Shown here: one piece after another, positions 1-64,000 of the stretch
Layout of the letters: each line of letters begins with the position of its first letter
Numbering within the stretch: position 1 is the stretch's first letter
Source: Glaciecola sp.
Lineage (GTDB): Bacteria; Pseudomonadota; Alphaproteobacteria; Caulobacterales; Parvularculaceae
Assembly: GCA_964219355.1 (NCBI GenBank)
Contig: CAXPOZ010000003.1
Span: 219,678 to 283,677, forward strand
Direction: 5' to 3'
Length of the DNA: 64,000 nucleotides
Notes under the pieces: model-generated
What the model saw: only the letters and a program-made list of their open reading frames with translations
Told to the model about the DNA's origin: nothing
Database searches by the model: none
Program-made: the position numbers and the translations under genes

Positions 1-658
1 GACCCATGGTCGAGGTCAGGGCGATCCGCTTGATGTAGGTGCCTTTGGCGCCTGACGGCTTCGCCTTGTTCACGGCATCGACGAAAGCGCGGACGTTTTC
101 TTCGAGCTTCGTCGCATCAAAGCTGGCTTTGCCAACACCGGCGTGAACGATACCGTTTTTCTCAACGCGGAACTGAACCGCCCCGCCCTTGGCATCTTCG
201 ACGGCCTTCTTGATGTTCGGGGTCACCGTGCCGACCTTCGGGTTCGGCATCAGGCCGCGGGGGCCGAGTTGCTTCCCCAGACGACCGACGAGCGGCATCA
301 TGTCCGGCGTTGCGATCACGCGATCAAAATCCATTTCGCCATTCTGGATCTGCTCGACGAGGTCTTCGGCCCCGACAATTTCAGCCCCAGCGGCGCGAGC
401 TTCTTCCGCCTTGTCGTCTTTTGCGAAGACAGCAACGCGAACAGAACGGCCCGTGCCATTCGGTAGCGAGACGACACCGCGAACCATCTGGTCCGCATGC
501 CGAGGATCAACACCAAGGTTCATCGAAATCTCGACAGTTTCGTCAAATTTCGCCGTGGCGTTCTTTTTCACGGTTTCGACCGCTTCGGTCAGGCCGTGCA
601 GAGTTTTGAAATCGATGCCTTCACGCGCATTGCGCAGACGTTTTCCGACTTTCGCCAT
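1..658 (-). CDS. rplA: 50S ribosomal protein L1 (3' end runs off the window)
   Basis: Manual translation from ATG at 658: [17 protein letters not shown]...[35 protein letters not shown]...[16 protein letters not shown]. Follows rplK; not in the ORF track because it is truncated. Confidence 0.98.
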
Positions 659-661
659 GAC

Positions 662-1090
662 TTAGCCCTCCACTTTCAGGCCCATGGCCCGTGCGGACCC
701 GGCAATGATGTTGGCGGCCGCATCAATGTCATTGGCATTTAGGTCAGCCATTTTGGCTTCGGCGATTTCACGAACCTGCGCCATGGTGACGGAGCCAGCG
801 ACTTCTTTGCCCGGCAGCGAACCGCCCTTGGGCAGTTTGGCGGCTTTTTTCAGGTAATAGGACGCAGGCGGTGTTTTGGTTTCGAACGTGAACGACTTGT
901 CCGTGTAGATGGTAATGATCGTGGGGATCGGCATCCCCTTTTCCATCTCTTGGGTCGCAGCGTTGAACGCCTTGCAGAATTCCATGATGTTGAGGCCGCG
1001 CTGACCGAGAGCGGGACCGATGGGCGGCGACGGGTTAGCCGCGCCGGCGGGCACCTGAAGCTTCAGGTAGCCTTGGAGTTTCTTTGCCAT
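662..1090 (-). CDS. rplK: 50S ribosomal protein L11
   Basis: [44 protein letters not shown] is the L11 signature. Confidence 0.99.
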
Positions 1091-1177
1091 GTTACACCTT
1101 CCGATTATTGGCGAAGGGGACGCGGTCGGGCTGGATCATGGACTTGCTAAGACCCATAGCCTCCCGCGAAGCGCCGG

Positions 1178-1206
1178 GCTCTAGCGGCAAAAGCCTGTAA
1201 ACGCAA
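1178..1206 (-). promoter_or_regulatory. sigma70-type promoter of rplKA
   Basis: Minus strand TTGCGT-N17-TAGAGC (context GCTAGAGC, like the Caulobacter GCTANAWC -10), about 90 nt upstream of rplK. Confidence 0.6.
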
Positions 1207-1219
1207 TCCCTTGGAGGGC

Positions 1220-2329
1220 TTAGTCCACGGCGATGGCACCATAGGCGGCGCGGGCCGCAGCGCGGAAGATATCGGCGTCGCCATCGCGTCCACCGGCCCC
1301 TTCGCTGAGGCCTACCAGCAGCAGCCCCTGCCCCTGATCTATCAGCAGGAAAGCGCCTTGACCGGCAGAGAAATAGCTGCCCGCCGTCGCGCCGGGGCCT
1401 GTGACCCCGGCAGAGCGCAAAACCGCAACGCCGAGACCGCGGCCAATAACTCCCGGGGTCATGTCCTCACCCAGCCCTGAATTGAGCGCCCAACGGTCAT
1501 CCGGCAGGTGATCCCGCGACATCAGGCTGACCGTCGCGCCATCAAGAATGCGCGCGCCGCCGACCCCGCCGCCCGAGGCGAGGAGCTGGCCGAACCGGGC
1601 CATATCCCGCAGGCTCGCCTCTAGAACGAACGTCCCGCCCGCCCCTTCGGTCAGCCGCATGCTGGTCATGCCCAGCTGGTTGAAAATCCGCTCATCAAGA
1701 TAGACCGCAACCGGCGTGTCAGAGACATTCTGGATGATCTCCGCCTGCAATTTGAGGTCCGGGCCGGTGGTGCCGTCCCCTGTCATGATCTGCGCAATGG
1801 TCGGGCTGTCTTCCTCAGACCCGACCGGGCCCAGCCGCCCTTCGGGCAGGTAATAGGCCGCTGGTTCATCGAGCGTGAATTGCCCCTCATCATAGAGCAT
1901 CAGCATGCCGGCGGTAATGACAGGCGCGGCCAGCACCCGGCTCCGCCAGACCGTATCGGCCCCGGCGAGCGCTTCTCCGCCGGGTGCATTGCCAGCCGTC
2001 ACGAAGGCGGCGACATGCCCGTCCCGGACCAGCAATGCTGTCATGCCCTCGGCACCACGTGCCTCGACGGCGCTGGCGATCGCCATACGAAAATCGGCAA
2101 GCCCCCCCGCCGTCATGCCGAGCTGTTCAGGCAGGATCGGGGTTTCAAGATCAGGCCAGCCTGTAGAGATCAGTGCCGGGGGCAAACGCCCGGCCGTGCT
2201 CGTCTCCTCGACAATTACGGGTTCTTCTTCAGCATCCGCAGGCTCATCGGTGGGAGCGTTCGATCCCCCGCATGCCGCCAACACCAAGCATAGGGCCCCT
2301 GCGGGACCATACCGCCAAGACATCGTCAT
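1220..2329 (-). CDS. Beta-lactamase/serine-hydrolase-fold lipoprotein, catalytic motifs degenerate
   Basis: ATG at 2329 with SD GAAGGGGGA; lipobox LAAC; family landmarks (LLVRDG, DTVWR, LDERIFNQLGMTS, SLRDMARFGQLLASGG). SxxK is replaced by VLAA. Confidence 0.8.
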   Translation of the reverse strand: MTMSWRYGPAGALCLVLAACGGSNAPTDEPADAEEEPVIVEETSTAGRLPPALISTGWPDLETPILPEQLGMTAGGLADFRMAIASAVEARGAEGMTALLVRDGHVAAFVTAGNAPGGEALAGADTVWRSRVLAAPVITAGMLMLYDEGQFTLDEPAAYYLPEGRLGPVGSEEDSPTIAQIMTGDGTTGPDLKLQAEIIQNVSDTPVAVYLDERIFNQLGMTSMRLTEGAGGTFVLEASLRDMARFGQLLASGGGVGGARILDGATVSLMSRDHLPDDRWALNSGLGEDMTPGVIGRGLGVAVLRSAGVTGPGATAGSYFSAGQGAFLLIDQGQGLLLVGLSEGAGGRDGDADIFRAAARAAYGAIAVD

Positions 2330-2454
2330 CTCCCCCTTCGCATCAACCGATGCGCGAGCTTCCGCAGAAGCCACCCTTAACTTTACCAAAAAGTCAGGAA
2401 GAATGGCAGCCCCGCAGACAGGAATTCCACAACTTCAATCAGGCTGAATTGAGG

Positions 2455-2949
2455 CTACTCAGCTGGGCCGGATACCCGTTCATAAACAATGGTTTCCGTC
2501 CAGCGTTCGCCTTCCTTGTTGGTCAGGACGAGCTCGATTGTCTGGCGGCCATCTTCCTCGAGGCGCAGGGTCAGACCGGAAAAAACACCCACGCCAGGCT
2601 CTGTCCGTTGCAATTTGAAAGCGTGAAAGCCGTCTTTCTCTTCCCAGCCCGTCATGTCGGCATTGAAGTGTTTGACCCGCAGTGACGGGCCTTCCTCAAA
2701 GTCAGCAAGATGAAAGATCTCCGTAAAGACGATCTTGCCTTCTTCCTCAAGTTGGAGAAGGCCGGTCATGTGCCCGTCTGGTCCGGTGACCCAGCATTCC
2801 TTGGCAAAACCGTCAAAGGCCGGGCCTTCCCAACACCCTTCAAGCCAAGCGAGGTCGTCGAGCGACCATTCGGTGCTCTCATCCTGCGCAAGAGCCGATG
2901 ACATCAGCATGGCGCCCGCACCCATCAGGGACAGCAATAAATTTGGCAT
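2455..2949 (-). CDS. DUF6265-like exported beta-barrel protein
   Basis: Start 2949 with SD GGAGG; signal peptide; LDDLAWLEGCW...ECW...MTG motif. Confidence 0.7.
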   Translation of the reverse strand: MPNLLLSLMGAGAMLMSSALAQDESTEWSLDDLAWLEGCWEGPAFDGFAKECWVTGPDGHMTGLLQLEEEGKIVFTEIFHLADFEEGPSLRVKHFNADMTGWEEKDGFHAFKLQRTEPGVGVFSGLTLRLEEDGRQTIELVLTNKEGERWTETIVYERVSGPAE

Positions 2950-3008
2950 CCTGAACCTCCCGGTTGAATTTGAAGATACCTCAGGAATGTGCATGATAAT
3001 AGCCGATT

Positions 3009-3272
3009 TCATAGGCGCCGGACATAGCGCCAAAGCAGGTAGCTCACCGCCCCGCCCAAGAGGACCGGCGCCCAAACCATGGGGAAGCCTAAGAGCGAGA
3101 CGAGGATCGTCGACAGATCGAAGGTCTCGCCCGCCCCTTCCCCACCGAACAGCGGCCGCAGAATCAGCTTCCAGATCCCAAGTGCGGTCAGCAGTACACT
3201 GAGGACGAGGAAATAGGCCGCAAAGACCTTCCTTGCCTTCCGGTACTCTTCTGGATTGCGCTCAGGATTCAT
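3009..3272 (-). CDS. Small two-TM hypothetical membrane protein
   Basis: 87 aa with two hydrophobic segments, 14 nt downstream of alaS on the same strand. Confidence 0.6.
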   Translation of the reverse strand: MNPERNPEEYRKARKVFAAYFLVLSVLLTALGIWKLILRPLFGGEGAGETFDLSTILVSLLGFPMVWAPVLLGGAVSYLLWRYVRRL

Positions 3273-3286
3273 GACCGGCGGATGGG

Positions 3287-5941
3287 TTAGAGCGCCTGCA
3301 GACGCTCCCGCACTTTTGCGATGGCATCATTCGCGGCATCCGGGTTCGGCCCACCGCCATGGGCGAGATCCGGCTTGCCACCGCCGCCCTTGCCGCCAAG
3401 AGCTTCAACCGCGAGTTTGACCAGTTCGGGCGCGCCGATACGATCCGTCAGGCCGTCCGAGACGCCGATCGACACACTCGCCTTGCCTTCATCCGTCGAG
3501 ATGAACGCGGCAATTGCATTGTCGCTGGCTTTCTTTGCGTCAGCGATCAGTCCCCGGAGTTCCTTTGCCGGAATGCCTTCGAGGACCTGACCGGTGAAGA
3601 CGATATCGCCGATCGTCTCGGTTGCGGGCTTGCCGCCACCGCCGCCCATGGCCGCCTTTTTCTTGGCCGCGACGAGTTCCTTCTCGAGGCGCTTCTTGTC
3701 CTCAAGCAGCGCCGTCACGCGGTCGGCCACATCGCCGATCTTGACCTTGAGCGTGCCGGCCAGCCCGGTTGCGATCCCGGCCTGCTCCTTAAGATAATCG
3801 CGTGCCGCCTCCCCGGTCACGGCCTCGATCCGGCGAATGCCGCTGGCGACCGCCGTTTCGGTCGTGATGACGAAAAGCGCGATATCGCCTGTGCGGGTCA
3901 CATGGGTGCCGCCGCAAAGCTCCATCGAGTATGGGCGCTCAGGGTTCTCGAAGTCATCGCCAAGCCTCAGCACACGGACTTCGTCTTCATATTTCTCACC
4001 GAAGAGAGCCATGGCGCCGGCTTCAATCGCGTCATCATAGGGCATGACGGAGACAACGCCTTCATCATTCTGACGAATGACGCGGTTGACCTCGGCTTCG
4101 ATAAGATCGAGTGCTTCGCGACTGACGCCGGAATTATGCGAGAAGTCAAAGCGGAAATTGTCCGGGCCCACAAAGGAGCCTTTCTGGACGACATGGTCGC
4201 CCAGATGCCGCCGCAGGGCCGCGTGAACAAGGTGGGTGGCGGAGTGGTTCCGCTTGATCCGTGCCCGGCGCTCATGATCGATTTCGAGTGTGACGACATC
4301 GCCCACTTTCAGCGTGCCCTTTTTGACGACAGCGTGATGGACGTGAAGCGCGCCTGCGCCTTTCTTGGTGTCACGGATGATCAGCTCCGCACCGCCCGCG
4401 CTGACAGCTCGTCCCGCATCGCCTGCCTGCCCGCCCGATTCAGCATAGAATGGCGTCTGATTGGCAACGAGGCTCACCTCATCGCCTTCAGAGACGCTTT
4501 CGACGCGCGCGCCATCTTTCACGAGTGCAGTGACAGCGCCTTCGGCTCTTTCATGGACATAGCCGATAAATTCCGTGGGCGCTGTATCTGAGAGAATATC
4601 GAACCAGACCTTGTCGCTGGCGGCATCGCCTGAGCCTGCCCAATTGGCGCGCGCCATTTCTTTCTGGCGGGTCATGGCGGCATCAAAGCCAGCCTGATCA
4701 AGGCCATAGCCCTGCCGCCGTAACGCATCTTCGGTCAGATCGAGCGGGAAGCCGAATGTGTCATAGAGCTTGAAGGCCGCCTCGCCGGGCAATGTGCCGC
4801 CATCAGCCAGTTTGCTGGTTTCCTCAGCGAGGAGTTTCAGCCCGCGGTCGAGCAGATCGGCGAATTTCTCTTCTTCCACGCGCAGCGTGTCACGCACGAG
4901 GCTCTCGGCGCGCGGCAGCTCCGGGAAGGCGCCGCCCATTTCATCAACGAGGGTTGGCACCAGACGCGTCAGCAACGGATCCTTCGCCCCTAGCGCATGG
5001 GCATAGCGCATGGCCCGGCGCATGATCCGTCTCAAGACATACCCCCGGCCCTCATTGGACGGTGTGACGCCATCAGCAATCAGGAAGGACGAGGCGCGCA
5101 GATGATCTGCGACGACCCGGTGCGAGACGAGATCATCGCCTTCGGGTTTGCGGCCCGTCAGCTCAACCGACGCATTGATCAGTGTCTGGAAGAGATCAGT
5201 CTCGTAATTGTTGTGAATGCCCTGCAGCACCGTTGCGACTCGCTCGAGCCCCATGCCGGTGTCGATCGAGGGTTTGGGCAAATCCGTCTGCTCGCCGCCT
5301 GCATGTTTCTCGAACTGCATGAAAACGAGGTTCCAGATCTCGATGAACCGGTCGCCATCCTCATCCGGGCTGCCCGGCGGGCCGCCCGGAATGTGGGGCC
5401 CATGATCGTAGAAAATCTCGGAGCACGGACCGCAAGGGCCAGTATCGCCCATTGACCAGAAATTGTCAGAGGTCGGAATGCGGATGATTTTTTCATCTGC
5501 AAATCCCGTGACCTTCTTCCAAAGATCAAATGCCTCATCATCGGTGTGATAGACAGTGACCAGCAGCTTTTCCGGCGGCAGGCCGAAAGTACCAGTCAGC
5601 AGCTCCCAGGCATTGAGGATCGCCTGTTCCTTGAAATAGTCGCCGAAGCTGAAATTCCCCAGCATCTCGAAAAAGGTGTGGTGGCGCGCCGTATAGCCGA
5701 CATTGTCGAGGTCGTTATGCTTGCCGCCGGCCCGGACGCATTTCTGCGAGGACGTCGCGCGGACATAGCTGCGCGTTTCCGTTCCCGTGAACAGGTTCTT
5801 GAACGGCACCATGCCCGCATTGACGAACAGCAGCGTCGGGTCATTCTGCGGCACGAGCGGCGCAGACGGCACGATTTCGTGATCGCGGTTCGCGAAAAAG
5901 TCGAGAAAGGACTGGCGGATATCATTGACGGATGTGACCAT
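3287..5941 (-). CDS. alaS: Alanine--tRNA ligase
   Basis: [51 protein letters not shown]-terminal GGKGGG. Confidence 0.99.
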
Positions 5942-5947
5942 CCGCGC

Positions 5948-5976
5948 GGCTTAATCGGCCCCGCGCCCTTGTGCAA
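5948..5976 (-). promoter_or_regulatory. Promoter of alaS, probably leaderless
   Basis: Minus strand TTGCAC-N17-TAAGCC, then 6 nt to the ATG; no SD. Confidence 0.45.
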
Positions 5977-6018
5977 TCGGGCTTGCGACGATGGGCGGCT
6001 TCGCCATATTCGATAGAT

Positions 6019-6579
6019 ATGCGCGCACCCATCTTCTTCCTCGCCCTAATGCTCACCGCCTGCAGCGGCCAGCCCGATTACCGGGCTGAAAAACAGCCGC
6101 CGGAAACGGTCCCCCATGTCGATATCGAGCGCTATCAGGGCCTCTGGTATGAGATCGCGCGCTATCCCAACCGTTTTGAAGACACCCCCGATTACATCTG
6201 CACGGCGGTAACAGCCGAATATGCCATTCGCGAGGACGGCAGGATCGATGTCATCAATACCTGCCGGAAGGACACGCCCGAAGGCGAGGTCGACGTCGCA
6301 AACGGCGTTGCCCGGGTCGTCGGCGGGAATGGCGCGAAGCTGAAGGTCAAATTCGCGCCCGGCTGGGTGCCGTTTGCGAGCGGCGATTACTGGGTGCTCG
6401 ATCTGACAGAGGATTACTCCGCCGCCCTCGTCGGCAGCCCGGACGGCAAATATCTCTGGCTGCTCTCCCGTACCCCGATCATCCCGGCCGAGACGGGCCG
6501 GCGCCTGATGGAGGCCGCCCGCGCGCGCGGCTATGAGACGGATCCCCTGCAATTCACGTTGCAACCGCTCGGCGGTTAG
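6019..6579 (+). CDS. blc: Bacterial lipocalin lipoprotein
   Basis: Lipobox LTAC; VDIERYQGLWYEIAR, DYWVLD, YLWLLSRTP lipocalin motifs. Confidence 0.9.
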   Translation: MRAPIFFLALMLTACSGQPDYRAEKQPPETVPHVDIERYQGLWYEIARYPNRFEDTPDYICTAVTAEYAIREDGRIDVINTCRKDTPEGEVDVANGVARVVGGNGAKLKVKFAPGWVPFASGDYWVLDLTEDYSAALVGSPDGKYLWLLSRTPIIPAETGRRLMEAARARGYETDPLQFTLQPLGG

Positions 6580-6631
6580 CCGGCGAACCTCTGCCCTCCT
6601 CATGCGTTATATCTGTTGAGGAGACACGCGA

Positions 6632-6823
6632 ATGACAAACCCGCACGAAAAGACCCCTGCAGAAGATACGATCAAGGGCGGCCACCAACCCTATGATGGG
6701 GAAGAGGCCGAAGGCGGCGCGCCGCGCGGCTATGATTCGAACCATGAGCGCTATGACGAGAATGGCGAGCGCATCTATCGGGACAATGAAAATGCGCCCG
6801 CAGGCGACGACAAGAAGGACTAG
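6632..6823 (+). CDS. Small acidic, probably disordered hypothetical protein
   Basis: 63 aa; SD GAGGAG upstream; stop overlaps the convergent gene's stop. Confidence 0.5.
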   Translation: MTNPHEKTPAEDTIKGGHQPYDGEEAEGGAPRGYDSNHERYDENGERIYRDNENAPAGDDKKD

Positions 6824-7329
6824 TCCTTATCCGTCACAAGCTTGATGAGCGCCTCGTCCCAGACGAAATCGACGGCGGGCGCGAGCTCGGTGAGACCAGA
6901 ACCCTCCGCGCCATTGGCAACGAAATCCATTTTCAGGATCGATCCGCCGCCCTCTTTCTCCCCGACACTGAGCGTGAGGGATGTCGCGAGCCCCATTTCC
7001 TGCATCGGCCCGAATGGCGCATGAAGGCGCAGCATCTCACCATGCATGACGGCCATGACCTGTCCATGGGTGACAGAGCCACCTTCCCAGTCCTCGCGCC
7101 AGACGCCGCCGGCTTCGAGTTCAAGCGTCATATGCCCCGGATCGCCGGAAAAGGAATGGAGCCACCATTCCTTCGGCTCGATCAGTTTTGCCCACAGATC
7201 CGCCTTGCTCAGCGTGCTTTCATGCTTCTGCGACAAGACCATGCGGGCGGATGATGAGGAGACGACTTCTGCCTGCGCCGTGGCTGTCATCAGAGCAGCG
7301 GCGCAAAGCGCAGGAATGAGACGGGTCAT
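6820..7329 (-). CDS. SRPBCC/START-fold exported protein
   Basis: Start 7329 (SD AGGAGGA); signal peptide ending AQA; WW..HSFSGD...LE.EAGG.W.E pattern. Confidence 0.7.
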   Translation of the reverse strand: MTRLIPALCAAALMTATAQAEVVSSSSARMVLSQKHESTLSKADLWAKLIEPKEWWLHSFSGDPGHMTLELEAGGVWREDWEGGSVTHGQVMAVMHGEMLRLHAPFGPMQEMGLATSLTLSVGEKEGGGSILKMDFVANGAEGSGLTELAPAVDFVWDEALIKLVTDKD

Positions 7330-7397
7330 GGCAATTCCTCCTGCCGGACACTCTGCCATAAAGACACCATGGCGCGCCATGCCCTCAATGGAAGGCA

Positions 7398-8357
7398 TTA
7401 GCGTAGCCTCGGGCGTAAGAGCCATGTGCCTGATTGCGAAATGAGCCGTCCGCCAGTGCCGAGCTTGAACCGCGCGACGCCCGGCGCGTGGTCCGTATCG
7501 ACTCCGCCTAAGTCGAGCATTGTCACGCCTTTTTTCTTCAGTTGCCGGATCGATTGCCAGAGGAGGAGGTTCATCGCATTCGCGTCGCGCCCGGACTTTG
7601 AGGCCCAGCCGATGTGATAGGTCGCCGTTGCCCCGTGTCGAAAGAGCAGCATGCCCGCCACCCGTTCCGCCCCGAGTTTCGCTTCGAAACCGATCACGGA
7701 ATCTTTGCCCGCTTTCTCCTGCCAGGCAGGCACCATGAGGGGCGATAACGCTCTGTAGCCTAATCTTTTCTGCTGACGACGTTCGGCCTCAAGCAACCAT
7801 TTATACTGCTCCGCCCGACGCCCCAGCGGATTGACGGTAAGCCCTGCTTTTTCAGCGGCCCGGAGCCGGTTGCGCCATTTGCCGTCCGCCTCCGCCAACA
7901 GCGCCTCTTCATCCTGCGTCAGGTCAAGAAGCACGGTGTGGTAGGGTGAGACAACGCGCCGGAGACGGAGCTTTTCCTCCGCCCCGCTCCCCTCCCCCTG
8001 CGGCATCAGCAGAAAAGCATGAAACCCCTTGATCGGCAGGGTCCGGCCCAGTTCATCGATCATCGCGGCGCGGGCGCCTTCGGGCAGACCTTCATTGAGC
8101 CAGACCGGCCCCATCATGGCGGTCGCAAGCCGGAAGCCAGGGAATTTGCGGACCGCGACTTGGCAGAGCCCAGCCGTCTCGCCTTCGGTGACCAATTCGG
8201 CCCGCAGAACCTCGCCGCCATGGGCCGCAATCACCTCGCCAAAGGCATGAGCCTGCTGGCAGGGCGCAAAAGCGGCGCGCACGAGTTGCTTATCCCAGGC
8301 TTTCGCTGAAAGACCGTTCCAGCGAATCATAGTTGTCTGCGGCGCATCGAATGGCAT
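7398..8357 (-). CDS. FemAB/FemX-like GNAT-family acyl- or peptidyl-transferase
   Basis: HTVLLDLTQDEEALL...KWRNRLRAAEK, YHIGW...NLLLWQSI...LDLGG. Confidence 0.75.
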   Translation of the reverse strand: MPFDAPQTTMIRWNGLSAKAWDKQLVRAAFAPCQQAHAFGEVIAAHGGEVLRAELVTEGETAGLCQVAVRKFPGFRLATAMMGPVWLNEGLPEGARAAMIDELGRTLPIKGFHAFLLMPQGEGSGAEEKLRLRRVVSPYHTVLLDLTQDEEALLAEADGKWRNRLRAAEKAGLTVNPLGRRAEQYKWLLEAERRQQKRLGYRALSPLMVPAWQEKAGKDSVIGFEAKLGAERVAGMLLFRHGATATYHIGWASKSGRDANAMNLLLWQSIRQLKKKGVTMLDLGGVDTDHAPGVARFKLGTGGRLISQSGTWLLRPRLR

Positions 8358-8566
8358 GGCCGGAGGCTGAATTGATCCGCAAGAAAGCTCAAGAAGTCAT
8401 GGGGCACCGGCTGGCCTCCCCGGCCCTCACGAAAACGGGCCTGCGGCTTATCCTGCAATATGTGGCGGCGCCAATTCTCGCGCTGCTGGCGCTGATCGAT
8501 CTCGGCCTGTTTCTCGTTTTCAAATATGCCTTCGGCCAGTGCTATGGCGTATGGTGCTGGTTTTAA
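8351..8566 (+). CDS. Small membrane protein (start uncertain)
   Basis: One long hydrophobic helix ending CYGVWCWF; convergent with sufA. Confidence 0.45.
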   Translation: MAWPEAELIRKKAQEVMGHRLASPALTKTGLRLILQYVAAPILALLALIDLGLFLVFKYAFGQCYGVWCWF

Positions 8567-8928
8567 GCGTCAGCTTTCGCCGGGACGATCGTCACGCTCT
8601 CCCCACAGCCGCAGGCATCGGTCTGGTTCGGATTATTGAAGACAAACCGGCTGGAGAGTTTCTCCGTCACGAAGTCGATTTCCGTCCCCAGTAGGAAGAG
8701 GATTGCCTTGGGGTCAATCAGGATGGTGATGCCGTTCTCCTCGACAACCTCGTCGAGCGGCCCCTTCTCGGTGGCGTAATCCATCGTGTATTCCATGCCG
8801 GCACAGCCGCCATTTTTCACGCCGATCTTAACCCCGATGAAATTCTCATCAGCGGATGACATGATCTCCGTCATGCGATCGGCGGCGCGGTCGGTCAGTG
8901 TCAGGACTTTAGGTCTCGGTCGCGCCAT
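8563..8928 (-). CDS. sufA: A-type Fe-S carrier SufA/IscA
   Basis: GVKNGGCAGMEY...FNNPNQTDACGCGES; ATG overlaps the upstream TAA (TAATG). Confidence 0.93.
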   Translation of the reverse strand: MARPRPKVLTLTDRAADRMTEIMSSADENFIGVKIGVKNGGCAGMEYTMDYATEKGPLDEVVEENGITILIDPKAILFLLGTEIDFVTEKLSSRFVFNNPNQTDACGCGESVTIVPAKADA

Positions 8929-9368
8929 TACAGCCACCCCAGTTCCAGTTTTGCTTCATCCGACATGCGGTCCGGCGTCCAGGGCGGGTCAAAAGTCATC
9001 TCGACCTCGCACCGCTCAATGCCGTCAACGCGCGTGACCGCCTGCTCGACCCAGCCTGGCATTTCGCCCGCGACGGGACAGCCGGGCGCAGTCAGCGTCA
9101 TCTCGATCTTCACATCGCCGGGCTCGTCATAATCGACCTTGTAGATCAGCCCCAGCTCGTAAATATCGACCGGGATCTCCGGGTCATAGACGGTCTTCAG
9201 AGCCTCAACGATCTTGGCCGTCATGTTTGACAGGCGAATCTCGTCCGGGCTCAGCGCTTCTGGCGAGGCCGGCGGCGAAGGCGCGTCTGTCCGGCCACCC
9301 GACAGATCGATCATGTCGCGGCCGCCTGTTTCAGGGTCATATGTCTGTTCGTTGTCGGTCATACTCAT
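8928..9368 (-). CDS. sufT: SUF system protein SufT (DUF59)
   Basis: LKTVYDPEIPVDIYELGLIY...MTLTAPGCPVA...FDPPWTPDRMSDEAKLELG. Confidence 0.92.
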   Translation of the reverse strand: MSMTDNEQTYDPETGGRDMIDLSGGRTDAPSPPASPEALSPDEIRLSNMTAKIVEALKTVYDPEIPVDIYELGLIYKVDYDEPGDVKIEMTLTAPGCPVAGEMPGWVEQAVTRVDGIERCEVEMTFDPPWTPDRMSDEAKLELGWL

Positions 9369-10585
9369 CCCAACATGTCGTGTGCCTTGGCGCAGGCGTC
9401 AACCAGCGCCTCAATATCGGCATGGGTGTTATAGGCGGTGAAGCTGGCCCGCGCGGTCGCGGTGACGCCGAGCTTCTTCATCAAGGGTTGACAGCAATGG
9501 TGCCCGGCACGCACGGCCACCCCCTGCCGGTCGAGAATGGTCGAGATATCATGCGGGTGTGCCTGCCCGAGATTAAAGGCAATGACCGGCCCCTTATCGG
9601 GTGCCGCACCATAGACGGTTGCGATATTCGAGCGCCCCAGCGCCTCCATCGCGTGATCAGTCAGCTCTCGCTCATAGGCTTTGAGGCCCGAAATATCCTG
9701 TTCCATCAGCCAACGGAGCGATGCGCCTAGCCCAATCGCCTCCATGATGGGCGGCGTGCCTGCCTCAAACCGGTGTGGCGGCTCATTATAGGTAATGCGC
9801 TCCTGCTCGACGATGTCAATCATCTCGCCCCCGCCGCGATAGGGCGGCAACCGGTCAAGGAGTACTTTACGGCCATAAAGGACGCCAATGCCGGTCGGAC
9901 CATAGGCCTTGTGCCCGGTCATGACATAGAAATCGACGCCGAGATCCTGCACATCGACCGGTCCGTGCACGGCATGCTGGCAGCCATCGGCAAGGAACAG
10001 CGCGCCATGCTCATGGGCAATTGCCGCCATCTCTTTGATCGGCGGAAAGGCTCCCAGCACATTTGACTGTGCCGACATGGCCACCAGTTTCGTGCGAGAG
10101 CTGAACATCTCGCGATAGGCGTCAAGATCGACATTACCGTCGGCATCGATATCGAGCCATTTGAGGACCGCGCCTTTTCGCTCGCGCAGGAAATGCCACG
10201 GCACGATATTGGAGTGATGCTCCATGACCGAGAGGATGATTTCATCGCCCTCGCCGATCTCCGCCTGCCCCAGCACGTTCGAGACAAGGTTCATCGCATC
10301 CGTACCGCCCATGGTGAAGATGACTTCATCCGCACTCGCCGCGTTCAGATAGGTCTGCGCCGTCTGGCGAGCCTCTTCAAAGGCGGTAGTCGTCTCATTG
10401 GAAAGAGCATGGAGGCCGCGATGCACATTGGCATAGCTGTGCGTCATCAGCCGCGTCATCTCATCGATCAGCACACGCGGTTTCTGGACGCTCGCCGCAT
10501 TGTCGAGATAGACCAGCGGCTTGCCGTAAACCTCACGGGAGAGGATCGGGAATTCGGCCCGGAATCTGGCGGGATCAAAACTCAT
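9365..10585 (-). CDS. sufS: Cysteine desulfurase SufS (class II)
   Basis: YLDNAAS.QKP, YANVHRG, TGHK.YGPTGIG, RAGHHCCQPL. Confidence 0.97.
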   Translation of the reverse strand: MSFDPARFRAEFPILSREVYGKPLVYLDNAASVQKPRVLIDEMTRLMTHSYANVHRGLHALSNETTTAFEEARQTAQTYLNAASADEVIFTMGGTDAMNLVSNVLGQAEIGEGDEIILSVMEHHSNIVPWHFLRERKGAVLKWLDIDADGNVDLDAYREMFSSRTKLVAMSAQSNVLGAFPPIKEMAAIAHEHGALFLADGCQHAVHGPVDVQDLGVDFYVMTGHKAYGPTGIGVLYGRKVLLDRLPPYRGGGEMIDIVEQERITYNEPPHRFEAGTPPIMEAIGLGASLRWLMEQDISGLKAYERELTDHAMEALGRSNIATVYGAAPDKGPVIAFNLGQAHPHDISTILDRQGVAVRAGHHCCQPLMKKLGVTATARASFTAYNTHADIEALVDACAKAHDMLG

Positions 10586-11133
10586 TCGAGGTCCATCAGC
10601 TCCCTGACCACACTTTCGCGGCTTTTCATGCCAGCGGCGCGGCCTTCCTCAATCGCGATAATGGCGGGCACGCCCCGCTCAGCGCGGTAAAGCGCCCAGG
10701 CGGCCCCGGCCCTGTTGCCCGATGCGCAATGGAGCAGGATCGGATAATCGCCTGCCGTTTCCAGCCGCTTGATCAGTTTGGGGAGGATGTCGGGTATATC
10801 CTCGGCATCGCGCGGCATGGGGATGCTGACATAGAGCAGGCCCAGCGCCTCAGCGGCAGCTTTCTCTTCAGCGACACCTGATTCATTGGGCTGACGCAAA
10901 TCGATCAGGGTCTTGAACCCGGCCGATTTCGCGCGCGCCACACCATCATCGGAGAGCCGCCCGCCAATTCCGATATTGGGCGCAATACGGACGTAATTGA
11001 CCACAAAGGACATATCCTGATCGCCGGTCGGTGCGGAAACACCATCCTCTGTGACCTGATAAGGCGTCGAGACCATTTGCGCCGCCGCAGGCGTCGCCAT
11101 CATGCAGGCCGCAATTGCCAGCCATCTGATCAT
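10582..11133 (-). CDS. DUF442/TIGR01244-type sulfurtransferase or PTP-like protein with signal peptide
   Basis: GFKTLIDLRQPNE, HCASGNRA (CX5R loop); Sec signal ending PAAA-Q; ATGA overlaps on both sides. Confidence 0.8.
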   Translation of the reverse strand: MIRWLAIAACMMATPAAAQMVSTPYQVTEDGVSAPTGDQDMSFVVNYVRIAPNIGIGGRLSDDGVARAKSAGFKTLIDLRQPNESGVAEEKAAAEALGLLYVSIPMPRDAEDIPDILPKLIKRLETAGDYPILLHCASGNRAGAAWALYRAERGVPAIIAIEEGRAAGMKSRESVVRELMDLE

Positions 11134-12314
11134 GACATGCCTCCTTCGCTGAAAAAACCGGTGAACGCGTCGCGCAACTGGGTGTTTTCAAGTTCGTCCA
11201 GCACTTCGGCACTGAAGGCGTCGATCAACAGCCGTTGCGCTGCCGCCTCATCTAGTCCCCGCTGGCGCAGATAGAACAGGGCCTCCGCATCGAGGGCGCC
11301 GACCGTGTTGCCATGCGCGCATTCGACATCGTCCGCATAGATCTCAAGCTCAGGCTTCGCATAGACAGTCGATGCACCTGAGAGCACCAGCGCGTGATGC
11401 GCCATCTGCGCATCGGTCTGCTGGCCATCGCGTTCGACAAGAAACTTGCCCTGAAAGACACCGCGAGCGCGGTCTTCGGTGATACCCTTGACGAGCTGAC
11501 GCGTCACCGCACCCGGCACGCCATGTGTGACATGGCTGGTCAGATCATTGTGACGTGCACCGCTTAAACGATAAAGTCCGTCAAGGCGTGCCCGCCCTGT
11601 ACCCGCATAATCTACGTGTGTTTCATGCCGGGAGAACGCTGCCCCGCCTGCAAGGGTGAGTTGATGCAGCTCTGCATCCTCTCCGATAGAGATCATGCTT
11701 GTCCCGACACTGACGGCCTCGTCAGCAGCAGGCTGGAGGATCACGCGCGTGACCTTCGCACCCTTGCCGATGACAAGATCGGTCAGGCTGTTCACGAATG
11801 GAGCACCCGTTAGCCGGTGGGTTTCAATCAGCGTGACCTTAACGCCCGGCGCAACATGGATTTTCACACGATCCGCGTGAGCACCCTGCCCCTGGCTGAG
11901 ATGCCGGATGAAGAGCGGCGCCTCGAGGCTTTCCTCTATACCGATATCAAGCGTGCGCGCCGATGTGGCAAGCGAAGCCAAAGGCGCATCGGGGATCAAC
12001 CGCGGTGCTGGATCTTTCATCTGCACCCGGATCGAGACCGGCAGGCCCGCCGGCCCTCGCACCGCGCCATTGGCGATGACAATCTCATATCCGCCGAGCG
12101 CCGCCAGCAACGGCTCATCATCTGCAGCGGTATAATCATAGGCTGCGGAGGGCTGACGCGCCTCCTTCAACGCAGCGCGCAAATCGGACCATTTCCATTC
12201 CTCGACCCGGCGGTTCGGCAGGCCGCGCGACCGCAAAGCCTCAAGCAGCGCACCGTCGGGCAGTTGCGCAGCGAGACGTTCCTCCGCCGTGGTGAGTTGA
12301 AGTTGCGTGCTCAC
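11130..12314 (-). CDS. sufD: Fe-S assembly protein SufD
   Basis: GLPNRRVEEWKWSDL, GVFQGKFLV, AKPELEIYADDVECAHGNTVG. Confidence 0.95.
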   Translation of the reverse strand: MSTQLQLTTAEERLAAQLPDGALLEALRSRGLPNRRVEEWKWSDLRAALKEARQPSAAYDYTAADDEPLLAALGGYEIVIANGAVRGPAGLPVSIRVQMKDPAPRLIPDAPLASLATSARTLDIGIEESLEAPLFIRHLSQGQGAHADRVKIHVAPGVKVTLIETHRLTGAPFVNSLTDLVIGKGAKVTRVILQPAADEAVSVGTSMISIGEDAELHQLTLAGGAAFSRHETHVDYAGTGRARLDGLYRLSGARHNDLTSHVTHGVPGAVTRQLVKGITEDRARGVFQGKFLVERDGQQTDAQMAHHALVLSGASTVYAKPELEIYADDVECAHGNTVGALDAEALFYLRQRGLDEAAAQRLLIDAFSAEVLDELENTQLRDAFTGFFSEGGMS

Positions 12315-13061
12315 TTATGCTGCCTCGGTGAATTGTTCGTACCCGCCCTCTTCGAGTGCGCGCGCCAGTTCGGGCCCGCCGGATTTAACGATCCGCCCCC
12401 CGGCGAGAACATGCACCGCATCGGGTTTGATATAATCGAGCAGGCGCTGGTAATGCGTGATGACGAGAAAGCCGCGCTTCTGCGACCGCAGCGAGTTGAC
12501 GACCTCACCAACCATTTTCAGTGCGTCGATATCGAGCCCTGAATCGGTTTCGTCCATGATCGCAAAGCGCGGTTCGAAGAGAGCCATCTGCAGCATTTCC
12601 ATGCGCTTTTTTTCACCACCAGAATATCCGTCATTGAACGGACGTTTGAGTTTCTCAGGGGTGAGCCCTACCACTTGCGCCTTTTCGCGGAAGAGTTTGA
12701 GAAATTCAGCTGCTGACATCTCCTCTTCGCCGCGTGCGCTGCGCTGAGCATTCAGCGCCGTGCGTAGGAAATTCATTGTCGCCACACCGGGTATTGCGAC
12801 CGGCGACTGGAACGACAAAAAGACGCCCTTGGCGGCCCGCTCATTCGGATCGAGGTCCAGAAGGTTTTCACCATTGAGGGTGACGCTTCCCTCCTGCGGC
12901 GCGTATCCTGGTCGGCCCGCAATCGAGTAAGACAGCGTCGACTTGCCCGACCCATTTGGCCCCATGATCGCGTGAACCTCGCCTGCCGGCACGTCGAGCG
13001 ACAGGCCGTTGAGGATCGGATTCCCCTCAATCGTGAGGTGGAGGTTATTAATGTTCAGCAT
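12315..13061 (-). CDS. sufC: Fe-S assembly ATPase SufC
   Basis: GEVHAIMGPNGSGKSTL, YSGGEKKR, DETDSGLDIDAL. Confidence 0.97.
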   Translation of the reverse strand: MLNINNLHLTIEGNPILNGLSLDVPAGEVHAIMGPNGSGKSTLSYSIAGRPGYAPQEGSVTLNGENLLDLDPNERAAKGVFLSFQSPVAIPGVATMNFLRTALNAQRSARGEEEMSAAEFLKLFREKAQVVGLTPEKLKRPFNDGYSGGEKKRMEMLQMALFEPRFAIMDETDSGLDIDALKMVGEVVNSLRSQKRGFLVITHYQRLLDYIKPDAVHVLAGGRIVKSGGPELARALEEGGYEQFTEAA

Positions 13062-13426
13062 TAGTCAGTATCTTTCATTTTTGGCTCGACGATCAGATAT
13101 TCGGTCGTCGTTTCGCCAGTATTCATGACCTCATGAACGGTGCCGTCGCTCCACCATTCTGCGCCCGCTTTGGTCTCGATCTCTCTCGTGCCATTTGCAT
13201 CTGTGATGCGCTGTATACCGCCCTTCAGGATATAACCCCAATGCGGTGCGTGGCGGTGTTTCTCGTGCCCAACACCGGGCGGGAACGTACAGCGCAGAAC
13301 CCGAACCCGTTCATTTTCACGCACCAGTTCACAGACATTCTCACCGTCCCACCCCGCAGCAAGCGGATCGGGCAGTTCGGGTTGAGTACCGATCAACACA
13401 AGTGAAATGAGGGCGCTGGTGATCAT
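13061..13426 (-). CDS. Exported cupin-domain protein
   Basis: Hydrophobic N-terminus; PGVGHEKHRH...GG....H cupin motif. Confidence 0.75.
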   Translation of the reverse strand: MITSALISLVLIGTQPELPDPLAAGWDGENVCELVRENERVRVLRCTFPPGVGHEKHRHAPHWGYILKGGIQRITDANGTREIETKAGAEWWSDGTVHEVMNTGETTTEYLIVEPKMKDTD

Positions 13427-13878
13427 TCGGCCACCTCTTCCGGGTAGAGCGTATTCTGGTCATGGACCAGCCGCCAAGCGCCGTCCTCCAGCCGGAAGAC
13501 CAGAAGCAACCAACGCTCGCGCGGTGCGCCATCTGGGGTGTCGCGATATTGATAGCGGGTCAGCGCCATGGAGAGGTCTTCGCCTTCGACAATGCGGATA
13601 ATCTGCGGCGTCCAGACCCATTGATCGTCTGCGAACCATTCCTTGTGGAAAGCCACGACATTCGAAACGCCCGTCACCTCTTCTCCACCCGGGAAGATGA
13701 CCTGCAGGTCGCCATCCGTCAGTGTCAGGGTCGATTTGAGGGTTTCAAGATCGCGGCCCGCGACCGCGCCCAGATGAGTCTCGACTGCCGTTCTGAAATC
13801 AGGGCGTGCTGTTTCAGCCTCACCGGAGCAGGCGGCGAGGATCGGCAGGAGCAGGAGGAATGTAAGCTGTCTGAGCAT
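13423..13878 (-). CDS. NTF2/SnoaL-like lipoprotein
   Basis: Lipobox LAAC; C-terminal VFRLEDGAWRLVHDQNT. Confidence 0.78.
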   Translation of the reverse strand: MLRQLTFLLLLPILAACSGEAETARPDFRTAVETHLGAVAGRDLETLKSTLTLTDGDLQVIFPGGEEVTGVSNVVAFHKEWFADDQWVWTPQIIRIVEGEDLSMALTRYQYRDTPDGAPRERWLLLVFRLEDGAWRLVHDQNTLYPEEVAE

Positions 13879-14147
13879 TATTCGTCTCCCTCACCGGGCA
13901 GGCCGGCGCCCTTGATATATTTTGCCGGGGCGAGATTGAGCAGCAGCGCTGTCACGAGCAGAGACACCCCGCCGCAGACGGCATCGACCGGAATACCGGC
14001 AAAACCCGCGCGCAGGGCTGTGATCCGCAGATTGACGAAAACCACAGCCAGCAGGACAGCGAAGATCGCATGACCAACCGGCGAGGCCGGCAGCACGAAA
14101 GCCCGCTCCCAGCCGGCAGTGCCTTTTTTGAAGAGGTGGTTGTTCAT
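13878..14147 (-). CDS. Small two-TM hypothetical protein
   Basis: 89 aa; TAA overlaps the next ATG (TAATG). Confidence 0.6.
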   Translation of the reverse strand: MNNHLFKKGTAGWERAFVLPASPVGHAIFAVLLAVVFVNLRITALRAGFAGIPVDAVCGGVSLLVTALLLNLAPAKYIKGAGLPGEGDE

Positions 14148-14257
14148 CAGAGACCCCGCCCATACCCACGCAGGAAGGCATCGGCCCTCATGCCAGCATC
14201 GGATGCCAAAATGGACGACTGCATACTGACTAAATCTGGAAGAAAGATATCAGACAT
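14147..14257 (-). CDS. 36-aa small ORF (MSDIFLPDLVSMQSSILASDAGMRADAFLRGYGRGL)
   Basis: Manual translation: fills the 14148-14264 gap, starts 7 nt after the upstream stop and ends in TGA overlapping the next ATG (TGATG). Confidence 0.4.
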   Translation of the reverse strand: MSDIFLPDLVSMQSSILASDAGMRADAFLRGYGRGL

Positions 14258-14264
14258 CTTAAAC

Positions 14265-14678
14265 CTATTCCTTCCCGATCAGGTCTATAGACACATTTTC
14301 AAACCCGGCGGATTGAATTTCAGCCATAAGTTTGACGAGAGTGGATGTTGAGGCCCCACTCTCCGCAGCAATACGAATTAGATCTGATGCGCCGATCTTC
14401 CTCTCAAATAACAGCTCGCGAGCATCACCGGGCTGAACAACGTCACCATCGACCTCAATTTGGTCCGATGCGGTTATGGAGAAAACAATAGCCGCCTCAA
14501 TCTGCTGAAGCGTCACCGTAGGCTGCGTAGGCTGCGTAGGCTGCGTAGGTTGCACTTCAGACTCATTCGTATAGGCATCAACTGCACCCACTAGAAATCC
14601 TGCGCCAAATGAGCCTGCATCACACCCATTCAGTGCGAACCCAAGAACGGGCAATAGCCATCCAATTCTCTTCATCAC
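14265..14678 (-). CDS. Lipoprotein with ExbD/TolR-like C-terminal domain and QPT linker
   Basis: Lipobox ALNGC; [12 protein letters not shown]; [31 protein letters not shown] matches the ExbD periplasmic-domain pattern; GTGA overlap with the sufB stop. Confidence 0.7.
14518..14553. repeat. 9-bp in-frame tandem repeat GTAGGCTGC x3 plus one variant copy
   Basis: gtaggctgc gtaggctgc gtaggctgc gtaggttgc; encodes (QPT)4 on the minus strand. Confidence 0.9.
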
Positions 14679-16207
14679 CCCACACTCCCCTCTAGGCTCA
14701 CAGCGACGAGCTTCTGCGCCTCGACAGCGAATTCCATGGGCAGTTCCTGCAGAACTTCCTTACAGAAACCATTGACGAGGAGCGCGACGGCCTGTTCCTC
14801 ATCAAGCCCACGCTGTTGCGCATAGAAAAGCTGATCTTCTGAGAGCCGCGATGTCGTTGCTTCATGCTCCAGGATTGCAGAGGACGTCTTGTTCTCGACA
14901 TAAGGAACGGTATGCGCGCCGCAGTTTGAACCGATGAGAAGGCTGTCACATTGCGTGAAGTTCCGCGCATTCTCCGCCTTGCGGCCAATCGAGACGAGCC
15001 CTCGATAGGTCTGATCGGACTGGCCCGCCGAAATCCCCTTGGAGATGATCCGTGAGCGGGTGTTCTTTCCCAGATGCAGCATCTTGGTACCAGTATCCGC
15101 CTGCTGATGATTATTGGTGATGGCGATTGAGTAGAACTCGCCCTGACTGTCATCACCGCGCAGGATGCAGGAAGGATATTTCCACGTCACCGCAGAACCG
15201 GTCTCGACTTGTGTCCATGACACCTTCGAGCGGTCACCCCGGCAATCGGCGCGCTTAGTCACAAAATTATAGATGCCGCCTTTGCCGTCCTTGTCGCCCG
15301 GATACCAGTTCTGGACGGTCGAGTATTTGATTTCGGCATCTTCCAGCGCGACAAGCTCAACGACCGCCGCATGAAGCTGGTTCTCGTCCCGCATGGGCGC
15401 GGTACACCCCTCCAGATAGGAGACATAGGCGCCTTTATCGGCAATGATCAGGGTACGCTCGAACTGGCCGGTATTGGCCTCATTGATGCGGAAATAGGTC
15501 GACAGCTCCATCGGGCAACGCACACCTGGCGGCACATAGACGAAAGTGCCGTCCGAGAAGACGGCGGTGTTGAGGGTCGCAAAGAAATTATCCGAGGCCG
15601 GTACGACCGAGCCGATATATTCGCGCACAAGATCGGGATGCTCACGAATGGCTTCCGAGATCGACATGAAGATGACCCCGGCCTTCTCCAGCTCCTTCTT
15701 GAAGGTCGTTGCGACCGAGACGCTATCAAAGACCGCATCAACGGCGACGCCCGGTTTCGCGCGCGCATCGCCCGGCGTCTCGCCAGCGCCTTCGACGCCG
15801 AGCAGGACTTCGGCTTCTTTCAGCGGGATACCGAGCTTTTCGAAATCGGCGAGGATTTCGGGCGGCACGTCATCAATCGACTCATATTTCGCGCCCGATT
15901 TGGGTTCGGCGTAATAGTAGTGGTCCTGATAATTGATGGGCGGATATTTCACCTTCTGCCAGTCCGGCTCTTCCATCTCCAGCCAGCGGCGATAGGCCTT
16001 CAGCCGCCAGTCGAGCATCCATTCGGGCTCTTCCTTCTTGGCCGAGATGAACCGGACCGTGTCCTCAGAAAGCCCCTTGGGGGCCTTCACGGACTCGATA
16101 TTGGTCGAAAAGCCGTATTTATAGGTTTCGAGATGGCGGACCGTGTCGACGGTTTCCTTCTCGATGCCTTCCTTGACGGCGAGTTCCGGTTCAGTCGTAT
16201 TCGTCAT
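14675..16207 (-). CDS. sufB: Fe-S scaffold SufB (alternative TTG start 16219)
   Basis: [52 protein letters not shown]. Confidence 0.98.
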
Positions 16208-16226
16208 AAAGACCGACAATCTTTCC

Positions 16227-16685
16227 TTATTTCACAGCGCTGATGGCCTGCATCACCTTGGCCGCGCAATCTCGGCGGGTTGCGATTTTCTCATCGCGAT
16301 TCTCTGGATGGTCGATCTCTGCCGCCCATGCCTCGATATCCGCCTTGAGAGCCGAGATCTTTTCATCCGCTCCCGTCTCTTCGGCGGCAGGTTTCAGTTT
16401 TTCCTCGAGCGCCTGTTCCCAGATCGCCGTCACTTCTTTCGCCGTGTCGCGGGCCTTGCGGATTGTTGGCGGCGCCTCACCGCCCCGCTCTTCAGCACGG
16501 GCTTCGAGTTCCGCCAGATCGATCTGCGCCAGCGCGACACAGCGGCTCAGCGTCTCGACCTTCTCTTCGGACAGCTCTCCTGCAGCAAGGGAGATCAGTT
16601 CTTCAGGGGCCGGCTGCGCCATAGCTGTGAAGGGAATACTCGCCGTCAGGCAGGCAGCAGCACACATGATCAATTTCATCCTCAT
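16227..16685 (-). CDS. Exported helical hypothetical protein
   Basis: Signal peptide ending AMA-Q; two Cys in the mature part; ATGA overlap with the nifS stop. Confidence 0.7.
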
Positions 16686-17833
16686 GCGACATTCCTCTCC
16701 GCAATTCGCTGAAACTCATTCTTCCACAAACGCAGGAACATATCGGCATCGGCCATCGTGCTGGTCCAGCCGAGCGAGACGCGGATCGCCGAATTCGCCT
16801 CCTCCTCGCTGGCGCCCATGGCACCCAGCACGCCGGACTGGCGCACCTTGCCGGAGGAGCAGGCAGAGCCTGCCGAGATCGCGATCCCGCCCAGATCCAT
16901 CACCATGACTTGCGTTTCCGATCGGAACCCCGGCGCGGAGAAACAGCTCGTATTGGGCAAGCGCGGGGCATTCTGCCCCCAGATGATCACGCCATCCGGT
17001 AGTCCAGATTCGATCCGGTCACGGATCATGGCAAGCTCGGCATATTCTTCAGGCCGGGCCAGTTTCGCGGCATGTGAAAATCCGGCGATGGCGATCAGGT
17101 TCTCGGTCCCTGCCCGGCGGGACAGCTCCTGCCCGCCGCCGCGCAAATATGGTGCGAGTGCAAGCCCCGGCTTGATGACCAATGCCCCGACGCCTGCCGG
17201 CCCGCCAACCTTATGGGCACCAAGGCTCATCATGTCGACGCCCATCTGGCCGAAATCGAGCGGCAGCTTACCAAAGCCCTGCACCGCATCGACAAAAACA
17301 TGCCCGCCCTTGGGCCATGCCAGAGGCCCGAGCTTGCCAACCGGCTGGATCACGCCTGTCTCATTATTCGCAAGCATGACAGCGAGCAGGAAGGCGCCTT
17401 CCGTCACCTGATCATATCCGGCAAGCCGGTCCGCCAGCCATTCAAGATCGATCACGCCATCACGGGTGACGGGCACGGTTTCAACCGTGACGCCTGCTGT
17501 ATCGGCAAGCCCCTCGGCAGCCGCTTTCACCGCATCATGTTCGATGGCGGAGACCATCAGTCGCCGCACCTTCATCGGGCCATGAACCGCGCCGTGAAGC
17601 GCCATGTTGATGGCTTCGGTGCCGCCGCCGGTGAAGATGACACCTTCCTTGGGTGCGCGGACGGTCTCGGCAATCACGCCGCGCGCGTCCTCCAGGATTT
17701 TCTTGGCCGCCCGTCCCTCTGAATGGGTCGAGGACGGATTATGCGCGCCCTTCATGACAGCGATCAGCGCGTCCCGTACGCCGGGGCGCAGCGGGCTCGT
17801 CGCATTATGATCAAGATAAAGGCGGTCAGGCAT
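16682..17833 (-). CDS. iscS: Cysteine desulfurase, NifS/IscS-like (class I)
   Basis: Start MPDRLYLDHNATSPL at 17833; LGAHKVGGP, GGGQE..RRAGTEN, SAGSACSSG. Confidence 0.93.
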   Translation of the reverse strand: MPDRLYLDHNATSPLRPGVRDALIAVMKGAHNPSSTHSEGRAAKKILEDARGVIAETVRAPKEGVIFTGGGTEAINMALHGAVHGPMKVRRLMVSAIEHDAVKAAAEGLADTAGVTVETVPVTRDGVIDLEWLADRLAGYDQVTEGAFLLAVMLANNETGVIQPVGKLGPLAWPKGGHVFVDAVQGFGKLPLDFGQMGVDMMSLGAHKVGGPAGVGALVIKPGLALAPYLRGGGQELSRRAGTENLIAIAGFSHAAKLARPEEYAELAMIRDRIESGLPDGVIIWGQNAPRLPNTSCFSAPGFRSETQVMVMDLGGIAISAGSACSSGKVRQSGVLGAMGASEEEANSAIRVSLGWTSTMADADMFLRLWKNEFQRIAERNVA

Positions 17834-18269
17834 GCGCGGCCCTCTCTTTGAGAGGAGCATTTGCGCCCGCCGCGATATCAGCGAGGGTGATCCCGCCGAG
17901 ATAGGTTTCGATCTCGCGGTCGAGGCCGTGCCACAGCTTGTGGGTGAGGCAGCGTGTTGAGCTGCCCGTGCACCCCGTCGCCGCCCCCGGCACACAGGCC
18001 GTCGAGCGGATCTCTTCATCGACCGCATCGACGATGGCGCCGACGGAAATCTCCGCTGAGGACTGCGCGAGCAGATAACCACCGCCTGCGCCACGCCGGC
18101 TGGTCACCAGCCCCGCTTTGCGCAACTGGCCGAAAATCTGCTCAAGGAAGGCCAGCGACAGCCCCTGGCGCACAGCAATATCGCTGAGCGGGACAGGCAC
18201 GTCCCCGCCGAAAGCTGCCATATCAGCCATGGCCGCCACGGCGTTGCGGGCGCGGGATGTCAGTTTCAT
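17826..18269 (-). CDS. iscR: Rrf2-family regulator, IscR-like
   Basis: MKLTSRAR.AV.AM.D.A, YLEQ-like FLEQIF, VTSRRGAGGGY, three Cys plus H (CVPGAATGCTGSSTRCLTH). Confidence 0.85.
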   Translation of the reverse strand: MKLTSRARNAVAAMADMAAFGGDVPVPLSDIAVRQGLSLAFLEQIFGQLRKAGLVTSRRGAGGGYLLAQSSAEISVGAIVDAVDEEIRSTACVPGAATGCTGSSTRCLTHKLWHGLDREIETYLGGITLADIAAGANAPLKERAAHA

Positions 18270-18424
18270 CGGGGCCTCTGAACTTCTGGTCGAGCATTTC
18301 TGGCCACGGCGCGAGAATGTGGTATAGGCCGCGGTCTTTGATAGGTCGGACATAAGAAATCCGACCATAATGGTCAACTTTCTGCGGTGAAGTTTTTCGC
18401 CGCCTCTAACAGTCTGGACGGCGA

Positions 18425-19093
18425 ATGCCCGAGATTATTTTCAACGGTCCCGAGGGCCGGCTTGAAGGCCGCTATCAGCGCGCCAAAGAAGACAATGCGC
18501 CGATCGCGCTGATCCTTCATCCCCACCCCCAGTTCGGCGGGACGATGAACGACAAGATCACCTATGAAATGTACCACATGTTCGCGCGGCGCGGCTTTGC
18601 GGTGATGCGGTTCAATTTCCGCGGCGTCGGCAAGTCCGAGGGCGAATATGATCAGGGTCAAGGCGAGCTTTCCGATGCCGCCACGGCGCTCGACTATCTG
18701 CAATCGCTGAACCCTGCGGCGCCATTCGCCTGGGTCGGGGGTTTTAGCTTTGGTGCCTATGTCGGCATGCAGCTCCTGATGCGGCGGCCGGAGATTGTCG
18801 GCTTCATTTCCGTGTCGGCAGCGGCGAATCTCTTTGACTTCTCCTTCCTTGCGCCCTGCCCGTCGTCGGGCGTGGTCCTGCACGGCACGGGCGACAAGAT
18901 CTGCCCGCCCGAGCTGACCCGTGATGTCATGGCAAAGACCCGGACCCAGAAGGGCCGCCGGATCGAGTTCCAGACCATTGAAGGCGCCGATCACTTCTTC
19001 TCACAGCATGAAGAAGAGCTGATGAAGGCGGCCGCAGCCTATCTCGACCGCCGCCTTGAAGAGCCGCCCGAAGGCCATCTGTTCACGGATTGA
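18425..19093 (+). CDS. Alpha/beta hydrolase typically divergent from alphaproteobacterial iscR-suf
   Basis: MPEIIFNGPEGRLEGRY, LHPHPQFGGTM, GFSFG nucleophile elbow, GADHFF. Confidence 0.92.
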   Translation: MPEIIFNGPEGRLEGRYQRAKEDNAPIALILHPHPQFGGTMNDKITYEMYHMFARRGFAVMRFNFRGVGKSEGEYDQGQGELSDAATALDYLQSLNPAAPFAWVGGFSFGAYVGMQLLMRRPEIVGFISVSAAANLFDFSFLAPCPSSGVVLHGTGDKICPPELTRDVMAKTRTQKGRRIEFQTIEGADHFFSQHEEELMKAAAAYLDRRLEEPPEGHLFTD

Positions 19094-19098
19094 TCAGA

Positions 19099-20313
19099 TC
19101 AGCGGGCAGGCTCTGCCTCAATATGAAGGGTGACGGTGACCTGGGGAGTGACCCCTGCGCCGTCCCCGCCAAGTCCGAAAGCTGTTCGGTCAACCACGAC
19201 TTCCGCTGAGGCAATCGCCGTGACGCCTTCCATCGTAACTGTGAAGGGCAGATCAATCGGCTGACTTACTTCTCTGATGGTGAGCATACCTTTCGCCACA
19301 AAACCCTGCGCGGTGGCGATGATCTCATCTGAAACGAACATTGCCGCAGGATATTCAGCAACACTGAACCAGCCCGCCCCTTTGAGTTCATCATTCGTGA
19401 TGGCTTCGCCGGAATCGAGACTTGTAAGACCGATCTGTGCACGGATTGCGCCTGCTTCTTCAGGATGCTCAAGATCGAGAACGATCTCCGCTGCAACATC
19501 GTCGATATGAACGGTCTTCTCCGCGCCAAAAGCACTGCCCGTTAGCTGGACATAACTCTCCTCTGGCAGCAGCGACCATTCATGGGGACCTCCGCTCGTC
19601 CGGCCGATCTGTTCTATGGCCGTCATCTCATCTGTCGGAGTTGAGCCATGATGGTCATCCTCTCCCCAGACCAGCATCACGACGAGATATAGCGCCGCAA
19701 CCGCGACCAACGCGCCTGTGATCGCAGGCACGGCGATGCGGCCTGTCGCGGCTTCTTTGGCCGGCAGCATACGGAGGAAGGTTTCATCGCGGCTCATATA
19801 ATGATGCTTCAAGGCTGCTGCGACATGCAGGACCAGAAGTCCGATCATTGCGGTGGCGAGCGCTGAGTGCGCATTATCAAACGCACCGCGCCAGAAATCG
19901 CTTTCCGGTACCGGGAAATGAAAGACCGGGATCAGGAAGAAGATCTTCGTATCGACCCCGCTCTGCGCCGAGACATAAAGCCAGCCCGTCAGCGGCACGG
20001 CGATCATGAAGCCATAAAAAAGCCAGTGCGTGATCGGCGCGATGACCTGCTCCGCTTTGCTCATGCCCGTCGGCAAGGCCGGGACGGGATGGGTCAGCCG
20101 CCAGTAAAGCCGGTAAAGTGATAGGCCCAGAATGATGAACCCGAAGCTTTTGTGCATCTGGTAGACGAAGAATTTCTCATCCGTCCCGAGCCCCAGATGG
20201 GTCATGAATTTCCCGCCCACGAACTGGGCGATAATGAGGACCGCAATCAGCCAATGCAGGGCTTTGGCAACACGATGATAGGAAGTGGGGCGCATTTGAT
20301 CCGTCATGCGCAT
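19099..20313 (-). CDS. Cytochrome b561/YceI fusion
   Basis: LHWLIA...HKSFG...H....LLVLHVAAALKHH, followed by a YceI-like barrel (GMLTIREVSQPIDLPF...VDRTAFGLG). Confidence 0.88.
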   Translation of the reverse strand: MRMTDQMRPTSYHRVAKALHWLIAVLIIAQFVGGKFMTHLGLGTDEKFFVYQMHKSFGFIILGLSLYRLYWRLTHPVPALPTGMSKAEQVIAPITHWLFYGFMIAVPLTGWLYVSAQSGVDTKIFFLIPVFHFPVPESDFWRGAFDNAHSALATAMIGLLVLHVAAALKHHYMSRDETFLRMLPAKEAATGRIAVPAITGALVAVAALYLVVMLVWGEDDHHGSTPTDEMTAIEQIGRTSGGPHEWSLLPEESYVQLTGSAFGAEKTVHIDDVAAEIVLDLEHPEEAGAIRAQIGLTSLDSGEAITNDELKGAGWFSVAEYPAAMFVSDEIIATAQGFVAKGMLTIREVSQPIDLPFTVTMEGVTAIASAEVVVDRTAFGLGGDGAGVTPQVTVTLHIEAEPAR

Positions 20314-20654
20314 AAAATGTCATTGGCCAGGGAAACTGACAAGGTCAGCCCGCAGCCAGCACCCTTGCGCGGCACGCAAAAGACGGCAGGCGAAAATATT
20401 TACGTGCGTTAACCACTTACGAAGGACGAATCGCCGTAACTGATTCCCATCAGTTGATATGCGTAAGTCTTCTTTCGCATAGGGGCAGAGAGTGAACGGT
20501 CAGGCATTCCATTGCCATCCCCTCCTCCGCCGGCCAAGGCCGGAAGCTCCAGACGACTCCCTCTTCTTTACAGCCGTTGATGGTCCCCCCGGCAGGGCGC
20601 CGGACAATCCTTTGGCTGTGCTTCTTCCCGATGTCATAGAAAAGGAGTGATCCC

Positions 20655-21434
20655 ATGACACGTCGTACAGCCAAAAGAGCCATTAAACGTAGCGGCAAAC
20701 AGGTGAGCGATGATCGTCATGCCATTCCCGACAATGTCAGAGTCCTCTTTGAGGATGGATGGTCACCCATGGAACAGATGGAGGGACCACAGGATCGCGA
20801 GCGCGATCAGCGCTTCCGTAAAAATGTCCGTCCACAGAATGAAACACAGCAACAATTCTTTGATCTGGTTCAGGATCATTCAGTCGTCTTCGCCGTCGGC
20901 CCTGCGGGCACCGGTAAAACCTATGTCGCGGTCGCCAAGGCCGTTGAGGCACTGGAGTCCGGTAAAGTCGGCCGGATCGTTCTCTCCCGCCCTGCTGTCG
21001 AGGCCGGAGAAAATCTCGGCTATCTGCCGGGCGACATGGAAGACAAGCTCTCGCCTTATCTGCGGCCTCTCTATGATGCGCTGACCGACCGGCTCAGCGC
21101 CAAGAAAGTCCGCTCCCTGATGGCTGAAGGCGTGATTGAGGTTGCACCCATCGCCTTCATGCGGGGCCGGACACTCAATAATGCGTTCGTGGTGCTCGAT
21201 GAGGCCCAGAACTGCACCTATGCGCAGCTCAAAATGCTCCTCACCCGGCTGGGTTGGCACTCGACCATGGTCGTCACCGGCGATCCGGAGCAGTCAGACC
21301 TTTTACCGGGCGTCTCGGGCCTCGGTGAGATCACCGACAAGCTGGATGATGTCGAAGGCATCGGCATCTGCCGCTTTGCCAAGGGCGATGTCGTCCGCCA
21401 CCCGCTGGTCGCGAAGATGATCGAATATATCTGA
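20655..21434 (+). CDS. phoH: PhoH-family ATPase
   Basis: [47 protein letters not shown]. Confidence 0.95.
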
Positions 21435-21442
21435 GGCGGACG

Positions 21443-21470
21443 AAAAGGCCGCCTTAGCTGGCGGCCTTTT
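21443..21470. terminator. Bidirectional intrinsic terminator
   Basis: AAAAGGCCGCC-ttagct-GGCGGCCTTTT between convergent genes. Confidence 0.85.
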
Positions 21471-21909
21471 CCCTGATCCCCGCATCGCCCAACACCAGAC
21501 GGCGCAGGCACTGGCAGTGGCCAAGCTCTTCACCGATGACCTTGGTCAGGTGCTGGTCGATCGCCATGGACAGAATTTCCTGCTGTGAGCGGTCGGTTGC
21601 CGCCGCCACCAATCGCAAAAGGCGCTGCTGGCGCGTCGTCATCCTGACGGTCATACGCGGTTTGTCCGGCGCGGCATGCGCCTTGTGGAGCTTGTCCGAA
21701 CAGGAGGATGCGGGGACAGGCGTCACGACGACCGGCTCGCCATCCCGATCCCCCCGCCTCGAACGACGTTGAAGATCTAGATCAGCAATAGCGGGCTGCG
21801 CATTGCCTTTGCGTGCGAGAAGGCCGCCATGCAGGCTGGCGAAACCGTCCCTATGCGATGTTTTCATCTGTTTTTGCATGACGTTGATCCCACACTTTTC
21901 CAGTTTCAT
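21454..21909 (-). CDS. ParA partner with probable ribbon-helix-helix domain
   Basis: ATGA overlap with the parA stop; N-terminal ASLHGGLLARKGNAQPA; C-terminal RMTVRMTTRQQRLLRLVAAATDRSQQEILSMAIDQHL (strand-helix-helix). Confidence 0.65.
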   Translation of the reverse strand: MKLEKCGINVMQKQMKTSHRDGFASLHGGLLARKGNAQPAIADLDLQRRSRRGDRDGEPVVVTPVPASSCSDKLHKAHAAPDKPRMTVRMTTRQQRLLRLVAAATDRSQQEILSMAIDQHLTKVIGEELGHCQCLRRLVLGDAGIREKAAS

Positions 21910-22976
21910 TTCAGCGGACGCCGCCCGAAGATCGGCGCTCGCCTCCGGTCGGGCAGACCCAGCGGGGGGCCGGCATCCTGACTGCGGCGGTCAATCCCGT
22001 CCCAGATCGCGGCCCGGGGCATTTCCTCCTCTAGAAGCAACGGCTCCTCCCCTGCGCTGGCCGGTTCACGGCGCATGGCGGCGGTTTCGAGCGGGAAGAG
22101 CTCATGCAGCGGGATCGGCCCCTGCCGCGGTGTCGGGCGCTGCGGCGCGACGGCTTGAGGGGCAGGCGCAGGTGGAGGTGTCGGTCTGGGGCGGCGCGAT
22201 GGCGGGATCGGTGCCGGGCGGCTGGCAAGGCTCTCCGCTCGCTGAGGCGCCGGCGGAGCAGATGGTGCCGCAGTAATCGGGGTCAGCAATTCGACCGAAA
22301 AGCGTTCGCCCTGGGCCTCACGAGCGCCAGCAGTATCCCCTTTGATCCGACGCAGGCGCTCTTCGAGATAGGACCAGAGCGTTGCGACCTCTTTGGCCGA
22401 GCGCGCATTCGGATTGACCTCACCGACTGTGCGGCCGTCGATCATGCTGGCGGCGAAATCGACGCGGTTATGGATCGTCACCGGTGCGACCGTGCCGTGC
22501 TGGCTCAGGCTGACGGCCGTCTCGCTGGTGATCCGGGCGCGGGCGGTGGCGCAGTTCACGGCAAAGACGAGCGGCTTGCCGGCCTCCTCGACGATATCGA
22601 CCGTGGCGCCAACGGCGCGCAAATCGTGCGGGCTCGGACGGGTCGGCACGACGATCAGGTCACCCTGCTCGACAACTTCAGAAATCGCCGCCGTTGCAGC
22701 AGGCGGCGTGTCGATGACGATGAGCCTCAGCCCCGTCTCGCGCAGCTTGGCGATGTCCCGGCTCAGACGCGCAACGGTGGTCTCAACGAAGACCGGCATT
22801 TCGGCCTCCCTCGCATTCCACCATTTCGCAAGCGAGCCTTGCGGATCCGTATCGATAAGGGCGACTGGCCCTGCGCCCGCAGCCTGTGCGGCAACGGCGA
22901 TATGCCCGGAGAGCGTGGTCTTGCCCGAGCCGCCCTTCTGGGAGGCGAAGACCAGAACGGAACACTCATTCTGCAT
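21906..22976 (-). CDS. parA: Orphan ParA/ParF-type ATPase with Pro-rich C-terminal tail
   Basis: SQKGGSGKTT deviant Walker A, IDTDPQGS, VIDTPP, VPTRPSPHDL; about 140-aa low-complexity tail. Confidence 0.9.
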   Translation of the reverse strand: MQNECSVLVFASQKGGSGKTTLSGHIAVAAQAAGAGPVALIDTDPQGSLAKWWNAREAEMPVFVETTVARLSRDIAKLRETGLRLIVIDTPPAATAAISEVVEQGDLIVVPTRPSPHDLRAVGATVDIVEEAGKPLVFAVNCATARARITSETAVSLSQHGTVAPVTIHNRVDFAASMIDGRTVGEVNPNARSAKEVATLWSYLEERLRRIKGDTAGAREAQGERFSVELLTPITAAPSAPPAPQRAESLASRPAPIPPSRRPRPTPPPAPAPQAVAPQRPTPRQGPIPLHELFPLETAAMRREPASAGEEPLLLEEEMPRAAIWDGIDRRSQDAGPPLGLPDRRRAPIFGRRPLK

Positions 22977-23125
22977 GAGAGCTTTCCTCAGATGACTGAC
23001 CGAATAGAGGCTATCTTCCCGATGGCCCGTAACCCGTTCAGTGCAACACAGAGGTATTGCCGGCTCGTCGATACGCGCACGGATATTTGAGCCGAGTTTA
23101 TCGAAAACTCACGCTCGGTGATTCA

Positions 23126-24628
23126 TCATGAACCGACCAGAAAGGCTGCTGCGAGGCCCAGAAAGGCAAAGAATCCCACGACATCCGTCACCGTGGTAAC
23201 GAAAACAGCCGAGGAGACAGCTGGGTCCGCGCCGACACGCTGGAGCCCGAGCGGAATCAAAATTCCGGAAAGTCCCGCCGACAGCATGGTGATAATCATC
23301 GCCGCGGCAAGGACAAGGCCGAGGGTCATGCCCTCGCCTTCCGCGCCGCCGCCGATCGCCTGATACCAGATACCCGCGGCTACCCCGAGCAGGATGGCAA
23401 AGGCGACCCCATTGATCAGCGAGACTGTTGTCTCGCGGAAGACGACCCGCAAAGCGTTCGCGGCCGTCAGATCACGGGTGGCAAGGTTCCTGACCGCGAC
23501 GGTCAGTGTCTGCGTGCCCGCATTACCGCCCATCGAGGCAACAATCGGCATCAGGACGGCGAGCGCCACGACCTGCTGGATCGTCGCGTCAAACAGGCTG
23601 ATGACGAAACTTGCTAAAATGGCTGTGCCCAGATTGACGGCCAGCCAGGTGAAGCGCGAGCGCGCAATCTTTGGCACCGGCAGCGCAAGGACATTGTTCT
23701 CAGAACTCACGCCACCCAGGGCGAGCATGTCTTCGTCAGCCTCGGTGTGCAGAACCTCAACGATGTCATCCACCGTGACCATGCCGACCAGCCGGTCGCC
23801 TGAATCAACGACGGGCGCCGAGATGAGGTTATATTTCTCGAAGAGATAGGCGACCTCTTCCTGGTCCATGTCGACCGGCACCTGCACGAGATCTCGTTCG
23901 ACAAGGTCGATCAGTTTCGTCTCACGCGGAGCTTTGAGAAAGCGAGAGAGCGCAACGCCGCCGATGACCTTGAACGCCGGATCGACGACATAGACATCAT
24001 AGAAAAGATCGGGGAGCTTCTCTGCTGAGCGCAGCCGGTCGATGATCTGCCCCACCGTTGAGAAGGACGGCGCAGCGAACACCTCGCGCTGCATGAGACG
24101 GCCGGCAGTCTCTTCTTCGTATTCAAGCGCTGCTTCAATCGCGAGACGATCGGCGATGGGGACTTCGGCAAGAAGCTCAGCCCGCCCCTCCTCGTCCATG
24201 TCCTGGACAACGAAGGCTGCCTCGTCGGTATCAAGCTCAGCGATGTGCCCGGCGAGCTGTTCGGTCGGGATGGCCTCGAGCACGCTCTCGCGAACGTCCT
24301 CATCGAGCTCGGCCAGAATGTCGGCGTCGAAATCCGTACCGAGAAGCGTGACGAGTTTCGGCCGGGCCGCTTCTGACAATTGCTCGATCAGGTCGGCAAC
24401 GTCGGCAGCCTTGAGGTCGACGCAGGCAGCGAGCACATCCTCGCGGTCGCCATGCTCAACCGCTTCGCCCACTGACCGAATGAAGTCGGATGTCAGCGAT
24501 CCGCGCGCATCCAGCGGCGCATCGGGGGCACGCTCCTCCTCTTCCAGCTCGTCATCCCGTTCAGGCTCCGCCCCCTCAGGCGGGGTCTTCTCATTCTGAA
24601 CAGGGTCGAGCAGGGAGGATTGCGCCAT
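23126..24628 (-). CDS. mgtE: Magnesium transporter MgtE
   Basis: CBS pair (YEEETAGRLM), RFTWLAVNL, MGGNAGTQT, DPAVSS..FVTTVTDVVGFF. Confidence 0.96.
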   Translation of the reverse strand: MAQSSLLDPVQNEKTPPEGAEPERDDELEEEERAPDAPLDARGSLTSDFIRSVGEAVEHGDREDVLAACVDLKAADVADLIEQLSEAARPKLVTLLGTDFDADILAELDEDVRESVLEAIPTEQLAGHIAELDTDEAAFVVQDMDEEGRAELLAEVPIADRLAIEAALEYEEETAGRLMQREVFAAPSFSTVGQIIDRLRSAEKLPDLFYDVYVVDPAFKVIGGVALSRFLKAPRETKLIDLVERDLVQVPVDMDQEEVAYLFEKYNLISAPVVDSGDRLVGMVTVDDIVEVLHTEADEDMLALGGVSSENNVLALPVPKIARSRFTWLAVNLGTAILASFVISLFDATIQQVVALAVLMPIVASMGGNAGTQTLTVAVRNLATRDLTAANALRVVFRETTVSLINGVAFAILLGVAAGIWYQAIGGGAEGEGMTLGLVLAAAMIITMLSAGLSGILIPLGLQRVGADPAVSSAVFVTTVTDVVGFFAFLGLAAAFLVGS

Positions 24629-24737
24629 ACACATCTCCGGTTGGGCTTGTAGTGAAAGGAATAGGCAGGGTTTAACTCATTTTGAGAAAAAACTCAATTG
24701 GACAGAGCAGAATATTATAATCCGTAAGGTGAGCGTT

Positions 24738-24986
24738 TTACCTCCAGTCGTAACTGATCACACCCGATGAGACGAAAGCGAAGACAAAGACCCAGATGAT
24801 GGCCGCGATCCAGCTCGTGCGTTTGACCTTGAACCAGATCTCCGGCTGGACCGGCGCGCCGCGGTCAATCCCGTCGGGCTGGTTCTGCTCATCCTCCCAC
24901 ACGCCTTTCACCCGCATGGGCAGGATCGCGAAAAGAACGACCCACCAGATGATGAGATAGGAAATAATACTGCCGACAATGCCCAT
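24738..24986 (-). CDS. DUF1467 family protein
   Basis: YLIIWWVVLFAILP...G.D.GAP; usual position after rnj. Confidence 0.85.
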   Translation of the reverse strand: MGIVGSIISYLIIWWVVLFAILPMRVKGVWEDEQNQPDGIDRGAPVQPEIWFKVKRTSWIAAIIWVFVFAFVSSGVISYDWR

Positions 24987-24991
24987 CTTCT

Positions 24992-26659
24992 CTAGCCCCT
25001 GATGATGGCGACGACGATATCGCCCCTCTTGCCCCAGCGCGGGAACAGCTCGGCGCGGATGGCCCGACGCATTGCCGCTTCGATGACCTTGTCATCTCCC
25101 AGTTTCGGGCGCGGCAGGGATCTCATGACATCGCTCGCGGATTCCTCGATCAGAGGAAGCAGTTCTTCTCCATCATTGTCCTCACGCGGAAGACCTTTGA
25201 CGGTCACGATGGGCTGACCGAGTGGCTTACCGGATTTGTCGATCGCGACAGAGACGACAATGAGCCCCTCTTCACCCAGCCGCAGCCGCGCGCGGATGAC
25301 ACCCTCGCCCTGCGGCAGCAGGATGCGGCCATCGAGATAAAGCCGCCCGGAAGGGACTTCATCGATCACCTTGATCCGCCCCGGGGCCAACCGGATCATG
25401 TCGCCATTCCGCGGGGTCACTGCATGAGGCACGCCGAGGCTCATGGCGAGTTTGGCGTGTTCTTCGATATGGCGCGCCTCGCCATGCACCGGGATCGAAG
25501 TCTGGGGTTTGACCATCTGATACATGTCTTTGAGTTCTTCCCGGCACGGATGGCCAGAGACATGCACAAATGCGTCATCAGATGAGATAACTGTGACATC
25601 CATATCGGTCAGGGCGTTCATCATCTCATAGATCGGCTTTTCATTGCCCGGAATCACCTTGGAGGAGAAGATCACCGTGTCGCCTTCACCGAGTGACAGT
25701 TCGGGGTGGTCTTCGCGTGCGATACGGGCGAGCGCTGCCCGCGATTCACCCTGACTTCCCGTACACAGATAAAGCACCTTGTCATGCGGTAGATATCCGG
25801 CCTCTGACGGCTCAACGAAGGAAATCCCCGGCGGCAGCAGGTCAACATGCCGGGCAACATCGATCATGCGGAGCATGGATCGCCCGAGCAAACAGACGGA
25901 CCTGTCCGTTGCAGTCGCGGCCCGGCAAACCGACACAAGGCGGGAGACGTTCGAGGCAAAAGTCGTCACGACCACCCTGCCCGTCTGCTCCGAGATGATC
26001 TGGCTCAGCGCGTCCGCCACATCGCTTTCTGAGCCCGAATGACCTTCGGAGAAGACATTCGTGCTGTCACAGATCATGGCGAGAACGCCTGCCTCACCAA
26101 GATCGGTCAGGCTTGTCCGGTCGGTCGCCTCCCCCAGCACCGGCATGGGATCGATCTTCCAATCGCCCGTATGTAGCACCGTGCCAAATTCCGTCCGTAT
26201 GGCAATCGCATTCGGCTCCGGAATAGAATGGGTCAGCGTGATATATTCAAGGTCAAACGGCCCCAGCTTGAAGCGCGCAGAAAGATCGAGCACCTTGATC
26301 GGCGCATCGGTGATGCCGACCTCATCGAATTTCCGCCGAACCAGCTCCGCCGTGAAGGGCGTTGCGTATATATCGCATTCAAAATCAGGCCACAGATGAG
26401 CGACGGCACCGATATGGTCCTCATGCCCATGAGTCAGCACCATGCCGAGGAACTCGCCGCCTTCGTCGAGATCATCGAGCAGATAGCCGTGATCGGGTGT
26501 AATCAGATCAATGCCGGGCAATTCCGGCCCGGCAAAGGTGACACCGCAATCGATCATGATCCATTGCCGCGCTTCGGGAGGCCCGAGCGCAAACAGGTTC
26601 ATATTCATGCCGATCTCGCCAGACCCACCGAGAGGCAGGAAGATGAACTCGTTACTCAT
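24992..26659 (-). CDS. rnj: Ribonuclease J
   Basis: [45 protein letters not shown]. Confidence 0.96.
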
Positions 26660-27441
26660 GTTTTCTCCTTGCCATCGAACACGCGTCGGGCAATTTCTGT
26701 CAGTCCTCGGATAGTCAGATCCGGGTCAAAATAATCAATGCTGGTCGCCGCGTCGCTGTAGAGCGAGGAAATCCCGCCCGTTGCGACTACTTTCATCGGC
26801 TCGCCAAATTCATTCTTGATGCGGGCAATCAGCCCTTCGATCAGATCGACATAACCCCAGAAGACCCCTGACTGCATGGCGCCGACCGTCGTTGTGCCGA
26901 TAATCTTGTCAGGCCGTTCAATCGCAATGCGCGGCAGGCGTGCGGCCGCTTGATGAAGCGCCTGCATTGAGAGGTTGATCCCCGGTGCGATGATGCCGCC
27001 GACAAAGGCGCCATCCTTGGCGACGATATCGAAATTGGTGGCCGTGCCGGAATCGACAACAATCAGTGGACCGCCATATTTGACGAACGCGCCGACCGTA
27101 TTGACAAGCCGGTCCGCACCAACCTCGCTTGGCCGGTCGATCCGTACGTCAACGCCGGGTATTGATTTCTCATCTACGATCAGCGGCTCACCGCCACAAT
27201 AACGTCGAGCAAAGTTCCGTACATTGAACAATGATTGCGGCACAACGGTCGAAATCACACAGCGATCAAGGTCACTGAGCCTGAAGCGGCCATCGAGCTC
27301 CAGCATCTGTGAGAGCCAGACCGCATATTCATCCGCGGTCCATACGCTGGAAGTCGATGCCCGCCATTGCGCAACCGGCTCATCCCCCTCGATCAGGGCA
27401 AAGACGGTATTGGTGTTCCCGATATCGAGCGCTAGCAGCAT
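26656..27441 (-). CDS. coaX: Type III pantothenate kinase
   Basis: [32 protein letters not shown]. Confidence 0.96.
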
Positions 27442-27492
27442 GGACTGCCTTTCATTGGTCCTGGCCCCTCAATGAGGGGGAAGCCATTTCCC

Positions 27493-28227
27493 TTAGCCGT
27501 GTTTGGCGCCGAGAAATATATCCGCGGCCCTGATCCGCACAGTGGTTCCATCCGTGCCGAGCAGCAATGAGCCGTCCTCGTCAATCCCCTCGAACAGGCC
27601 ATCGGTCGTGCTGTCATGCTGGCGGACGATGATCGGCGCGCCAAGCCCCGCCGCGCGTTCAAGCCAGGCCTGCCGCACGGACGCGAACCCCTCTTCGCGG
27701 GCTCGTTTCTCCCAGACCTGCACCCGCTCATCCAGCATCTCACGGAATTCCGCCGGCATGGGCGGTGTCTCAAGATATCCAGCAAGCGTTGCCGCATTCT
27801 CCCCTTCCGGGGCGACCAGCAGGTTGACGCCGATGCCGATGACGATGGCTCGGCCCTTGGGGCCGGTCAGCAATTCACAAAGGATGCCTGCGACTTTCTG
27901 GCCATCAAGCAGAACATCATTGGGCCATTTGACTTGCGTCTTGCTGGCAGGAACGCCCGCCTGATCGATCGCTTCTGCGACGCAAAGAGCCGCGATGAAG
28001 GCAAAGAGCGGCGCGGTACGAAGCTGCTCTTCTTCAATCGGCAGGAGCAGCGAGCCCGCAAAATTGCCGGGATGGTGACGCCATGCGCGTCCGCGACGAC
28101 CAACCCCAGCGGATTGCCGGGCGGCCGTAAACCAGAGGGGTCCGGTCTCGCCGTCTTCCTCGAACGCGGACTTGGCATCGAGGCTGGTTGATGCCGTCTC
28201 GATCGCGTGGCGGACGGGCGTCGACAA
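27493..28227 (-). CDS. birA: Biotin--[acetyl-CoA-carboxylase] ligase
   Basis: QSAGVGRRGRAW, KWPNDVLLDGQKVAGIL, IGIGVNL; TTG start. Confidence 0.93.
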   Translation of the reverse strand: MSTPVRHAIETASTSLDAKSAFEEDGETGPLWFTAARQSAGVGRRGRAWRHHPGNFAGSLLLPIEEEQLRTAPLFAFIAALCVAEAIDQAGVPASKTQVKWPNDVLLDGQKVAGILCELLTGPKGRAIVIGIGVNLLVAPEGENAATLAGYLETPPMPAEFREMLDERVQVWEKRAREEGFASVRQAWLERAAGLGAPIIVRQHDSTTDGLFEGIDEDGSLLLGTDGTTVRIRAADIFLGAKHG

Positions 28228-28238
28228 CCTGCGCTGCC

Positions 28239-29675
28239 TCAGAACAGGGACGCAGCCGCAAGCGCGGCCCAGTCATAAAGCGGCCGGATCAGGAAAAGGA
28301 GCCCGACGGTGATCAGGAGCGCAGCGCCTGACGCCGTCATCGTGACAGCCATGCCCCGATTACTGACAAATTGTGGCGCCGGATCGTTGAACCAGATCGT
28401 CCGGATGACCGAGAGATAGTAGAAGGTCGAGATCACACTCGTCACGACACCGACGATGGTCAGGATATAAAGCCCGGCATCAACACCTGCGGAAAAGACC
28501 GCGAACTTGGCAAAGAAGCCTAGGAAGGGCGGGATCCCGGCCAGCGACAGGAAGAGCGCGGTAAAGGCAAGACCAAGGCCCGGACGGGTCTGCATCAGGC
28601 CGGAAAGATCGGAGATATTCTCCGCCATGCCCTCGGGCCGACGCATCGACAGGATACAGGCAAAAGTCCCGAGCGTCATGACAAGATAGATGCCGAGATA
28701 GACAACGACCCCTTGCGCCCCGGCCTGCGTTCCCGCCGCAAGCCCGATCAGCGCATAGCCGACATGACCAATCGAGGAGTAGGCCATCAGGCGTTTGATA
28801 TTGGTCTGCATAAGTGCCGAGAGCGAGCCGACGATCATCGACAGCGCTGCGATCAGCCAGACAACCGGCTGCCATTGATCAAGAATGGTCGGGAACGCCT
28901 CCAGCATCACGCGGACAAAAAGGAACATGCCTGCGACTTTCGGGGCGGCCGCGAAATAGGCCGTCACCGGCGTCGGAGCACCCTCATAAACGTCCGGGGT
29001 CCACATATGGAACGGCGCCCCCGATACCTTGAAGGCGAGCCCAGCCAACATGAAGACAAGGCCGAAGGAGATCGCAACCTGATGATCTGAATCGAGCGCG
29101 TGACGCGCGATCTCACCGAATTGCAGCGCACCCGTGAAGCCATAGATGAGAGACATGCCGTAGAGCAGCAGGCCCGACGACAATGCACCGAGCACGAAAT
29201 ATTTAAGGCCCGCTTCAGTCGAGCGACGTGAGCCACGGTTGAACGCAGCGAGGATATAAAGCGACAGCGACTGCAGCTCGATCCCCATATAAACAGCGAT
29301 CAGGTGTTGCGCGGAGACCATCAGCCCCATGCCAATGGTCGCAAGCAGCACAAGGATCGGATATTCGAACCGGCCGAGCTTTTCCTTGTCGAGGAAGAGG
29401 ACGGACATCAGCAGGGAGACGATCCCTGCTGAATAGATGAAGATCCGGCCGACGACGCTGAAAGCATCAGTGACGAAGGAGCCGCCAAACGCTACGCCTT
29501 CCGGCGGCATGCCGTTGAGCGCAATCAGAAGTGCGCCAGCAAGCGCGGCACAGGCCGCCAGTGTCATCTCCCGCAGGCGGCTGCCTTTGAACGAGACGCC
29601 AACGATCAGCAGCACCATGGAGACGATGGCGAGGAACAGCTCCGGTCCGAGCGCGAGAAGATCCTGACGGTCCAT
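28239..29675 (-). CDS. nuoN: NADH-quinone oxidoreductase subunit N
   Basis: STEAGLKYFVLG, FKVSGAPFHMWTPDVYEGAPTP, KRLMAYSSIGH. Confidence 0.97.
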   Translation of the reverse strand: MDRQDLLALGPELFLAIVSMVLLIVGVSFKGSRLREMTLAACAALAGALLIALNGMPPEGVAFGGSFVTDAFSVVGRIFIYSAGIVSLLMSVLFLDKEKLGRFEYPILVLLATIGMGLMVSAQHLIAVYMGIELQSLSLYILAAFNRGSRRSTEAGLKYFVLGALSSGLLLYGMSLIYGFTGALQFGEIARHALDSDHQVAISFGLVFMLAGLAFKVSGAPFHMWTPDVYEGAPTPVTAYFAAAPKVAGMFLFVRVMLEAFPTILDQWQPVVWLIAALSMIVGSLSALMQTNIKRLMAYSSIGHVGYALIGLAAGTQAGAQGVVVYLGIYLVMTLGTFACILSMRRPEGMAENISDLSGLMQTRPGLGLAFTALFLSLAGIPPFLGFFAKFAVFSAGVDAGLYILTIVGVVTSVISTFYYLSVIRTIWFNDPAPQFVSNRGMAVTMTASGAALLITVGLLFLIRPLYDWAALAAASLF

Positions 29676-31336
29676 TAGTGCGTATCTCCGTGAGACTCTT
29701 CTTCATGCATATCATCACTCATCCCGGCGGGAATAAGTGTCGAGGTATAGTTCTCGCCGCCTGCCTCGATGACCCGTGCCTGCACGAAATCCGTAGCCGG
29801 ACGGAAGACGGCAAGCGTCGGTGACGGGTGGAAGCCAAGATAGACGGACATCGCGCCGAGAATGGTGAGGAGCGCGAGTTCCCGCCGGTCAAGGTCCGGC
29901 ATCTCGGCGACTTTCTCATTCACGATCGTGCCGAAGACGACTTCGCGATAAAGCCGAAGGCCATAACCCGCCGACAGGATCATGCCGAGCGCAGCAAGAG
30001 CGGCCACCCAGGTGTTGATCTGGAACGCGCCGACCATAGTGAGGATCTCGCCCACAAACCCGGAAATCCCCGGCAGGCCGACATTCCCCATGGTAAAGAG
30101 CAGGAAGAAGAAGGCGAACCATTTCATCTTCTGGACCAGACCGCCATAGGCCGCGATCTCCCGCGTGTGCAGGCGGTCATAGACAATCCCGACACAGAGG
30201 AAGAGCGCACCGGAGATAAAGCCGTGGCTGAGCATCTGGAACATGGCGCCTTCCAGCCCCTGCTGGGTACCGGTGAAAAGGCCCATGGTCACAAAGCCCA
30301 TATGCGCAACAGAGGAATAAGCGATCAGCTTTTTCATGTCTTCCTGCGCGAAGGCGACGAGCGACGTGTAGACGATGGCGATGACGCTCAGCGTAAAGAC
30401 GAGCGGCTGGAAATAGACAGATGCATCGGGGAACATGGGCAGTGAGAACCGCGCAAAGCCGTAGCCGCCCATTTTCAGCAGGATCGCCGCCAGCACGATC
30501 GAGCCGCCGGTCGGCGCCTGAACGTGCGCATCGGGCAACCAGGTATGGACCGGCCACATCGGCATCTTGACGGCAAAGCTTGCAAAGAAGGCCAGCCACA
30601 GCCAGCGCTGTGCACCTTCCGGGAACGCATATTCCTGCAACGCCACGATGTCTGTCGTGCCCGTCGCCTGATACATCCAGATCAGAGCGATCAGGAGCAA
30701 GAGCGAGCCGAGCAGCGTGTAGAGGAAGAATTTGAAAGCCGCATAGATCCGGTTCGGGATCACCCGGCCGAACAGCACCCTCTCCCCCTTCGATCCCCAG
30801 ACGCCGATGATCAGGAACATCGGGATCAGCGAGGCTTCGAAGAAGACATAGAAAAGCATCAGGTCGAGCGCGCTGAAGACGCCGATGATCAGTGTCTCGA
30901 GCACGAGGAAGGCGATCATATATTCCGCGATCCGTGTCTTGATCGATTTCCACCCGGCGAGAATGCAGACCGGCATGATGAAGGTGGTCAGCAGAATGAA
31001 GAGGATCGAGAGCCCGTCGACGCCCATCTTGTATTTGATGCCTAAGGCCGCGCAGGCTTCATCAACGACGCCAGTCGCGCAACCGCCGAACCATGGAGAT
31101 TCCTCAACGAACTGGAAGCCGCTCGCCGTCTGGTCATACTGGAAATAGATGTAGACGGAGAAAACGAAGGTGAAGAGCGTGGTCGCCAGCGCCACCCATT
31201 TGGAGGCCCTCGCTGCGCCTTCGCGCTCGTCTTCCCGCCCGCTCCACTGACGCAGCAGGATGAAGACCACGCCGACAAGCGGCAGGAAGGTCAGAATGGA
31301 GAGAAGCGGAAGCTCGGTGAATTGCTGCTCGATCAT
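29675..31336 (-). CDS. nuoM: NADH-quinone oxidoreductase subunit M
   Basis: [48 protein letters not shown]. Confidence 0.97.
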
Positions 31337-33531
31337 GACGCACCCCGCAGCAGGACAAAGAACAGAATAAGGGTGAGACCGGCCAGCATGACGAAGGCGT
31401 AGGTGTAGACGTATCCCGTCTGCACGCCGACGAGGCGCTTGGCCCCCGCGGAGAGAAGCCCGGAAATCCCGTTCGGCCCTGCCCCATCAATCGTACGCTC
31501 ATCGCCACCTTTCCAGAGCAGGCGGGCGAGTTTCTCCGCCGGTCGCAGAAAGACGAGACGATAAAGATCGTCAATATACCAACGGTTCTTGAGGAACTCA
31601 TAGAGAAGCCCGCCCGGCCGCAGGAGGCCCGGCCGCAACGGATCATCCGTCAGGCGGTAGTGGAAGAGAGCGCCCAAGAAACCGATCAGCATGGCAACAA
31701 AAGGCGCAAGGAAGACCCAGGTCGGATAATCATGCCCGCCGCCATGACCACCCTCTTCAGCCATCTCATCAGCCGGATGATCGAGCGTTGCATGGGCGTC
31801 TTGGGCAGCATCATGCGCATCGGCGGCGCTAATGGTTGCTGCGATTTCGTCAGCTGAGCCCTCGTGTTCGCCGGCATGCGCCGTATCGGCGTGCATAGCT
31901 TCTTCGGCCCCGTGACCTGCCTCCGCATCGCCATGATGCGCCTCGGCGATGACCACACTGCCCTGCCAGAAATCGGCCTGACCGCCCCCGACAAAGGGTT
32001 TGTAGAAGACCATACCGGCAATCACGGCGCCGAGCGCCAGCGGCATCAGTGGCAGGAGCATGGTGTTGGGCACATCATGCGGGTGCTTGCGCACTTCTTC
32101 TGGTGCCCGCCATTTGCCATCGAAGGTCAGGAAGACGAGACGCCAGGAATAGAACGCCGTCATGACGGCTGCGAGCAGACCGCAGATGAAGGCGTAGGTC
32201 GCAAATGCTTTGCCTTCCGTACTCGCCCCATAGGCAGCTTCGATGATGTAGTCCTTGGAAACAAAGCCCGCAAAACCGAAGGGGGCCCCAAAGGCATAGA
32301 ACATCGGTATGCCGACGCCCGTAATGGCCAACGTGCCCGCCAGCATCATCACGAAGGTGACCGGCATCTGCGATCTGAGGCCGCCCATTTTGGGCATTTC
32401 CTGTTCGTGATGGGAGAAGTGGATGACCGCGCCGGCGCCAAGGAACAAAAGCGCCTTGAAGAAAGCGTGGGTCGTCAGGTGGAACATCGCTTGCGCATAT
32501 CCGCCGACGCCAGCGGCAAAGAACATGTAGCCGAGCTGGGACGCCGTCGAATAGGCGATGACCCGCTTGATGTCGGTCTGAACAAGACCGACCGTGGCGG
32601 CAAAAACGGCTGTCGTAGCGCCGATGAAGGTGACGACACCGGAGGCGAACGGCGCCTCGGCAAATAGCGGTGACATCCGGCAGACGAGGAAGACCCCTGC
32701 CGTCACCATGGTTGCTGCGTGGATCAGCGCGGAAACAGGCGTCGGGCCCTCCATCGCATCCGGCAGCCAGGTGTGCAGGATAAACTGCGCCGATTTGCCC
32801 ATCGCGCCGATGAAGAGAAGGACGCCGAGGAGTTCAAGCACCGGGAATGTGCCATTGAGGAAATGAAGCGATGCGCCATTGATGGCGACCGGGCCATCCG
32901 TCCACATCGGATTGGCGACCCCGGCCTCGATGGCGGCGAAGATGCCATCAAAGCTGACCGTCCCGAAGGTCACAAAACAGCCCATCAGGCCGAGCGCGAG
33001 GCCGACATCGCCGACCCGGTTCATCACGAACGCCTTGATCGCCGCATCATTGGCAGACTTTTTGTGGTGCCAGAAACCGATGAGAAGATAAGAGGCCAGC
33101 CCCACCCCTTCCCAGCCAAAGAAAAGCTGGACGAGGTCATTGGCCGTCACCAGCACCAGCATGGCGAAGGTGAAGAGCGAGAGATAGGCAAAGAAGCGCG
33201 GCCGCGAGGGATCCTCATGCATATAGCCGATCGAATAGGTGTGCACGAGCGCCGAGACGCTGGTGACGACGATCAGCATGACAGAAGTCAGCGTATCGAG
33301 GCGCATCGACCAGACCGAGCTGAATGAGCCGGATTCGATCCATGTAAAGAGGATCACCGGATCCTTCGCCCCGCCGAACCCGACAGAGATGAAGGTGATC
33401 CAGGCCAGAACGCAGGCGACCCAGAGCAGAAGCGTGGTGAGGATTTCCGCAGCGCGCGGCCCCGCCAGCATGGCTGCCGGCTTGGCCAGGATGGCGCCGA
33501 TCAGCGGCAGAAGGACAATCAGGGCTTCCAT
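31333..33531 (-). CDS. nuoL: NADH-quinone oxidoreductase subunit L
   Basis: [60 protein letters not shown]. Confidence 0.97.
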
Positions 33532-33536
33532 CAGCG

Positions 33537-33842
33537 TCAGTTCTTCATCGTGTTGGCGGTTTCAACGGAGATGTCGCCACGCTTGCGGAAGAAGGCGACG
33601 AGGATGGCAAGACCGATCGCCGCTTCGGCAGCGGCAACCGTCAGGATCATGAAGGCAAAGACCTGCCCTCTGATGTCATCGAGATACATCGAGAAGGCGA
33701 CGAAATTGATGTTCACGGCAAGGAGCATGAGCTCAATCGACATCAGGATGATGATGACGTTTTTCCGGTTGAGAAAAATGCCTGCCACACCGATGGCGAA
33801 CAGCATGCCGCCGACGAGAAGGTAATGTTCAAGTGCGATCAT
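33537..33842 (-). CDS. nuoK: NADH-quinone oxidoreductase subunit K
   Basis: [26 protein letters not shown]...[12 protein letters not shown]. Confidence 0.97.
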
Positions 33843-33849
33843 GACTGTC

Positions 33850-34455
33850 TCAGATCCCCTTTCCGGTCGGCACCGAGACGACTTCCACACCCTCTTCGCG
33901 CTTGCGCCCGACCTGCGCGCCAACATCCTGCGTCTTGATCCCGCGGCGTTCGCGGAATGTGAGGAGAATGGCGCCGATCATGGCGACGAGAAGGACGAGC
34001 CCCGCGATCTGGAAGAAGTGGACATATTCCGTATAGAGCACCATGCCGAGCTGCTCGGCATTGTTCGGGCCGCCATCACTTGCCGCCCGGGCAATGCCAT
34101 CCTCAGCCGAGCCGCCCCATGAGAGGACGATGAAGCCGATCTCAACGATCAGGGCGACGGCTACCACGATCCCGATGGGCAGATATTTCGCGTATCCTGC
34201 GCGCAGCTCGGCGAAATCGACATCGAGCATCATCACGACAAAGAGGAAGAGGACCGCGACGGCGCCGACATAGACGACGACCAGAAGGAAGGCGAGATAT
34301 TCAGCCCCGATCAGGACGAACAGGCCGGCCGTCGAGATGAAGGCCATGATGAGGCAGAGCACGGAGTGCACAGGGTTTCGGGCGAAGATCACGCCCAAGC
34401 CCCAAATGACCGTAGCCACCGCGAACACCGTGAAGGCGAATTGCGCAAAACCCAT
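33850..34455 (-). CDS. nuoJ: NADH-quinone oxidoreductase subunit J
   Basis: [38 protein letters not shown]; start ATG 34455. Confidence 0.96.
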
Positions 34456-34553
34456 GGGAACGACACGTAAGATTGGGGCGCGACCCAGAGACCTCAATCG
34501 CGCCGTGAAAGTTGGATTCGCGGCGCGTTAGCGGAATTGGCCATAGGGTGGAA

Positions 34554-34580
34554 GGCCCCGAGGCATCATTCCTTGGGGCC
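34554..34580. terminator. Hairpin downstream of recA
   Basis: GGCCCCGAGG-catcatt-CCTTGGGGCC; only a short U-tract on the minus strand. Confidence 0.4.
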
Positions 34581-34598
34581 AAATGTCACGAGGGATGA

Positions 34599-35672
34599 TC
34601 AGCCTTCGGCTGCCTCGTCTTCCTGCTCGCCCGGACCGACCAGCAGATCATCCGCAATCAGGCCCGCATTCTTGCGCACTTGATGCTCTATTTCCGCGGC
34701 AATATCGGGATTGTCCTTGAGGAAGGTCTTGGCGTTGTCGCGGCCCTGACCGATCCGTTCGGAGTTGTAGCTATACCAGCTGCCCGATTTTTCCACCACG
34801 TTGGCAAGGACGCCGAGATCGAGGAGTTCCCCCATCTTGGAGATGCCTTCGCCATACATGATATCGAATTCGACCTGCTTGAAGGGGGGCGCCACCTTGT
34901 TCTTGACCACCTTCACGCGGGTCTGGTTCCCGACCACCTCATCGCGCGCCTTGATGGCGCCGATGCGGCGAATGTCGAGCCGGACGCTGGAGTAGAATTT
35001 GAGGGCGTTGCCGCCGGTCGTCGTCTCCGGCGAGCCGAACATCACCCCGATCTTCATACGGATCTGGTTGATGAAGATGACCAGCGTGTTCGACCGCGAG
35101 ATCGAGCCGGTCAGCTTGCGGAGCGCCTGGCTCATCAGTCGGGCCTGAAGGCCCGGCAGGCTGTCGCCCATCTCGCCTTCAAGTTCGGCCTTGGGCGTCA
35201 GCGCCGCCACCGAATCAATCACGAGAACATCGATGGCGCCCGAGCGCACCAGCGTATCGGCGATTTCAAGCGCCTGCTCGCCGGTATCGGGCTGGGAGAT
35301 CAGGAGGTCTTCAAGATCGACCCCGAGTTTTGACGCATAGATCGGATCGAGCGCGTGCTCGGCGTCAATAAAGGCTGCCGTACCGCCCGCTTTTTGCGAC
35401 TCGGCCACCGTGTGCAGCGCCAGGGTCGTCTTCCCTGAGCTTTCCGGCCCGTAGATTTCCACAATCCGCCCCTTGGGCAGACCGCCAATGCCGAGCGCAA
35501 TGTCGAGCCCGAGTGAGCCCGTCGAGATCCCCTCGATCTGCACCACGTTTTCTTTCGCGCCGAGCTTCATCACGGAGCCCTTGCCGAAAGCCTTGTCGAT
35601 TTGTGAGAGCGCTGCCTCGAGCGCTTTTTGCTTGTCCATACCGCCGTCTATGACCTTGAGATTAGATGCCAT
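34599..35672 (-). CDS. recA: Recombinase A
   Basis: [55 protein letters not shown]. Confidence 0.99.
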
Positions 35673-35724
35673 GTCTTCCTACCGTCCTTCAGATTCGAGT
35701 GTGGGCCAACCTTTATATTGAAGG

Positions 35725-35739
35725 GTACACTTTTTGTTC
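35725..35739. promoter_or_regulatory. Second, variant SOS box within the recA promoter spacer
   Basis: GTAC-acttttt-GTTC (GAAC-N7-GTAC on the minus strand), overlapping a TTGTGA-N16-TACCCT promoter candidate. Confidence 0.6.
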
Positions 35740-35756
35740 TCATTCACAAGAAAAAA

Positions 35757-35771
35757 GAACATCGGAAGAAC
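35757..35771. promoter_or_regulatory. Alphaproteobacterial LexA (SOS) box
   Basis: Perfect GAAC-atcggaa-GAAC (GTTC-N7-GTTC on the recA strand). Confidence 0.88.
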
Positions 35772-35780
35772 ATTTTTTGG

Positions 35781-37280
35781 TTAAGCGCTTGGCGGCACTG
35801 TCAGAACCCGCGCAATTGCTGCGTCCCAGCGGCGCCGCCGACGCTGCCTTTCGCCTGTGTCCATCGCCGGCGAGAAGACCCGATCGCGGGTCCGGAAGCC
35901 TTCGGCCTCTTCAAGGCTGGAGAACCAGCCCGCGGTCAGCCCGGCAAGAATCGCTGCGCCTAAAGCCGTTGTCTCAGTGACGACCGGTCGGTCGACCTCA
36001 AGCCCAGTGAGGTCGGCGAGCTGCTGGCAGAAAAGGTCATTCGCGACCATCCCGCCATCGACGCGCAAGGAGCTGAGCCCCGGCGCATCGGCCGCCATGG
36101 CTTCGAGCAGTTCGGCCGTCTGGAAAGCCACGGCCTCGAGGGCAGCGGCGACAATATCGGCGGGGCCGGTATCGCGGGTCAGCCCGAAGATCGCGCCGCG
36201 CGCCTCGGCATCCCAATGCGGCGCACCGAGCCCGGTAAAGGCCGGCACGAAGGTCACCTCGCCCTTGCCCATGGCTTTTTTAGCAAGCGCCTCGCTCTCG
36301 GCGGCGTGGGAGATGAATTTCATCCCGTCGCGCAGCCACTGAATTGCCGCGCCCGCAACGAAGATCGAGCCTTCGAGCGCGTAAGTGACCTCACCGCCGA
36401 GGCGAAAGCCGACGGTGGAAAGGAGCTTGTGGCCGGAACGCACCGGCGTTGAGCCGGTATTGAGAACCGCAAAACAGCCCGTGCCATAAGTGCTTTTGAC
36501 GAGGCCCGGCCGGAACGCCCCCTGCCCGATAAGGGCGGCCTGCTGATCGCCTGCCATGCCGCCGATGGGAAGGGCGGTTCCAAACAGTGCCGGATCCGTC
36601 GCCCCGAAATCATGCGCGCAATCGGTCACGGTGGGCAAAAGGCTCATCGGCACGCGGAAGATATCGCACAGCTCCTCGTCCCATTGCTGGCGGTGAATGT
36701 CGAAAAGGCTCGTGCGGCTCGCATTGGTCGCATCGCTCGCATGGACCTGCCCGCCAGTCAGCCGCCAAAGGAGAAAGCTCTCAACCGTGCCTGCGGCCAG
36801 CTCTCCCTTTTCGGCCCGCTCCCGCGCACCCGGCACATGATCGAGCAGCCAGGCGATCTTGGTCGCCGAGAAATAAGGATCGATGACGAGGCCGGTCTTG
36901 GCTGCGATCAACTCTTCATGCCCCGCTTCGCGGAGCCTGCGGCAGACATCCGCCGTGCGCCGGTCCTGCCAGACAATCGCGCGATGGATCGGCTCGCCGG
37001 TCACGCGGTCCCAGACGATCACCGTCTCGCGCTGATTTGTGATACCTATCCCGACCGGCGCCGCTTCGGCCCGCGCGATCACATCGCGGCAGGCTTTCAA
37101 GGTCAGTGACCAAATATCTTCTGCATCATGCTCGACCCAACCATCATCGGGGAAATGCTGAGGCAGCTCATATTGCGCAGCGTCGAGCGGCTGACCGTTG
37201 CGGCTGAAGAGAATGGCACGGGCGCTGGTCGTGCCTTGATCGATGGCGAGGATGGTGGGGTCTTTACTCATGACCGGCAT
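35781..37280 (-). CDS. glpK: Glycerol kinase
   Basis: [49 protein letters not shown]. Confidence 0.97.
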
Positions 37281-37379
37281 GTTTAAGCCGGTTTCGCGAG
37301 GACGGCGAGACAGCGGCGCAGATCACTTTTCACAAGATGAGTGCTTGCGCGCATCGGCATGACCTTGCGAGGGAGCTTC

Positions 37380-38084
37380 ATGTTCGAAGAACTCGATTAC
37401 GCCCCCACCCCTATTGGCCCGGTCAGCTTGCGGCGGCGCATGGACCCGGTGCTGAAAAGGGAAGTCTTCGAGGTCAAGCTCGGCGAGGAATTCCTGATGT
37501 CGAGCGCCTATACGGCGTCCGAAGAAGCCCTCTCGTCGCTAGGCTTGGGCGCAGCGAAAGGAGAAGGTCTCGACGTGCTCGTCGGCGGACTCGGGCTTGG
37601 CTATACGGCGAAGGCCGCGCTCGACTGCCCGAAGACAGCGAGGCTTTATATCGCCGAATATCTCTCCCCCGTGATCGACTGGCACCGCCGCGGTCTCCTG
37701 CCCATGGGGACTGCGCTCACCGATGATCCGCGCACGCAGATCATCGAGGGAGACTTTTTCGCGATGGCGGCGGCACAGTCTTTCGGTCCGGTGAGCGGCG
37801 CAGCCTGTCTTGATGCGATCCTCGTCGATATTGACCATTCGCCCGAGGCGCTTCTCTCGCCGCACAGCCGGCCCTTTTATGATGAGGAGAGCCTTGCCCG
37901 GCTCTCCACCATGCTTCGGCCCGGCGGGGTCTTTGGTCTGTGGTCGGATGACCCGCCTGATGCGCGGTTCACGGCTCGGCTGGAAGCGGCCTTCGGCAAG
38001 GGCTGGGCAGAGCCGGTGACAATCGAGCGCCCGCTTACCGGGACGCCGATCATCCAGACCGTCTATTTCGGGCAGGTCGCCTAA
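37380..38084 (+). CDS. Spermidine-synthase-like SAM-dependent transferase
   Basis: VLVGGLGLGYT, DAILVDIDHSP; start 37380 after SD GGGAG. Confidence 0.8.
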   Translation: MFEELDYAPTPIGPVSLRRRMDPVLKREVFEVKLGEEFLMSSAYTASEEALSSLGLGAAKGEGLDVLVGGLGLGYTAKAALDCPKTARLYIAEYLSPVIDWHRRGLLPMGTALTDDPRTQIIEGDFFAMAAAQSFGPVSGAACLDAILVDIDHSPEALLSPHSRPFYDEESLARLSTMLRPGGVFGLWSDDPPDARFTARLEAAFGKGWAEPVTIERPLTGTPIIQTVYFGQVA

Positions 38085-38090
38085 GCTGTC

Positions 38091-39689
38091 TCACGCAACG
38101 AGACCAAAGCTCTCCGCCCGCGCCCTTCCCCAGCGTGCGCGATAGTCAGGATAGTCCTCCCCCGACTCGAGAAGGAAGCCCGACGGCAAATAAGGATAGG
38201 CCTCATCGCCGGAAATCATCTGGCCCTGATGATCGCGCTGCATGAAATGATGCGGCAGGAAGGCACGCGGATCAGTGAGCCCTGCGGCGGCGGCCATCTC
38301 GACCAGCGCTTCGACCGTATTGTGATGGAAGTTCGCGACCCGCTGCGCCTTGTCATCCGTATCAAGAGCACGCGCGAGCGATTTGTCCTGCGTGGCGATG
38401 CCGACCGGGCATTTATTGGTGTGGCAGGCCTGTGCCTGAATACAGCCGAGGGAGAACATGAAACCGCGGGCGGAGTTCACCCAATCCGCGCCCATGGCAA
38501 GGATGCGCGCGATCTCAAACCCCGTCACCAGCTTGCCGCTCGCGGCAATGCGGATGCGGTCGCGCAGGCCTGCGCCGAGCAATGTGTTGTGCACGAAGTA
38601 TAGCCCCTGCTCGAGCGGCATGCCGATATGGTTGGCAAATTCGAGCGGGGCCGCGCCTGTGCCGCCTTCCTTGCCGTCAACCGTGATGAAGTCAGGCGTG
38701 ATGCCTGTCTCCAGCATGGCCTTGGCGATGCACATGAATTCGCGACGGTGTCCGATACAGAGCTTGAAGCCGACCGGCTTGCCGCCTGATTCCTCGCGAA
38801 GCTGGGCGATGAATTCCATCATCTCGATTGGCGTTGAAAAGGCGCTATGCGCAGCCGGTGAGACGCAATCCGCACCCATCGCAATGCCGCGCGCCTCAGC
38901 GATTTCAGGCGATATTTTTGCGGCGGGCAGCACCCCGCCATGGCCGGGCTTTGCCCCTTGGCTGAGCTTCAGCTCGATCATCTTGACCTGCGGGTCGGCA
39001 GCGGTCACGGCAAAACGTCCCGCATCAAATGTTCCGTCTGCGGCACGGCACCCGAAATAGCCCGAACCGATCTGGTAGATGAGATCCCCACCCTGCCGGT
39101 GATAGCGGCTGATCCCGCCCTCGCCTGTATTATGCGCAAAGCCGCCGCGCTTTGCGCCTTCATTGAGCGCCTTGATCGCATTAGGTGAGAGCGCACCGAA
39201 ACTCATCGCGGAGATATTATAGATCGACGCCTCATAGGGCTGGCGGCAATCAGGTCCGCCAATCATGACACGTGCATTGGTCGTCACATGCGCGACCGGC
39301 ACTATCGAATGGGTCATCCACGCAAAGTCGGTACCGTAGACATCGAGCTTGGTGCCAAAGGGGCGCTTGTCCTCAACATCCTTCGCACGCTGATAGACGA
39401 GAGACCGCTCATCGCGCGAGAAAGGCTCTTCGTCACTGTCGCTCTCGATGAGATACTGGCGGATCTCCGGCCTTATCCCCTCGAAGACGAAGCGCATATG
39501 TCCGAGAACGGGGTAATTGCGAAGGATCGAATGGCGGCGCTGGAAGACGTCCCAGACGCCCATCGCAGCGATTGCGCCGAAGACAAGAACAGCGGGCAGG
39601 AACCAGAGGCTGAATGCCATGCCGAGCAGGCTCAAAGCTGTCAGCACCACTGCCAGACCAAAAGTCGCGTATCGCTTGATCATCTTCAC
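38091..39689 (-). CDS. FMN-binding glutamate synthase family protein
   Basis: ISAMSFGAL, NTGEGG, ELKLSQGAKPGHGG, GCIQAQACHTNKCPVGIATQ. Confidence 0.93.
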   Translation of the reverse strand: MKMIKRYATFGLAVVLTALSLLGMAFSLWFLPAVLVFGAIAAMGVWDVFQRRHSILRNYPVLGHMRFVFEGIRPEIRQYLIESDSDEEPFSRDERSLVYQRAKDVEDKRPFGTKLDVYGTDFAWMTHSIVPVAHVTTNARVMIGGPDCRQPYEASIYNISAMSFGALSPNAIKALNEGAKRGGFAHNTGEGGISRYHRQGGDLIYQIGSGYFGCRAADGTFDAGRFAVTAADPQVKMIELKLSQGAKPGHGGVLPAAKISPEIAEARGIAMGADCVSPAAHSAFSTPIEMMEFIAQLREESGGKPVGFKLCIGHRREFMCIAKAMLETGITPDFITVDGKEGGTGAAPLEFANHIGMPLEQGLYFVHNTLLGAGLRDRIRIAASGKLVTGFEIARILAMGADWVNSARGFMFSLGCIQAQACHTNKCPVGIATQDKSLARALDTDDKAQRVANFHHNTVEALVEMAAAAGLTDPRAFLPHHFMQRDHQGQMISGDEAYPYLPSGFLLESGEDYPDYRARWGRARAESFGLVA

Positions 39690-39763
39690 TGCCCCCGAAT
39701 CAGAATGGCTCCGAGGTGATCTAGATTGAGTCTGTCAGGACCAGCAGGCGACTTTTGATGACC

Positions 39764-40507
39764 CTAGCCGGACAGAGATGCGTATCTGGAAGAGACCAAC
39801 ACGATGCCGGCAATCTGGACGAAGATCGCTGCGATAGCATTGAACAGCAGAATAACCCCAGCCAGCAGCGCGGACCGCCAAAGCTTCCCACCGGTAGATT
39901 TGCCGTCGAAGGCACCCCGGAACGAGGTCGTAAAATCTGTGAGAAATGCAATGACTGCGATCACGAAACCAAATTTGGCCACGAGCTCGATGCTCATCTG
40001 ACCCATGGAGGGCAGAATAAACAGCATTAGCGTCGCACTCGGCACGACAGTGGCAAAGACATATCGCTGCCGCAGGGCAAAGCTCGTCTTCTGCCCCCAG
40101 AATGGATAAATCAGGGCAAGGAACACCAGGCCAATGGCCTGAAAAATCGGCGTGATCCCATAGATCCACAAGGCCGCCTGTTCACCCATATCCTGATGGG
40201 TCATGCCTTCGACAGGAACCGCACCGCCGTCCTTGAAGCCCTGCACGTAGGCCTGGACTAACGGCGTATCGCTCCCGATCCAGAGGAATTGGAGAAAAGA
40301 CATCAGAGCAACGAGAGACAGCCAGAGCCGGATTGAGGGCGTGAAATGCTTTTGCCACTCCGGCTCCTGTGCTGCGGCAAAATAACGTCGCGGATGCGCC
40401 CATAGCGCCCAGATGGATACAAGCCCTCTGATATTCAGGCCGAAAAGGTCCTGCGCCGCATCGTCAAATGAGATGCGTGGCAGCTCCGACTGCTCTTTCT
40501 TTGCCAT
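39764..40507 (-). CDS. Integral membrane protein (DUF3667-like, tentative)
   Basis: Multiple TM segments; TPSIRLWL resembles the DUF3667 PxRLYL motif. Confidence 0.55.
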   Translation of the reverse strand: MAKKEQSELPRISFDDAAQDLFGLNIRGLVSIWALWAHPRRYFAAAQEPEWQKHFTPSIRLWLSLVALMSFLQFLWIGSDTPLVQAYVQGFKDGGAVPVEGMTHQDMGEQAALWIYGITPIFQAIGLVFLALIYPFWGQKTSFALRQRYVFATVVPSATLMLFILPSMGQMSIELVAKFGFVIAVIAFLTDFTTSFRGAFDGKSTGGKLWRSALLAGVILLFNAIAAIFVQIAGIVLVSSRYASLSG

Positions 40508-40626
40508 GTTCCGCCTCATTCAGAGCGCATCCCGTGCACCCAGTCCCTGCCTCCGGTTAGCAGTATTCTTCGATCTGCCAAAACACCGCCATTATCCCCG
40601 CCGCGATTCTGCGCTAGGGGGCCTTC

Positions 40627-42495
40627 ATGAGTGAGACAGAGTCCCCCCTCGAACGGTTCAAACGGCTGCTCGGCCAGACGGCGAAAGCGATTGCCGCCGA
40701 CCCAGAGGCAGAAATCAAATTCGGTGGTGAGCAACCCAAGGTCACTGGCAATGAAGCGCGCATTCCCGTGCCGCCGCGCAGGCTTGATGTCGCCAAGCGC
40801 GCCATTGCCCGCGGCCATTCGGATGCTGCCGCGCTGAAGCTCGCCCATCATGATGAGCTCCTGCACACCAAACTCACCCCGCAGAATGCGCAAGGGGCAG
40901 CCGTCTATTCGGCGCTTGAGGAGATGCGGATCGAGGCCATCGGCACGCGGCATCTGAACGGCGTCGGTGACAATCTCGAGGCGGCGCTGACCAAACGGCT
41001 CGAGGACAAGGGCTATCAACGCATGGAGGACCGTCAGGATATTCCGCTGACGGAGATCATGGCGCTGCTCGCCCGCGAGAGGATGACCGGCCGTGAAGTG
41101 CCCGAGCCTGCCCGCAAGCTTGTCGATCTGTGGCGCAAGGAAATCGAGGACAAGGCCGGCGATGCGCTCGATCAACTGGCAAAGCTGGGTGACCTTGCCG
41201 ATCAGGCCGCCTTCTCTGACCTCGTGCTGGACCTCCTCGCCGATCTCGATATCGCCGATGAGAAAGGCAATGAGGAAGCCGAGGACGAGAACGCCGACAA
41301 CGAATCGCAAGCCGAGGAAGACGACGCGCCTGACGATCCGGGCGAAGACGAAAATGACGGCAAGGACGACGCGCCCGAGGACGATCAGGAAGAGGACTCC
41401 GTCCCTGAGCTCGGCGAGGCCCGCGAAGGCGAAGCAGAGATCCGCGACGAACCCGCCGAATGGGACGAAAGCGATGAAGAGGCTGATGCCCGCGCCCGGG
41501 CGGAGATGGCCCAGCGCCAGAACCTGCCCGACGATATGGGGCTCAACTATCATCCCTATACAACCCAGTTCGATGAGACCGTGCATCCGGATGAGCTTTG
41601 CGATCCGGAGGAACTGACCCGCCTGCGCCAGCAGCTCGATAACCAGTTAGAGGGCCTTCACGCGGTCGTCGCGCGGCTTGCCAACCGGCTGCAGCGCCGC
41701 CTCCTCGCCCAGCAGAACCGGGCATGGCAGTTCGACCTTGATGAAGGCATTCTCGATGCGGCCCGGCTCGCCCGTGTCGTTGTCGATCCGACCCAGCCGC
41801 TCTCCTACAAGCAGGAGAAGGATCAGCCCTTCAAGGACACATCCGTCACCCTGCTGATCGATAATTCAGGTTCCATGCGCGGTCGGCCGATCACTGTGGC
41901 GGCGCTCTGCGGAGACATTCTTGCCCGTACGCTGGAGCGCTGCGGGGTCTCGGTCGAGATCCTTGGGTTTACGACTCGTGCCTGGAAGGGCGGACAGTCC
42001 CGCGAGAAATGGGTGATGGATGGACGTCCGAAAAATCCGGGCCGCCTCAACGATCTCCGGCACATCATTTACAAGCCGGCCAGCGTGCCGTGGCGGCGAG
42101 CAAAGGACAATCTTGCGCTGATGCTCAAAGAGGGCCTGCTTAAGGAGAATATCGACGGTGAGGCGCTCAAATGGGCGCATGATCGGCTGCTCTCCCGGCC
42201 CGAAGCGCGCCGTATCCTGATGGTTATTTCCGATGGCGCGCCGGTCGATGACACGACATCGTCCGCCAATGGCGCGGGCTATCTCGACCGGCATTTGCGC
42301 GACGTCATCTCCTATATCGAGAACATGTCGCCGGTGGAGTTGCTGGCCATCGGGATCGGCCATGACGTCACCCGCTTTTATCGCCGGGCCCTGACGATTG
42401 CCGATGTCGAACAGCTCGGCGGCGCGATGACAGACCAGCTCGCCGCCCTCTTCGATGATGATGTCCCGCCCGCCGTGATGCGGCGGCGAGCGTAG
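40627..42495 (+). CDS. cobT: Cobaltochelatase subunit CobT (vWA domain)
   Basis: Acidic linker; [57 protein letters not shown]. Confidence 0.95.
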
Positions 42496-42505
42496 GAATG
42501 TTCAG

Positions 42506-43525
42506 ATGAGCCCGCTTCTTGCCCTCCTCCTCGCCGCCCAGCCGACAGTCATCGATGTCGTTGCGAACCCGTTTCCCAATGACCTTTCGGGCAGGCTCGG
42601 CTGCACGCATTTCGAAAGCGGCATCACCATTGAGGGCGTGCCGGTCATTGGCGGGCTTTCCGCTATGCGCATTGACGGCGACCAGATCACGCTGATCGGC
42701 GATGACGCCCTTGCCTATTCAGGGAAGGTGATCCGAAATGAAGACGGCTTCATCCGGGGGCTGAAAGACCTCAGCCGCCTCCCCCTCACCAACAAAAAGG
42801 GCGAGCATCTCGCCAAGAGCCGAGGCGACAGCGAAGGGCTAGCCCTTTACGGCAGCGGCGCGATTGTCAGCCTTGAACGTAAACACCGTATCTCCCGCTT
42901 CCGTATCACTGACAAAGGGTGGACGGAGGATTTACCGCTCTATGAGGAAACAAGCAAACGACTCAAACCCAATCAGGGGTTCGAGGCGCTGACTGAGCTG
43001 AAAGACGGCAGACTACTGGCAATCAGTGAAGGCAAGGATGAGGACGGTCTCGCCCTTGTCGTCCTCCTCATGCGGGAGGGTGACCGCTGGGAAGCGGTTG
43101 AAACTTCCTACCGTCCCGGCGCGGATTTCAATGTCACGGACGTCAGTGTCGATCCCAAGACCGGCGATCTTTTCGTCCTAGAGCGGGCCTTCTCCAAAAT
43201 ACGGGGGCCGCGCGCCCGGCTGGCCCGCGTGGCCGCCCCCGACCTTTTCGAAGGCGCGGTCATGGAAGGCGATGAGATGGTCCGGCTCTCCGCCCTTAAT
43301 GGCGTCGACAATATGGAGGGGCTGCAGATGGAGCGCCGCGCGGATGGCGCCCTCCTCGCCCACATGATCTCGGACGACAATTACAACCGGCTGCAGCAAA
43401 CTGTGGTGATGGGTTTCCGGATCGATGAGGCGAGATGCTCAGCGTCCGCCATACCCCGAAACGCGGCCCGAGCGCGGCCGGAAGCTGTGCCGCAAGGTGC
43501 GGTAGAGGCCGACAAAGACCACTGA
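42506..43525 (+). CDS. Esterase-like activity of phytase family beta-propeller
   Basis: GGLSAM, DSEGL, VLERAFS, DNMEGL, ISDDNYN. Confidence 0.85.
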   Translation: MSPLLALLLAAQPTVIDVVANPFPNDLSGRLGCTHFESGITIEGVPVIGGLSAMRIDGDQITLIGDDALAYSGKVIRNEDGFIRGLKDLSRLPLTNKKGEHLAKSRGDSEGLALYGSGAIVSLERKHRISRFRITDKGWTEDLPLYEETSKRLKPNQGFEALTELKDGRLLAISEGKDEDGLALVVLLMREGDRWEAVETSYRPGADFNVTDVSVDPKTGDLFVLERAFSKIRGPRARLARVAAPDLFEGAVMEGDEMVRLSALNGVDNMEGLQMERRADGALLAHMISDDNYNRLQQTVVMGFRIDEARCSASAIPRNAARARPEAVPQGAVEADKDH

Positions 43526-44203
43526 CATCACAAGCTGGAGCATGAAGTTTGTGCCCATCCAGTAGACCCACGGTGCGCCTGTCGCGGCATAGACCACGAA
43601 GAAATAGATCATTGACTGAACGCCCAGCCCGCCTGCCAGTGCAAGGAAGGGCGGGCGCCACCAGCGGCTGCCGCGCGTCAGGTCATAGATCGCCACGGCC
43701 ACATGCGCCCCGGCATACCAGCCCGAAACCAGCCCCAGCATGTAACGGCCATTGGGGAAGTCAGATTGCTGGAGGGTCGGCGCCAGATAAATCAGCATCA
43801 GGAGTGTCAGGATGATCGCCGCCGTCCAGGCGAGCGCCAATGCCTGATGCGCAACGCGGCCCCCATGCCGGCGGGTCAGAAGAACCAGCAGGAAGATCCC
43901 GGCAGTAAAGAAGAGGTCGCCGCGTGAAAGCCACTGGCTCGGCTTGAGGCTCTCAACGCTCGTCCAGCCATCAAAGAGCTTTGCGGGAATGTCAGCGAGA
44001 AGGAGCCCGCCAATCAGGAAGGGCAGAAAGAGGAGCGCCACGCCAGCGGCAGAGACGACGCGGTCGGCAACTCGGCCAAACAGCATCTGCAACCGGTAGC
44101 CGGTGGTCAGCTCCTGGGCACGATAACGTTCAACGACACGCGGGGAGCTTTTGGCTCCCTCGCTATCGGACGTATCATCAATGGTGAAATCCGTGGCGGT
44201 CAT
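43439..44203 (-). CDS. VUT-family (queuosine-precursor/vitamin uptake) membrane protein, divergent
   Basis: WLSRGDLFF...LLTRRHG...resembles the Vut_1 pattern; usual neighbour of rpmB. Confidence 0.55.
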   Translation of the reverse strand: MTATDFTIDDTSDSEGAKSSPRVVERYRAQELTTGYRLQMLFGRVADRVVSAAGVALLFLPFLIGGLLLADIPAKLFDGWTSVESLKPSQWLSRGDLFFTAGIFLLVLLTRRHGGRVAHQALALAWTAAIILTLLMLIYLAPTLQQSDFPNGRYMLGLVSGWYAGAHVAVAIYDLTRGSRWWRPPFLALAGGLGVQSMIYFFVVYAATGAPWVYWMGTNFMLQLVMSVVFVGLYRTLRHSFRPRSGRVSGYGGR

Positions 44204-44247
44204 ACCCGCCTATCTTGCAATTGCCGCGCCGGAACGGGCAAGCCGGT

Positions 44248-44529
44248 TCAGGCAGTCGCGGCGACAATCTCACGCTTCAGCTTGCGTGCCTTGTCAGACA
44301 GGACGTCTTCCTTGGCTTTCAGCAGGAAAGCGTCGAGCCCGCCGACATGGTCGACAGAGCGCAGCGCATGGGCCGAAATGCGGAACTTGAAGCGGCGCTC
44401 GAGCTTTTCGCTCTCAAGCGTGACGTTGCACAGGTTCGGTTCGAACCGGCGCTTGGTCTTGTTGTTCGCGTGCGACACGTTATGGCCTGACATCGGCCGT
44501 TTGCCGGTGAACTCGCAGACACGAGACAT
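44248..44529 (-). CDS. rpmB: 50S ribosomal protein L28
   Basis: [33 protein letters not shown]. Confidence 0.98.
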
Positions 44530-44591
44530 GGGGCGTACCTCTTAACGGGCGGGCGCAAAGGCCCGTGGGTTGTCGGAATTCGGAATGGCGG

Positions 44592-44620
44592 GGGCTACCC
44601 GAGAGAAACCTCGCCGTCAA
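44592..44620 (-). promoter_or_regulatory. sigma70-type promoter of rpmB
   Basis: TTGACG-N17-TAGCCC on the minus strand. Confidence 0.6.
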
Positions 44621-44751
44621 GAAAGACTTATCATTTCTCCATCAGTCCCAAAATGATAAGGCCGCGCGCTGAACCTGCCGAACCGTAAGGTGCCTGTCTC
44701 AAATGAAGATGTTAGGCCCGGGGCAAGATTTGAAGTTAAAGGGAGACGGTC

Positions 44752-45687
44752 GTGAAAAATACTTACAGTATTCACGCACTGTTATGTTTTATTACAGCAG
44801 CATCGCCTGCATTCGCGGAAGACTATCCTGATCAGGGGACTCGCGAATGGCGCGAATTGTTTGCCGTTGATCCATCACCTACTGCCCTGCCCTATATGCC
44901 GGTTCCCGAGCCGTCAGGCGGGCTGACCTATAGTGCGCGGTTCAAGGGTGAGATTGCGGGATTCGATGTCGGCCGGGTCTTCCTCGATGTCTCCGCATCG
45001 GACGAAAACTACTCTGTCTTCTATAAAATGGAGCAGAAAGGGGTCGCCCGCTGGTTCTCCGACGCCGAGGCGACCTCGAAAGCGCGCGGCAGTTTCGGCG
45101 AGAACGGCCGAATCGCCGAGCACTATTATTTCAACCACGATTATGAAGCCGAAGACGACCAGCAATATGTTGAGATCTTCCGCCGTAACGGCGACCGGCG
45201 CATGCATCTGTGGACGAGCCCGGTCTATACCTTCCACCAGCCGGTGGGTGAGCAGATCGCGCTGAACGCCGTGGATCCCATGGCGGGCCTGCTCGCGCTC
45301 GGCTTTCTGGATAATAATAAAGGCAAGAACCCCTGTGACCGGACTGTGGAGGTCTTCGATGGCCGCCGCCTCTTCCGCCTCGTCCTGAAAAGCGAGGGCA
45401 CAGAGAAGCTCAAGCGGCGCGGCAACAATGTTTATCGGGGTACGGCCTATAAGTGCCGACTGTACCAGGAGAAGATCGCCGGTTATCGCGAGGACAAGCG
45501 CGGCGATGTCGATGGCGATGTCTGGGTTTATCTCGTTGATGTGCCGCAGGCCTTCCGTAGCGATGAAATGGCCTATGTGCCGGTGATGATCCGCGCCAAG
45601 CAGGGCCTCTTCACCGCCTGGCTCGAGGGCGAGAACCCGACGATCACCGCCGCCGATGGCCGGTCGGTCAATCTAGGGGATATGTAA
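44752..45687 (+). CDS. DUF3108 domain exported protein
   Basis: Signal peptide; AVDPMAGL, C...VEVFDGRRLF, YVPVMIR. Confidence 0.8.
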   Translation: MKNTYSIHALLCFITAASPAFAEDYPDQGTREWRELFAVDPSPTALPYMPVPEPSGGLTYSARFKGEIAGFDVGRVFLDVSASDENYSVFYKMEQKGVARWFSDAEATSKARGSFGENGRIAEHYYFNHDYEAEDDQQYVEIFRRNGDRRMHLWTSPVYTFHQPVGEQIALNAVDPMAGLLALGFLDNNKGKNPCDRTVEVFDGRRLFRLVLKSEGTEKLKRRGNNVYRGTAYKCRLYQEKIAGYREDKRGDVDGDVWVYLVDVPQAFRSDEMAYVPVMIRAKQGLFTAWLEGENPTITAADGRSVNLGDM

Positions 45688-45696
45688 GTGCGACGC

Positions 45697-46368
45697 ATGA
45701 AGAAGCCTGAAACAGTAGATTCTCTGACCAAATTTGGACGGATCCGGCTGTCGGAGCATTTCTTCATGCGCGACTTTCTTTTCTCCGACATCGCAGCCAT
45801 CCATGGCTTCTCAAACATCCCCGATGATCCTGATCTTGCTGTAGAAGCCGGAACAAGACTGTGTGAAGATCTTCTTGAACCTTTGCAGCGGGTATTCGGC
45901 CGAATTGTCATTCGTTCCGCATACAGGTCATGTGAAGTGAATGACTTCGGGAGCAAGAATAAGTACAACTGCGCCGCAAACGAAAGAAACTATGCCGCAC
46001 ATATCTGGGATCGACGTGATGCAAACGGGCATATGGGCGCAACTGCATGCATCGTGATTCCAGAATTCGTTGATGCTTTTCCAAACGAAGGAGCTTGGAC
46101 GAAGCTCGCCTGGTGGATTCACGATAATCTTCCGTACTCGAGCCTCTATTTCTTTCCGATCAATTTTGCCTTCAATATTACATGGCACGAAAAGCCCGTT
46201 CGACGAATCGATAGCTATACACGCTGGATCACTGACGCTGGCGAAAGCAAGACAGGCACACTAACAAAACCCGGCTTTGACAATCACGACGGTGATCATC
46301 GCACCGAATGGGAAGATCTCTCTAAAGTTTTCGATTTATCCAAAGCGCATCGAGATACACCTCAATAG
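45697..46368 (+). CDS. Peptidase M15-like hypothetical protein
   Basis: RLSEHFFMRDF, LLEPLQRVFG.I.IRSAYRS..VN; more AT-rich than neighbours. Confidence 0.6.
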   Translation: MKKPETVDSLTKFGRIRLSEHFFMRDFLFSDIAAIHGFSNIPDDPDLAVEAGTRLCEDLLEPLQRVFGRIVIRSAYRSCEVNDFGSKNKYNCAANERNYAAHIWDRRDANGHMGATACIVIPEFVDAFPNEGAWTKLAWWIHDNLPYSSLYFFPINFAFNITWHEKPVRRIDSYTRWITDAGESKTGTLTKPGFDNHDGDHRTEWEDLSKVFDLSKAHRDTPQ

Positions 46369-46500
46369 CTGAAACCGCATAAAGCCGTAACTTATTAGCC
46401 GCCTAACATTTGCCCTTCTGCGTCCCTGCTTTTTTCCCGATGTGGAGAAGACCGCTGGGGATGGGGCATGTCGTCTCCTGATATCTGAGGGGCGGAGTAC

Positions 46501-46545
46501 CCGCTCCGTCAGCCTACGGCTGACACCTCCCCCACGGGGGAAGAC
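46501..46545. repeat. REP-like double hairpin
   Basis: GTCAGCC-tac-GGCTGAC (46508-46524) followed by CCCCC-ac-GGGGG (46529-46540). Confidence 0.6.
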
Positions 46546-46578
46546 ATTCTCTCATTGGAGAAACCTCACTCCCAACCG

Positions 46579-46703
46579 CCGCTCATGCCCGCGCAGGCGG
46601 GCATCCGGTCCTAAGTCACGAAGGTTGGATTCATCCTTGTGCCCTTCAGAAATGAGAGAATAGCGCCTCAGAGGCAGATCCCCGCCTGCGCGGGGATGAG
46701 CGG
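46579..46703. repeat. Inverted REP doublet (REPIN-like)
   Basis: ccgctcatgcccgcgcaggcgggcatcc (46579-46606) and the reverse-complement copy gatccccgcctgcgcggggatgagcgg (46677-46703); two compensatory differences. Confidence 0.8.
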
Positions 46704-46728
46704 GGGAGCATTCGACACTGCGCCCACC

Positions 46729-46755
46729 AAAAAAAGCGGGTCCCGAAGGACCCGC
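46729..46755 (-). terminator. Intrinsic terminator of the LysM/M23 gene
   Basis: GCGGGTCC-cgaa-GGACCCGC with a 7-A tract (U-tract on the minus strand). Confidence 0.85.
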
Positions 46756-46819
46756 AGTCGTCTGTTGATTTGGAAACTTAACTCTACTCGCTACGCACAC
46801 TCATGGAGTTTGTGCAGGC

Positions 46820-48028
46820 TTACTGAGTATAAGAGGCCGCCATGATGTCCCGGCCCTCAAGCGCGGCCAGCGGGTCGCGGGGCTGGAGCTCGTGACGAAG
46901 CTCGAAGTGAAGCTGGGGCGCCTCGACGGAGCCTGTGCGGCCGACTTTTGCAACGACCTGACCCTGACGGACCATGTCGCCTTTTTTGACCATGATCGAG
47001 TCGGTGTGCGCGTAAGCCGAAACCCAGCCATCAATGTGACGGACAAGGAGGAGATTGCCGTAACCGTCAAGCTCTGCACCGGTATAGATCACTTCGCCAT
47101 CGGCAGCGGCCCGGATCGGGGCACCGATGGGGGCGGCAATGTTGATACCGTCATTGCGCAGACCTTCCTTGGTCGTGCCATAGCCTTCGATGATCGCGCC
47201 CCGGATCGGCCAGGAGAAACGGCTGTCGCCGGTCTTGGAGATCAGGATCGCATTGTCTTCGGCATCCGAGCTATCAGCGACAGCCGGAACAACACCGAGT
47301 TCGCGAGCCGCCATCTGAGCCTCTTCGGAGGTCTCAAGCGACGCAAGCTGCTCGGCCGGGGCCGGAGCGGCTTCGGTCTGGATCGTTTCAGGCGCGGTCA
47401 TTGCACCGGGAATGATCAGACGCTGGCTGACGGACAATGTGTAAGGTGCCGGCACATCATTGGCGGCGGCGAGTTCTTCGAGACCGATCTCAAAACGACG
47501 CGACAGCGAATACATCGTGTCGCCCGGACGCACCGTGTAGATCGCATCGAGGCGCTCGACAGCAGGCGGCAGTTTTTCAGGCACCGCCGCAACCGTTGAA
47601 TACTCAAGTTGGGTCGGCGCAGATGTGGCGGAAGCCTGGATCATCTGCACATCCTTTTTGAGGGGTGCCGGAGAAGCAGGCAGCGCGGACTGACCCGAGA
47701 TCGGGCCGGTGCTGACTGGCTGCGGGAGCGGCGCTGCCATTTCCTGGAGCTTCTGCGGCAGGATGATCTCTTCGCCGACGGCGAGATGATACGGTGCCGG
47801 AATATCGTTGAGCGCGATGATGTCGGTCGGCTTCACACCGTAACGGCGGCCAAGCGCGTAAACCGTATCACCCGGCTGAACCATGATGACCGTTTTCTCA
47901 ATAACGGGGGAGGATGCCGTCGTGCGGTAGGCGGCAGGGATTTCTTCAGCGACCGCAGCGCTCGCCACGGCTGCCCCTGCGAGTGCGACAAGAGTAATAC
48001 TTGCCAGGGCGAGGGTAGATGAACGCAT
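46820..48028 (-). CDS. LysM-M23 peptidoglycan hydrolase or activator (NlpD/DipM-like)
   Basis: Signal peptide; two LysM domains (VQPGDTVYALGRRYGV, VRPGDTMYSLSRRFEI); M23 with NDGINI, YAH, LHFELR. Confidence 0.9.
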   Translation of the reverse strand: MRSSTLALASITLVALAGAAVASAAVAEEIPAAYRTTASSPVIEKTVIMVQPGDTVYALGRRYGVKPTDIIALNDIPAPYHLAVGEEIILPQKLQEMAAPLPQPVSTGPISGQSALPASPAPLKKDVQMIQASATSAPTQLEYSTVAAVPEKLPPAVERLDAIYTVRPGDTMYSLSRRFEIGLEELAAANDVPAPYTLSVSQRLIIPGAMTAPETIQTEAAPAPAEQLASLETSEEAQMAARELGVVPAVADSSDAEDNAILISKTGDSRFSWPIRGAIIEGYGTTKEGLRNDGINIAAPIGAPIRAAADGEVIYTGAELDGYGNLLLVRHIDGWVSAYAHTDSIMVKKGDMVRQGQVVAKVGRTGSVEAPQLHFELRHELQPRDPLAALEGRDIMAASYTQ

Positions 48029-48085
48029 GGGTGTCACTCCAGAGTCTTGGTGAATCGAAAGTGAACAGACCATGGCGGTGGGCCT

Positions 48086-48101
48086 GTTAACATTCTCCTA
48101 A
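48086..48101. promoter_or_regulatory. Candidate CtrA-binding site
   Basis: Minus strand TTAG-gagaatg-TTAAC versus the TTAA-N7-TTAAC consensus (1 mismatch), about 60 nt upstream of the M23 gene. Confidence 0.5.
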
Positions 48102-48184
48102 TGTTAGGGTTATGGGCCCGAAACCTTATCCCCCACCCGCTTCTCCATGTGACAATCCGGCCGGAGCATGGTCAGAGATAGATA

Positions 48185-50599
48185 ATGACAAACCTGCCCG
48201 ATCCTTCAGACATCCTCACCTTTATCAGGGAGACCGCCGAGCGGAGCAGCGGCTCTGTGACCCGCAAGGACATTGCCGACGCCTTTACGATCAAGGGTGC
48301 GGACAGGCGGGATTTGCGCACACTCCTCAAGGAGATGGAAGATAAAGGTGAGATCGCGCTTGAAGGGCGCAGGATCCGGGTGAAATCATCCGGCGGCCTG
48401 CCCCCTGTTGTCGTTCTCGACATTACGGGGAGTGATTCGGAAGGTGATCTCGTTTGCGTCCCCGTCACGGGCGACGCGCCAGAAGGCACGCATATCCGCC
48501 TGCCCGTAGGCGAAGCGACCAAGGAAAAGCCGCCACTAGGCGTCGGGGACCGCTTTTTGGGGCGACTAAAGGAAGACGGCGATGGCGGCTTTCTTACCAA
48601 ACCTATCAAGCGAATCGGGCGCGGCGCCAGCCGGATGCTCGGCATCTACCGGCGCGGGCGTCGGCATGGCTATGTCGATCCCGTCAGCCGCAAGGCCGGC
48701 TCGAGCCTCGATATTCACGATGCTGATAAAGGCAAGGCGCAGGATGGCGATCTTGTCTGGACCGAGCCCCTGAACAAACGCGGCTATGGACCCAAACGCG
48801 GGCGCATCGTTTCCGTTGTCGGCGGCATGGATGAGCAGAAGAACTGGTCACTGATCGCACTCGCCGAGAACGACATCCCTATCGAGTTTCCCGACCGGGT
48901 CGTCGCCGAAGCGGAAAGCCAGACCCTGCCTGATGACAAACATTATGAGGATCTGTCCGCCCTTCCCTTCATCACGATCGATCCGAAGGAAGCCAAAGAC
49001 CATGACGATGCGGTCTTTGTCGAGAAGACCGAGAAAGGCTGGCGACTGATCGTTGCCATCGCCGATGTCAGCTGGTTCGTCCGGCCGGGCACGGCGCTCG
49101 ACAAGGAGGCCGAGAAACGCGGCAATTCGGTCTATTTGATCGACCGGGTCGTGCCGATGCTGCCCGAGGCGCTCTCGAACGGGCTCTGCTCTCTCAAAGC
49201 CGGCGAGGACCGGACCTCCATGTGCTGCGAGATGCTGATCGCGCAGTCAGGGCGGAAGCATTCTCACCGCTTCTTCCGGGCCAAGATCAACTGCCGGGCA
49301 GGACTTGCCTATGAGGAGGCACAGGCCGCCGCCGATGGTGATGTCACCGACCGGACAGCGGGCCTCAAGGAGAATGTGATCGATCCTTTATGGGATGTCT
49401 GGCGGGCGATGACGAAAGCGCGCGAGGCCAAGCCCTCCCTCGATCTTGATATGCCCGAGCGGCAGATCGTTCTGGGGGCTGATGGCCGGGTGACGGGCGT
49501 GCGGGTCAAGGACCGGCTAGAAGCGCACCGGCTGATCGAAACGATGATGGTCGCGGCCAATGTGTGCGCCGCCGAGACGCTGGAGAAGGCGCGCCAACCG
49601 CTGATCTACCGGGTGCATCAGGAGCCGGACCCCGAACGGCTGGAAGGTCTCAAGACCTATCTTGAGAGCATGGGCTATTCCCTGCCCGACGGTCAGGTGC
49701 TGACCCCGCAAGCCTTCAACCGAATTCTCGCCAAAGCGCGCGAGAAGGACGAGATAGAGCTTGTCTCGATGGCGATCCTCCGCACCCAGATGCAGGCGAT
49801 CTATTCGACGGAGAATCAGGGGCATTTCGGGCTCAACCTTGCGCGCTATGCGCATTTCACTTCGCCGATCCGGCGCTATGCGGACCTTGTCGTCCACCGG
49901 GCGCTGGTAACAGGGCTGGGGCTTGGCCCCGGCGGCGCACGCTCTGAGGACGAAGCGCGGCTCGACAGCGTTGCCGAGCATATCTCCGGCACCGAACGCC
50001 GAGCGATCAATGCCGAGCGCACAACGCAGGACCGGTATCTTGCGTCCTATCTTGAAGAAGAGATCGGCAGCGAATTCCCCGGCCGCATCTCAGGCGTCAC
50101 CCGCGCGGGGCTGTTCGTAGCGCTCGATGAGACGGGGGCGGATGGTTTCGTACCGATGCGGACCCTGCGCTCAGATTACTTTATCCATGACGAGGATGCC
50201 CGCGCCCTGATCGGTCAGCAGACCGGCGCGCGATACCATATCGGCCAACGCGTGCATGTGCGGCTGGAAGAAGTGACCCCCGTTCAGGGCGGGCTTCGTT
50301 TCCTGATGCTCACTGAGCCTGATGACAGCACCGCACCACCCCATAAGAGAAAGAAATCCGGCAAACCTGGCGGCAAGCCGAAACCTCATTCGAAGACACA
50401 TCCTTCCAAGGCCCGCAAATCGACCAAGCCAGCGCGCCGCAAGGACGCGAGCGATCCGACCTCGCATCCCAAGAAGAAGGCCAGCGCGCCGCAGCTTGAG
50501 GAAAGCCTCTCCGGCGCGACGATAAAGAGACGGCCCAAGAAGAAAAAGACAACCAAGTCCCGCAAAGCCTCCCCGCCCCGGCCACGCGGTAAAAACTGA
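48185..50599 (+). CDS. rnr: Ribonuclease R
   Basis: TIDPKEAKDHDDAV, RGNSVY, HFTSPIRRYADL, S1 domain, basic tail. Confidence 0.96.
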   Translation: MTNLPDPSDILTFIRETAERSSGSVTRKDIADAFTIKGADRRDLRTLLKEMEDKGEIALEGRRIRVKSSGGLPPVVVLDITGSDSEGDLVCVPVTGDAPEGTHIRLPVGEATKEKPPLGVGDRFLGRLKEDGDGGFLTKPIKRIGRGASRMLGIYRRGRRHGYVDPVSRKAGSSLDIHDADKGKAQDGDLVWTEPLNKRGYGPKRGRIVSVVGGMDEQKNWSLIALAENDIPIEFPDRVVAEAESQTLPDDKHYEDLSALPFITIDPKEAKDHDDAVFVEKTEKGWRLIVAIADVSWFVRPGTALDKEAEKRGNSVYLIDRVVPMLPEALSNGLCSLKAGEDRTSMCCEMLIAQSGRKHSHRFFRAKINCRAGLAYEEAQAAADGDVTDRTAGLKENVIDPLWDVWRAMTKAREAKPSLDLDMPERQIVLGADGRVTGVRVKDRLEAHRLIETMMVAANVCAAETLEKARQPLIYRVHQEPDPERLEGLKTYLESMGYSLPDGQVLTPQAFNRILAKAREKDEIELVSMAILRTQMQAIYSTENQGHFGLNLARYAHFTSPIRRYADLVVHRALVTGLGLGPGGARSEDEARLDSVAEHISGTERRAINAERTTQDRYLASYLEEEIGSEFPGRISGVTRAGLFVALDETGADGFVPMRTLRSDYFIHDEDARALIGQQTGARYHIGQRVHVRLEEVTPVQGGLRFLMLTEPDDSTAPPHKRKKSGKPGGKPKPHSKTHPSKARKSTKPARRKDASDPTSHPKKKASAPQLEESLSGATIKRRPKKKKTTKSRKASPPRPRGKN

Positions 50600-50691
50600 C
50601 GCCGCCTGCCCGCTGGACGCCGCGCGGCGATTGCCCCAATGTCTGCGCCACTAAAGCGGCCGAAAGCGCCGCTCTGACGGAGGGGCAAGGC

Positions 50692-51819
50692 ATGTTTTCA
50701 CGCCGCAAGTTTCTGACAACAGGCGCATTGGGGTCGACCGCGATGCTCGCGGGCTGCGACTGCGCGGATCGCTGCGGCGGTCCGGCGACGGGCACAGCCT
50801 CTGGCGGCGGGGTCCGCGCGCGCGAGCTCAAGATGGTCACGACCTGGCCAAAGGATTTCCCCGGCCTTGGTGATGCGGCGGAGACCACGGCGCAGATGAT
50901 CGAGCAGATGTCGGGCGGCGCTCTAACCGTCAAACTCTATGCCGCGGGCGAACTGGTCGGCGCCTTTGACAGTTTCGATGCCGTCTCGGGCGGCAGCGCG
51001 GATATGTATCACGGGGCGGATTATTACTGGACCGGCAAGTCCCGCGCCTATCCTTATTTCACCGCTGTCCCCTTTGGCATGACCGCCGTCGAGCAGATCG
51101 CCTGGTTCGAGGCGGCAGGCGGTCAGGAGTTGTGGGATGAGCTGGCCGCAGGCTTCAACATCAAACCCTTCGCGGCTGGCAATACCGGTCACCAGATGGG
51201 CGGCTGGTTCAAACGCGAGATCAACACGCTCGATGACCTCAGGGGGCTGAAAATCCGCATGCCGGGGATCGGCGGAGAAGTCATGCGCCGCGCAGGTGCC
51301 GCCGCCGTCACCATTCCGGGCGGTGAGCTTTATCAGTCGCTGCAGTCGGGCGCGATCGACGCGACCGAATGGGTCGGCCCGTGGAATGACCTTGCCTTCG
51401 GCTTTTACCGCGAGGCGCCCTATTATTACTGGCCCGGCTTCCATGAGCCCGGCGCCCAGCTTTCCTTAGGCATGAATTTGGATGTCTGGAACGATATGAC
51501 GGCGCAGGAAAAGGCGATCATCCGCAATGCCTGCCGCGCCGCCAACCACCTCTCCATCGGCCAGTTCCAAGCCCAGAATGGCAAGGCGCTCGATATTCTG
51601 GTCAAAGAGCATAATGTCCAGCTGCGGCGGATGCCGCCCGACATTCTAGCGGCCCTCGCCGCCGCCACCCGCGAAGTGCTCGAAGAAATTGCGGCGTCCT
51701 CTGACATTGCCGGGCGCATCCATGCGAGCTTTGCCGAGAGCTTGCGCCAGTCGCTCAAATGGAATGCCATTTCTGACGAAGCCTATATGGCCGCCCGCCG
51801 GGAGTTGATCGGAGAATGA
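50692..51819 (+). CDS. dctP: TRAP solute-binding protein (TakP/DctP-like), Tat lipoprotein
   Basis: SRRKFL Tat motif plus LAGC; KMVTTWP, GLKIRMPG, ALQ-like SLQSGAIDATEWVGP. Confidence 0.9.
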   Translation: MFSRRKFLTTGALGSTAMLAGCDCADRCGGPATGTASGGGVRARELKMVTTWPKDFPGLGDAAETTAQMIEQMSGGALTVKLYAAGELVGAFDSFDAVSGGSADMYHGADYYWTGKSRAYPYFTAVPFGMTAVEQIAWFEAAGGQELWDELAAGFNIKPFAAGNTGHQMGGWFKREINTLDDLRGLKIRMPGIGGEVMRRAGAAAVTIPGGELYQSLQSGAIDATEWVGPWNDLAFGFYREAPYYYWPGFHEPGAQLSLGMNLDVWNDMTAQEKAIIRNACRAANHLSIGQFQAQNGKALDILVKEHNVQLRRMPPDILAALAAATREVLEEIAASSDIAGRIHASFAESLRQSLKWNAISDEAYMAARRELIGE

Positions 51820-52346
51820 TCGGCGCTCTTATACGTACCGTTCGCCGCGCGGAGCCGAGTGTCGCAGCGTATGTGTTGCGCGTCTTACCGATTATCATCA
51901 TCCCGGCCCTGATCATATCCGGGCTTCTCGCCTACATCGTCAGCGCGCTCGGCGTGGATGCAGGTTATGATGATATCCTATCAGAGGAAATTCCGGGCCT
52001 CTCTCCTTTAATGATGACGATCTTCACAGCGGTTTCCGTCGTCATCCTCGCGCCGGTTATTGAAACGCTGATGATGGCGGCTGTGTTCTGGGGCCTTCGC
52101 AAGATGAAGCTTCCCTATTGGGGGCTCGTCGTCGGACAAGTCGCGTTCTGGATTGCGCTCCATTCTCTTCAAGTACCCATCTGGGGCATTGGCATCGCCT
52201 GGGCGTTCTTCATCTTCTCAATTGCCTATCTGGCATGGGATGAAAAAGGCGGCATGGGGCAAGCGTTTGGTGTTGTTACTCTCCTTCATGCGCTCAATAA
52301 TCTCTTCTTCTTTGGACTGACCCTGTTGCCGGAGATGGCAACATGA
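51816..52346 (+). CDS. CPBP (Abi/CAAX)-like intramembrane protease homologue
   Basis: APVIETL (one Glu only), WIALH, LHALNN; ATGA overlaps on both sides. Confidence 0.65.
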   Translation: MIGALIRTVRRAEPSVAAYVLRVLPIIIIPALIISGLLAYIVSALGVDAGYDDILSEEIPGLSPLMMTIFTAVSVVILAPVIETLMMAAVFWGLRKMKLPYWGLVVGQVAFWIALHSLQVPIWGIGIAWAFFIFSIAYLAWDEKGGMGQAFGVVTLLHALNNLFFFGLTLLPEMAT

Positions 52347-52945
52347 ACCTGATGATTTTGCTGATTGTGATGGGGCTGATCTCCCTGCTGCCGCTTGTAG
52401 GCGCGACAGGTGTATTGCGCAGACCCATCCATAATTTTGTCAAAATCCTTGAATGGATCGTCAAGGCGGCCTTCTTCATCTCTGCCGTATGCGGCGCATG
52501 TGTCGCGCTGGCCCAGCTTTCTGCCGTGATTACCCGCAACCTTTTCGGGGTGAACTTTATCTGGCTGCAGGAGAGCGCAATCTACTTCTTCGGCCTGATG
52601 TTCCTCCTCGCCGGCGGGGCGATCCTCCTGATGGATGCGCATGTCAGGGTCGATGTCTTTTATGCCAAATGGTCCGAACGCAGACAGCGCCTCGTCAATA
52701 TTCTCGGGCTCTATCTCTTTGTCATCCCAGTCGGCTTTCTGATCCTCTGGGCTTCCGGCCCTTACGTCGCCGCAAGCTGGGCGACCTATGAAGGTTCAAA
52801 TGATCCGAGCGGCATTCAGGGTGTCTTCCTCCTGAAATCACTCGTGCCCGCCTTCGGCAGCCTGCTGATCATGGCCGCGACCGTGGCGATCGAACGCCAC
52901 CTCAACCCCGCCTTCCATGGCGAATATCATCCGGGTGAGGTGTGA
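52343..52945 (+). CDS. dctQ: TRAP small permease
   Basis: WLQES, HVRVDVFY, EGSNDPSG. Confidence 0.9.
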   Translation: MNLMILLIVMGLISLLPLVGATGVLRRPIHNFVKILEWIVKAAFFISAVCGACVALAQLSAVITRNLFGVNFIWLQESAIYFFGLMFLLAGGAILLMDAHVRVDVFYAKWSERRQRLVNILGLYLFVIPVGFLILWASGPYVAASWATYEGSNDPSGIQGVFLLKSLVPAFGSLLIMAATVAIERHLNPAFHGEYHPGEV

Positions 52946-52946
52946 G

Positions 52947-54560
52947 ATGGTGGACAATCTGATCCTCTGTTTCTGCGCCTGCGCGAACTGGCTCGATATC
53001 GCCATGGTGATCACGCTCTGCGTGCTCCTGCTCGCAGGATTTCCGGCCGCTTTTACTCTCGCTGGGGTCGCGCTCCTTTATGGCTTGCTCGGCCTGGCGG
53101 TCGGCGCCTTCGATCCGGCCTTCATCGCCGAGCCCTTCCCGATCCGCATCTTCGGTATCGTGAATAATCAGGTGCTGCTGGCGCTGCCGATGTTCATCCT
53201 GATGGGCGTCATACTTGAGCGCTCGAAAATCGCCGAAGAATTGCTCGACACAATGGCAAAGCTCTTCGGCGCGATGCGCGGCGGGCTCGGAATTTCCGTC
53301 ATGCTGGTCGGCGCGCTGCTCGCCGCCTCCACCGGCATTGTCGGCGCGACCGTCGTCACCATGGGGCTTCTCTCTCTGCCAACCATGCTCAAGCGAGGAT
53401 ATGATCCGGGTCTCGCCAGCGGTACGATTGCCGCTGCCGGAACGTTGGGCCAGATCATTCCGCCCTCGATCGTTCTCATCCTGCTTGGTGATGTCATCTC
53501 CAACGCCTATCAGGAAAGCCAGCTCGCGCAGGGGATTTTCGCGCCGCGCGCCGTGTCGGTCGGGGATTTGTTCGCGGGCGCACTGATCCCCGGCCTGCTG
53601 CTGGTCGTCATCTATCTACTTTATATCGGCGGTGTGGCGCTCTTCCGCGGCAGCAAAGCCCCGGCCGTCCCCGCAAATGAGCATATCGTCTTGAGCGAGA
53701 TCGGCCCGAAACTGCTCGGTACGCTGATCCCGCCGCTGCTCCTGATCATCGCCGTTCTCGGCTCGATCCTTGCCGGTAAGGCAACCGCCACCGAAGCCGC
53801 TTCCATCGGCGCCATCGGCGCGCTCCTGATTGCGGGCAGCCGCCGGGACATGGCGCAGGGGTTCGCGCGTTTGTTATCCATGGCGGGCATCCTCGCCATC
53901 GTCGTGCTGGTCATCCTCAATGAGACAATCGACCTCCGGCTTGGTCGTGAGGTGATCAGCGGGATCGAGCAGACCGGCATCGTGCTCGCCTTCATCGCCT
54001 GCGGCGTACTGGCGGCAGGCATCCTTTGCGCCGGGCTGTCTCTCCTCAAACGCTCCGTCCTCTGGCCGGTCCTGACCAAGACGGCGGAAGTCAACGGCAT
54101 GGTCTTCACCATCCTGATCGGGGCCGCGCTTTTCAGCCTCGTCTTCCGGGGCCTTGGCGGCGATGACACGATTGCCGCCGCACTCAGCCAGACCCCTGGC
54201 GGGGTCGTCGGCGCGATGATCGTCGTTATGCTGGTCCTGTTCGTACTCGGATTTTTCCTCGACTTCATCGAGATCACGCTAGTCGCGATCCCGCTGGTCG
54301 CGCCTGCGCTTCTGACGATGGGGCTCGATCCGATCTGGCTCGGCGTCATGCTGGCGGTGAATCTGCAGACTAGCTTCCTGACCCCGCCCTTCGGCTTTGC
54401 GCTGTTCTATTTACGCGGGGTCGCACCGCCGGAAGTCCGTACGATGCAGATCTACAAGGGCGCCCTGCCCTTTGTTCTCATCCAGATCCTGATGCTGGGT
54501 ATTCTGGCACTGTTCCCGCAGCTCGCGACCGCTTTGCCGCATGCGATCTACGGCAATTGA
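52947..54560 (+). CDS. dctM: TRAP large permease
   Basis: LALPMFILMG, GTLGQIIPPSI, NLQTSFLTPPFGFALFYL. Confidence 0.95.
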   Translation: MVDNLILCFCACANWLDIAMVITLCVLLLAGFPAAFTLAGVALLYGLLGLAVGAFDPAFIAEPFPIRIFGIVNNQVLLALPMFILMGVILERSKIAEELLDTMAKLFGAMRGGLGISVMLVGALLAASTGIVGATVVTMGLLSLPTMLKRGYDPGLASGTIAAAGTLGQIIPPSIVLILLGDVISNAYQESQLAQGIFAPRAVSVGDLFAGALIPGLLLVVIYLLYIGGVALFRGSKAPAVPANEHIVLSEIGPKLLGTLIPPLLLIIAVLGSILAGKATATEAASIGAIGALLIAGSRRDMAQGFARLLSMAGILAIVVLVILNETIDLRLGREVISGIEQTGIVLAFIACGVLAAGILCAGLSLLKRSVLWPVLTKTAEVNGMVFTILIGAALFSLVFRGLGGDDTIAAALSQTPGGVVGAMIVVMLVLFVLGFFLDFIEITLVAIPLVAPALLTMGLDPIWLGVMLAVNLQTSFLTPPFGFALFYLRGVAPPEVRTMQIYKGALPFVLIQILMLGILALFPQLATALPHAIYGN

Positions 54561-54566
54561 GGATAC

Positions 54567-54598
54567 AAAAAAGGCGGCGCCGGAAGGCACCGCCTTTT
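54567..54598. terminator. Bidirectional intrinsic terminator
   Basis: AAAAAAGGCGGCGCC-ggaa-GGCACCGCCTTTT between convergent genes. Confidence 0.85.
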
Positions 54599-54617
54599 GA
54601 TCCTTATGAGGAGCAGA

Positions 54618-55262
54618 TCAGTGTTTTTTGATCGACCCGCCGGAGCTTTCGCTGACATTCACGCTGTCGGGATTGCCATTATAGTGGATCCGCGCACCGC
54701 TCGACGCACTGGCCGAGAGATGGTCAGAGGCGGAAAGCTGGATCGAGGCCCCGCTCGACGCGCTGGCACTGGCCGAATTTGCCGCCAGCATGGAGGCATC
54801 AAGACGTGCCCCGCTGGAGGCGCTGAGGTTCAACCGCGACTCTTCAAAGCCTTCGCTGACTTCAAGATGCGCACCGGAGCTGACTTCGATCGCCGAAAGC
54901 GACGGCGCCATGACCTCGACCGAACCGCGTGAGCCGTTCCCGCACGGACGGTCGCAGGAGATCTTCAGCGTATTGCCGCGCACCTCGTAAGAGGTCCGGC
55001 CAATCGCCCGGTCATCAAGACGGATCTCAAAGCGGTCGCCATGGATCACCGTGACGTCCGTGCCAGCAGAGGCGTCGATCTTCTCGAAGGAAGACAGCTC
55101 ATGCGTCTGTGCAGCCTTGAACGGACCCGAATAATCCGCGACGAGATTCATCCGGAATGAGTCGCGTTTGCCGTCGTCCCAGTCATCGTCGTCGCCATCG
55201 ACCACGATGACGCAACCGGTAGTCATAGCCGCGGCGGCGGCCAGTGCGATAAGGGTGCGCAT
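54618..55262 (-). CDS. DUF2807/head-GIN-domain lipoprotein
   Basis: Lipobox TTGC; repeated ASSGA beta-helix units; IHYNGNP. Confidence 0.85.
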   Translation of the reverse strand: MRTLIALAAAAAMTTGCVIVVDGDDDDWDDGKRDSFRMNLVADYSGPFKAAQTHELSSFEKIDASAGTDVTVIHGDRFEIRLDDRAIGRTSYEVRGNTLKISCDRPCGNGSRGSVEVMAPSLSAIEVSSGAHLEVSEGFEESRLNLSASSGARLDASMLAANSASASASSGASIQLSASDHLSASASSGARIHYNGNPDSVNVSESSGGSIKKH

Positions 55263-55355
55263 AGTCGTTCTCCTCTGCCGTCCCGTTTTATCGATAAAAG
55301 ATAAGAACATTTTCCGGGCTTGCAAGGAGATTGCGCGTGATGGAGAGAAAAGACC

Positions 55356-56003
55356 ATGAAATTATACGGCTACTGGCGCTCCGGCACTTCCTATCGCACC
55401 CGTCTGGGCCTCGCGCTCAAGGGGATCGAGGTCGAGCATGTCCCTGTCGATCTGACCGCTGGCGCGCAGAAATCGCCGGAATATATGGCGGACAACCCGC
55501 AAGGGCTGGTCCCCACGCTGGTGCTCGATGACGGCACGGCCATCGCCCAGTCAGGTGCCATCCTCGAATATCTCGATGAGAAATTCCCGGCGCGTCCGTT
55601 GTTGCCCGCCGGGGTGAAGGCCCGCGCCCATGTCCGCCAGCTCTGCCAGATCGTCGGCTGCGACATCCATCCGCTCAACAATCTGCGGATCCTCAAGCAT
55701 CTGAAGAATGAGTTCGATCAGCCGCAATCCGGCGTCGATGAATGGGCGGGCAAATGGATCGCCGAAGGGTTTGATGCCTATGAGGCGCTACTGGGCGCCG
55801 ATCAGGGGCGTGGCGCGTTCTCATTCGGCGGGCGGCCCGGCATGGCCGAATGCTATCTGATCCCGCAAATCTATTCGGCGCGGCGGTTCAATGTGGATTT
55901 AACGCGCTGGCCGCTGATCCTCGGGGTCGAGGCAGCAACGCTCGCTTTGCCGGAAGTCGCTGCCGCCCTGCCTGAGAACCAGGCGGACGCAAAGCCATCG
56001 TAA
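55356..56003 (+). CDS. maiA: Maleylacetoacetate isomerase (GST zeta)
   Basis: MKLYGYWRSGTSYR, NPQGLVP, QSGAILEYL, CDIHPLNNLR. Confidence 0.95.
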   Translation: MKLYGYWRSGTSYRTRLGLALKGIEVEHVPVDLTAGAQKSPEYMADNPQGLVPTLVLDDGTAIAQSGAILEYLDEKFPARPLLPAGVKARAHVRQLCQIVGCDIHPLNNLRILKHLKNEFDQPQSGVDEWAGKWIAEGFDAYEALLGADQGRGAFSFGGRPGMAECYLIPQIYSARRFNVDLTRWPLILGVEAATLALPEVAAALPENQADAKPS

Positions 56004-56006
56004 TGC

Positions 56007-56035
56007 TTGACCGGCACCGCCACGACGACTAGCAG
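56007..56035 (+). promoter_or_regulatory. sigma70-type promoter of tRNA-Thr
   Basis: TTGACC-N17-TAGCAG, 10 nt before the tRNA. Confidence 0.65.
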
Positions 56036-56045
56036 GTCTCGCTCA

Positions 56046-56121
56046 GCCCCTATAGCTCAGCTGGTAGAGCAACTGATTTGTAATCAGTAGGTCCGCGGTT
56101 CGAGTCCGTGTGGGGGCACCA
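56046..56121 (+). tRNA. tRNA-Thr (anticodon TGT)
   Basis: 76 nt GCCCCTATAGCTCAGCTGGTAGAGC...CTGATT-TGT-AATCAG...GGTTCGAGTCC...GGGGGCACCA; cloverleaf and encoded CCA. Confidence 0.97.
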
Positions 56122-56273
56122 TTCCTGAATGACCTACCGCTTCGGTGCTTGAGGCCACCCTCATCGCACTACCTCATTCGGCTACTTGAGCGCGGAATGC
56201 GCTGCCCTCCGAGAAGCAAACGCACGGAATGTCCGGCCCAGGATCGAAGGGTCCCCCAGCCCTTCTCTCCCAG

Positions 56274-56564
56274 TCAATTGCCGATGGACGCAGCCGCCCG
56301 TTCAAGCAATTTTTTGGCCGATTGCGGATGCATGGAGATCAGCTCGGTCAGGAACGATTCAGACGCATCCCGAAGTGTTGCCCGCGTATCTTCGAGCCCA
56401 AGTGCCATTGCCTCTCGCTCGGCAAATGACAGGAGACGGATGATCACGCACACTGATTTATCCGCATCATCAAGATCATTGATATCGATATGATGAATGG
56501 GGAGCGTCACCAAACCCTCAAGCCGCTGGCTTAAAGCGGCTTCTCTCTGCATCTTGTTACTCAT
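56274..56564 (-). CDS. 96-aa helical hypothetical protein
   Basis: ATGA overlap with the GNAT stop; MSNKMQREAALSQRLE...IIRLLSFAEREAMALGL. Confidence 0.6.
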   Translation of the reverse strand: MSNKMQREAALSQRLEGLVTLPIHHIDINDLDDADKSVCVIIRLLSFAEREAMALGLEDTRATLRDASESFLTELISMHPQSAKKLLERAAASIGN

Positions 56565-57196
56565 AGCACTCTTTCTGCTGTTCGTTTTCGAGCCACATGC
56601 TCTGATGGTACTGATCCGCGCACCGCGCTTCTTTCCAGAATTCCCGTCATGTCCCATTGGCCTTCAGGTGCCATGAGCACGAACGGATCGCTCTCAAGTT
56701 TGAGAGGTTCCTCATGAGGCGGCACTTCAATCAGGATCTCGCTGTAGCTCCGCTCGGAGAACTTCAGATTGTCCGAACGATTGAGTGCCCTGCCCCCAAA
56801 ATATTCCCAGAACTTCTCCAGCCCTTCCTGGATGGTTCCATAGATTTTTGTGTATGATTTCTTCCGCACAAATTCGATCGCGGCCTTGACCATGATGAAG
56901 GCGGCCCGCGAGTTCCGGTGTCTCTTGAGAACCGCGACCCGCTCGAACTTCACGAAATCCGCAAAATAACGTATCCGCACGGTCGCAACCGGCTCTCCCT
57001 GTTTGTAATAGACAAGGTGAGTGGCGGTAAAATCGTTTCCGTCAAATTCTTCATTATAGGGACAGTCCTGTCCTTCCATATAGACAGCTGTCCGCACCGC
57101 AAAGGCGGCCTGGAGGTCGTTAAGTGTCCTGGCGACCCGTACGCCATCGTATAAAATCGGTTTGGTACGGCTCGAATCATATGCAGGCAGGCTCAT
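56561..57196 (-). CDS. GNAT-family acyltransferase (ElaA/YjcF-like core with extended C-terminus)
   Basis: VRTAVYMEGQDCPYNEEFDGNDFTATH, VATVRIR, ERVAVLKRHR, PFVLMAPEGQW; ATG 1 nt after the upstream TGA. Confidence 0.85.
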   Translation of the reverse strand: MSLPAYDSSRTKPILYDGVRVARTLNDLQAAFAVRTAVYMEGQDCPYNEEFDGNDFTATHLVYYKQGEPVATVRIRYFADFVKFERVAVLKRHRNSRAAFIMVKAAIEFVRKKSYTKIYGTIQEGLEKFWEYFGGRALNRSDNLKFSERSYSEILIEVPPHEEPLKLESDPFVLMAPEGQWDMTGILERSAVRGSVPSEHVARKRTAERVL

Positions 57197-57197
57197 A

Positions 57198-57797
57198 TCA
57201 CGCTCGTTGTCGTTCGGGAGTTGCAAAAAAATTGCTGACGAAACGGGTGCCCGCCTGCGGCTCCCCCTCGTCAAGCATGGGCTCAAATCCAAGGTGTGTG
57301 AGTATTTTCATTCCCGCATCGCTGCCCGCCACGGCGTAGGTGACTTTGCCGTCAAATGGCGGTTGCGAGAGGGCAAAACGTAAGAGGGGGAGCGCGCGCA
57401 ATGCAGACCCCGGCGCGACACTCACCCACCAATATAGCGCATGAGCAGTGGCAAACGAATCAGCGAGATATTCTTGCGAGATATCCCGACCATCAAAATC
57501 GTTATTCCAGAATGCTCTCACGCCCTTCGCGCTCATCGGCAGCACGATCGTAATGCCGCGGACCCGGCTTTCACCGGTATGATGAGCCCGTACTATTTTC
57601 ATCGCGCCATCCCGATAGCGATGAACGATCGGCAGCCCTTTTGTCAGGGCTTTCTGGTCTCCGAACCAGTTTAGGTAGAGTTCTTCAAGCTTGCTATCAT
57701 CTGAATGCCGTAAAGGCATCAGTGTCCAACCAAACCACCCGCCAAATGCCGCTGACTTACTGGGTCTTGGTACTACTGATGCGAAATCCGACGGCAT
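57198..57797 (-). CDS. Hypothetical protein with probable degenerate GNAT fold (start uncertain: 57719, 57797 or 57896)
   Basis: RGITIVLPMSAKG...ALYWWVSVA...YAVAGSDAGMKILTHLGF; the C-terminal L..LGF is typical of GNAT motif B. Confidence 0.6.
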   Translation of the reverse strand: MPSDFASVVPRPSKSAAFGGWFGWTLMPLRHSDDSKLEELYLNWFGDQKALTKGLPIVHRYRDGAMKIVRAHHTGESRVRGITIVLPMSAKGVRAFWNNDFDGRDISQEYLADSFATAHALYWWVSVAPGSALRALPLLRFALSQPPFDGKVTYAVAGSDAGMKILTHLGFEPMLDEGEPQAGTRFVSNFFATPERQRA

Positions 57798-57894
57798 TTC
57801 TGCTATCCCATTGTAAAAACTTGCGATGGCTGGTCTGATAGAACTAGGAACAAGTGGGGAGGATAGTGCTGAATAACTGTGGCCGGGGGTAGAC

Positions 57895-58944
57895 ATGCCA
57901 AGTGATCACGGGGTGGGAGAAAAAGCATCACCCCCCACTGAGCTCAAGATTGAGCCAGAACCCCTCTCATGGGAGTGGGTCGAGACATTCCTAAAAGTTG
58001 CAAAAGCCGGCAGCATCAAATCTGCCGCCGAGCGCGAGGGCGTCACGACCGCGACCATACGAAAGCGCATCGACGCGCTTGAAGCCTATCTGGGCATGCA
58101 ACTCTTCCTTCGGGGATCGAGTGGTGTCCGGCTGACGGCCTATGGTCAGGAGACGCTGGAAAGCGCCGAACAGGCTGCAAACGCAATTGGCGCCATCACG
58201 CGCGATTTCCGGCGGACCAATGTCGCTACCTCCGGCATGGTCTCGGCAAGCTTTCCTGAGGGCCTTGGCGCTTTCTGGATCTCCCCGCGGCTGCGAAGCT
58301 TTCATGATCAGTACCCGAATATCGTTCTCGATTATCGCTGCGTCTTCAATGACCACGAACGCGATCAGGACGATGCGGACATCATTGTTCAGTATAATGA
58401 ACCAGACCGACCGGACTTTAAAGTCCGTAAACTCGGCTCTATCCACCTCCTGCTTTATGGCAGTGAGGAATATGCCCAACGATATGGGCTACCCCGCTCT
58501 CCCGCAGAGCTCGTCAATCACAAGCTTTCCTATCAGAGTGCCGCGCATTCGGATGGCGAGATTTTCCTCGATTTCCTTAAAGCAAATGGCGTAACTGATC
58601 CGTCCGGCATCATCTCGATGCGGACGAACTCCTCGATCGCGCTTTACCAGCTTGCACGGACGGGCGCGATGCTGTCTGTGCTGCCGACCTACGCAACAGC
58701 TTTCCGGACTGGCCTTGTCGCAGCACCCACTGGCAATATCCGGCACCAACGCCCGATCTGGCTCTGCTACCGGAACGAAGTCAGCAATTACCCGCCGGCA
58801 CGCGCTTTCATCGACTGGCTGATCGCGTCATTCGATTCCAAGAAATACCCTTGGTTTTCTGACGAATTTATCTCACCAGAAAAGCTTACGACTTATGATA
58901 CTCGCCCGTGGACGGACAATCTGATGGTCGAGACTTGGCCGTAA
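57895..58944 (+). CDS. LysR-family transcriptional regulator
   Basis: WVETFLKVAKAGSIKSAA...IRKRIDALEAYLGMQLFLR...VRLTAYG HTH, then substrate-binding domain. Confidence 0.93.
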   Translation: MPSDHGVGEKASPPTELKIEPEPLSWEWVETFLKVAKAGSIKSAAEREGVTTATIRKRIDALEAYLGMQLFLRGSSGVRLTAYGQETLESAEQAANAIGAITRDFRRTNVATSGMVSASFPEGLGAFWISPRLRSFHDQYPNIVLDYRCVFNDHERDQDDADIIVQYNEPDRPDFKVRKLGSIHLLLYGSEEYAQRYGLPRSPAELVNHKLSYQSAAHSDGEIFLDFLKANGVTDPSGIISMRTNSSIALYQLARTGAMLSVLPTYATAFRTGLVAAPTGNIRHQRPIWLCYRNEVSNYPPARAFIDWLIASFDSKKYPWFSDEFISPEKLTTYDTRPWTDNLMVETWP

Positions 58945-58984
58945 GAAAACTTTGATTTCAACCGGTTTCTGAAGCCCTGCTGCA

Positions 58985-59800
58985 CTATGGGATGACACGG
59001 TCATCATGGATGAAATCGACATCCGGATTTTCGCCGATCATCATCATGGCCGCCGCTTCGAAAGGTTCTCCCCACGGCGGTGCGGCGTAGGGCATCTTAT
59101 TGCCTGACAGCAGCGCCGTCTGCCACGCTGCCACATCTTCAAACCAGAGCTCTGCGACGCGGCGATCCGGTGACCGGGCGCTGGCCGATGTATAAAAAGC
59201 TAGCCGCTTTAGACCAGGCAGTTTTGCAAGTGCGGGTTCACGCACCTCTGCCCACCAGTGGTCCCCCTCCTCCGGCGTGACACCATCGGGATAGTCAAAG
59301 ACGATGATCCAGCGCAGATAGGGCGTTTCCTTCGGCGGGGTCGGGAGAGTTACCGGCATCCGCGTCGGATTGACCGGGATCGTTGCCGTTTCAGTCGTAT
59401 AAAGCGTATTCCCTCGCCAGCCGCCCGGCGGCGGCGTATAGGATGAAAGCTCCCCGTAAAGATTACGCACCCGCGTCTGCTGGAATGATTCATAGGAATC
59501 AAAATGGATCTCAGTCATGCGCCCGAATTGCAGCGGGTATCGCTCCAACGCCATCTGTGGCGGCAGATAGCTGCGAAAGGAGACATAATTGCGCTGCCAC
59601 GCTTTCATCGCCCGCCTAACCTGCGGTGCGTGATAGGTCATGTACCATCGGTCGAGCGCCAGCTGATCTGCACCGGGTTTGAGATTGATCAGGATATAAT
59701 GCTTGATCGCCTCTTCCGCCCGGGCAGAAAGCAGCATTCCCGATGTGATCATGGCTGTCATCAGGACAAGGAGTTCACGTAAGCCAGCCTTTCTTGTCAT
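58985..59800 (-). CDS. Tandem EthD-like (dimeric alpha/beta barrel) protein with signal peptide
   Basis: Two repeats (LDRWYMTYHAPQV...MTEIHFDSYE; GDHWW.EV....L..LPGL...VAELWFEDV); N-terminus ends ARA-EE. Confidence 0.65.
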   Translation of the reverse strand: MTRKAGLRELLVLMTAMITSGMLLSARAEEAIKHYILINLKPGADQLALDRWYMTYHAPQVRRAMKAWQRNYVSFRSYLPPQMALERYPLQFGRMTEIHFDSYESFQQTRVRNLYGELSSYTPPPGGWRGNTLYTTETATIPVNPTRMPVTLPTPPKETPYLRWIIVFDYPDGVTPEEGDHWWAEVREPALAKLPGLKRLAFYTSASARSPDRRVAELWFEDVAAWQTALLSGNKMPYAAPPWGEPFEAAAMMMIGENPDVDFIHDDRVIP

Positions 59801-59813
59801 TTATTCCTCCTCC

Positions 59814-61799
59814 TCAGAGGGTCAGCGCGACGAGGCGATGCGGCATCTTCCGGAATCCCATGCCGCAGACAATAAATTGCCGCCCATCAATGGCATACGT
59901 CATTGGTGGGCCATGGGTGTTGTCGGGCAGGCTGACCTCTCCCATCACTTCGCCGGAAGCTTTGTCATAGGCACGAAGGACTTTACTCGCGAATGGATGA
60001 TGCGGCCCCTCTCCCATGATCAGTGCCGTCCGTGTCAGGAGCGGTCCTGTTCGCGCCGTCGTCCCCAGCCAGCCTGTCTTGAACGCCCTGTATTTAGGAT
60101 GATCCATCCCTCCTGGTCCGTTGGGCCGCGACCAGTCGATCTCTCCGCGATTGAGGTCAATGGCGGTGATCTTGCCGTAAGGAGGTTTCAGAATGGGATA
60201 GCCGCGTGGTCCGTGGACGACCGTTGTCCGCCCCGCAATCTCATGATTGCCTTCCTCTACGTCGATACGCTCCCCTGACTGATCAATCGCCATGGCAACG
60301 GGGACGGAAATGGAAGGCACAAAGAGCCTTCCCGCTTCAGGATCGACAGCAGCGCCCCACCAATTTGCGCCGCCGACCCAGCTTGGGAACACTGTCGTCA
60401 GCTTCTCCCCAAGCGGCGTGTAGAGCGGGCCGATATGATAATTGTCCAGCAGCGCCTCGGCTTTGGCCCGCAATTCGGGCGTGAAATCTATCAGCTCATC
60501 ACGAAAGTCGCCCTGCCGCTCAAAAGCTGGTGGCTTGGTCGGATAGGGCTGAGTGGGTGAAGCTCGCTCTGCACGGATCGTCGAGGCTGGCACCTCTCGT
60601 TCTTCGATTGGCCAGACCGGTTCACCTGTCCGGCGATCAAAGGTAAAGCAGTAGCCTTGTTTAGTGACTTGCGCGATGGCTGGAATCTTCCGTCCCTCGA
60701 CGCTGATATCAATCAAGTTCGGCGCACACGGAAGGTCATAATCCCAGAGGTCGTGATGGACGATCTGGAAATGCCAGATCCTATTCCCTGTCTCGGCATC
60801 AAGCGCAACCAACGAATTGCCGTAAAGATTGTCTCCGGGCCGCTCCCCGCCAAAGAAATTATTCGTGGGACAGCTTGTTGGAATATAGACTATGCCGCGC
60901 ACATCATCGGCACTCATCGGAGCCCAGACATTCGCATTGCCAGCACGCAAAGCCGAGCCATCCTCCCAGCTTTCAAAGCCGGGATCTCCTCTTCGCGGGA
61001 TGACATGGAACACCCATTTAAGCTCGCCGGTGCGCACATCAAAGGCGCGAACGTCGCCAGCCGGCATCGGCGTCTGGACAACCTGATCATTGATATACTG
61101 ACCAACGACGACCGTCTCGCCGCAAATCAGCGGCGGTGAGGTTGTTCCAAACAGCGTCGAGGGGGCCTCCCCCAGTGGCTCGCGCAGGCCCACCGTGCCA
61201 AGATCAATCTCGCCGCCTTCTCCAAAGGGGTTGACCGGCTGACCCGTTACAGCATCAAGAGCGATCAGGCGGTTATCGCCGGTGGCAATAAAAACCCTCC
61301 CCTGCTCACCATCAGACCAATAGGCGACCCCGCGGTGCTGAAAGCCCTTACTGGTCGATAATCCCTTTTTCCACGTGCCCGGATCATAAACCCAAAGGGT
61401 CTGGCCTGTCTCGGGGTCGATGGCGCAGACCTGCGACATGGCGGTCGACGTAAAAAGCCGTCCATCCACCATGATCGGCGTCGCCTGAAATTCGCCAGGC
61501 CGGAGTTCGGGATTTTCTGCAAGGATCGCTTCATCAGGAGAGCGCCACTCCCAGGCGATTTTCAGCTCGCTGAAATTGCCACCATCGATCTGGTCGAGCG
61601 CCGAATATTTCGTGGCTGCATTACTGGCGCCATAGACCGGCCATTCATCCGCCGACTTATTTGGAGAGGAGAAGATCCCTATTCGGCCCGACCGCCACGC
61701 ACATCCCGAGACGAGCAGGCCAGAGACACCGCCCATCAACGTCCGGCGGCATAGTTGCCAGTTTCTTGGTCTCATCCTGAATGGTTCAGACCCGGACAT
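59814..61799 (-). CDS. PQQ-dependent dehydrogenase (glucose/quinate-like, no N-terminal TM domain), Tat lipoprotein
   Basis: EWPVYG...KYSALDQI, FQATPIMVDG, HRGVAYW, LYGNSLVALDAETG, HHDLWDYD, PMTY; RRTLM plus VSGC. Confidence 0.92.
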   Translation of the reverse strand: MSGSEPFRMRPRNWQLCRRTLMGGVSGLLVSGCAWRSGRIGIFSSPNKSADEWPVYGASNAATKYSALDQIDGGNFSELKIAWEWRSPDEAILAENPELRPGEFQATPIMVDGRLFTSTAMSQVCAIDPETGQTLWVYDPGTWKKGLSTSKGFQHRGVAYWSDGEQGRVFIATGDNRLIALDAVTGQPVNPFGEGGEIDLGTVGLREPLGEAPSTLFGTTSPPLICGETVVVGQYINDQVVQTPMPAGDVRAFDVRTGELKWVFHVIPRRGDPGFESWEDGSALRAGNANVWAPMSADDVRGIVYIPTSCPTNNFFGGERPGDNLYGNSLVALDAETGNRIWHFQIVHHDLWDYDLPCAPNLIDISVEGRKIPAIAQVTKQGYCFTFDRRTGEPVWPIEEREVPASTIRAERASPTQPYPTKPPAFERQGDFRDELIDFTPELRAKAEALLDNYHIGPLYTPLGEKLTTVFPSWVGGANWWGAAVDPEAGRLFVPSISVPVAMAIDQSGERIDVEEGNHEIAGRTTVVHGPRGYPILKPPYGKITAIDLNRGEIDWSRPNGPGGMDHPKYRAFKTGWLGTTARTGPLLTRTALIMGEGPHHPFASKVLRAYDKASGEVMGEVSLPDNTHGPPMTYAIDGRQFIVCGMGFRKMPHRLVALTL

Positions 61800-61811
61800 A
61801 TCTCCCTCCGG

Positions 61812-63533
61812 CTAAGAGAAGAATTCATCGAACTGACTGTTCGCAGAACCCCGCAATTCGTTTTTCAGCAATTTCCCCGCAGCATTGCGTGGTAGCGGCT
61901 TACCTGTGAACTCGATGACGCTCGGGATCTTGAAATGGGAAAGCGCGCCACCGACCCATTCCTGAAGGACTGTTTCGTTGACCGTACCTTCCCGTTTCAA
62001 GCGGACAATGGCTCGCACTTCCTCACCGTAGAGATCACTCGACATGGCGACGACAGCGACTTCATTCACCTCCGGGTGGCTTTCGATGCAATGCTCGACC
62101 TCCTCTGCAGAAATGTTCTCCCCGCCCCGGATGATGATGTCTTTCTTGCGACCCAAAAGGTAGAGAAACCCTTCCGTATCGAGACGGCCAACATCCCCTG
62201 TGCGAAGCCAGCCCTCTGGAGATATCATCTTTGCTGTCTCTTCGGGATCGTTCCAGTAACCGGACATGACGAAAGGCCCGCGCACCTGCACCTCCCCCTT
62301 TTCCCCAACCGGTAGCTCATCCTCGTATTCATCGACGATCCGGATGTCCGCTGTGGCGAAGGCGCGGCCAACCGACCCCGGATGATTTTCAAGATCGATG
62401 CCCGTATTCATCGCGATGATGCCGCTAGTCTCAGTCAAGCCGTAAGCATTACTGACGGCACCGAGAGAGGGAAAAAGCGCTTGCGCACGCTCACGCAAAT
62501 TGGGATGCGAGGGCGCAGCTCCATAGCCGAGGGTTGTCAGGGTTGAGAGGTCGAGCCCCTGTCGATTACCCAACAAGCAGACCTTATGAACCATCGCCGG
62601 TACAGCAGACCATCTGGTTATCTTTTCACCTGCAATCACCCGCAGCGTCTCGGAGGCATCAAATCGGCCGTGCGGGATGACAATCGTTTGTCCCCCAATC
62701 AATCCGCCAAGAACCGCGCCTTGCCCGCCGCCGACATGGAAGAAAGGCAGGCTTGCCAACAGTTTTACCTTACTTGTCGCCGTATTCAGATGTGGCGCGC
62801 GCGCAAGCTCGACCGCCGTTGTCAGGGCAATATTCATGCTCGCAGCTATCCAGGCCCCGTGACTGATGACCGCCGCTTTGGCCCTGCCCGTCGTCCCGCT
62901 AGTGAACATCATGGATGCAGGATGATGCTCATCGAGCTCGGGCAGAGTGGTGAGCGGTTCAGCAAGGAGCGCTGAAAGCGGCCGCGCCATACCACCGAAT
63001 TCGTCTCCTTCCTCATCCCACATGAAAAGCCGTCCCCGGATTTCCTGCACAATTTCTGCTGGCATTTTGCCGATGCGCTTTTGATCGCCGATCAGGATGC
63101 TGGCACCGGTGAGTTGAAGGCCATGTGAAAGTTCCGCCCCGCGCCACCAGCCATTGAGGGCAACTGGCGTCATCCCGGCGAGCAACGCCGCCCAGAAACT
63201 TGCGATCCAGTCTGGGTGATTGGCACCAAGGATTGCAACGCGATCACCGATTTCTCCGATAGCTGACAAACCGCTCGCCAATCGCCTGATACGATCTGCA
63301 AATTCTACATAGCTGATACGCTCATCACCAAAGATGATGCATTCCTGATCGCCATATGCCTCAATGCGCGGGAAGAGCTGGCCAAGATTTTGCGGCCGCT
63401 GCGCAAACCGACGGACCTGACCCGGTACTGCTTCCTCCAGCTCAAACGGGCTGCCCGGAGCTGTCATCTGCGCGATGAGATCCGAATAGCTGGCGGTGCC
63501 GGAGGTCATTTTTTGCGCGGTCATATCCTGCAT
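61812..63533 (-). CDS. Class I adenylate-forming enzyme / acyl-CoA synthetase
   Basis: FTSGTTGRAK, YGLTETSG, WLRTGDVG, GRKKDIIIRGGENI, RNAAGKLLK. Confidence 0.93.
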   Translation of the reverse strand: MQDMTAQKMTSGTASYSDLIAQMTAPGSPFELEEAVPGQVRRFAQRPQNLGQLFPRIEAYGDQECIIFGDERISYVEFADRIRRLASGLSAIGEIGDRVAILGANHPDWIASFWAALLAGMTPVALNGWWRGAELSHGLQLTGASILIGDQKRIGKMPAEIVQEIRGRLFMWDEEGDEFGGMARPLSALLAEPLTTLPELDEHHPASMMFTSGTTGRAKAAVISHGAWIAASMNIALTTAVELARAPHLNTATSKVKLLASLPFFHVGGGQGAVLGGLIGGQTIVIPHGRFDASETLRVIAGEKITRWSAVPAMVHKVCLLGNRQGLDLSTLTTLGYGAAPSHPNLRERAQALFPSLGAVSNAYGLTETSGIIAMNTGIDLENHPGSVGRAFATADIRIVDEYEDELPVGEKGEVQVRGPFVMSGYWNDPEETAKMISPEGWLRTGDVGRLDTEGFLYLLGRKKDIIIRGGENISAEEVEHCIESHPEVNEVAVVAMSSDLYGEEVRAIVRLKREGTVNETVLQEWVGGALSHFKIPSVIEFTGKPLPRNAAGKLLKNELRGSANSQFDEFFS

Positions 63534-63692
63534 GAATTCGTCCGATATTTGAATAGTCAGGTGAAACTATGCTTCTCACCAGACTGGCCCGCGGTCGGGA
63601 AAAAAGATGACCAGTGAGGAGAGAAATTCCTTCGCCTGGAGGAAATAAGCGCTCAGATTTCCGCAACTGGTCATCGAGTTTTGAGCATCAAA

Positions 63693-63739
63693 GGGCAGGC
63701 TTCTGACCCGGAGGGGCAACTTCCCGGTCATGCCTGCCC
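63693..63739. other. GC-rich stem-loop immediately after the TonB-dependent receptor stop
   Basis: GGGCAGGC...TGACC(C)GG / CCGGTCA...GCCTGCCC nested inverted repeat; no U-tract. Confidence 0.6.
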
Positions 63740-63745
63740 CCAAGA

Positions 63746-64000
63746 TTACCAGTCTACCGTCAGCGTAACGCCATAGAGACTGGGAGTATTGTGATACTCA
63801 TTATTGTTGACATTGACGAGGAGATATTCCTCATCCGTGACATTCTTTCCGTAGACGGTCAGACGCCAGTCATCCGCATCGACACCAAGAGAGAAATCCA
63901 GGATTTCAAAGCTCTCCGAACGCCGCGTGTGGCTGGCATTGTCAAAGCCGCCGCCTTCGGCCTGCAGACCGACAGAGATCAGCCCGTCAATGTTCTCGCT
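63746..64000 (-). CDS. TonB-dependent receptor, C-terminal 84 aa (5' part outside the window)
   Basis: Manual translation: ...ILDFSLGVDADDWRLTVYGKNVTDEEYL...PSLYGVTLTVDW*; xNxxDxxY motif and terminal amphipathic strand ending in W. Confidence 0.88.
   Translation of the reverse strand, partial: SENIDGLISVGLQAEGGGFDNASHTRRSESFEILDFSLGVDADDWRLTVYGKNVTDEEYLLVNVNNNEYHNTPSLYGVTLTVDW

Follow-up and report, generated by a model that had tools for sequence, protein, structure and literature searches.

The closest described counterparts of the locus reported here are two alphaproteobacterial isc-suf operons, in which the suf genes are co-transcribed with embedded ORFs of unknown function (PMC6956336, PMC11475020). 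The R. sphaeroides operon reads iscR-iscS-sufB-RSP_0439-sufC-sufD-RSP_0433-RSP_0432-sufS, and variation in its inserts was mentioned and left unanalysed (PMC6956336). In Caulobacter one operon, headed by iscR, has a non-suf ORF between sufB and sufC, and RT-PCR gave a single transcript (PMC11475020). Beyond such passing mentions, we found no comparative analysis of extra ORFs in alphaproteobacterial isc-suf operons in the literature. The operon analysed here shares with that of R. sphaeroides the core order, the leading position of iscR and the presence of unknown ORFs at sufB|sufC and sufD|sufS (PMC6956336), but it comes from another order of bacteria and holds seven inserts, where R. sphaeroides has three (Yip1 proteins) and Caulobacter only one. 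In five genomes related to the window (the whole 64,000-nt stretch of DNA analysed) the sufB|sufC junction carries a family with the sequence LYRPVG...FPPRLPEQPIFYPV, a candidate that could be the same gene as the Caulobacter ORF at this junction. We consider it probable that the seven extra ORFs are independent, promoterless passengers in internal junctions of an ordinary iscR-nifS-sufBCDS-sufT-sufA operon, these junctions being permissive slots in this order. Judged from the DNA, they are interchangeable passengers of a lineage-specific insertion hot spot and not one envelope system.

The preliminary description reported a suf operon interleaved with seven translationally coupled ORFs. All 15 ORFs from iscR to sufA are indeed found on the minus strand at 8563-18269 (Table 1), the core families are assigned by Pfam, and the eight core genes lie on one strand in the order known from the literature for the alphaproteobacterial isc-suf operon (PMC11475020, PMC6956336). 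Every ATGA, GTGA, TAATG or TGATG junction that had been listed was confirmed base by base. We corrected the nifS start from 17821 to 17833, so that nifS and the end of iscR share 8 nt (ATGCCTGA); as a consequence stop/start overlaps make up 11 of the 14 junctions, and the non-coding total is 14 nt in 9.7 kb. The sufA gene starts at GTG 8937 or at ATG 8930, where start codon and sufT stop overlap as TAATG. Genome-wide about 12% of gene ends have a start codon overlapping by 1 or 4 nt, and the binomial P for at least 10 overlaps in 14 junctions is 5e-7 against this crude baseline, within-operon pairs overlapping more often. The first ORF has the IscR ligand pattern Cys-x7-Cys-x6-Cys-x2-His, seen as the run C-VPGAATG-C-TGSSTR-C-LT-H. 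An independent sister genome (G014, SufB 99% identical) has the same operon layout, hence an assembly artefact is ruled out, and it carries an additional, different ORF between sufT and sufA. The flanking ORFs encode a GNAT/FemAB-like protein, an alpha/beta hydrolase and a cytochrome b561-YceI protein. An integron or mobile element was considered and rejected, with no intI, recombinase or transposase among the operon ORFs or the flanking ORFs.

Table 1. Features of the interleaved suf operon, with positions counted from the first nucleotide of the window.
Feature	Position	Strand	Description
Candidate promoter/operator 5' of iscR	18345..18377	-	TTGACC-ATTAT-GGTCGG palindrome, then ATTTCTTATGTCC
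iscR	17826..18269	-	Rrf2 regulator, PF02082, E 6.8e-34
nifS	16682..17833	-	nifS/iscS-type cysteine desulfurase; PF00266 Aminotran_5; translation
insA	16227..16685	-	exported 152-aa helical protein, signal peptide; nifS|sufB slot
sufB	14675..16219	-	SUFBD_core, E 1e-77
Putative sufB 3' dock	14675..14695	-	GAGGGGAGTGTGGGGTGATG; Shine-Dalgarno-like run in last codons plus stop/start overlap
insB+insC insertion	14150..14677	-	528 bp; TGATGAA direct repeat at both bounds; absent from G014
insB	14265..14675	-	ORFan lipoprotein: lipobox, PTQ-repeat linker, ExbD-like periplasmic domain PF02472
insC	14147..14257	-	36-aa ORF, known by its open frame only
insD	13878..14147	-	89 aa, two transmembrane (hydrophobic) helices
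insE	13423..13878	-	LAAC lipobox; SnoaL/DUF4440 lipoprotein, Pfam scores over cut-offs
insF	13061..13426	-	exported, cupin-like; Cupin_2 20.3 bits, below cut-off 27.2
sufC	12315..13061	-	ABC_tran
sufD	11130..12314	-	SUFBD_core, E 2.5e-60
insG	10582..11133	-	exported DUF442 (rhodanese/PTP-like), signal peptide; ATGA overlaps on both sides
sufS	9365..10585	-	Aminotran_5, E 1e-134
sufT	8928..9368	-	PF01883; NCBIfam TIGR02945 158.6 bits, cut-off 143.4
sufA	8563..8937	-	PF01521

Upstream of iscR, a TTGACY-N5-6-RGTCGG(A/G)WWTC block is kept in most of the 52 genomes that were compared, and its TTGACY-N5-6-RGTCGG palindrome is presumably similar to the type-1 IscR site of E. coli. A consensus scan of the operon for promoters and terminators, which is uninformative for an alphaproteobacterium, gave no promoter-like site and weak hairpins only, with no strong internal terminator. 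The one point in favour of insert expression from the native promoter is that there is no room for promoters outside coding sequence. The R. sphaeroides operon has an internal promoter inside iscS (PMC6956336), and internal promoters, which may exist at the present locus too, would count against a pure read-through view of it. If the inserts are passengers, they would be transcribed through read-through from the IscR-type promoter and translated by means of Shine-Dalgarno-like sequences within the upstream genes together with the stop/start overlaps. The sufC gene has no Shine-Dalgarno match of its own (SD:anti-SD duplex of -0.9 kcal/mol vs about -6 to -12 for most other genes) and starts on the cupin stop codon, the insF stop and the sufC start forming a TAATG overlap; hence the essential downstream genes probably depend on ribosomes that cross the passengers. 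Such a dependence would help to keep the passenger ORFs open.

The comparison comprised 52 genomes of the same order, this one and 51 related ones with one genome per species, and gap sizes were obtained from fetched loci plus paired SufB and SufC searches. Insert ORFs in the relatives were same-strand, GC3-weighted calls, and as these calls are crude (fused calls put the cupin and SnoaL families together in one cluster, FAM0) the family counts are approximate. The core gene order was unchanged in all 52 genomes, and its junctions held about 171 extra ORFs (median 121 aa) of about 92 families, with 71 singletons, so that many accessory families lie between the same two core genes, as in core-gene-flanked hot spots of horizontal gene transfer (HGT). 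The sufB|sufC junction is the main slot, with 115 insert ORFs and occupancy in 49 of the 52 genomes vs 16 of 90 other alphaproteobacterial families. Gap sizes span -1 to 2948 nt for sufB|sufC, 5 to 1192 nt for sufD|sufS and about -34 to 483 nt for nifS|sufB, where one genome has an unrelated 3.4-kb block; in 96% of the occupied gaps same-strand ORFs span at least 80% of the gap. Slot contents in the relatives include a ParE toxin with a partner ORF, RidA, DUF1330, glyoxalase, PNPOx and cytosolic cupins. The preliminary description had also called the inserts mostly exported, which holds for the window, where all six sizeable inserts have export signals, but order-wide only about 47% of the insert ORFs have a hydrophobic segment (nominal probability of the six about 0.01-0.02), hence the feature belongs to this genome and is no rule of the slot.

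The individual inserts appear to differ in age. The exported cupin insF and its SnoaL-type lipoprotein neighbour insE would be old residents, patchily retained, and the two-TM protein insD of intermediate age, while insA and the DUF442 protein insG may have been gained in the common ancestor of the two sister species. These five shared inserts have dN/dS values of 0.05-0.26 and therefore encode real proteins. An ORFan in the sense of a gene with no homologues beyond close relatives is seen in insA and insB, and insE, insF and insG belong to wide families; an NCBIfam scan of all inserts returned nothing over cut-offs, and no insert paralogues were found elsewhere in this genome. By its sequence insA, common only to the sister genome (92% identical, dN/dS 0.175), is a lineage-specific orphan: it has no Pfam family, a search of 5.8e9 proteins returned only insA itself (its own cluster), and its AF2 model, a four-helix bundle with pLDDT 70.6, gave no match in the PDB with E below 4. 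insD is found in the sister (96% identical, dN/dS 0.047) and, 37% identical and in the same slot, in G011. insG scores 42.4 bits with PF04273 (cut-off 26.1) and 50.7 with TIGR01244, below the cut-off of 85.85, and has the HCASGNR loop; it lies within the suf operon only in this genome (G000) and the sister (dN/dS 0.082), and its nearest other relative (G023, 47% identical) is on a different contig from the sufB of that genome. The cupin-like nature of insF is by motif only, but the His motifs GHEKHRH and H..N suggest a metal-binding cupin, and its homologues elsewhere bear lipoprotein or signal sequences.

A different picture is given by insB and insC, which would represent a very recent foreign insertion. 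The block sits exactly at the sufB stop codon and the sister lacks it, with clean breakpoints; GC3 is 0.47 for insB and 0.56 for insC vs 0.705 +/- 0.04 for the genome. The ExbD match of insB reaches 27.1 bits (cut-off 25.4), and only the periplasmic domain is aligned (profile positions 42-123). A role as ExbD/TolR of a Ton/Tol motor was rejected, as a lipoprotein signal and the PTQ linker replace the N-terminal TM anchor that bears the conserved Asp in ExbD/TolR, and the neighbours are sufB and the 36-aa ORF, not exbB/tolQ or tonB/tolA. A word-seeded search found no insB homologues, and a HMMER scan of 1.84e9 representatives gave only three weak matches, to repeats in giant proteins, and no donor. 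Seven nucleotides separate the insB stop from the start of insC, which is preceded by GGAAGGAA, and insC ends in a TGA that overlaps the ATG of insD; insC is probably a translational relay or a donor-gene fragment, not a functional protein.

Some of the extra ORFs, chiefly insC and perhaps insB, might be no functional genes at all but debris of an insertion that has stayed open by chance. insC is atypical in composition, with no family in Pfam or NCBIfam and no relative in the compared genomes, and insB is without relatives and gave an unusable AF2 model (pLDDT 48). Against this stand the clean lipobox, the linker and the above-threshold ExbD domain of insB, its 137-codon open frame, which is improbable by chance in 51% GC DNA, and the fact that both ORFs are in register with the coupling junctions; we find debris possible, but doubtful. 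The place of insertion raises another question, namely whether a mechanism directs genes to the end of sufB. The Gly codon at -4 of sufB is GGG in 46 of the 52 genomes vs 19% GGG usage genome-wide, and the sufB stop is overlapped by a start codon in 43 of 52, whatever gene comes next. We infer that this conserved 3' end supplies a start site in advance to any gene that comes to lie downstream of it. Going further, we speculate that the last codons of sufB, GA(G/A)GGGAG-N8-TGATG order-wide against codon preference, might form a recombinase-free expression dock that captures promoterless blocks, possibly by microhomology between stop/start motifs, and builds stratified integron-like arrays with the newest block beside sufB; the arrays would then be entrenched because the essential sufC, once it has no ribosome-binding site of its own, relies on ribosomes relayed through the passengers. 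Preferred capture at sufB by microhomology recombination of blocks from TGATG-coupled operons would fit the three independent close pairs of genomes in which an indel begins exactly at the sufB stop, with direct repeats TGATGAA, TGATG and TGA at the bounds, two further pairs that differ directly after sufB (G020/G012 and G041/G074), and the array of the window, where the newest block adjoins sufB and the oldest adjoins sufC. However, selection alone would give the same repeats if expression requires both overlaps, the G012/G009 pair has its indel at the sufC end, the sample is of 5-6 events, and no recombinase or repeat element was found. Directed capture thus stays a tentative idea that we place on the unlikely side.

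Of the two readings left by the preliminary description, hitchhiking by acquired genes is favoured by the comparison across relatives (about 92 families in 52 genomes, with inserts that differ even between sister species), and an IscR-controlled envelope module is not supported for the inserts as a set, though it is possible for the cupin and SnoaL pair. Such a module, handling periplasmic iron, sulfur or oxidative stress and deliberately co-expressed with Fe-S assembly, would account for the signal, lipoprotein or TM sequences in six of six sizeable inserts, which could indicate a shared envelope role, for their tight coupling to the suf genes, for the IscR-type candidate operator upstream and for the sulfurtransferase-type fold of DUF442. 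But five of the seven inserts are confined to the species pair or to this genome, insB and insC came after the split from the sister species, the genes found in the slots of relatives are unrelated and in many cases cytosolic or selfish, and the relatives of the cupin and DUF442 proteins elsewhere do not adjoin suf genes, which makes one module very improbable. A narrower version keeps only the cupin and SnoaL pair as a selected accessory of suf expression in the family, e.g. a periplasmic metal/redox enzyme pair for Fe-S rebuilding, with the rest as passengers. insF occurs in 14 of the 52 genomes and insE in 7, of two genera, always side by side at sufB|sufC, with dN/dS of 0.256 and 0.107, and sufC translation is here apparently coupled to the cupin ORF; as both genes turn up together in this slot in two genera and are under purifying selection, a functional tie to suf expression is possible. 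Its distribution is nevertheless patchy, with at least six changes for insF and at least five for insE on the 52-genome tree and both genes missing from many genomes of the same genera, and free-standing cupin homologues in unrelated contexts (50-68% identical, in Novosphingobium, Alteromonas, Flavobacteriaceae and Alcanivoracaceae, away from suf genes) branch, though weakly supported, between the suf-embedded cupins; of the cupin relatives with a named source, the nearest come from Novosphingobium/Sphingomonadaceae. We therefore hold an accessory role of the pair to be unlikely and prefer independent passengers, whose products would be sent to the envelope and have roles there unconnected with Fe-S assembly.

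The case shows that, in one bacterial order, small genes land in the internal junctions of an essential operon and are replaced there at a high rate, and it includes one insertion caught soon after the event as well as a conserved built-in translation start that newcomers could use. It is also a warning that operon membership is a poor guide to function, the suf neighbours here being mostly unrelated to Fe-S assembly. The locus provides a tractable natural system for gain of expression by ORFans, entrenchment by translational coupling and tolerance of exported small proteins; were the dock real, it would be a general bacterial way to trial small new genes inside an essential, stress-induced operon.

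Hot spots of HGT flanked by core genes are defined within species and between transcription units (PMC5635113). Like them, the slots described here lie between conserved core genes, turn over rapidly and contain many families unrelated to each other, in many cases with no gene of a mobile element; unlike them, they are inside an operon, keep strand and translational coupling, and hold very small genes. In ORFan-native operon pairs lineage-restricted genes stand beside native genes, use the native promoter and are under purifying selection with no functional relation needed, and in E. coli insertions inside existing operons are far rarer than additions at the ends (PMC1480536). Lineage-restricted inserts beside native genes and purifying selection are found here too, whereas internal junctions of an essential operon are preferred and one of them is filled in 94% of the genomes.

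In integron arrays small genes that have no promoters of their own follow one promoter, all in the same orientation, and the newest tends to be promoter-proximal. The present locus would be similar in outline, both in its same-orientation, apparently promoterless small genes and in the tendency of the newest to be promoter-proximal, but its junctions are 1-8 nt overlaps; no attC-type repeats were found at the junctions, only short repeats at chance level and off the junctions. The NADH dehydrogenase (nqo/nuo) operons of Paracoccus and Rhodobacter contain unidentified reading frames between their genes. As a separate observation, nuoC and nuoD of this genome are separated by an ORF with a GFA domain, its junctions being a 3-nt gap and a 1-nt overlap. 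The suf operon resembles the nqo/nuo operons in that small unrelated ORFs lie between the genes of an essential and conserved alphaproteobacterial operon, the operon being a different one.

The suf operon forms fifteen consecutive ORFs on the minus strand, eight of which make up the core complement: an Rrf2/IscR regulator, a NifS/IscS-type desulfurase, SufB, SufC, SufD, SufS, SufT and SufA. The preliminary description had reported an interleaved suf operon with seven extra ORFs, here named insA to insG, and our analysis confirmed this observation; all the stop/start overlaps that it listed were found at their junctions. With the nifS start corrected, overlaps are present at 11 of 14 junctions, and only 14 nt within the 9.7-kb operon are non-coding. 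The overlap density is far above chance when set against a crude estimate for the whole genome, where about 12% of gene ends carry an overlapping start; this baseline covers all gene ends, and within-operon pairs generally overlap more often. As the same layout is found in the independent genome of the sister species (G014), the arrangement is no assembly artefact.

Positions and properties of features in and around the suf operon, and of two inserts located elsewhere
Feature	Position	Properties
suf operon	18269-8563, minus strand	fifteen ORFs
Conserved block upstream of iscR	18345-18377	contains the palindrome TTGACC-ATTAT-GGTCGG, overlapping a -35-like hexamer
nifS start (corrected)	17833	overlaps iscR stop by 8 nt
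insA		152 aa, exported, no family
insB		lipoprotein, PTQ linker, ExbD-type periplasmic domain (score barely over Pfam cut-off)
insB linker repeat	14517-14552	three to four perfect tandem copies of a 9-bp unit, encoding the linker
insC		36-aa ORF
insD		89 aa, two hydrophobic helices
insE		SnoaL/DUF4440 lipoprotein
insF		small cupin-like protein (under Pfam cut-off), hydrophobic N-terminus; homologues elsewhere have clear lipoprotein or signal sequences
insG		exported DUF442 protein
ParE toxin (PF05016) and upstream partner ORF	about 5700-6241 of locus L053 (genome G032)	in the sufB-sufC junction
GFA-domain ORF (PF04828, E 1e-16)	contig C3:430529-430954 of the source genome, outside the window	141 aa, between nuoC and nuoD

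Two readings had been proposed for the extra ORFs, an IscR-controlled envelope module or passive operon hitchhiking of acquired genes. We compared the entire operon in 51 further genomes of the same order (15 from the same genus, 21 from the same family and 15 from other families), counting a junction between neighbouring core genes as filled when it measured at least 100 nt. The core gene order was invariant in all 51 relatives. The sufB-sufC junction was filled in 49 of 52 genomes, followed by nifS-sufB (20/51), sufD-sufS (15/52), sufT-sufA (8/50), sufS-sufT (5/50) and sufC-sufD (2/52). Lengths ranged from -1 to 2948 nt at sufB-sufC, from 5 to 1192 nt at sufD-sufS and from about -34 to 483 nt at nifS-sufB, where one genome carries an unrelated 3.4-kb block besides. 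Same-strand ORFs, with a median length of 121 aa, span at least 80% of the gap in 96% of filled cases, and the window genome ranks fifth of the 52 in extra DNA within the operon. By crude ORF calling the inserts of the 52 genomes amount to 171 ORFs, which fall into 92 sequence families, 71 being singletons; the recurrent ones include the exported cupin, RidA/L-PSP, DUF1330, a cytosolic cupin, an unnamed 'LYRPVG' protein, a PNPOx-like protein and glyoxalase, and a ParE toxin with its partner ORF recurs in two genomes. Only about 47% of the insert ORFs have a hydrophobic segment, hence the slot is open to non-exported proteins as well. As the inserts also differ among relatives, the envelope module is not supported, and the combination of an invariant core with so many insert families, most of them singletons, supports hitchhiking.

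Further, we surveyed the class by searching one genome per family, for 140 alphaproteobacterial families, with SufB and SufC as a pair. In 90 families sufB and sufC lie on one contig and one strand; the gap between them is below 60 nt in 68 of these and at least 100 nt in only 16. Set against the 49 of 52 genomes, this makes the filled junction a property of the present order, and sporadic elsewhere.

The seven inserts differ in age. State changes counted on a SufB, SufC, SufD and SufS tree number at least six for the exported cupin, found in 14 genomes of two genera, and at least five for its SnoaL-type neighbour, found in seven genomes. A counterpart of insD, 37% identical, occupies the same position in one other species, while insA and insG are shared with the sister species only (92-94% identical). 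A search of 5.8 billion proteins left insA an orphan, and for insG the family offers a single mid-range relative (47% identical), whose genome carries sufB on another contig. The sister species lacks insB and insC through a clean 528-bp indel that starts at the stop codon of sufB and has a TGATGAA direct repeat at its borders. Their GC3 values are 0.47 and 0.56 (genome 0.705 +/- 0.04), and a search of 1.84 billion representative proteins gave insB no real relative; the 9-bp repeat in its linker could vary in length by slippage. The five inserts common to both species show dN/dS of 0.05-0.26 (core genes 0.00-0.075), indicating that they encode constrained proteins; insC is supported only by its open frame and junctions. 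No insert paralogues were found elsewhere in the window genome. Novosphingobium, Alteromonas, Flavobacteriaceae and Alcanivoracaceae contain cupin homologues (50-68% identity) that have no suf gene within 6 kb; a weakly supported tree places these among the suf-embedded copies. Between sufT and sufA the sister species also carries a 127-aa membrane protein whose C-terminus has a CxxC...CxxC motif; it has no counterpart in the window, where this junction is a plain TAATG overlap.

Close pairs of genomes bear on a possible capture mechanism. In three independent pairs the extra block starts exactly at the sufB stop and is flanked by direct repeats of the overlap motif: TGATGAA (window genome and sister), TGA (G032 and G036) and TGATG (G079 and G122). 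In two more pairs (G020/G012 and G041/G074) the difference lies immediately past sufB, and in one (G012/G009) at the sufC end. Within the window the newest block adjoins sufB and the oldest adjoins sufC. Insertion guided by microhomology at the sufB end could account for these breakpoints, repeats and block order, but the same pattern could equally be what selection leaves behind if both junctions must stay coupled. An integron or recognisable mobile element was ruled out, as neither attC-like repeats nor recombinase or transposase genes were found.

The sequence at the sufB end is itself conserved. The pattern GA(G/A)GGGAG-N8-TGATG, a Shine-Dalgarno-like run followed by a stop/start overlap, is maintained throughout the order. 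For the Gly codon four positions before the end, 46 of 52 genomes use GGG, a codon making up only 19% of Gly codons in the window genome, and in 43 of 52 genomes the sufB stop overlaps with a start codon, independently of which gene follows. In the single genome without an insert at this junction, sufC itself uses the site. Upstream of iscR a TTGACY-N5-6-RGTCGG(A/G)WWTC(C/T)TA block is kept in most of the 52 genomes; the palindrome within it presumably resembles the E. coli IscR type-1 site, and the block is probably an IscR operator plus -35 element. A second conserved block, GGCGCGTATAGCACGTTTT-like, lies about 30 nt downstream in the window and at the equivalent sites of L031-L081. The operon interior leaves no space for promoters beyond coding sequence, and scans within the operon gave no convincing terminator. 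Most genes have a Shine-Dalgarno-like run within the preceding gene (about -6 to -12 kcal/mol), sufC (-0.9 kcal/mol) and sufT (-3.0 kcal/mol) being without one. Since sufC in the window lacks such a match and starts on the cupin stop codon (TAATG), ribosomes that come through the passenger ORFs are probably needed to translate it, and the 36-aa insC would fit a relay role between insB and insD. These expression steps are probable as read from the sequence, and entrenchment of passengers by translational coupling seems likely.

Some passengers of the relatives deserve mention. RidA/L-PSP (PF01042), absent from the window, is the most widely kept sufB-sufC insert (18 genomes, six genera, e.g. 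L052, L057 and L062-L081; at least four changes on the tree). RidA proteins guard PLP enzymes, to which cysteine desulfurases belong, against 2-aminoacrylate, hence this insert may be functionally tied to suf. A 97-aa DUF1330 protein (PF07045) sits at nifS-sufB, the slot of insA in the window, in 14 genomes of six genera. The ParE module, also seen in G026, is in G032 part of a 784-bp block absent from the very close relative G036. An approximately 120-aa family starting 'LYRPVG..E......FPPRLPEQPIFYPV' occupies sufB-sufC in five genomes (G007, G008, G034, G135 and G175) and matches no Pfam entry. A possible equivalent in Caulobacter is the small ORF labelled 'ADP-ribosylglycohydrolase' that separates sufB from sufC (PMC11475020); in that case the family would be the oldest passenger of the slot.

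In the source genome passengers are not confined to suf, as the GFA-domain ORF is wedged into nuo, its two junctions being a 3-nt gap and a 1-nt overlap. The large nuo genes that should follow nuoD did not appear on that strand within 15 kb. Unidentified reading frames likewise occur in the nqo/nuo operons of Paracoccus and Rhodobacter.

ORFans are known to join native operons and borrow their promoters, internal insertions being much rarer than additions at the ends (PMC1480536). What is new here is the scale and lineage-specificity of the slot, the conserved site at the sufB end, a very recent ORFan insertion and the likely entrenchment of passengers by translational coupling. A related concept is that of transfer hot spots with core genes on either side (PMC5635113), but these are sited between rather than inside transcription units. 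For suf-embedded ORFs the nearest concrete parallels are the isc-suf operons of Rhodobacter and Caulobacter: R. sphaeroides has RSP_0439 at sufB-sufC and two Yip1 genes between sufD and sufS (PMC6956336), Caulobacter has one small ORF as published insert (PMC11475020), and in both the unknown ORFs are co-transcribed with suf genes, their variation being mentioned and not analysed (PMC6956336, PMC11475020).

What the first reader, a model, noticed from the sequence alone, without database searches (positions are those of the whole stretch)
21454..22976. Chromosomal ParF/ParG-like pair: short ParA plus coupled RHH partner
Seen: ParA with no N-terminal HTH, ATGA-coupled to a 151-aa protein with an N-terminal basic peptide (SLHGGLLARKGNAQPA), a flexible linker and a predicted RHH; no parB, rep or plasmid genes nearby. 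Established: type Ib systems (TP228 ParF/ParG) use an RHH adaptor whose N-terminal Arg stimulates the ATPase, and orphan ParAs position protein cargo (McdAB, ParC/PpfA). Inference: an uncharacterised positioning or segregation system whose cargo or DNA site is unknown.
Basis: partly seen in the sequence, partly recalled or inferred. Interest (0 to 1): 0.65.

Follow-up and report, generated by a model that had tools for sequence, protein, structure and literature searches.

The report
Chromosomal plasmid-type ParA–RHH positioning pair
A two-gene operon on a Parvularcula chromosome is a domesticated copy of a plasmid partition cassette (a ParA ATPase plus a ribbon-helix-helix adaptor); the ATPase has gained a long tail ending in a conserved arginine-rich motif, and what the pair positions is still unknown.

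Summary
Window 21906-22976(-) encodes a ParA with a deviant Walker A and no N-terminal HTH. It is tightly coupled to 21454-21909(-), whose product has an invariant N-terminal peptide (LHxGLLARKGxAxP), a disordered linker and a C-terminal RHH.

Both genes are homologous to a plasmid type Ib partition cassette:
- The ParA core is 50-62% identical to ParAs on 313 plasmids.
- The partner profile matches the small plasmid RHH partners at hhalign probability 98.4%.
- The closest solved structure is TP228 ParF.

The pair is conserved. In 78 of 80 related chromosomal loci the peptide-bearing partner lies directly downstream. It occurs in about 13% of sampled alphaproteobacterial genomes, and at least 593 species carry the ParA subfamily.

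The chromosomal copies differ from the plasmid ones in four ways:
- The ParA has a ~140-aa disordered tail ending in W-x-G-x-DRRxxDxGPPxGxxDRR…FGRR.
- The partner has a C-terminal CxC.
- No iterated centromere-like repeats lie upstream.
- No rep, parB or integrase gene is nearby.

Two relatives carry a c-di-GMP-I-GGC riboswitch upstream of parA; the window does not.

Verdict: a new variant of a known kind. It most likely works as a ParF/ParG-like ATPase–adaptor machine. Cargo and regulation are unknown. No publication on it was found.

The parts
21906..22976 (-). parA-like gene, 356 aa (stop codon included)
   Evidence: ORF. Pfam CbiA, MipZ, AAA_31 and VirC1. NCBIfam ParA_partition 160.6 bits against a cut-off of 180. 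PDB best hit ParF 4dzz, E 6.9e-16. 98% identical to a P. marina 'ParA family protein'.
22332..22976 (-). ParA NTPase core, aa 1-215, with deviant Walker A QKGGSGKTT at aa 13-21 (nt 22914-22940)
   Evidence: AF2 pLDDT 80-95 over aa 1-215. 55-64% identical across alphaproteobacterial orders. 50-62% identical to plasmid ParAs.
22005..22331 (-). Pro/Ala-rich disordered linker of ParA, aa ~216-324
   Evidence: pLDDT below 50 for aa 228-254 and 273-323. Length and sequence vary among homologues. Absent from all 313 plasmid homologues, none of which covers 80% or more of the query.
21909..22004 (-). Conserved C-terminal motif of ParA, aa 325-356: WDGIDRRSQDAGPPLGLPDRRRAPIFGRRPLK
   Evidence: R331, P338, R344, R345, F350 and G351 are invariant; W325, R330, G336 and R353 are 90% or more conserved. 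115 of 120 best homologues carry the DRR..D.GPP..DRR unit and 113 of 120 end in FG[RK]R. The motif is unique in this genome.
21454..21909 (-). Partner gene, longest ORF 151 aa; probable start at M11 (ATG 21879), giving 141 aa
   Evidence: ORF. Homologues start at the M11 equivalent. The family has 927 cluster representatives at E<=1e-3. No curated family reaches threshold.
21790..21843 (-). N-terminal ParA-interaction-type peptide FASLHGGLLARKGNAQPA (aa 23-40 of the 151-aa ORF)
   Evidence: Invariant. The same peptide occurs in plasmid partners. 144 of 154 family representatives have [RK]KG.A.P in the first 60 residues. It is unique in the genome.
21523..21660 (-). Ribbon-helix-helix domain, aa 84-129: strand RMTVRMT, helix 92-105, helix 109-129
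   Evidence: AF2 pLDDT 92-96. Foldseek hits are RHH proteins. hhalign to plasmid partners 98.4%, and those hit Pfam RHH_10 at 1e-7. Weak direct Pfam hit to Antitox_RHH, E 0.009.
21508..21516 (-). C132-x-C134 motif after the RHH
   Evidence: Invariant in 44 aligned members. Present in 141 of 154 representatives. Absent from plasmid partners and from Sphingomonadales partners.
21442..21471 (.). Perfect 12-bp inverted repeat (GAAAAGGCCGCC / GGCGGCCTTTTC) spanning the partner stop codon; a likely bidirectional terminator between the pair and convergent phoH
   Evidence: repeat I7. The simple terminator scan did not list it because the T run is only 4 long.
23044..23107 (-). Conserved upstream blocks (TTTTCGATAAACTCGGCTCAAAT and GGCAATACCTCTGTG), 70-130 nt before the parA start; a candidate promoter or operator
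   Evidence: Conserved among Parvularcula-clade loci, including loci in different genomic contexts. Each block is unique in the genome at up to 3 mismatches. No consensus RNA structure and no Rfam match.

Best explanation
The pair is a chromosomally fixed descendant of a plasmid type Ib partition cassette, and it most likely still works as a ParA-adaptor machine.

Inferred mechanism:
1. ATP-bound ParA dimerises through its deviant Walker A lysine and sits on the nucleoid.
2. The partner dimerises through its C-terminal RHH and binds one or more specific DNA sites, probably including its own promoter region.
3. The partner's two flexible N-terminal LHxGLLARKGxAxP peptides dock on the ParA dimer and trigger ATP hydrolysis.
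4. ParA is released locally, which creates the gradient that moves or spaces whatever the partner is bound to.

Shown here: homology of both genes to the plasmid cassette, the RHH fold, the invariant peptide, conservation of the pair, and the chromosomal setting.

Inferred only: DNA binding, ATPase stimulation, gradient formation and the cargo.

The chromosome-specific additions are the ~140-aa disordered ParA tail ending in W.G.DRR..D.GPP.G..DRR...FGRR and the partner CxC. They are read as regulatory or anchoring modules acquired after domestication.
For: - ParA core: closest solved relatives are ParF (4dzz) and the 214-aa ParA chain of 5u1g. It is 50-62% identical to ParAs on 313 plasmids, which lie next to RepA, RepC, a replication initiator or a resolvase.
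- Plasmid partners of 83-114 aa share the N-terminal peptide and the RHH. Profile-profile match is 98.4%, E 4.9e-15, over both modules.
- RHH fold.
- The pair is conserved: 78/80 chromosomal loci; same mgtE-parA-partner-phoH synteny at 62-77% ParA identity; partner found in 51/401 class-wide genomes and 38/308 genera.
- ParA clades in the tree follow taxonomy.
- The tail and CxC are under strong constraint.
- The genome keeps a canonical parAB and a MipZ-like gene elsewhere, so this pair is an additional system.
- Published precedent: N-terminal peptides with a central Arg or Lys activate ParA (PMC12462528). A ~150-aa RHH adaptor positions a replicon together with a ParA (HpaAB, PMC13722703).
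Against: - No iterated repeats of 8 nt or more lie upstream of parA, whereas plasmid relatives have 3-4 GCGTGCTTT iterons. The conserved upstream blocks occur only once in the genome. A centromere has therefore not been identified.
- The pair is patchy within its own genus (5 of 22 other same-genus genomes), so it is dispensable for many close relatives.
- No biochemical or localisation data exist, and no paper on this family was found.
- The ParA tree does not resolve chromosomal copies as one clade apart from plasmid copies.
Confidence: 0.62

Rival explanations
1. The pair positions a non-DNA cargo or a cell-envelope or division structure. The RHH would serve mainly as an autorepressor or nucleoid anchor. 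The ParA tail (…P-x-FGRR at the extreme C-terminus) would tether the ATPase to a cellular partner.
For: - In Sphingomonadales the pair is a fixed neighbour of two SPOR-domain (septal peptidoglycan-binding) proteins, in 53-57 of 63 loci.
- Its promoter there carries a CtrA-like TTAAC-N6-TTAG box.
- The chromosomal copies lack iterons.
- The tail is specific to the chromosomal copies.
- ParA/MinD relatives such as McdA, PpfA, MipZ and PomZ position proteins (my own knowledge).
Against: - The window has no SPOR genes next to the pair.
- Synteny within one order may simply be inherited.
- The RHH strand keeps basic and polar residues at alternating positions (R-x-T-x-R), as in sequence-specific RHH proteins.
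- No candidate cargo gene co-occurs across lineages.
Confidence: 0.2
2. The pair is a decaying remnant of an integrated plasmid or island and has no cellular role.
For: - Both genes have close plasmid relatives.
- Distribution is patchy in the genus.
- The pair sits at a synteny break relative to G011.
Against: - Both ORFs are intact.
- Motifs are invariant across orders.
- The same locus is kept at 62-77% ParA identity.
- G+C is like the flanks.
- There is no integrase within ~190 kb and no second ParB.
- Flanking genes are housekeeping (mgtE, RNase J, coaX, birA, phoH).
- New conserved modules (tail, CxC) have been gained rather than lost.
Confidence: 0.06
3. The pair is chiefly a transcriptional regulator. 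The RHH protein would repress target promoters with ParA as an ATP-dependent co-repressor, as type Ia/Ib Par proteins do at their own operators, and nothing would be positioned.
For: - RHH proteins are typically repressors.
- The only conserved cis blocks lie in the pair's own promoter region and occur once in the genome.
Against: - The ATPase-activating type of peptide is invariant, which points to a Par-type hydrolysis cycle rather than simple co-repression.
- The large conserved ParA tail has no role in this model.
Confidence: 0.07

Closest known systems
ParF/ParG of plasmid TP228 (type Ib partition)
   Same: A small Walker-type ParA without an N-terminal HTH. ParF is the best solved-structure hit. 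The partner is a dimeric RHH protein with a flexible N-terminal tail carrying the ATPase-activating basic residue (literature: PMC12462528 refs 65 and 66; PMC5389482). It is a two-gene operon.
   Different: Only distant in sequence (61 bits). This pair is chromosomal. The ParA has a 140-aa tail with an Arg-rich motif. The partner is twice as long and has a CxC. No parH-like iterons were found.
Uncharacterised plasmid 'ParA family partition ATPase' cassettes with a small RHH partner (e.g. Xanthomonas pXCV19, Comamonas pZM22-2, E. coli p2018-05-2CC_3, Pseudomonas pMRCP1333)
   Same: True homologues of both genes. The ParA core is 55-62% identical. The partner has the same LxxxLvAxKGxAxP peptide, a Pro/Ala linker and an RHH.
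   Different: The plasmid ParAs are 207-228 aa with no tail. Their partners are 83-114 aa with no CxC. Three of the four upstream regions examined have GCGTGCTTT iterons (pXCV19, the E. coli and the Pseudomonas plasmids; not pZM22-2), and the cassettes sit next to rep or resolvase genes. The window's ParA scores 160.6 bits, below the 180-bit NF041546 cut-off.
HpaA/HpaB of Haloferax volcanii pHV3 (PMC13722703)
   Same: A ParA plus a ~150-aa, largely disordered RHH adaptor whose N-terminus is needed for ParA-dependent equipositioning. The system acts on a large replicon rather than a small plasmid.
   Different: It is archaeal, and its authors report no sequence similarity of HpaB to bacterial proteins. 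HpaB binds six defined sites; no sites are known here.
Orphan ParA/MinD positioning systems (McdAB, PpfA/ParC, MipZ, PomXYZ)
   Same: A chromosomal ParA-family ATPase that is additional to ParABS, with a dedicated adaptor carrying an N-terminal activating peptide (my own knowledge).
   Different: Their adaptors are not RHH proteins, and their cargo genes are usually adjacent. No cargo genes are linked here.
Arg-rich c-di-GMP-binding peptide of Caulobacter CleD (PMC7382256)
   Same: A short, disordered C-terminal segment with an aromatic residue, DRR and [RK]RxxD elements and a G-P.
   Different: The CleD motif is DRR-x11-[RK]RxxD. The ParA tail reads W-x4-RRxxD-x8-DRR-x5-FGRR, so the order and spacing differ. 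Binding has not been tested.

Membership tests
Type Ib partition system (ParF/ParG-like) | Small ParA with a deviant Walker A and no N-terminal DNA-binding (HTH) extension | tested here: met
   KGGSGKT at aa 14-20. The first strand begins at aa 6. ParF is the top PDB hit.
Type Ib partition system (ParF/ParG-like) | The partner is a ribbon-helix-helix protein | tested here: met
   AF2 model plus Foldseek. hhalign 98.4% to plasmid partners, which hit Pfam RHH_10.
Type Ib partition system (ParF/ParG-like) | Flexible N-terminal tail of the partner with a basic residue that stimulates the ATPase | not testable with these tools
   The sequence feature is present and invariant (R33-K34-G35). Stimulation needs an ATPase assay.
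Type Ib partition system (ParF/ParG-like) | Centromere or operator made of iterated short repeats adjacent to the operon | tested here: not met
   No direct or inverted repeats of 8 nt or more in window 22970-23135. Three of four plasmid relatives examined have 3-4 GCGTGCTTT copies.
Type Ib partition system (ParF/ParG-like) | Carried by, and stabilising, a plasmid or other low-copy replicon | tested here: not met
   The flanks are housekeeping chromosomal genes. In the 97-98% identical relative the pair lies on a 2.93-Mb contig. No rep, parB or integrase gene is nearby.
NCBIfam NF041546 ParA_partition (equivalog) | Score at or above the curated cut-off of 180 bits | tested here: not met
   160.6 bits over aa 8-202; 162.5 bits in the genome search.
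VirC1/VirC2 (T-DNA transfer accessory ParA plus RHH) | VirC1 equivalog score and a T4SS or relaxase context | tested here: not met
   Pfam VirC1 scores 30.5 bits, just above its cut-off of 24 and lower than CbiA and MipZ. NCBIfam VirC1 scores 28.5 bits against 313. No transfer genes are in the flanks.
Cle-type Arg-rich c-di-GMP-binding peptide | DRR-x11-[RK]RxxD linear motif (PMC7382256) | tested here: not met
   The tail reads DRRSQD-x8-DRRR-x5-FGRR. The elements are present but in a different order and spacing. Ligand binding is not testable here.
c-di-GMP-I riboswitch-controlled operon | A GEMM-I-type aptamer in the 5' leader | tested here: not met
   No Rfam match at E<=1 in window 22800-23400. 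RF03167 is present upstream of parA homologues in L066 and L088 only.
McdAB carboxysome positioning | An McdB-type adaptor and linked carboxysome genes | not tested
   The partner is an RHH protein. No carboxysome genes were seen in the flanks that were read. No dedicated search was made.

The most novel reading that the evidence does not exclude
The family is a c-di-GMP-gated ParA system. The disordered ParA tail (W.G.DRR..D.GPP.G..DRR...FGRR, sometimes in 2-3 tandem copies) would fold around c-di-GMP as the CleD Arg-rich peptide does, switching ParA localisation or activity. In lineages without this control, the same input would be supplied by a c-di-GMP-I-type riboswitch in the leader. This would link a second messenger directly to a ParA-type spatial organiser of an as yet unknown chromosomal or cellular cargo. 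The partner's CxC might add a redox or metal input.
Probability: 0.15. Interest if true: 0.8.

Novelty: new variant of a known kind. Interest (0 to 1): 0.55.

Why it matters
ParA/MinD ATPases organise chromosomes, plasmids, carboxysomes, chemoreceptor arrays and division sites. Each new adaptor has revealed a new cargo or a new regulatory logic.

This is a plasmid-type (type Ib) cassette retained on the chromosomes of hundreds of alphaproteobacterial species, alongside canonical ParABS and MipZ. It has two strongly conserved additions with no described function: an Arg-rich tail on the ATPase and a CxC on the adaptor. In some relatives it also has a c-di-GMP-type riboswitch.

If the cargo is a chromosomal locus, this would be a second, regulated segregation or positioning system in these bacteria. 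If the cargo is a protein or an envelope structure, it would show an RHH centromere-binding protein being re-used as a cargo adaptor.

The invariant peptide, the tail motif and the CxC give precise mutational targets.

Tried and rejected
- **Toxin-antitoxin reading.** The weak Pfam and NCBIfam hits of the partner to antitoxin RHH families (E 0.009 and 0.066) reflect the shared fold only. The upstream gene is a ParA, not a toxin.
- **VirC1/VirC2.** Rejected on scores and context.
It holds only in the nearest lineage and not elsewhere.
- **Centromere search.** No repeats were found upstream or downstream. The conserved upstream blocks have no other copy in the genome.
- **Upstream blocks as an RNA element.** No Rfam hit and no consensus structure. 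Single-sequence folds hint at pairing of CCUC with the GAGG Shine-Dalgarno, but the z-scores range from -2.7 to +0.5 and are not consistent.
- **Partner against the PDB by sequence.** Nothing found.
- **Partner against plasmids by tblastn.** No match. Homology was recovered only by inspecting the neighbours of plasmid ParAs and by profile-profile comparison.
- **The search for related loci with the diverse partner alignment.** Failed for lack of a conserved 7-10-column stretch, so the ParA alignment was used instead.
- **ParA phylogeny.** The basal branching is unresolved, so a single origin of the chromosomal copies can be neither shown nor excluded.
- **Literature.** Six full-text searches found no paper on this family.
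Full report
**What is there**

On the minus strand, window 21906-22976 encodes a 356-aa ParA-family protein and 21454-21909 encodes a 151-aa protein. The second ORF's ATG overlaps the ParA TGA, giving ATGA. The nearest database entries are a 'ParA family protein' (98% identical) and a 'hypothetical protein DX908_02330' (97%) of Parvularcula marina. The window is therefore from a Parvularcula chromosome.

In that relative the pair lies on a 2.93-Mb contig. The flanks are housekeeping genes:
- On one side: mgtE, DUF1467, RNase J, coaX and birA.
- On the other side: convergent phoH, a cytochrome b561-YceI fusion, a hydrolase and an Rrf2/cysteine desulfurase pair.

A perfect 12-bp inverted repeat spans the partner's stop codon, between the pair and phoH. 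G+C matches the surroundings. The genome's only ParB_N gene belongs to the canonical parAB locus on another contig. A MipZ-like gene is also elsewhere. The nearest tyrosine recombinase is about 190 kb away.

**The ParA**

Residues 1-215 form a confidently predicted ParA fold with the deviant Walker A QKGGSGKTT and no N-terminal extension. Family matches are:
- Pfam CbiA, MipZ, AAA_31 and VirC1.
- NCBIfam ParA_partition at 160.6 bits, below its 180-bit cut-off.
- TP228 ParF (E 6.9e-16) and the ParA chain of 5u1g, the best solved relatives.

After the core comes a ~110-aa Pro/Ala-rich segment predicted to be disordered. It is followed by a conserved 32-aa end, WDGIDRRSQDAGPPLGLPDRRRAPIFGRRPLK. 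Across 18 diverse homologues R331, P338, R344, R345, F350 and G351 are invariant. Of the 120 best homologues, 115 carry the DRR..D.GPP..DRR unit, 10 of them in two or three copies, and 113 end in FG[RK]R. No other protein in this genome has the motif.

**The partner**

Close homologues begin at the equivalent of M11, so the real start may be ATG 21879. Three features define the family.
- **N-terminal peptide.** It reads FASLHxGLLARKGxAxPA, with R-K-G-x-A-x-P invariant in 44 diverse members.
- **C-terminal domain.** It has the pattern R-x-T-x-R-L … RRLRLAAA … SQQxILSxALDxYL.
- **CxC.** An invariant CxC follows the domain.

AlphaFold2 gives pLDDT below 50 for most of residues 1-78 and 85-96 for aa ~90-140, with helices at 92-105, 109-129 and 133-143. 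Of 23 Foldseek hits in the PDB, nearly all are ribbon-helix-helix proteins (AtaR, KacA, CopG, Arc, TacA, AmrZ, ORF56, CdbA, PrpA). Their target-normalised TM-scores are 0.6-0.79 and rmsd is 1.1-2.4 A over ~40-50 residues. E-values are poor because the domain is short and the rest of the query is disordered. An exhaustive profile search finds 927 cluster representatives at E<=1e-3. Of the 154 retrieved, 144 have the N-terminal peptide and 141 have the CxC.

**The link to plasmids**

tblastn of the ParA against 72,556 plasmids finds 313 records. Identity is 50-62% over the core only, and none covers the tail. In the records inspected, the ParA is 207-228 aa and sits beside a replication initiator, RepA, RepC or a resolvase. 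Those records are Comamonas pZM22-2, Xanthomonas pXCV19, an E. coli 10-kb plasmid, Pseudomonas pMRCP1333, and Defluviicoccus, Acidiphilium and Lichenicola plasmids.

Each plasmid ParA is followed by an 83-114-aa ORF of the form 'M..K.A..LS..LvA.KG.A.P – Pro/Ala linker – RHH'. The chromosomal and plasmid partner profiles align over both modules at hhalign probability 98.4%, E 4.9e-15. Three of six plasmid partners hit Pfam RHH_10 at up to 1e-7.

The window's pair is therefore homologous, gene for gene, to a plasmid type Ib partition cassette. Three of the four plasmid upstream regions examined carry 3-4 direct and inverted copies of GCGTGCTTT, the expected operator/centromere iterons. The window's 150-nt upstream region has no repeat of 8 nt or more.

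**Conservation and distribution**

In 78 of the 80 best loci an ORF with [RK]KG.A.P near its N-terminus lies immediately downstream. Two architectures exist.
- **Long-tail form.** Parvularcula, Maricaulaceae, Hyphomonadaceae and Hyphomicrobiales have the long-tailed ParA plus a CxC partner. All 14 of the 80 loci that carry the tail motif have this pairing.
- **Short form.** Sphingomonadales have a ~240-aa ParA ending in GGFGRR and a ~200-aa partner with a DDLGWNDMG motif and no CxC.

In Sphingomonadales the pair is syntenic with a divergent Sel1-SPOR gene and a downstream TPR-SPOR lipoprotein. Its promoter there carries a TTAAC-N6-TTAG box.

Class-wide, the partner is found in 51 of 401 sampled genomes and 38 of 308 genera. 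Apart from the window's own genome, it is found in 5 of 40 relatives, all but one in the same genus.

Within the Parvularcula lineage, three metagenomic relatives with 62-77% identical ParA keep the mgtE–parA–partner–phoH arrangement. Other carriers have the pair in unrelated contexts. A relative with an 87% identical phoH lacks the pair.

In a ParA tree the chromosomal copies form taxon-coherent clades. The deep branching with the plasmid copies is unresolved.

**Cis elements**

Two upstream blocks are conserved among Parvularcula-clade loci, even where the genomic context differs. They are TTTTCGATAAACTCGGCTCAAAT and GGCAATACCTCTGTG, 70-130 nt before the start. Each occurs once in the genome. 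They give no Rfam hit and no consensus RNA structure. I read them as promoter or operator DNA.

In two relatives, a Hyphomicrobiales MAG (L066) and an unclassified alphaproteobacterium (L088), an RF03167 c-di-GMP-I-GGC aptamer lies directly upstream of parA at 63.9 and 63.5 bits against a gathering score of 59. The other 27 relatives scanned and the window have none. The ligand specificity of that aptamer variant is, to my knowledge, not established.

**Mechanism**

The best-supported model is a ParF/ParG-type cycle.
1. The ATP-bound ParA dimer sits on the nucleoid.
2. The RHH dimer binds DNA.
3. The two N-terminal peptides activate hydrolysis.
4. The resulting ParA depletion zone positions the adaptor-bound cargo.

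The literature shows that such N-terminal peptides with a central Arg or Lys are sufficient for ParA binding and activation (PMC12462528, with the ParG and TP228 work cited there). It also shows that a ~150-aa disordered RHH adaptor equipositions a large replicon with its ParA (HpaAB, PMC13722703). In this family the residue invariant across plasmid and chromosomal partners is the Lys of KG.

The cargo is not explained. No centromere was found. A non-DNA or division-related cargo remains possible, prompted by the SPOR neighbours in Sphingomonadales.

The tail resembles the CleD c-di-GMP-binding peptide in composition, with an aromatic residue, DRR, [RK]RxxD and G-P. It does not match the published DRR-x11-[RK]RxxD arrangement (PMC7382256). 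Taken with the riboswitch in two relatives, this gives a testable but unproven c-di-GMP link.

**Earlier notes from this scan**

These were treated as leads only. They had flagged the same family in other genomes, including the SPOR-linked Sphingomonadales form and a riboswitch-preceded copy. I re-derived the plasmid homology, the SPOR synteny and the riboswitch association independently here.

**Verdict**

This is a new, unstudied chromosomal variant of a known kind of system. It is of moderate to high interest to the ParA/MinD field. Function and cargo remain open.

Noticed in passing
L066:4895-4989 and L088:4911-4990: An Rfam RF03167 c-di-GMP-I-GGC riboswitch aptamer (63.9 and 63.5 bits; gathering score 59) lies directly upstream of the ParA homologue in two relatives. 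It is absent from the window and from 27 other relatives scanned.
   Followed up: partly
Sphingomonadales loci L080-L145 (e.g. L119:2282-3652, L091:3723-4814): The Sphingomonadales form of the pair (short ParA ending GGFGRR; partner with DDLGWNDMG and no CxC) is flanked by a divergent Sel1-SPOR gene and a downstream TPR-SPOR lipoprotein in 53-57 of 63 loci. A conserved TTAAC-N6-TTAG (CtrA-like) box lies about 90 nt upstream of parA.
   Followed up: partly
L064:7215-8167: A Xanthobacteraceae locus has an extra chimeric ORF between parA and the true partner. It fuses the partner's N-terminal peptide to a copy of the ParA tail, and looks like a local duplication or recombination product.
   Followed up: no
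P0022, P0024 (ParA homologues, 404-405 aa): The W.G.ERR..D.GPP.G..ERR unit of the ParA tail occurs in two or three tandem copies. 10 of the 120 best homologues have two or more copies.
   Followed up: partly
L072, ORF starting 12 nt after parA (703 aa): The partner-position ORF keeps the N-terminal peptide but continues into about nine tandem ~45-aa repeats (…VSFVETPPPVQVEEAA…). It has no recognisable RHH or CxC. Its ParA also lacks the canonical tail motif.
   Followed up: no
window 21442-21471: A perfect 12-bp inverted repeat (GAAAAGGCCGCC/GGCGGCCTTTTC) has the partner's stop codon in its loop. It is a likely bidirectional terminator shared with convergent phoH.
   Followed up: partly
window 23044-23107: Two sequence blocks upstream of parA are conserved across Parvularcula-clade loci, even in different genomic contexts, and are unique in the genome. 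In the window and one relative, the CCUC of the second block can pair with the GAGG Shine-Dalgarno, but the folding statistics are not significant.
   Followed up: partly
window 28001-34000 and 52001-54000: Strong AT skew (+0.20 to +0.26, and -0.24) stands out against near-zero values elsewhere in the window. It was not examined.
   Followed up: no
L064:4687-5675: In a Xanthobacteraceae relative the pair lies just downstream of a small DnaA_C-domain gene and a DUF6456 gene. From memory, these resemble GTA-regulator (GafYZ-like) genes. This was not checked.
   Followed up: no

What the first reader, a model, noticed from the sequence alone, without database searches (positions are those of the whole stretch)
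58985..64000. TBDR / acyl-CoA ligase / Tat-lipoprotein PQQ dehydrogenase / exported EthD operon of unknown substrate
Seen: four co-oriented genes with 13-nt and 12-nt gaps between the last three. The dehydrogenase lacks the membrane anchor of classical glucose dehydrogenase and has RRTLM plus a lipobox. The TBDR tail is absent from the ORF track. Inference: a periplasm-plus-cytoplasm pathway for an imported alcohol, aldehyde or acid (aromatic, terpenoid or lipid). No pqq biosynthesis genes are in the window.
Basis: partly seen in the sequence, partly recalled or inferred. Interest (0 to 1): 0.55.

Follow-up and report, generated by a model that had tools for sequence, protein, structure and literature searches.

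The report
PQQ dehydrogenase paired with chalcone-isomerase-like protein
The four genes are real. Their conserved core is an undescribed pair of exported proteins, an anchorless glucose-dehydrogenase-type PQQ enzyme and a relative of bacterial chalcone isomerase, set in a TetR-controlled ester and lipid breakdown regulon in bacteria that mostly cannot make PQQ.

Summary
**Observation: confirmed.** On the minus strand lie a TonB receptor (740 aa, running off the window), an acyl-CoA ligase, a PQQ dehydrogenase and an exported "EthD" protein. The gaps are 212, 12 and 13 nt.

**What is new**
- **"EthD" is a chalcone isomerase relative.** It is a two-domain homologue of bacterial chalcone isomerase (CHI; profile E 1.8e-17, Foldseek TM 0.65-0.71). 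The catalytic His33, Tyr48 and Thr71 of CHI are invariant here.
- **The pair is conserved.** The dehydrogenase-CHI-like pair occurs in 14 of 14 orthologous genome loci and 24 of 25 evaluable metagenome loci. The paired dehydrogenases form one clade (support 100).
- **Export signals.** Both families usually carry Tat signals, and about half of the dehydrogenases have a lipobox.
- **No PQQ synthesis.** 13 of 15 carrier genomes lack pqqC. This genome also lacks pqqE and PqqU.
- **A small regulon.** A palindrome, TGTTAC-N6-GTAACA, marks the TetR-receptor promoter across species. This genome has four sites, all before operons for exported esterases, DUF1254/DUF1214 proteins and beta-oxidation.

**Best reading (about 0.5).** An imported ester is hydrolysed in the periplasm. 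Its alcohol is oxidised by the dehydrogenase, and the carbonyl product is enolised, isomerised or beta-eliminated by the CHI-like enzyme. The acid is then CoA-activated and beta-oxidised. The substrate is unknown.

This scan has noted this same stretch before, but not on other DNA.

The parts
58985..59800 (-). Exported two-domain chalcone-isomerase-like protein (annotated EthD), 271 aa. Signal peptide ends about ARA/EE.
   Evidence: ORF; Pfam and NCBIfam EthD hits on each half. Profile versus PDB CHI 4d06/3zph gives E 1.8e-17, colinear over both domains. AF2 model pLDDT 87.9. The Foldseek top hits are all E. ramulus CHI, E about 1e-12, TM 0.65-0.71. Invariant H57, Y72 and T96 correspond to CHI His33, Tyr48 and Thr71.
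59801..59813 (-). 13-nt spacer holding the Shine-Dalgarno sequence GGAGGAGGA (59813-59805) for the CHI-like gene
   Evidence: Sequence read.
59814..61799 (-). Anchorless PQQ-type eight-bladed propeller dehydrogenase of the glucose/quinate dehydrogenase clade, 661 aa. It has a twin-arginine motif (RRTLM) and a lipobox (LVSGC).
   Evidence: PF01011 644 bits; TIGR03074 424 bits, below the 832 cut-off, matching profile 149-764 only. 32% identical to E. coli Gcd, with H262, D354, W404, T424, D466 and K493 conserved. AF2 pLDDT 82.8; best folds are PQQ alcohol dehydrogenases. Tat and lipobox conservation. It is the only full PQQ propeller dehydrogenase in the genome.
61800..61811 (-). 12-nt spacer holding the Shine-Dalgarno sequence GGAGGGAG (61809-61802) for the long start of the dehydrogenase
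   Evidence: Sequence read.
61812..63533 (-). Cytoplasmic acyl-CoA ligase, 573 aa, no signal peptide
   Evidence: AMP-binding plus AMP-binding_C. Best NCBIfam match is CasG steroid-24-oyl-CoA synthetase, 458 bits, below the 750 cut-off. Best solved relative is M. tuberculosis FadD5. Only about a dozen close orthologue clusters exist.
63534..63745 (-). 212-nt spacer between the receptor and the ligase. A GC-rich hairpin (arms 63732-63739 and 63693-63700) sits just after the receptor stop codon. A second 10-nt inverted repeat has arms at 63666-63675 and 63606-63615.
   Evidence: Sequence; repeats. The RNA fold is -38.1 kcal/mol, z -3.1, with 0 of 200 shuffles as stable. It is followed only by a weak U tract. 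No TetR operator and no sigma-70-like promoter was found here.
63746..64000 (-). Last 84 codons of a TonB-dependent receptor. The whole gene is 740 aa and runs to window-equivalent 65968.
   Evidence: Plug plus barrel domains. It is not PqqU: 37 bits against a cut-off of 1200. A divergent TetR gene (L003 7742-8410) and the operator cGTTACTCTCCAGTAACa (L003 7677-7692) lie just beyond the window.

Best explanation
The window holds the end of a TetR-controlled catabolic regulon for an imported ester of lipid-like character.

**Proposed route**
1. The TonB receptor takes the compound across the outer membrane (inferred).
2. Exported or membrane-anchored serine esterases split it. Their location follows from the signals; the reaction is inferred.
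3. The alcohol part is oxidised to a carbonyl by a Tat-exported, lipid-anchored dehydrogenase of the glucose/quinate dehydrogenase type. This enzyme must use scavenged PQQ, because the genome has no pqq synthesis genes (inferred from conserved active-site residues).
4. The carbonyl product is handled by the strictly co-conserved periplasmic chalcone-isomerase-like protein. By analogy with CHI, His57 removes the proton next to the carbonyl while Tyr72 (with Arg94) holds the enolate. The outcome would be a double-bond shift, a ring opening or a beta-elimination (inferred from homology).
5. The acid that results is taken up, activated by the acyl-CoA ligase, and degraded by the co-regulated pair of acyl-CoA dehydrogenases, the MaoC hydratase, the SDR and the thiolase.

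**What is shown:** gene order, homologies, the conservation of the pair, the operator sites, and the absence of pqq genes.

**What is inferred:** the substrate, the reaction and the electron acceptor.
For: **The pair is conserved.**
- The CHI-like gene lies directly after the dehydrogenase in 14 of 14 genome loci whose dehydrogenase is at least 52% identical, and in 0 of 66 loci at 49% or less.
- Starting from the CHI-like side, 24 of 25 evaluable metagenome loci have the dehydrogenase just upstream.
- All paired dehydrogenases form one clade with support 100.

**CHI homology and catalytic residues:**. Residue roles come from PMC9694015 and PMC8361940. The His, Tyr, Arg, Thr and Glu set is also kept across 61 more distant representatives.

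**Dehydrogenase active-site residues are conserved**.

**Export signals:**

**Esterases of several families sit beside the pair in almost every lineage**. An AMP-ligase is present in 7 of the 14 genome loci and in six metagenome loci.

**Operator.**
- It is conserved across species.
- This genome has only four sites, all in front of relevant operons.
- It occurs exactly once per genome, at the cluster, in four sphingomonads.

**Tight coupling:** strong Shine-Dalgarno sequences sit inside the 12- and 13-nt gaps.
Against: - No member of either family in this clade has been characterised, and no paper in the searched library links the two.
- The dehydrogenase resembles enzymes for sugars and cyclitols rather than lipid alcohols, so the lipid-like reading rests on the neighbours only.
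- CHI-like proteins outside the true CHI branch showed no CHI activity in one screen (PMC8361940). The helical lid of CHI is a loop in this model.
- No electron acceptor is encoded near the pair in any of the 15 loci.
- No PQQ source or PqqU importer was found.
- Two stray CHI-like copies lie without a dehydrogenase (L143; G183).
- A stable hairpin after the receptor gene leaves co-transcription open.
Confidence: 0.5

Rival explanations
1. The CHI-like protein is not an enzyme of the pathway. It is a partner of the dehydrogenase: a subunit, or a periplasmic carrier that captures scavenged PQQ (a flat tricyclic tricarboxylate) and loads it into the apo-enzyme.
For: The pairing holds whatever the neighbouring esterase or receptor type. 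13 of 15 carrier genomes lack pqqC, and this genome has no PqqU. The conserved pocket is rich in arginines (R51, R76, R94, R110, R163), within a fold known to hold flat polycyclic ligands.
Against: The residues kept invariant are exactly the catalytic His and Tyr of CHI. The same residues are kept in relatives with no export signal, which are presumably cytoplasmic. The two Solimonas genomes that make PQQ also keep the pair. Two stand-alone copies exist.
Confidence: 0.2
2. The TonB receptor of the operon imports the cofactor (PQQ) or a lanthanide chelate for the dehydrogenase, rather than the carbon substrate.
For: The genome has one quinoprotein and no pqq genes or PqqU. PqqU is reported as largely absent from Alphaproteobacteria (PMC12124388). 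The dehydrogenase keeps the Asp-x-Asp motif (D353, D355) that a marine survey discusses as lanthanide-compatible in glucose dehydrogenases (PMC11996626). A receptor lies next to the pair in most loci.
Against: The adjacent receptors belong to different lineages (about 50% identical in seven genome loci, 25-32% in the others), whereas a cofactor importer should be conserved. The receptor shares its operator with esterase and beta-oxidation operons, as expected for a substrate-induced regulon. E. coli Gcd has the same Asp-x-Asp motif and, from my own knowledge, is not known to use lanthanides.
Confidence: 0.12
3. The receptor gene is transcribed apart from ligase-dehydrogenase-CHI-like, so the four genes are two units that merely lie side by side.
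For: The spacer is 212 nt, with a hairpin of -38 kcal/mol right after the receptor stop codon. The ligase is not at this position in the other lineages.
Against: The only operator near these genes lies upstream of the receptor; none is in the spacer. The U tract after the hairpin is weak. No promoter-like site was found in the spacer. In sphingomonads the receptor, esterase, dehydrogenase, CHI-like gene and ligase follow one another behind a single operator.
Confidence: 0.3
4. The propeller protein is an 'empty' quinoprotein that does not use PQQ at all. It binds another ligand or cofactor that is loaded in the cytoplasm before Tat export.
For: Tat signals are the rule in this clade, and most carriers cannot make PQQ. 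NCBIfam already recognises an 'acido-empty-quinoprotein' family, to which the protein has a partial match (TIGR04528, 216 bits, below its 650 cut-off).
Against: The equivalents of Gcd His262, Asp354, Trp404, Thr424, Asp466 and Lys493 are invariant. PQQ scavenging by non-producers is well documented (PMC12124388).
Confidence: 0.08

Closest known systems
Membrane-bound quinoprotein glucose dehydrogenase (E. coli Gcd) and the glucose/quinate/shikimate dehydrogenase family (TIGR03074)
   Same: Eight-bladed PQQ propeller, 32% identical to Gcd. The equivalents of His262, Asp354, Trp404, Thr424, Asp466 and Lys493 are conserved, and there is no Cys-Cys ring. Like E. coli, the host makes no PQQ.
   Different: It has no five-helix membrane anchor, but a Tat signal and a lipobox instead. 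It scores below the family cut-off (424 against 832). Asn355, Asp730 and His775 are not kept. It is always paired with a CHI-like gene. The host has no PqqU.
Bacterial chalcone isomerase of Eubacterium ramulus (PDB 3zph, 4d06)
   Same: Two ferredoxin-like domains of the same length and order. The catalytic His33, the carbonyl-binding Tyr48, Thr71, Glu72 and Arg27-Trp28 are kept.
   Different: About 16% identity. It is exported (Tat in most orthologues). Gln69 is replaced by an invariant Arg. The lid helices are replaced by a loop carrying a conserved TPPPGGW motif. There is no flavonoid pathway context. It probably corresponds to the inactive, more distant 'branch B' type of CHI-like protein.
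Periplasmic PQQ alcohol oxidation systems (ped/exa clusters of Pseudomonas; pva operon for polyvinyl alcohol, where a PQQ dehydrogenase is followed by a hydrolase acting on the oxidised product)
   Same: Periplasmic PQQ-dependent oxidation feeding a cytoplasmic acid-activating route. In the pva case, from my own knowledge, the logic is 'oxidise first, then cleave next to the new carbonyl', with a PHB-depolymerase-type esterase.
   Different: Those dehydrogenases are of the type I/II alcohol dehydrogenase kind, with a dedicated cytochrome c or haem domain. None is encoded here, and the partner here is a CHI-like protein.
EthD of the Rhodococcus eth cluster (PF07110) and the TIGR02118 'EthD family reductase'
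   Same: Weak domain matches on each half (31 and 36 bits), and the same dimeric alpha+beta barrel superfamily.
   Different: It is a tandem two-domain exported protein whose best sequence and structure match is CHI, not single-domain EthD. There is no P450 system nearby.

Membership tests
PQQ-dependent eight-bladed propeller dehydrogenases (PF01011) | Full-length match to the propeller domain and an eight-bladed fold | tested here: met
   PF01011 644 bits over profile 1-595. AF2 pLDDT 82.8; the top 30 Foldseek hits are PQQ dehydrogenases, E 1e-35 to 1e-26.
PQQ-dependent eight-bladed propeller dehydrogenases (PF01011) | Catalytic base and PQQ/metal-contacting residues | tested here: met
   The equivalents of Gcd H262, D354, W404, T424, D466 and K493 are invariant in nine and in 27 sequences. 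The roles of these residues are from my own recall of the Gcd mutagenesis literature; I could not confirm them in the held library.
PQQ-dependent eight-bladed propeller dehydrogenases (PF01011) | PQQ actually bound and used | not testable with these tools
   The genome lacks pqqC and pqqE and PqqU. The cofactor supply is unexplained.
Membrane-bound glucose/quinate/shikimate dehydrogenases (TIGR03074) | Score over the curated cut-off, and an N-terminal five-helix anchor | tested here: not met
   424 bits against a cut-off of 832.65, matching profile 149-764 only. The anchor is absent in the alignment with Gcd.
Bacterial chalcone isomerase (CHIera type) | Two ferredoxin-like domains, catalytic then solvent-exposed | tested here: met
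   The profile hits both domains colinearly, E 1.8e-17. Foldseek TM 0.65-0.71 over about 241 residues; the next-best fold scores 3e-7.
Bacterial chalcone isomerase (CHIera type) | Catalytic His33 with Tyr48 on the carbonyl | tested here: met
   H57 and Y72 are invariant in 40 orthologues and align to His33 and Tyr48. Roles are from PMC9694015 and PMC8361940.
Bacterial chalcone isomerase (CHIera type) | A-ring pocket (Gln69, Thr71, Gln101) and a closing helical lid with Arg125 | tested here: not met
   Thr71 is kept (T96), but Gln69 is an invariant Arg (R94). The region 113-133 is a loop of lower confidence without helices. Gln101 and Arg125 lie outside the aligned stretches.
Bacterial chalcone isomerase (CHIera type) | Flavanone or chalcone isomerase activity, in a flavonoid pathway context | not testable with these tools
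   No enoate reductase or phloretin hydrolase is nearby. The protein is exported, unlike CHIera.
Tat-exported lipoprotein | Twin-arginine motif before a hydrophobic stretch that ends in a lipobox Cys | tested here: met
   RRTLM...LVSGC with the long start. [ST]RR is present in nearly all orthologues and a lipobox in about half. A Shine-Dalgarno sequence supports the long start. Export itself is not testable here.
CasG steroid-24-oyl-CoA synthetase (NF052580) | Score over the equivalog cut-off | tested here: not met
   458 bits against 750. It is still the best-scoring model, ahead of PRK06187 at 352. No HsaD-type steroid ring pathway is in the genome.
PqqU PQQ importer (NF041535) | Score over the equivalog cut-off | tested here: not met
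   The operon's receptor scores 37 bits against 1200. The best hit in the genome scores 59.6 bits; the E. coli control passes.
TetR-controlled regulon | A conserved palindromic operator in the divergent promoter, repeated before co-regulated operons | tested here: met
   TGTTAC-N6-GTAACA is found in 9 of 11 orthologous spacers, perfect or with one mismatch. This genome has four sites against 1.9 expected, three of them within 10.3 kb and all upstream of operons. It occurs once per genome in four sphingomonads, with a reversed control of 0. Binding was not tested.

The most novel reading that the evidence does not exclude
The dehydrogenase and the CHI-like protein form a new periplasmic 'oxidise, then eliminate' machine. 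A scavenged-PQQ enzyme makes a ketone or aldehyde. A chalcone-isomerase-fold enzyme then uses His/Tyr enolate chemistry to break a C-O bond or shift a double bond next to it. This would be the first non-flavonoid, extracytoplasmic function for the bacterial CHI fold. It would also define a class of Tat-exported, anchorless glucose-dehydrogenase-type quinoproteins in Alphaproteobacteria that get PQQ by a route other than PqqU.
Probability: 0.3. Interest if true: 0.75.

Novelty: new variant of a known kind. Interest (0 to 1): 0.6.

Why it matters
- **Two unassigned families gain a testable link.** The anchorless glucose-dehydrogenase-like quinoproteins are widespread in Alphaproteobacteria, Acidobacteriota and others. 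The small superfamily of CHI-like proteins has 429 representatives among 1.84 billion. Here they form a strictly conserved gene pair with a defined regulator and operator, which makes both directly testable in culturable strains (Sphingopyxis terrae NBRC 15098, Novosphingobium sp. MD-1, Brevundimonas aurifodinae C11, Solimonas).
- **It exposes a cofactor puzzle.** Alphaproteobacteria are thought to be PQQ producers that lack PqqU. Yet most carriers of this module have neither pqqC nor, in this genome, PqqU.
- **It could add a new reaction type.** If the oxidise-then-enolise reading holds, it adds a new reaction type to periplasmic catabolism of esters, possibly of plant, algal or synthetic origin.

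Tried and rejected
Gene neighbourhoods were obtained instead with the search for related loci and tblastn scripts.

**Readings tested and dropped**
- **Steroid pathway:** the ligase's best model is CasG, but below cut-off, and the genome has no HsaD (best 90.6 bits against 400). Full steroid catabolism was dropped.
- **PqqU:** neither the operon's receptor nor any other receptor in the genome qualifies.
- **Dedicated cytochrome c acceptor:** no CxxCH protein lies near the pair in any of the 15 loci.
- **Haem-binding reading of the two-domain barrel (chlorite dismutase/DyP type):** those folds score far below CHI, and the only invariant His is the CHI catalytic one.
- **True chalcone isomerase:** rejected on the Gln69Arg change, the missing lid helices, the export signal and the context.

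**Searches that found nothing**
- Literature searches for DUF1254/DUF1214 function, for the Gcd residue roles, and for any paper linking EthD or CHI with PQQ enzymes.
- The solved DUF1254/DUF1214 structures are all 'uncharacterised'.
- The esterases' nearest solved relatives (p-nitrobenzyl esterase, fumonisin B1 esterase, feruloyl esterase) do not point to one substrate.
- The neighbours of a stray CHI-like copy (G183) were uninformative.

Full report
**1. What is in the sequence**

- 58985-59800 (271 aa)
- 59814-61799 (661 aa)
- 61812-63533 (573 aa)
- 63746-64000, which runs off the window.

The gaps are 13, 12 and 212 nt. The window is C3:219678-283677 of a 3.4-Mb genome that is 99.84% complete.

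Reading on in the genome, the last ORF is a complete 740-aa TonB-dependent receptor with Plug and barrel domains.

Pfam and NCBIfam give:
- an EthD-type match on each half of the 271-aa protein
- a full-length PQQ propeller (PF01011, 644 bits)
- an AMP-binding acyl-CoA ligase. Its best model is CasG steroid-24-oyl-CoA synthetase, at 458 bits and below the 750 cut-off.

The 12- and 13-nt gaps each hold a strong Shine-Dalgarno sequence: GGAGGGAG and GGAGGAGGA.

**2. The dehydrogenase**

- It is closest to the membrane glucose/quinate/shikimate dehydrogenase family. The score is 424 bits against TIGR03074, below the 832 cut-off.
- The match starts at profile position 149, so the five-helix anchor is missing.
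- It is 32% identical to E. coli Gcd. The equivalents of His262, Asp354, Trp404, Thr424, Asp466 and Lys493 are invariant; Asn355, Asp730 and His775 are not. The roles of those residues are from my own recall of the Gcd literature, and I could not find the papers in the held library.
- No solved structure is close. The best sequence match is 135 bits, to type II alcohol dehydrogenases. The AF2 model (pLDDT 82.8) is an eight-bladed PQQ propeller.
- With the long start codon the protein begins with RRTLM and the lipobox LVSGC. The Shine-Dalgarno sequence supports that start. So do the orthologues: almost all carry [ST]RR, and about half carry a lipobox Cys. The collection's 640-aa gene call (P0005) cuts this signal off.
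- It is the only full PQQ propeller dehydrogenase in the genome.

**3. The 'EthD' protein is a chalcone isomerase relative**

- A profile of 40 orthologues hits the bacterial chalcone isomerase of Eubacterium ramulus at E 1.8e-17. The match covers both domains, in the same order and at nearly the same positions.
- The AF2 model (pLDDT 87.9) finds only that enzyme at the top of Foldseek: E about 1e-12, TM 0.65-0.71 over about 241 residues. The next folds, putative monooxygenases and chlorite dismutases, follow at 3e-7 and TM below 0.5.
- The invariant residues of the family align to known CHI residues:

| This family | CHI residue | Role in CHI |
|---|---|---|
| H57 | His33 | catalytic base that removes the proton next to the carbonyl |
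| Y72 | Tyr48 | holds the carbonyl oxygen |
| T96 | Thr71 | binds the A-ring hydroxyl |
| E97 | Glu72 | conserved position |
| R94 | Gln69 | replaced by an invariant Arg here |

  The roles come from PMC9694015 and PMC8361940.
- The helical lid of CHI is a loop with a conserved TPPPGGW motif.
- 75 of 91 close homologues with a full N-terminus have RR in their presequence. This copy has RK and a Sec-like signal ending ARA/EE.
- The superfamily is small. Of 1.84 billion representatives, 429 match at E up to 1e-3, 142 at up to 1e-10 and 51 at up to 1e-30.
- In 61 full-length representatives, His is kept in 55, Tyr in 49, Arg in 42 and Glu in 53. About half have no presequence.

The protein is therefore not a member of the true chalcone isomerases. 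It very probably shares their acid-base chemistry.

**4. The pair is the conserved unit**

- A scan of one genome per species gave 80 loci. All 14 loci whose dehydrogenase is at least 52% identical have the CHI-like gene directly downstream. None of the 66 loci at 49% or less has it.
- The 14 loci come from Hyphomonadaceae, Sphingopyxis terrae NBRC 15098, Sphingomonas, Sphingobium, Novosphingobium sp. MD-1, Phenylobacterium, Brevundimonas aurifodinae and two Solimonas.
- Searching metagenomes from the CHI-like side gave 29 loci. Of the 25 with enough upstream DNA, 24 have the dehydrogenase just upstream; L143 is the exception.
- A second stray copy lies in a fragmented genome, G183.
- In a tree of 97 dehydrogenases rooted on Gcd, all paired ones form one clade with support 100. 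The single 'unpaired' row inside it (L123) is a scoring artefact caused by a 9-nt gene overlap.
- A sample of 400 genomes of the same class, including three of the same order, holds no orthologue.
- The region begins at a tRNA-Thr gene, and G+C falls there. This fits acquisition by transfer.

**5. Companions and regulon**

Outside the window, on the same strand, lie two further gene groups:
- a type-B carboxylesterase with a signal peptide, three membrane-anchored DUF1214/DUF1254 proteins and an anchored alpha/beta hydrolase
- two acyl-CoA dehydrogenases, an MFS transporter and a thiolase.

In other lineages the pair sits beside other hydrolases:
- PHB-depolymerase/feruloyl-esterase-like esterases
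- beta-lactamase-fold hydrolases
- a patatin
- a cupin-esterase
- an RTX dienelactone-hydrolase-like protein.

It also sits beside a TonB receptor of one lineage or another, a TetR or GntR regulator, an AMP-ligase and DUF1254-DUF1214 fusions. The ligase of this window has an orthologue (49% identity) only in one Hyphomonadaceae genome. Sphingomonads carry a different ligase (31% identity) after the pair.

The TetR-receptor spacers share the palindrome TGTTAC-N6-GTAACA. This genome has four GTTAC-N6-GTAAC sites, against 1.9 expected from composition. They lie:
- in the TetR-receptor spacer
- before the esterase operon
- before the acyl-CoA dehydrogenase-MFS-thiolase operon
- on another contig, before a MaoC hydratase-SDR pair.

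In four sphingomonad genomes the perfect 18-mer occurs exactly once, at the cluster.

The 212-nt spacer has no such site. It has a hairpin of -38.1 kcal/mol (z -3.1) right after the receptor stop codon, followed by a weak U tract. Read-through with attenuation seems more likely than a separate unit, but this is not shown.

**6. The cofactor problem**

- The genome has no pqqC and no pqqE (best 55 bits), and only a pqqB-like protein at 107 bits against a 245 cut-off.
- The pqqC search works: it scored 353 and 349 bits in the two Solimonas genomes.
- Of the 14 other carrier genomes, 12 lack pqqC. Several of these are metagenome-assembled and may be incomplete.
- There is no PqqU in this genome.
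- PMC12124388 reports PqqU as largely absent from Alphaproteobacteria and takes them to be producers. The carriers found here do not fit that picture.
- No c-type cytochrome is encoded near the pair in any of the 15 loci, so the electron acceptor is also open.

**7. Reading**

The best-supported mechanism is a TetR-controlled route for an imported ester:
1. Periplasmic hydrolysis.
2. PQQ-dependent oxidation of the released alcohol.
3. His/Tyr-mediated enolisation of the new carbonyl by the CHI-like enzyme, giving isomerisation, ring opening or beta-elimination.
4. CoA activation and beta-oxidation of the acid.

Candidate substrates are phytyl, wax, steryl or xanthophyll esters, hydroxycinnamoyl-quinate esters and polyester oligomers. 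They cannot be ranked with the present data.

Rivals are:
- a non-catalytic role of the CHI-like protein, as a subunit or PQQ carrier
- a cofactor- or metal-importing role of the receptor
- separate transcription of the receptor gene
- an 'empty' quinoprotein.

No paper in the searched library describes this pairing.

Noticed in passing
window 56046-56121 and onward: A tRNA-Thr (TGT) gene marks a drop in G+C from about 0.60-0.64 to 0.53-0.58. The drop lasts through the cluster. Three genomes of the same order lack the dehydrogenase, which suggests an acquired island.
   Followed up: partly
window 59814-61799 (start region 61736-61799): The public gene call for the dehydrogenase (640 aa, P0005) starts at Met22 and removes the twin-arginine motif. 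The long start has a strong Shine-Dalgarno sequence and matches the orthologues.
   Followed up: yes
L003 9351-11103 (outside the window, C3:287350-289102): DUF1214, DUF1254 and DUF1214 are encoded as three separate, overlapping, membrane-anchored genes here. They are fused into one DUF1254-DUF1214 protein in sphingomonads and Hyphomonadaceae. Their function is unknown, and they sit in the same TetR regulon.
   Followed up: partly
L127 7001-8588: One metagenome locus carries two tandem copies of the CHI-like gene after the dehydrogenase.
   Followed up: no
G025:C2:2797227-2802967; also G013, G196, G099: Anchorless paralogues of the dehydrogenase (37-42% identical, no CHI-like partner) occur in up to three tandem copies per genome in other Alphaproteobacteria. 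There are large clades in Bradyrhizobium and Acidobacteriota. All are uncharacterised.
   Followed up: no
window 50692-54560: A TRAP transporter (DctP, DctQ, DctM; the DctM is unusually long at 547 aa) lies upstream of the island. A TRAP system also neighbours the pair in locus L042.
   Followed up: no
It is not part of this system.
   Followed up: partly
L166 (G183:C137) 6917-7675 and L143 7001-7714: Two CHI-like copies (42-48% identical) stand without any dehydrogenase within several kb. One lies between gyrA, a histidine kinase gene and a cyclopropane-fatty-acid synthase gene.
   Followed up: partly
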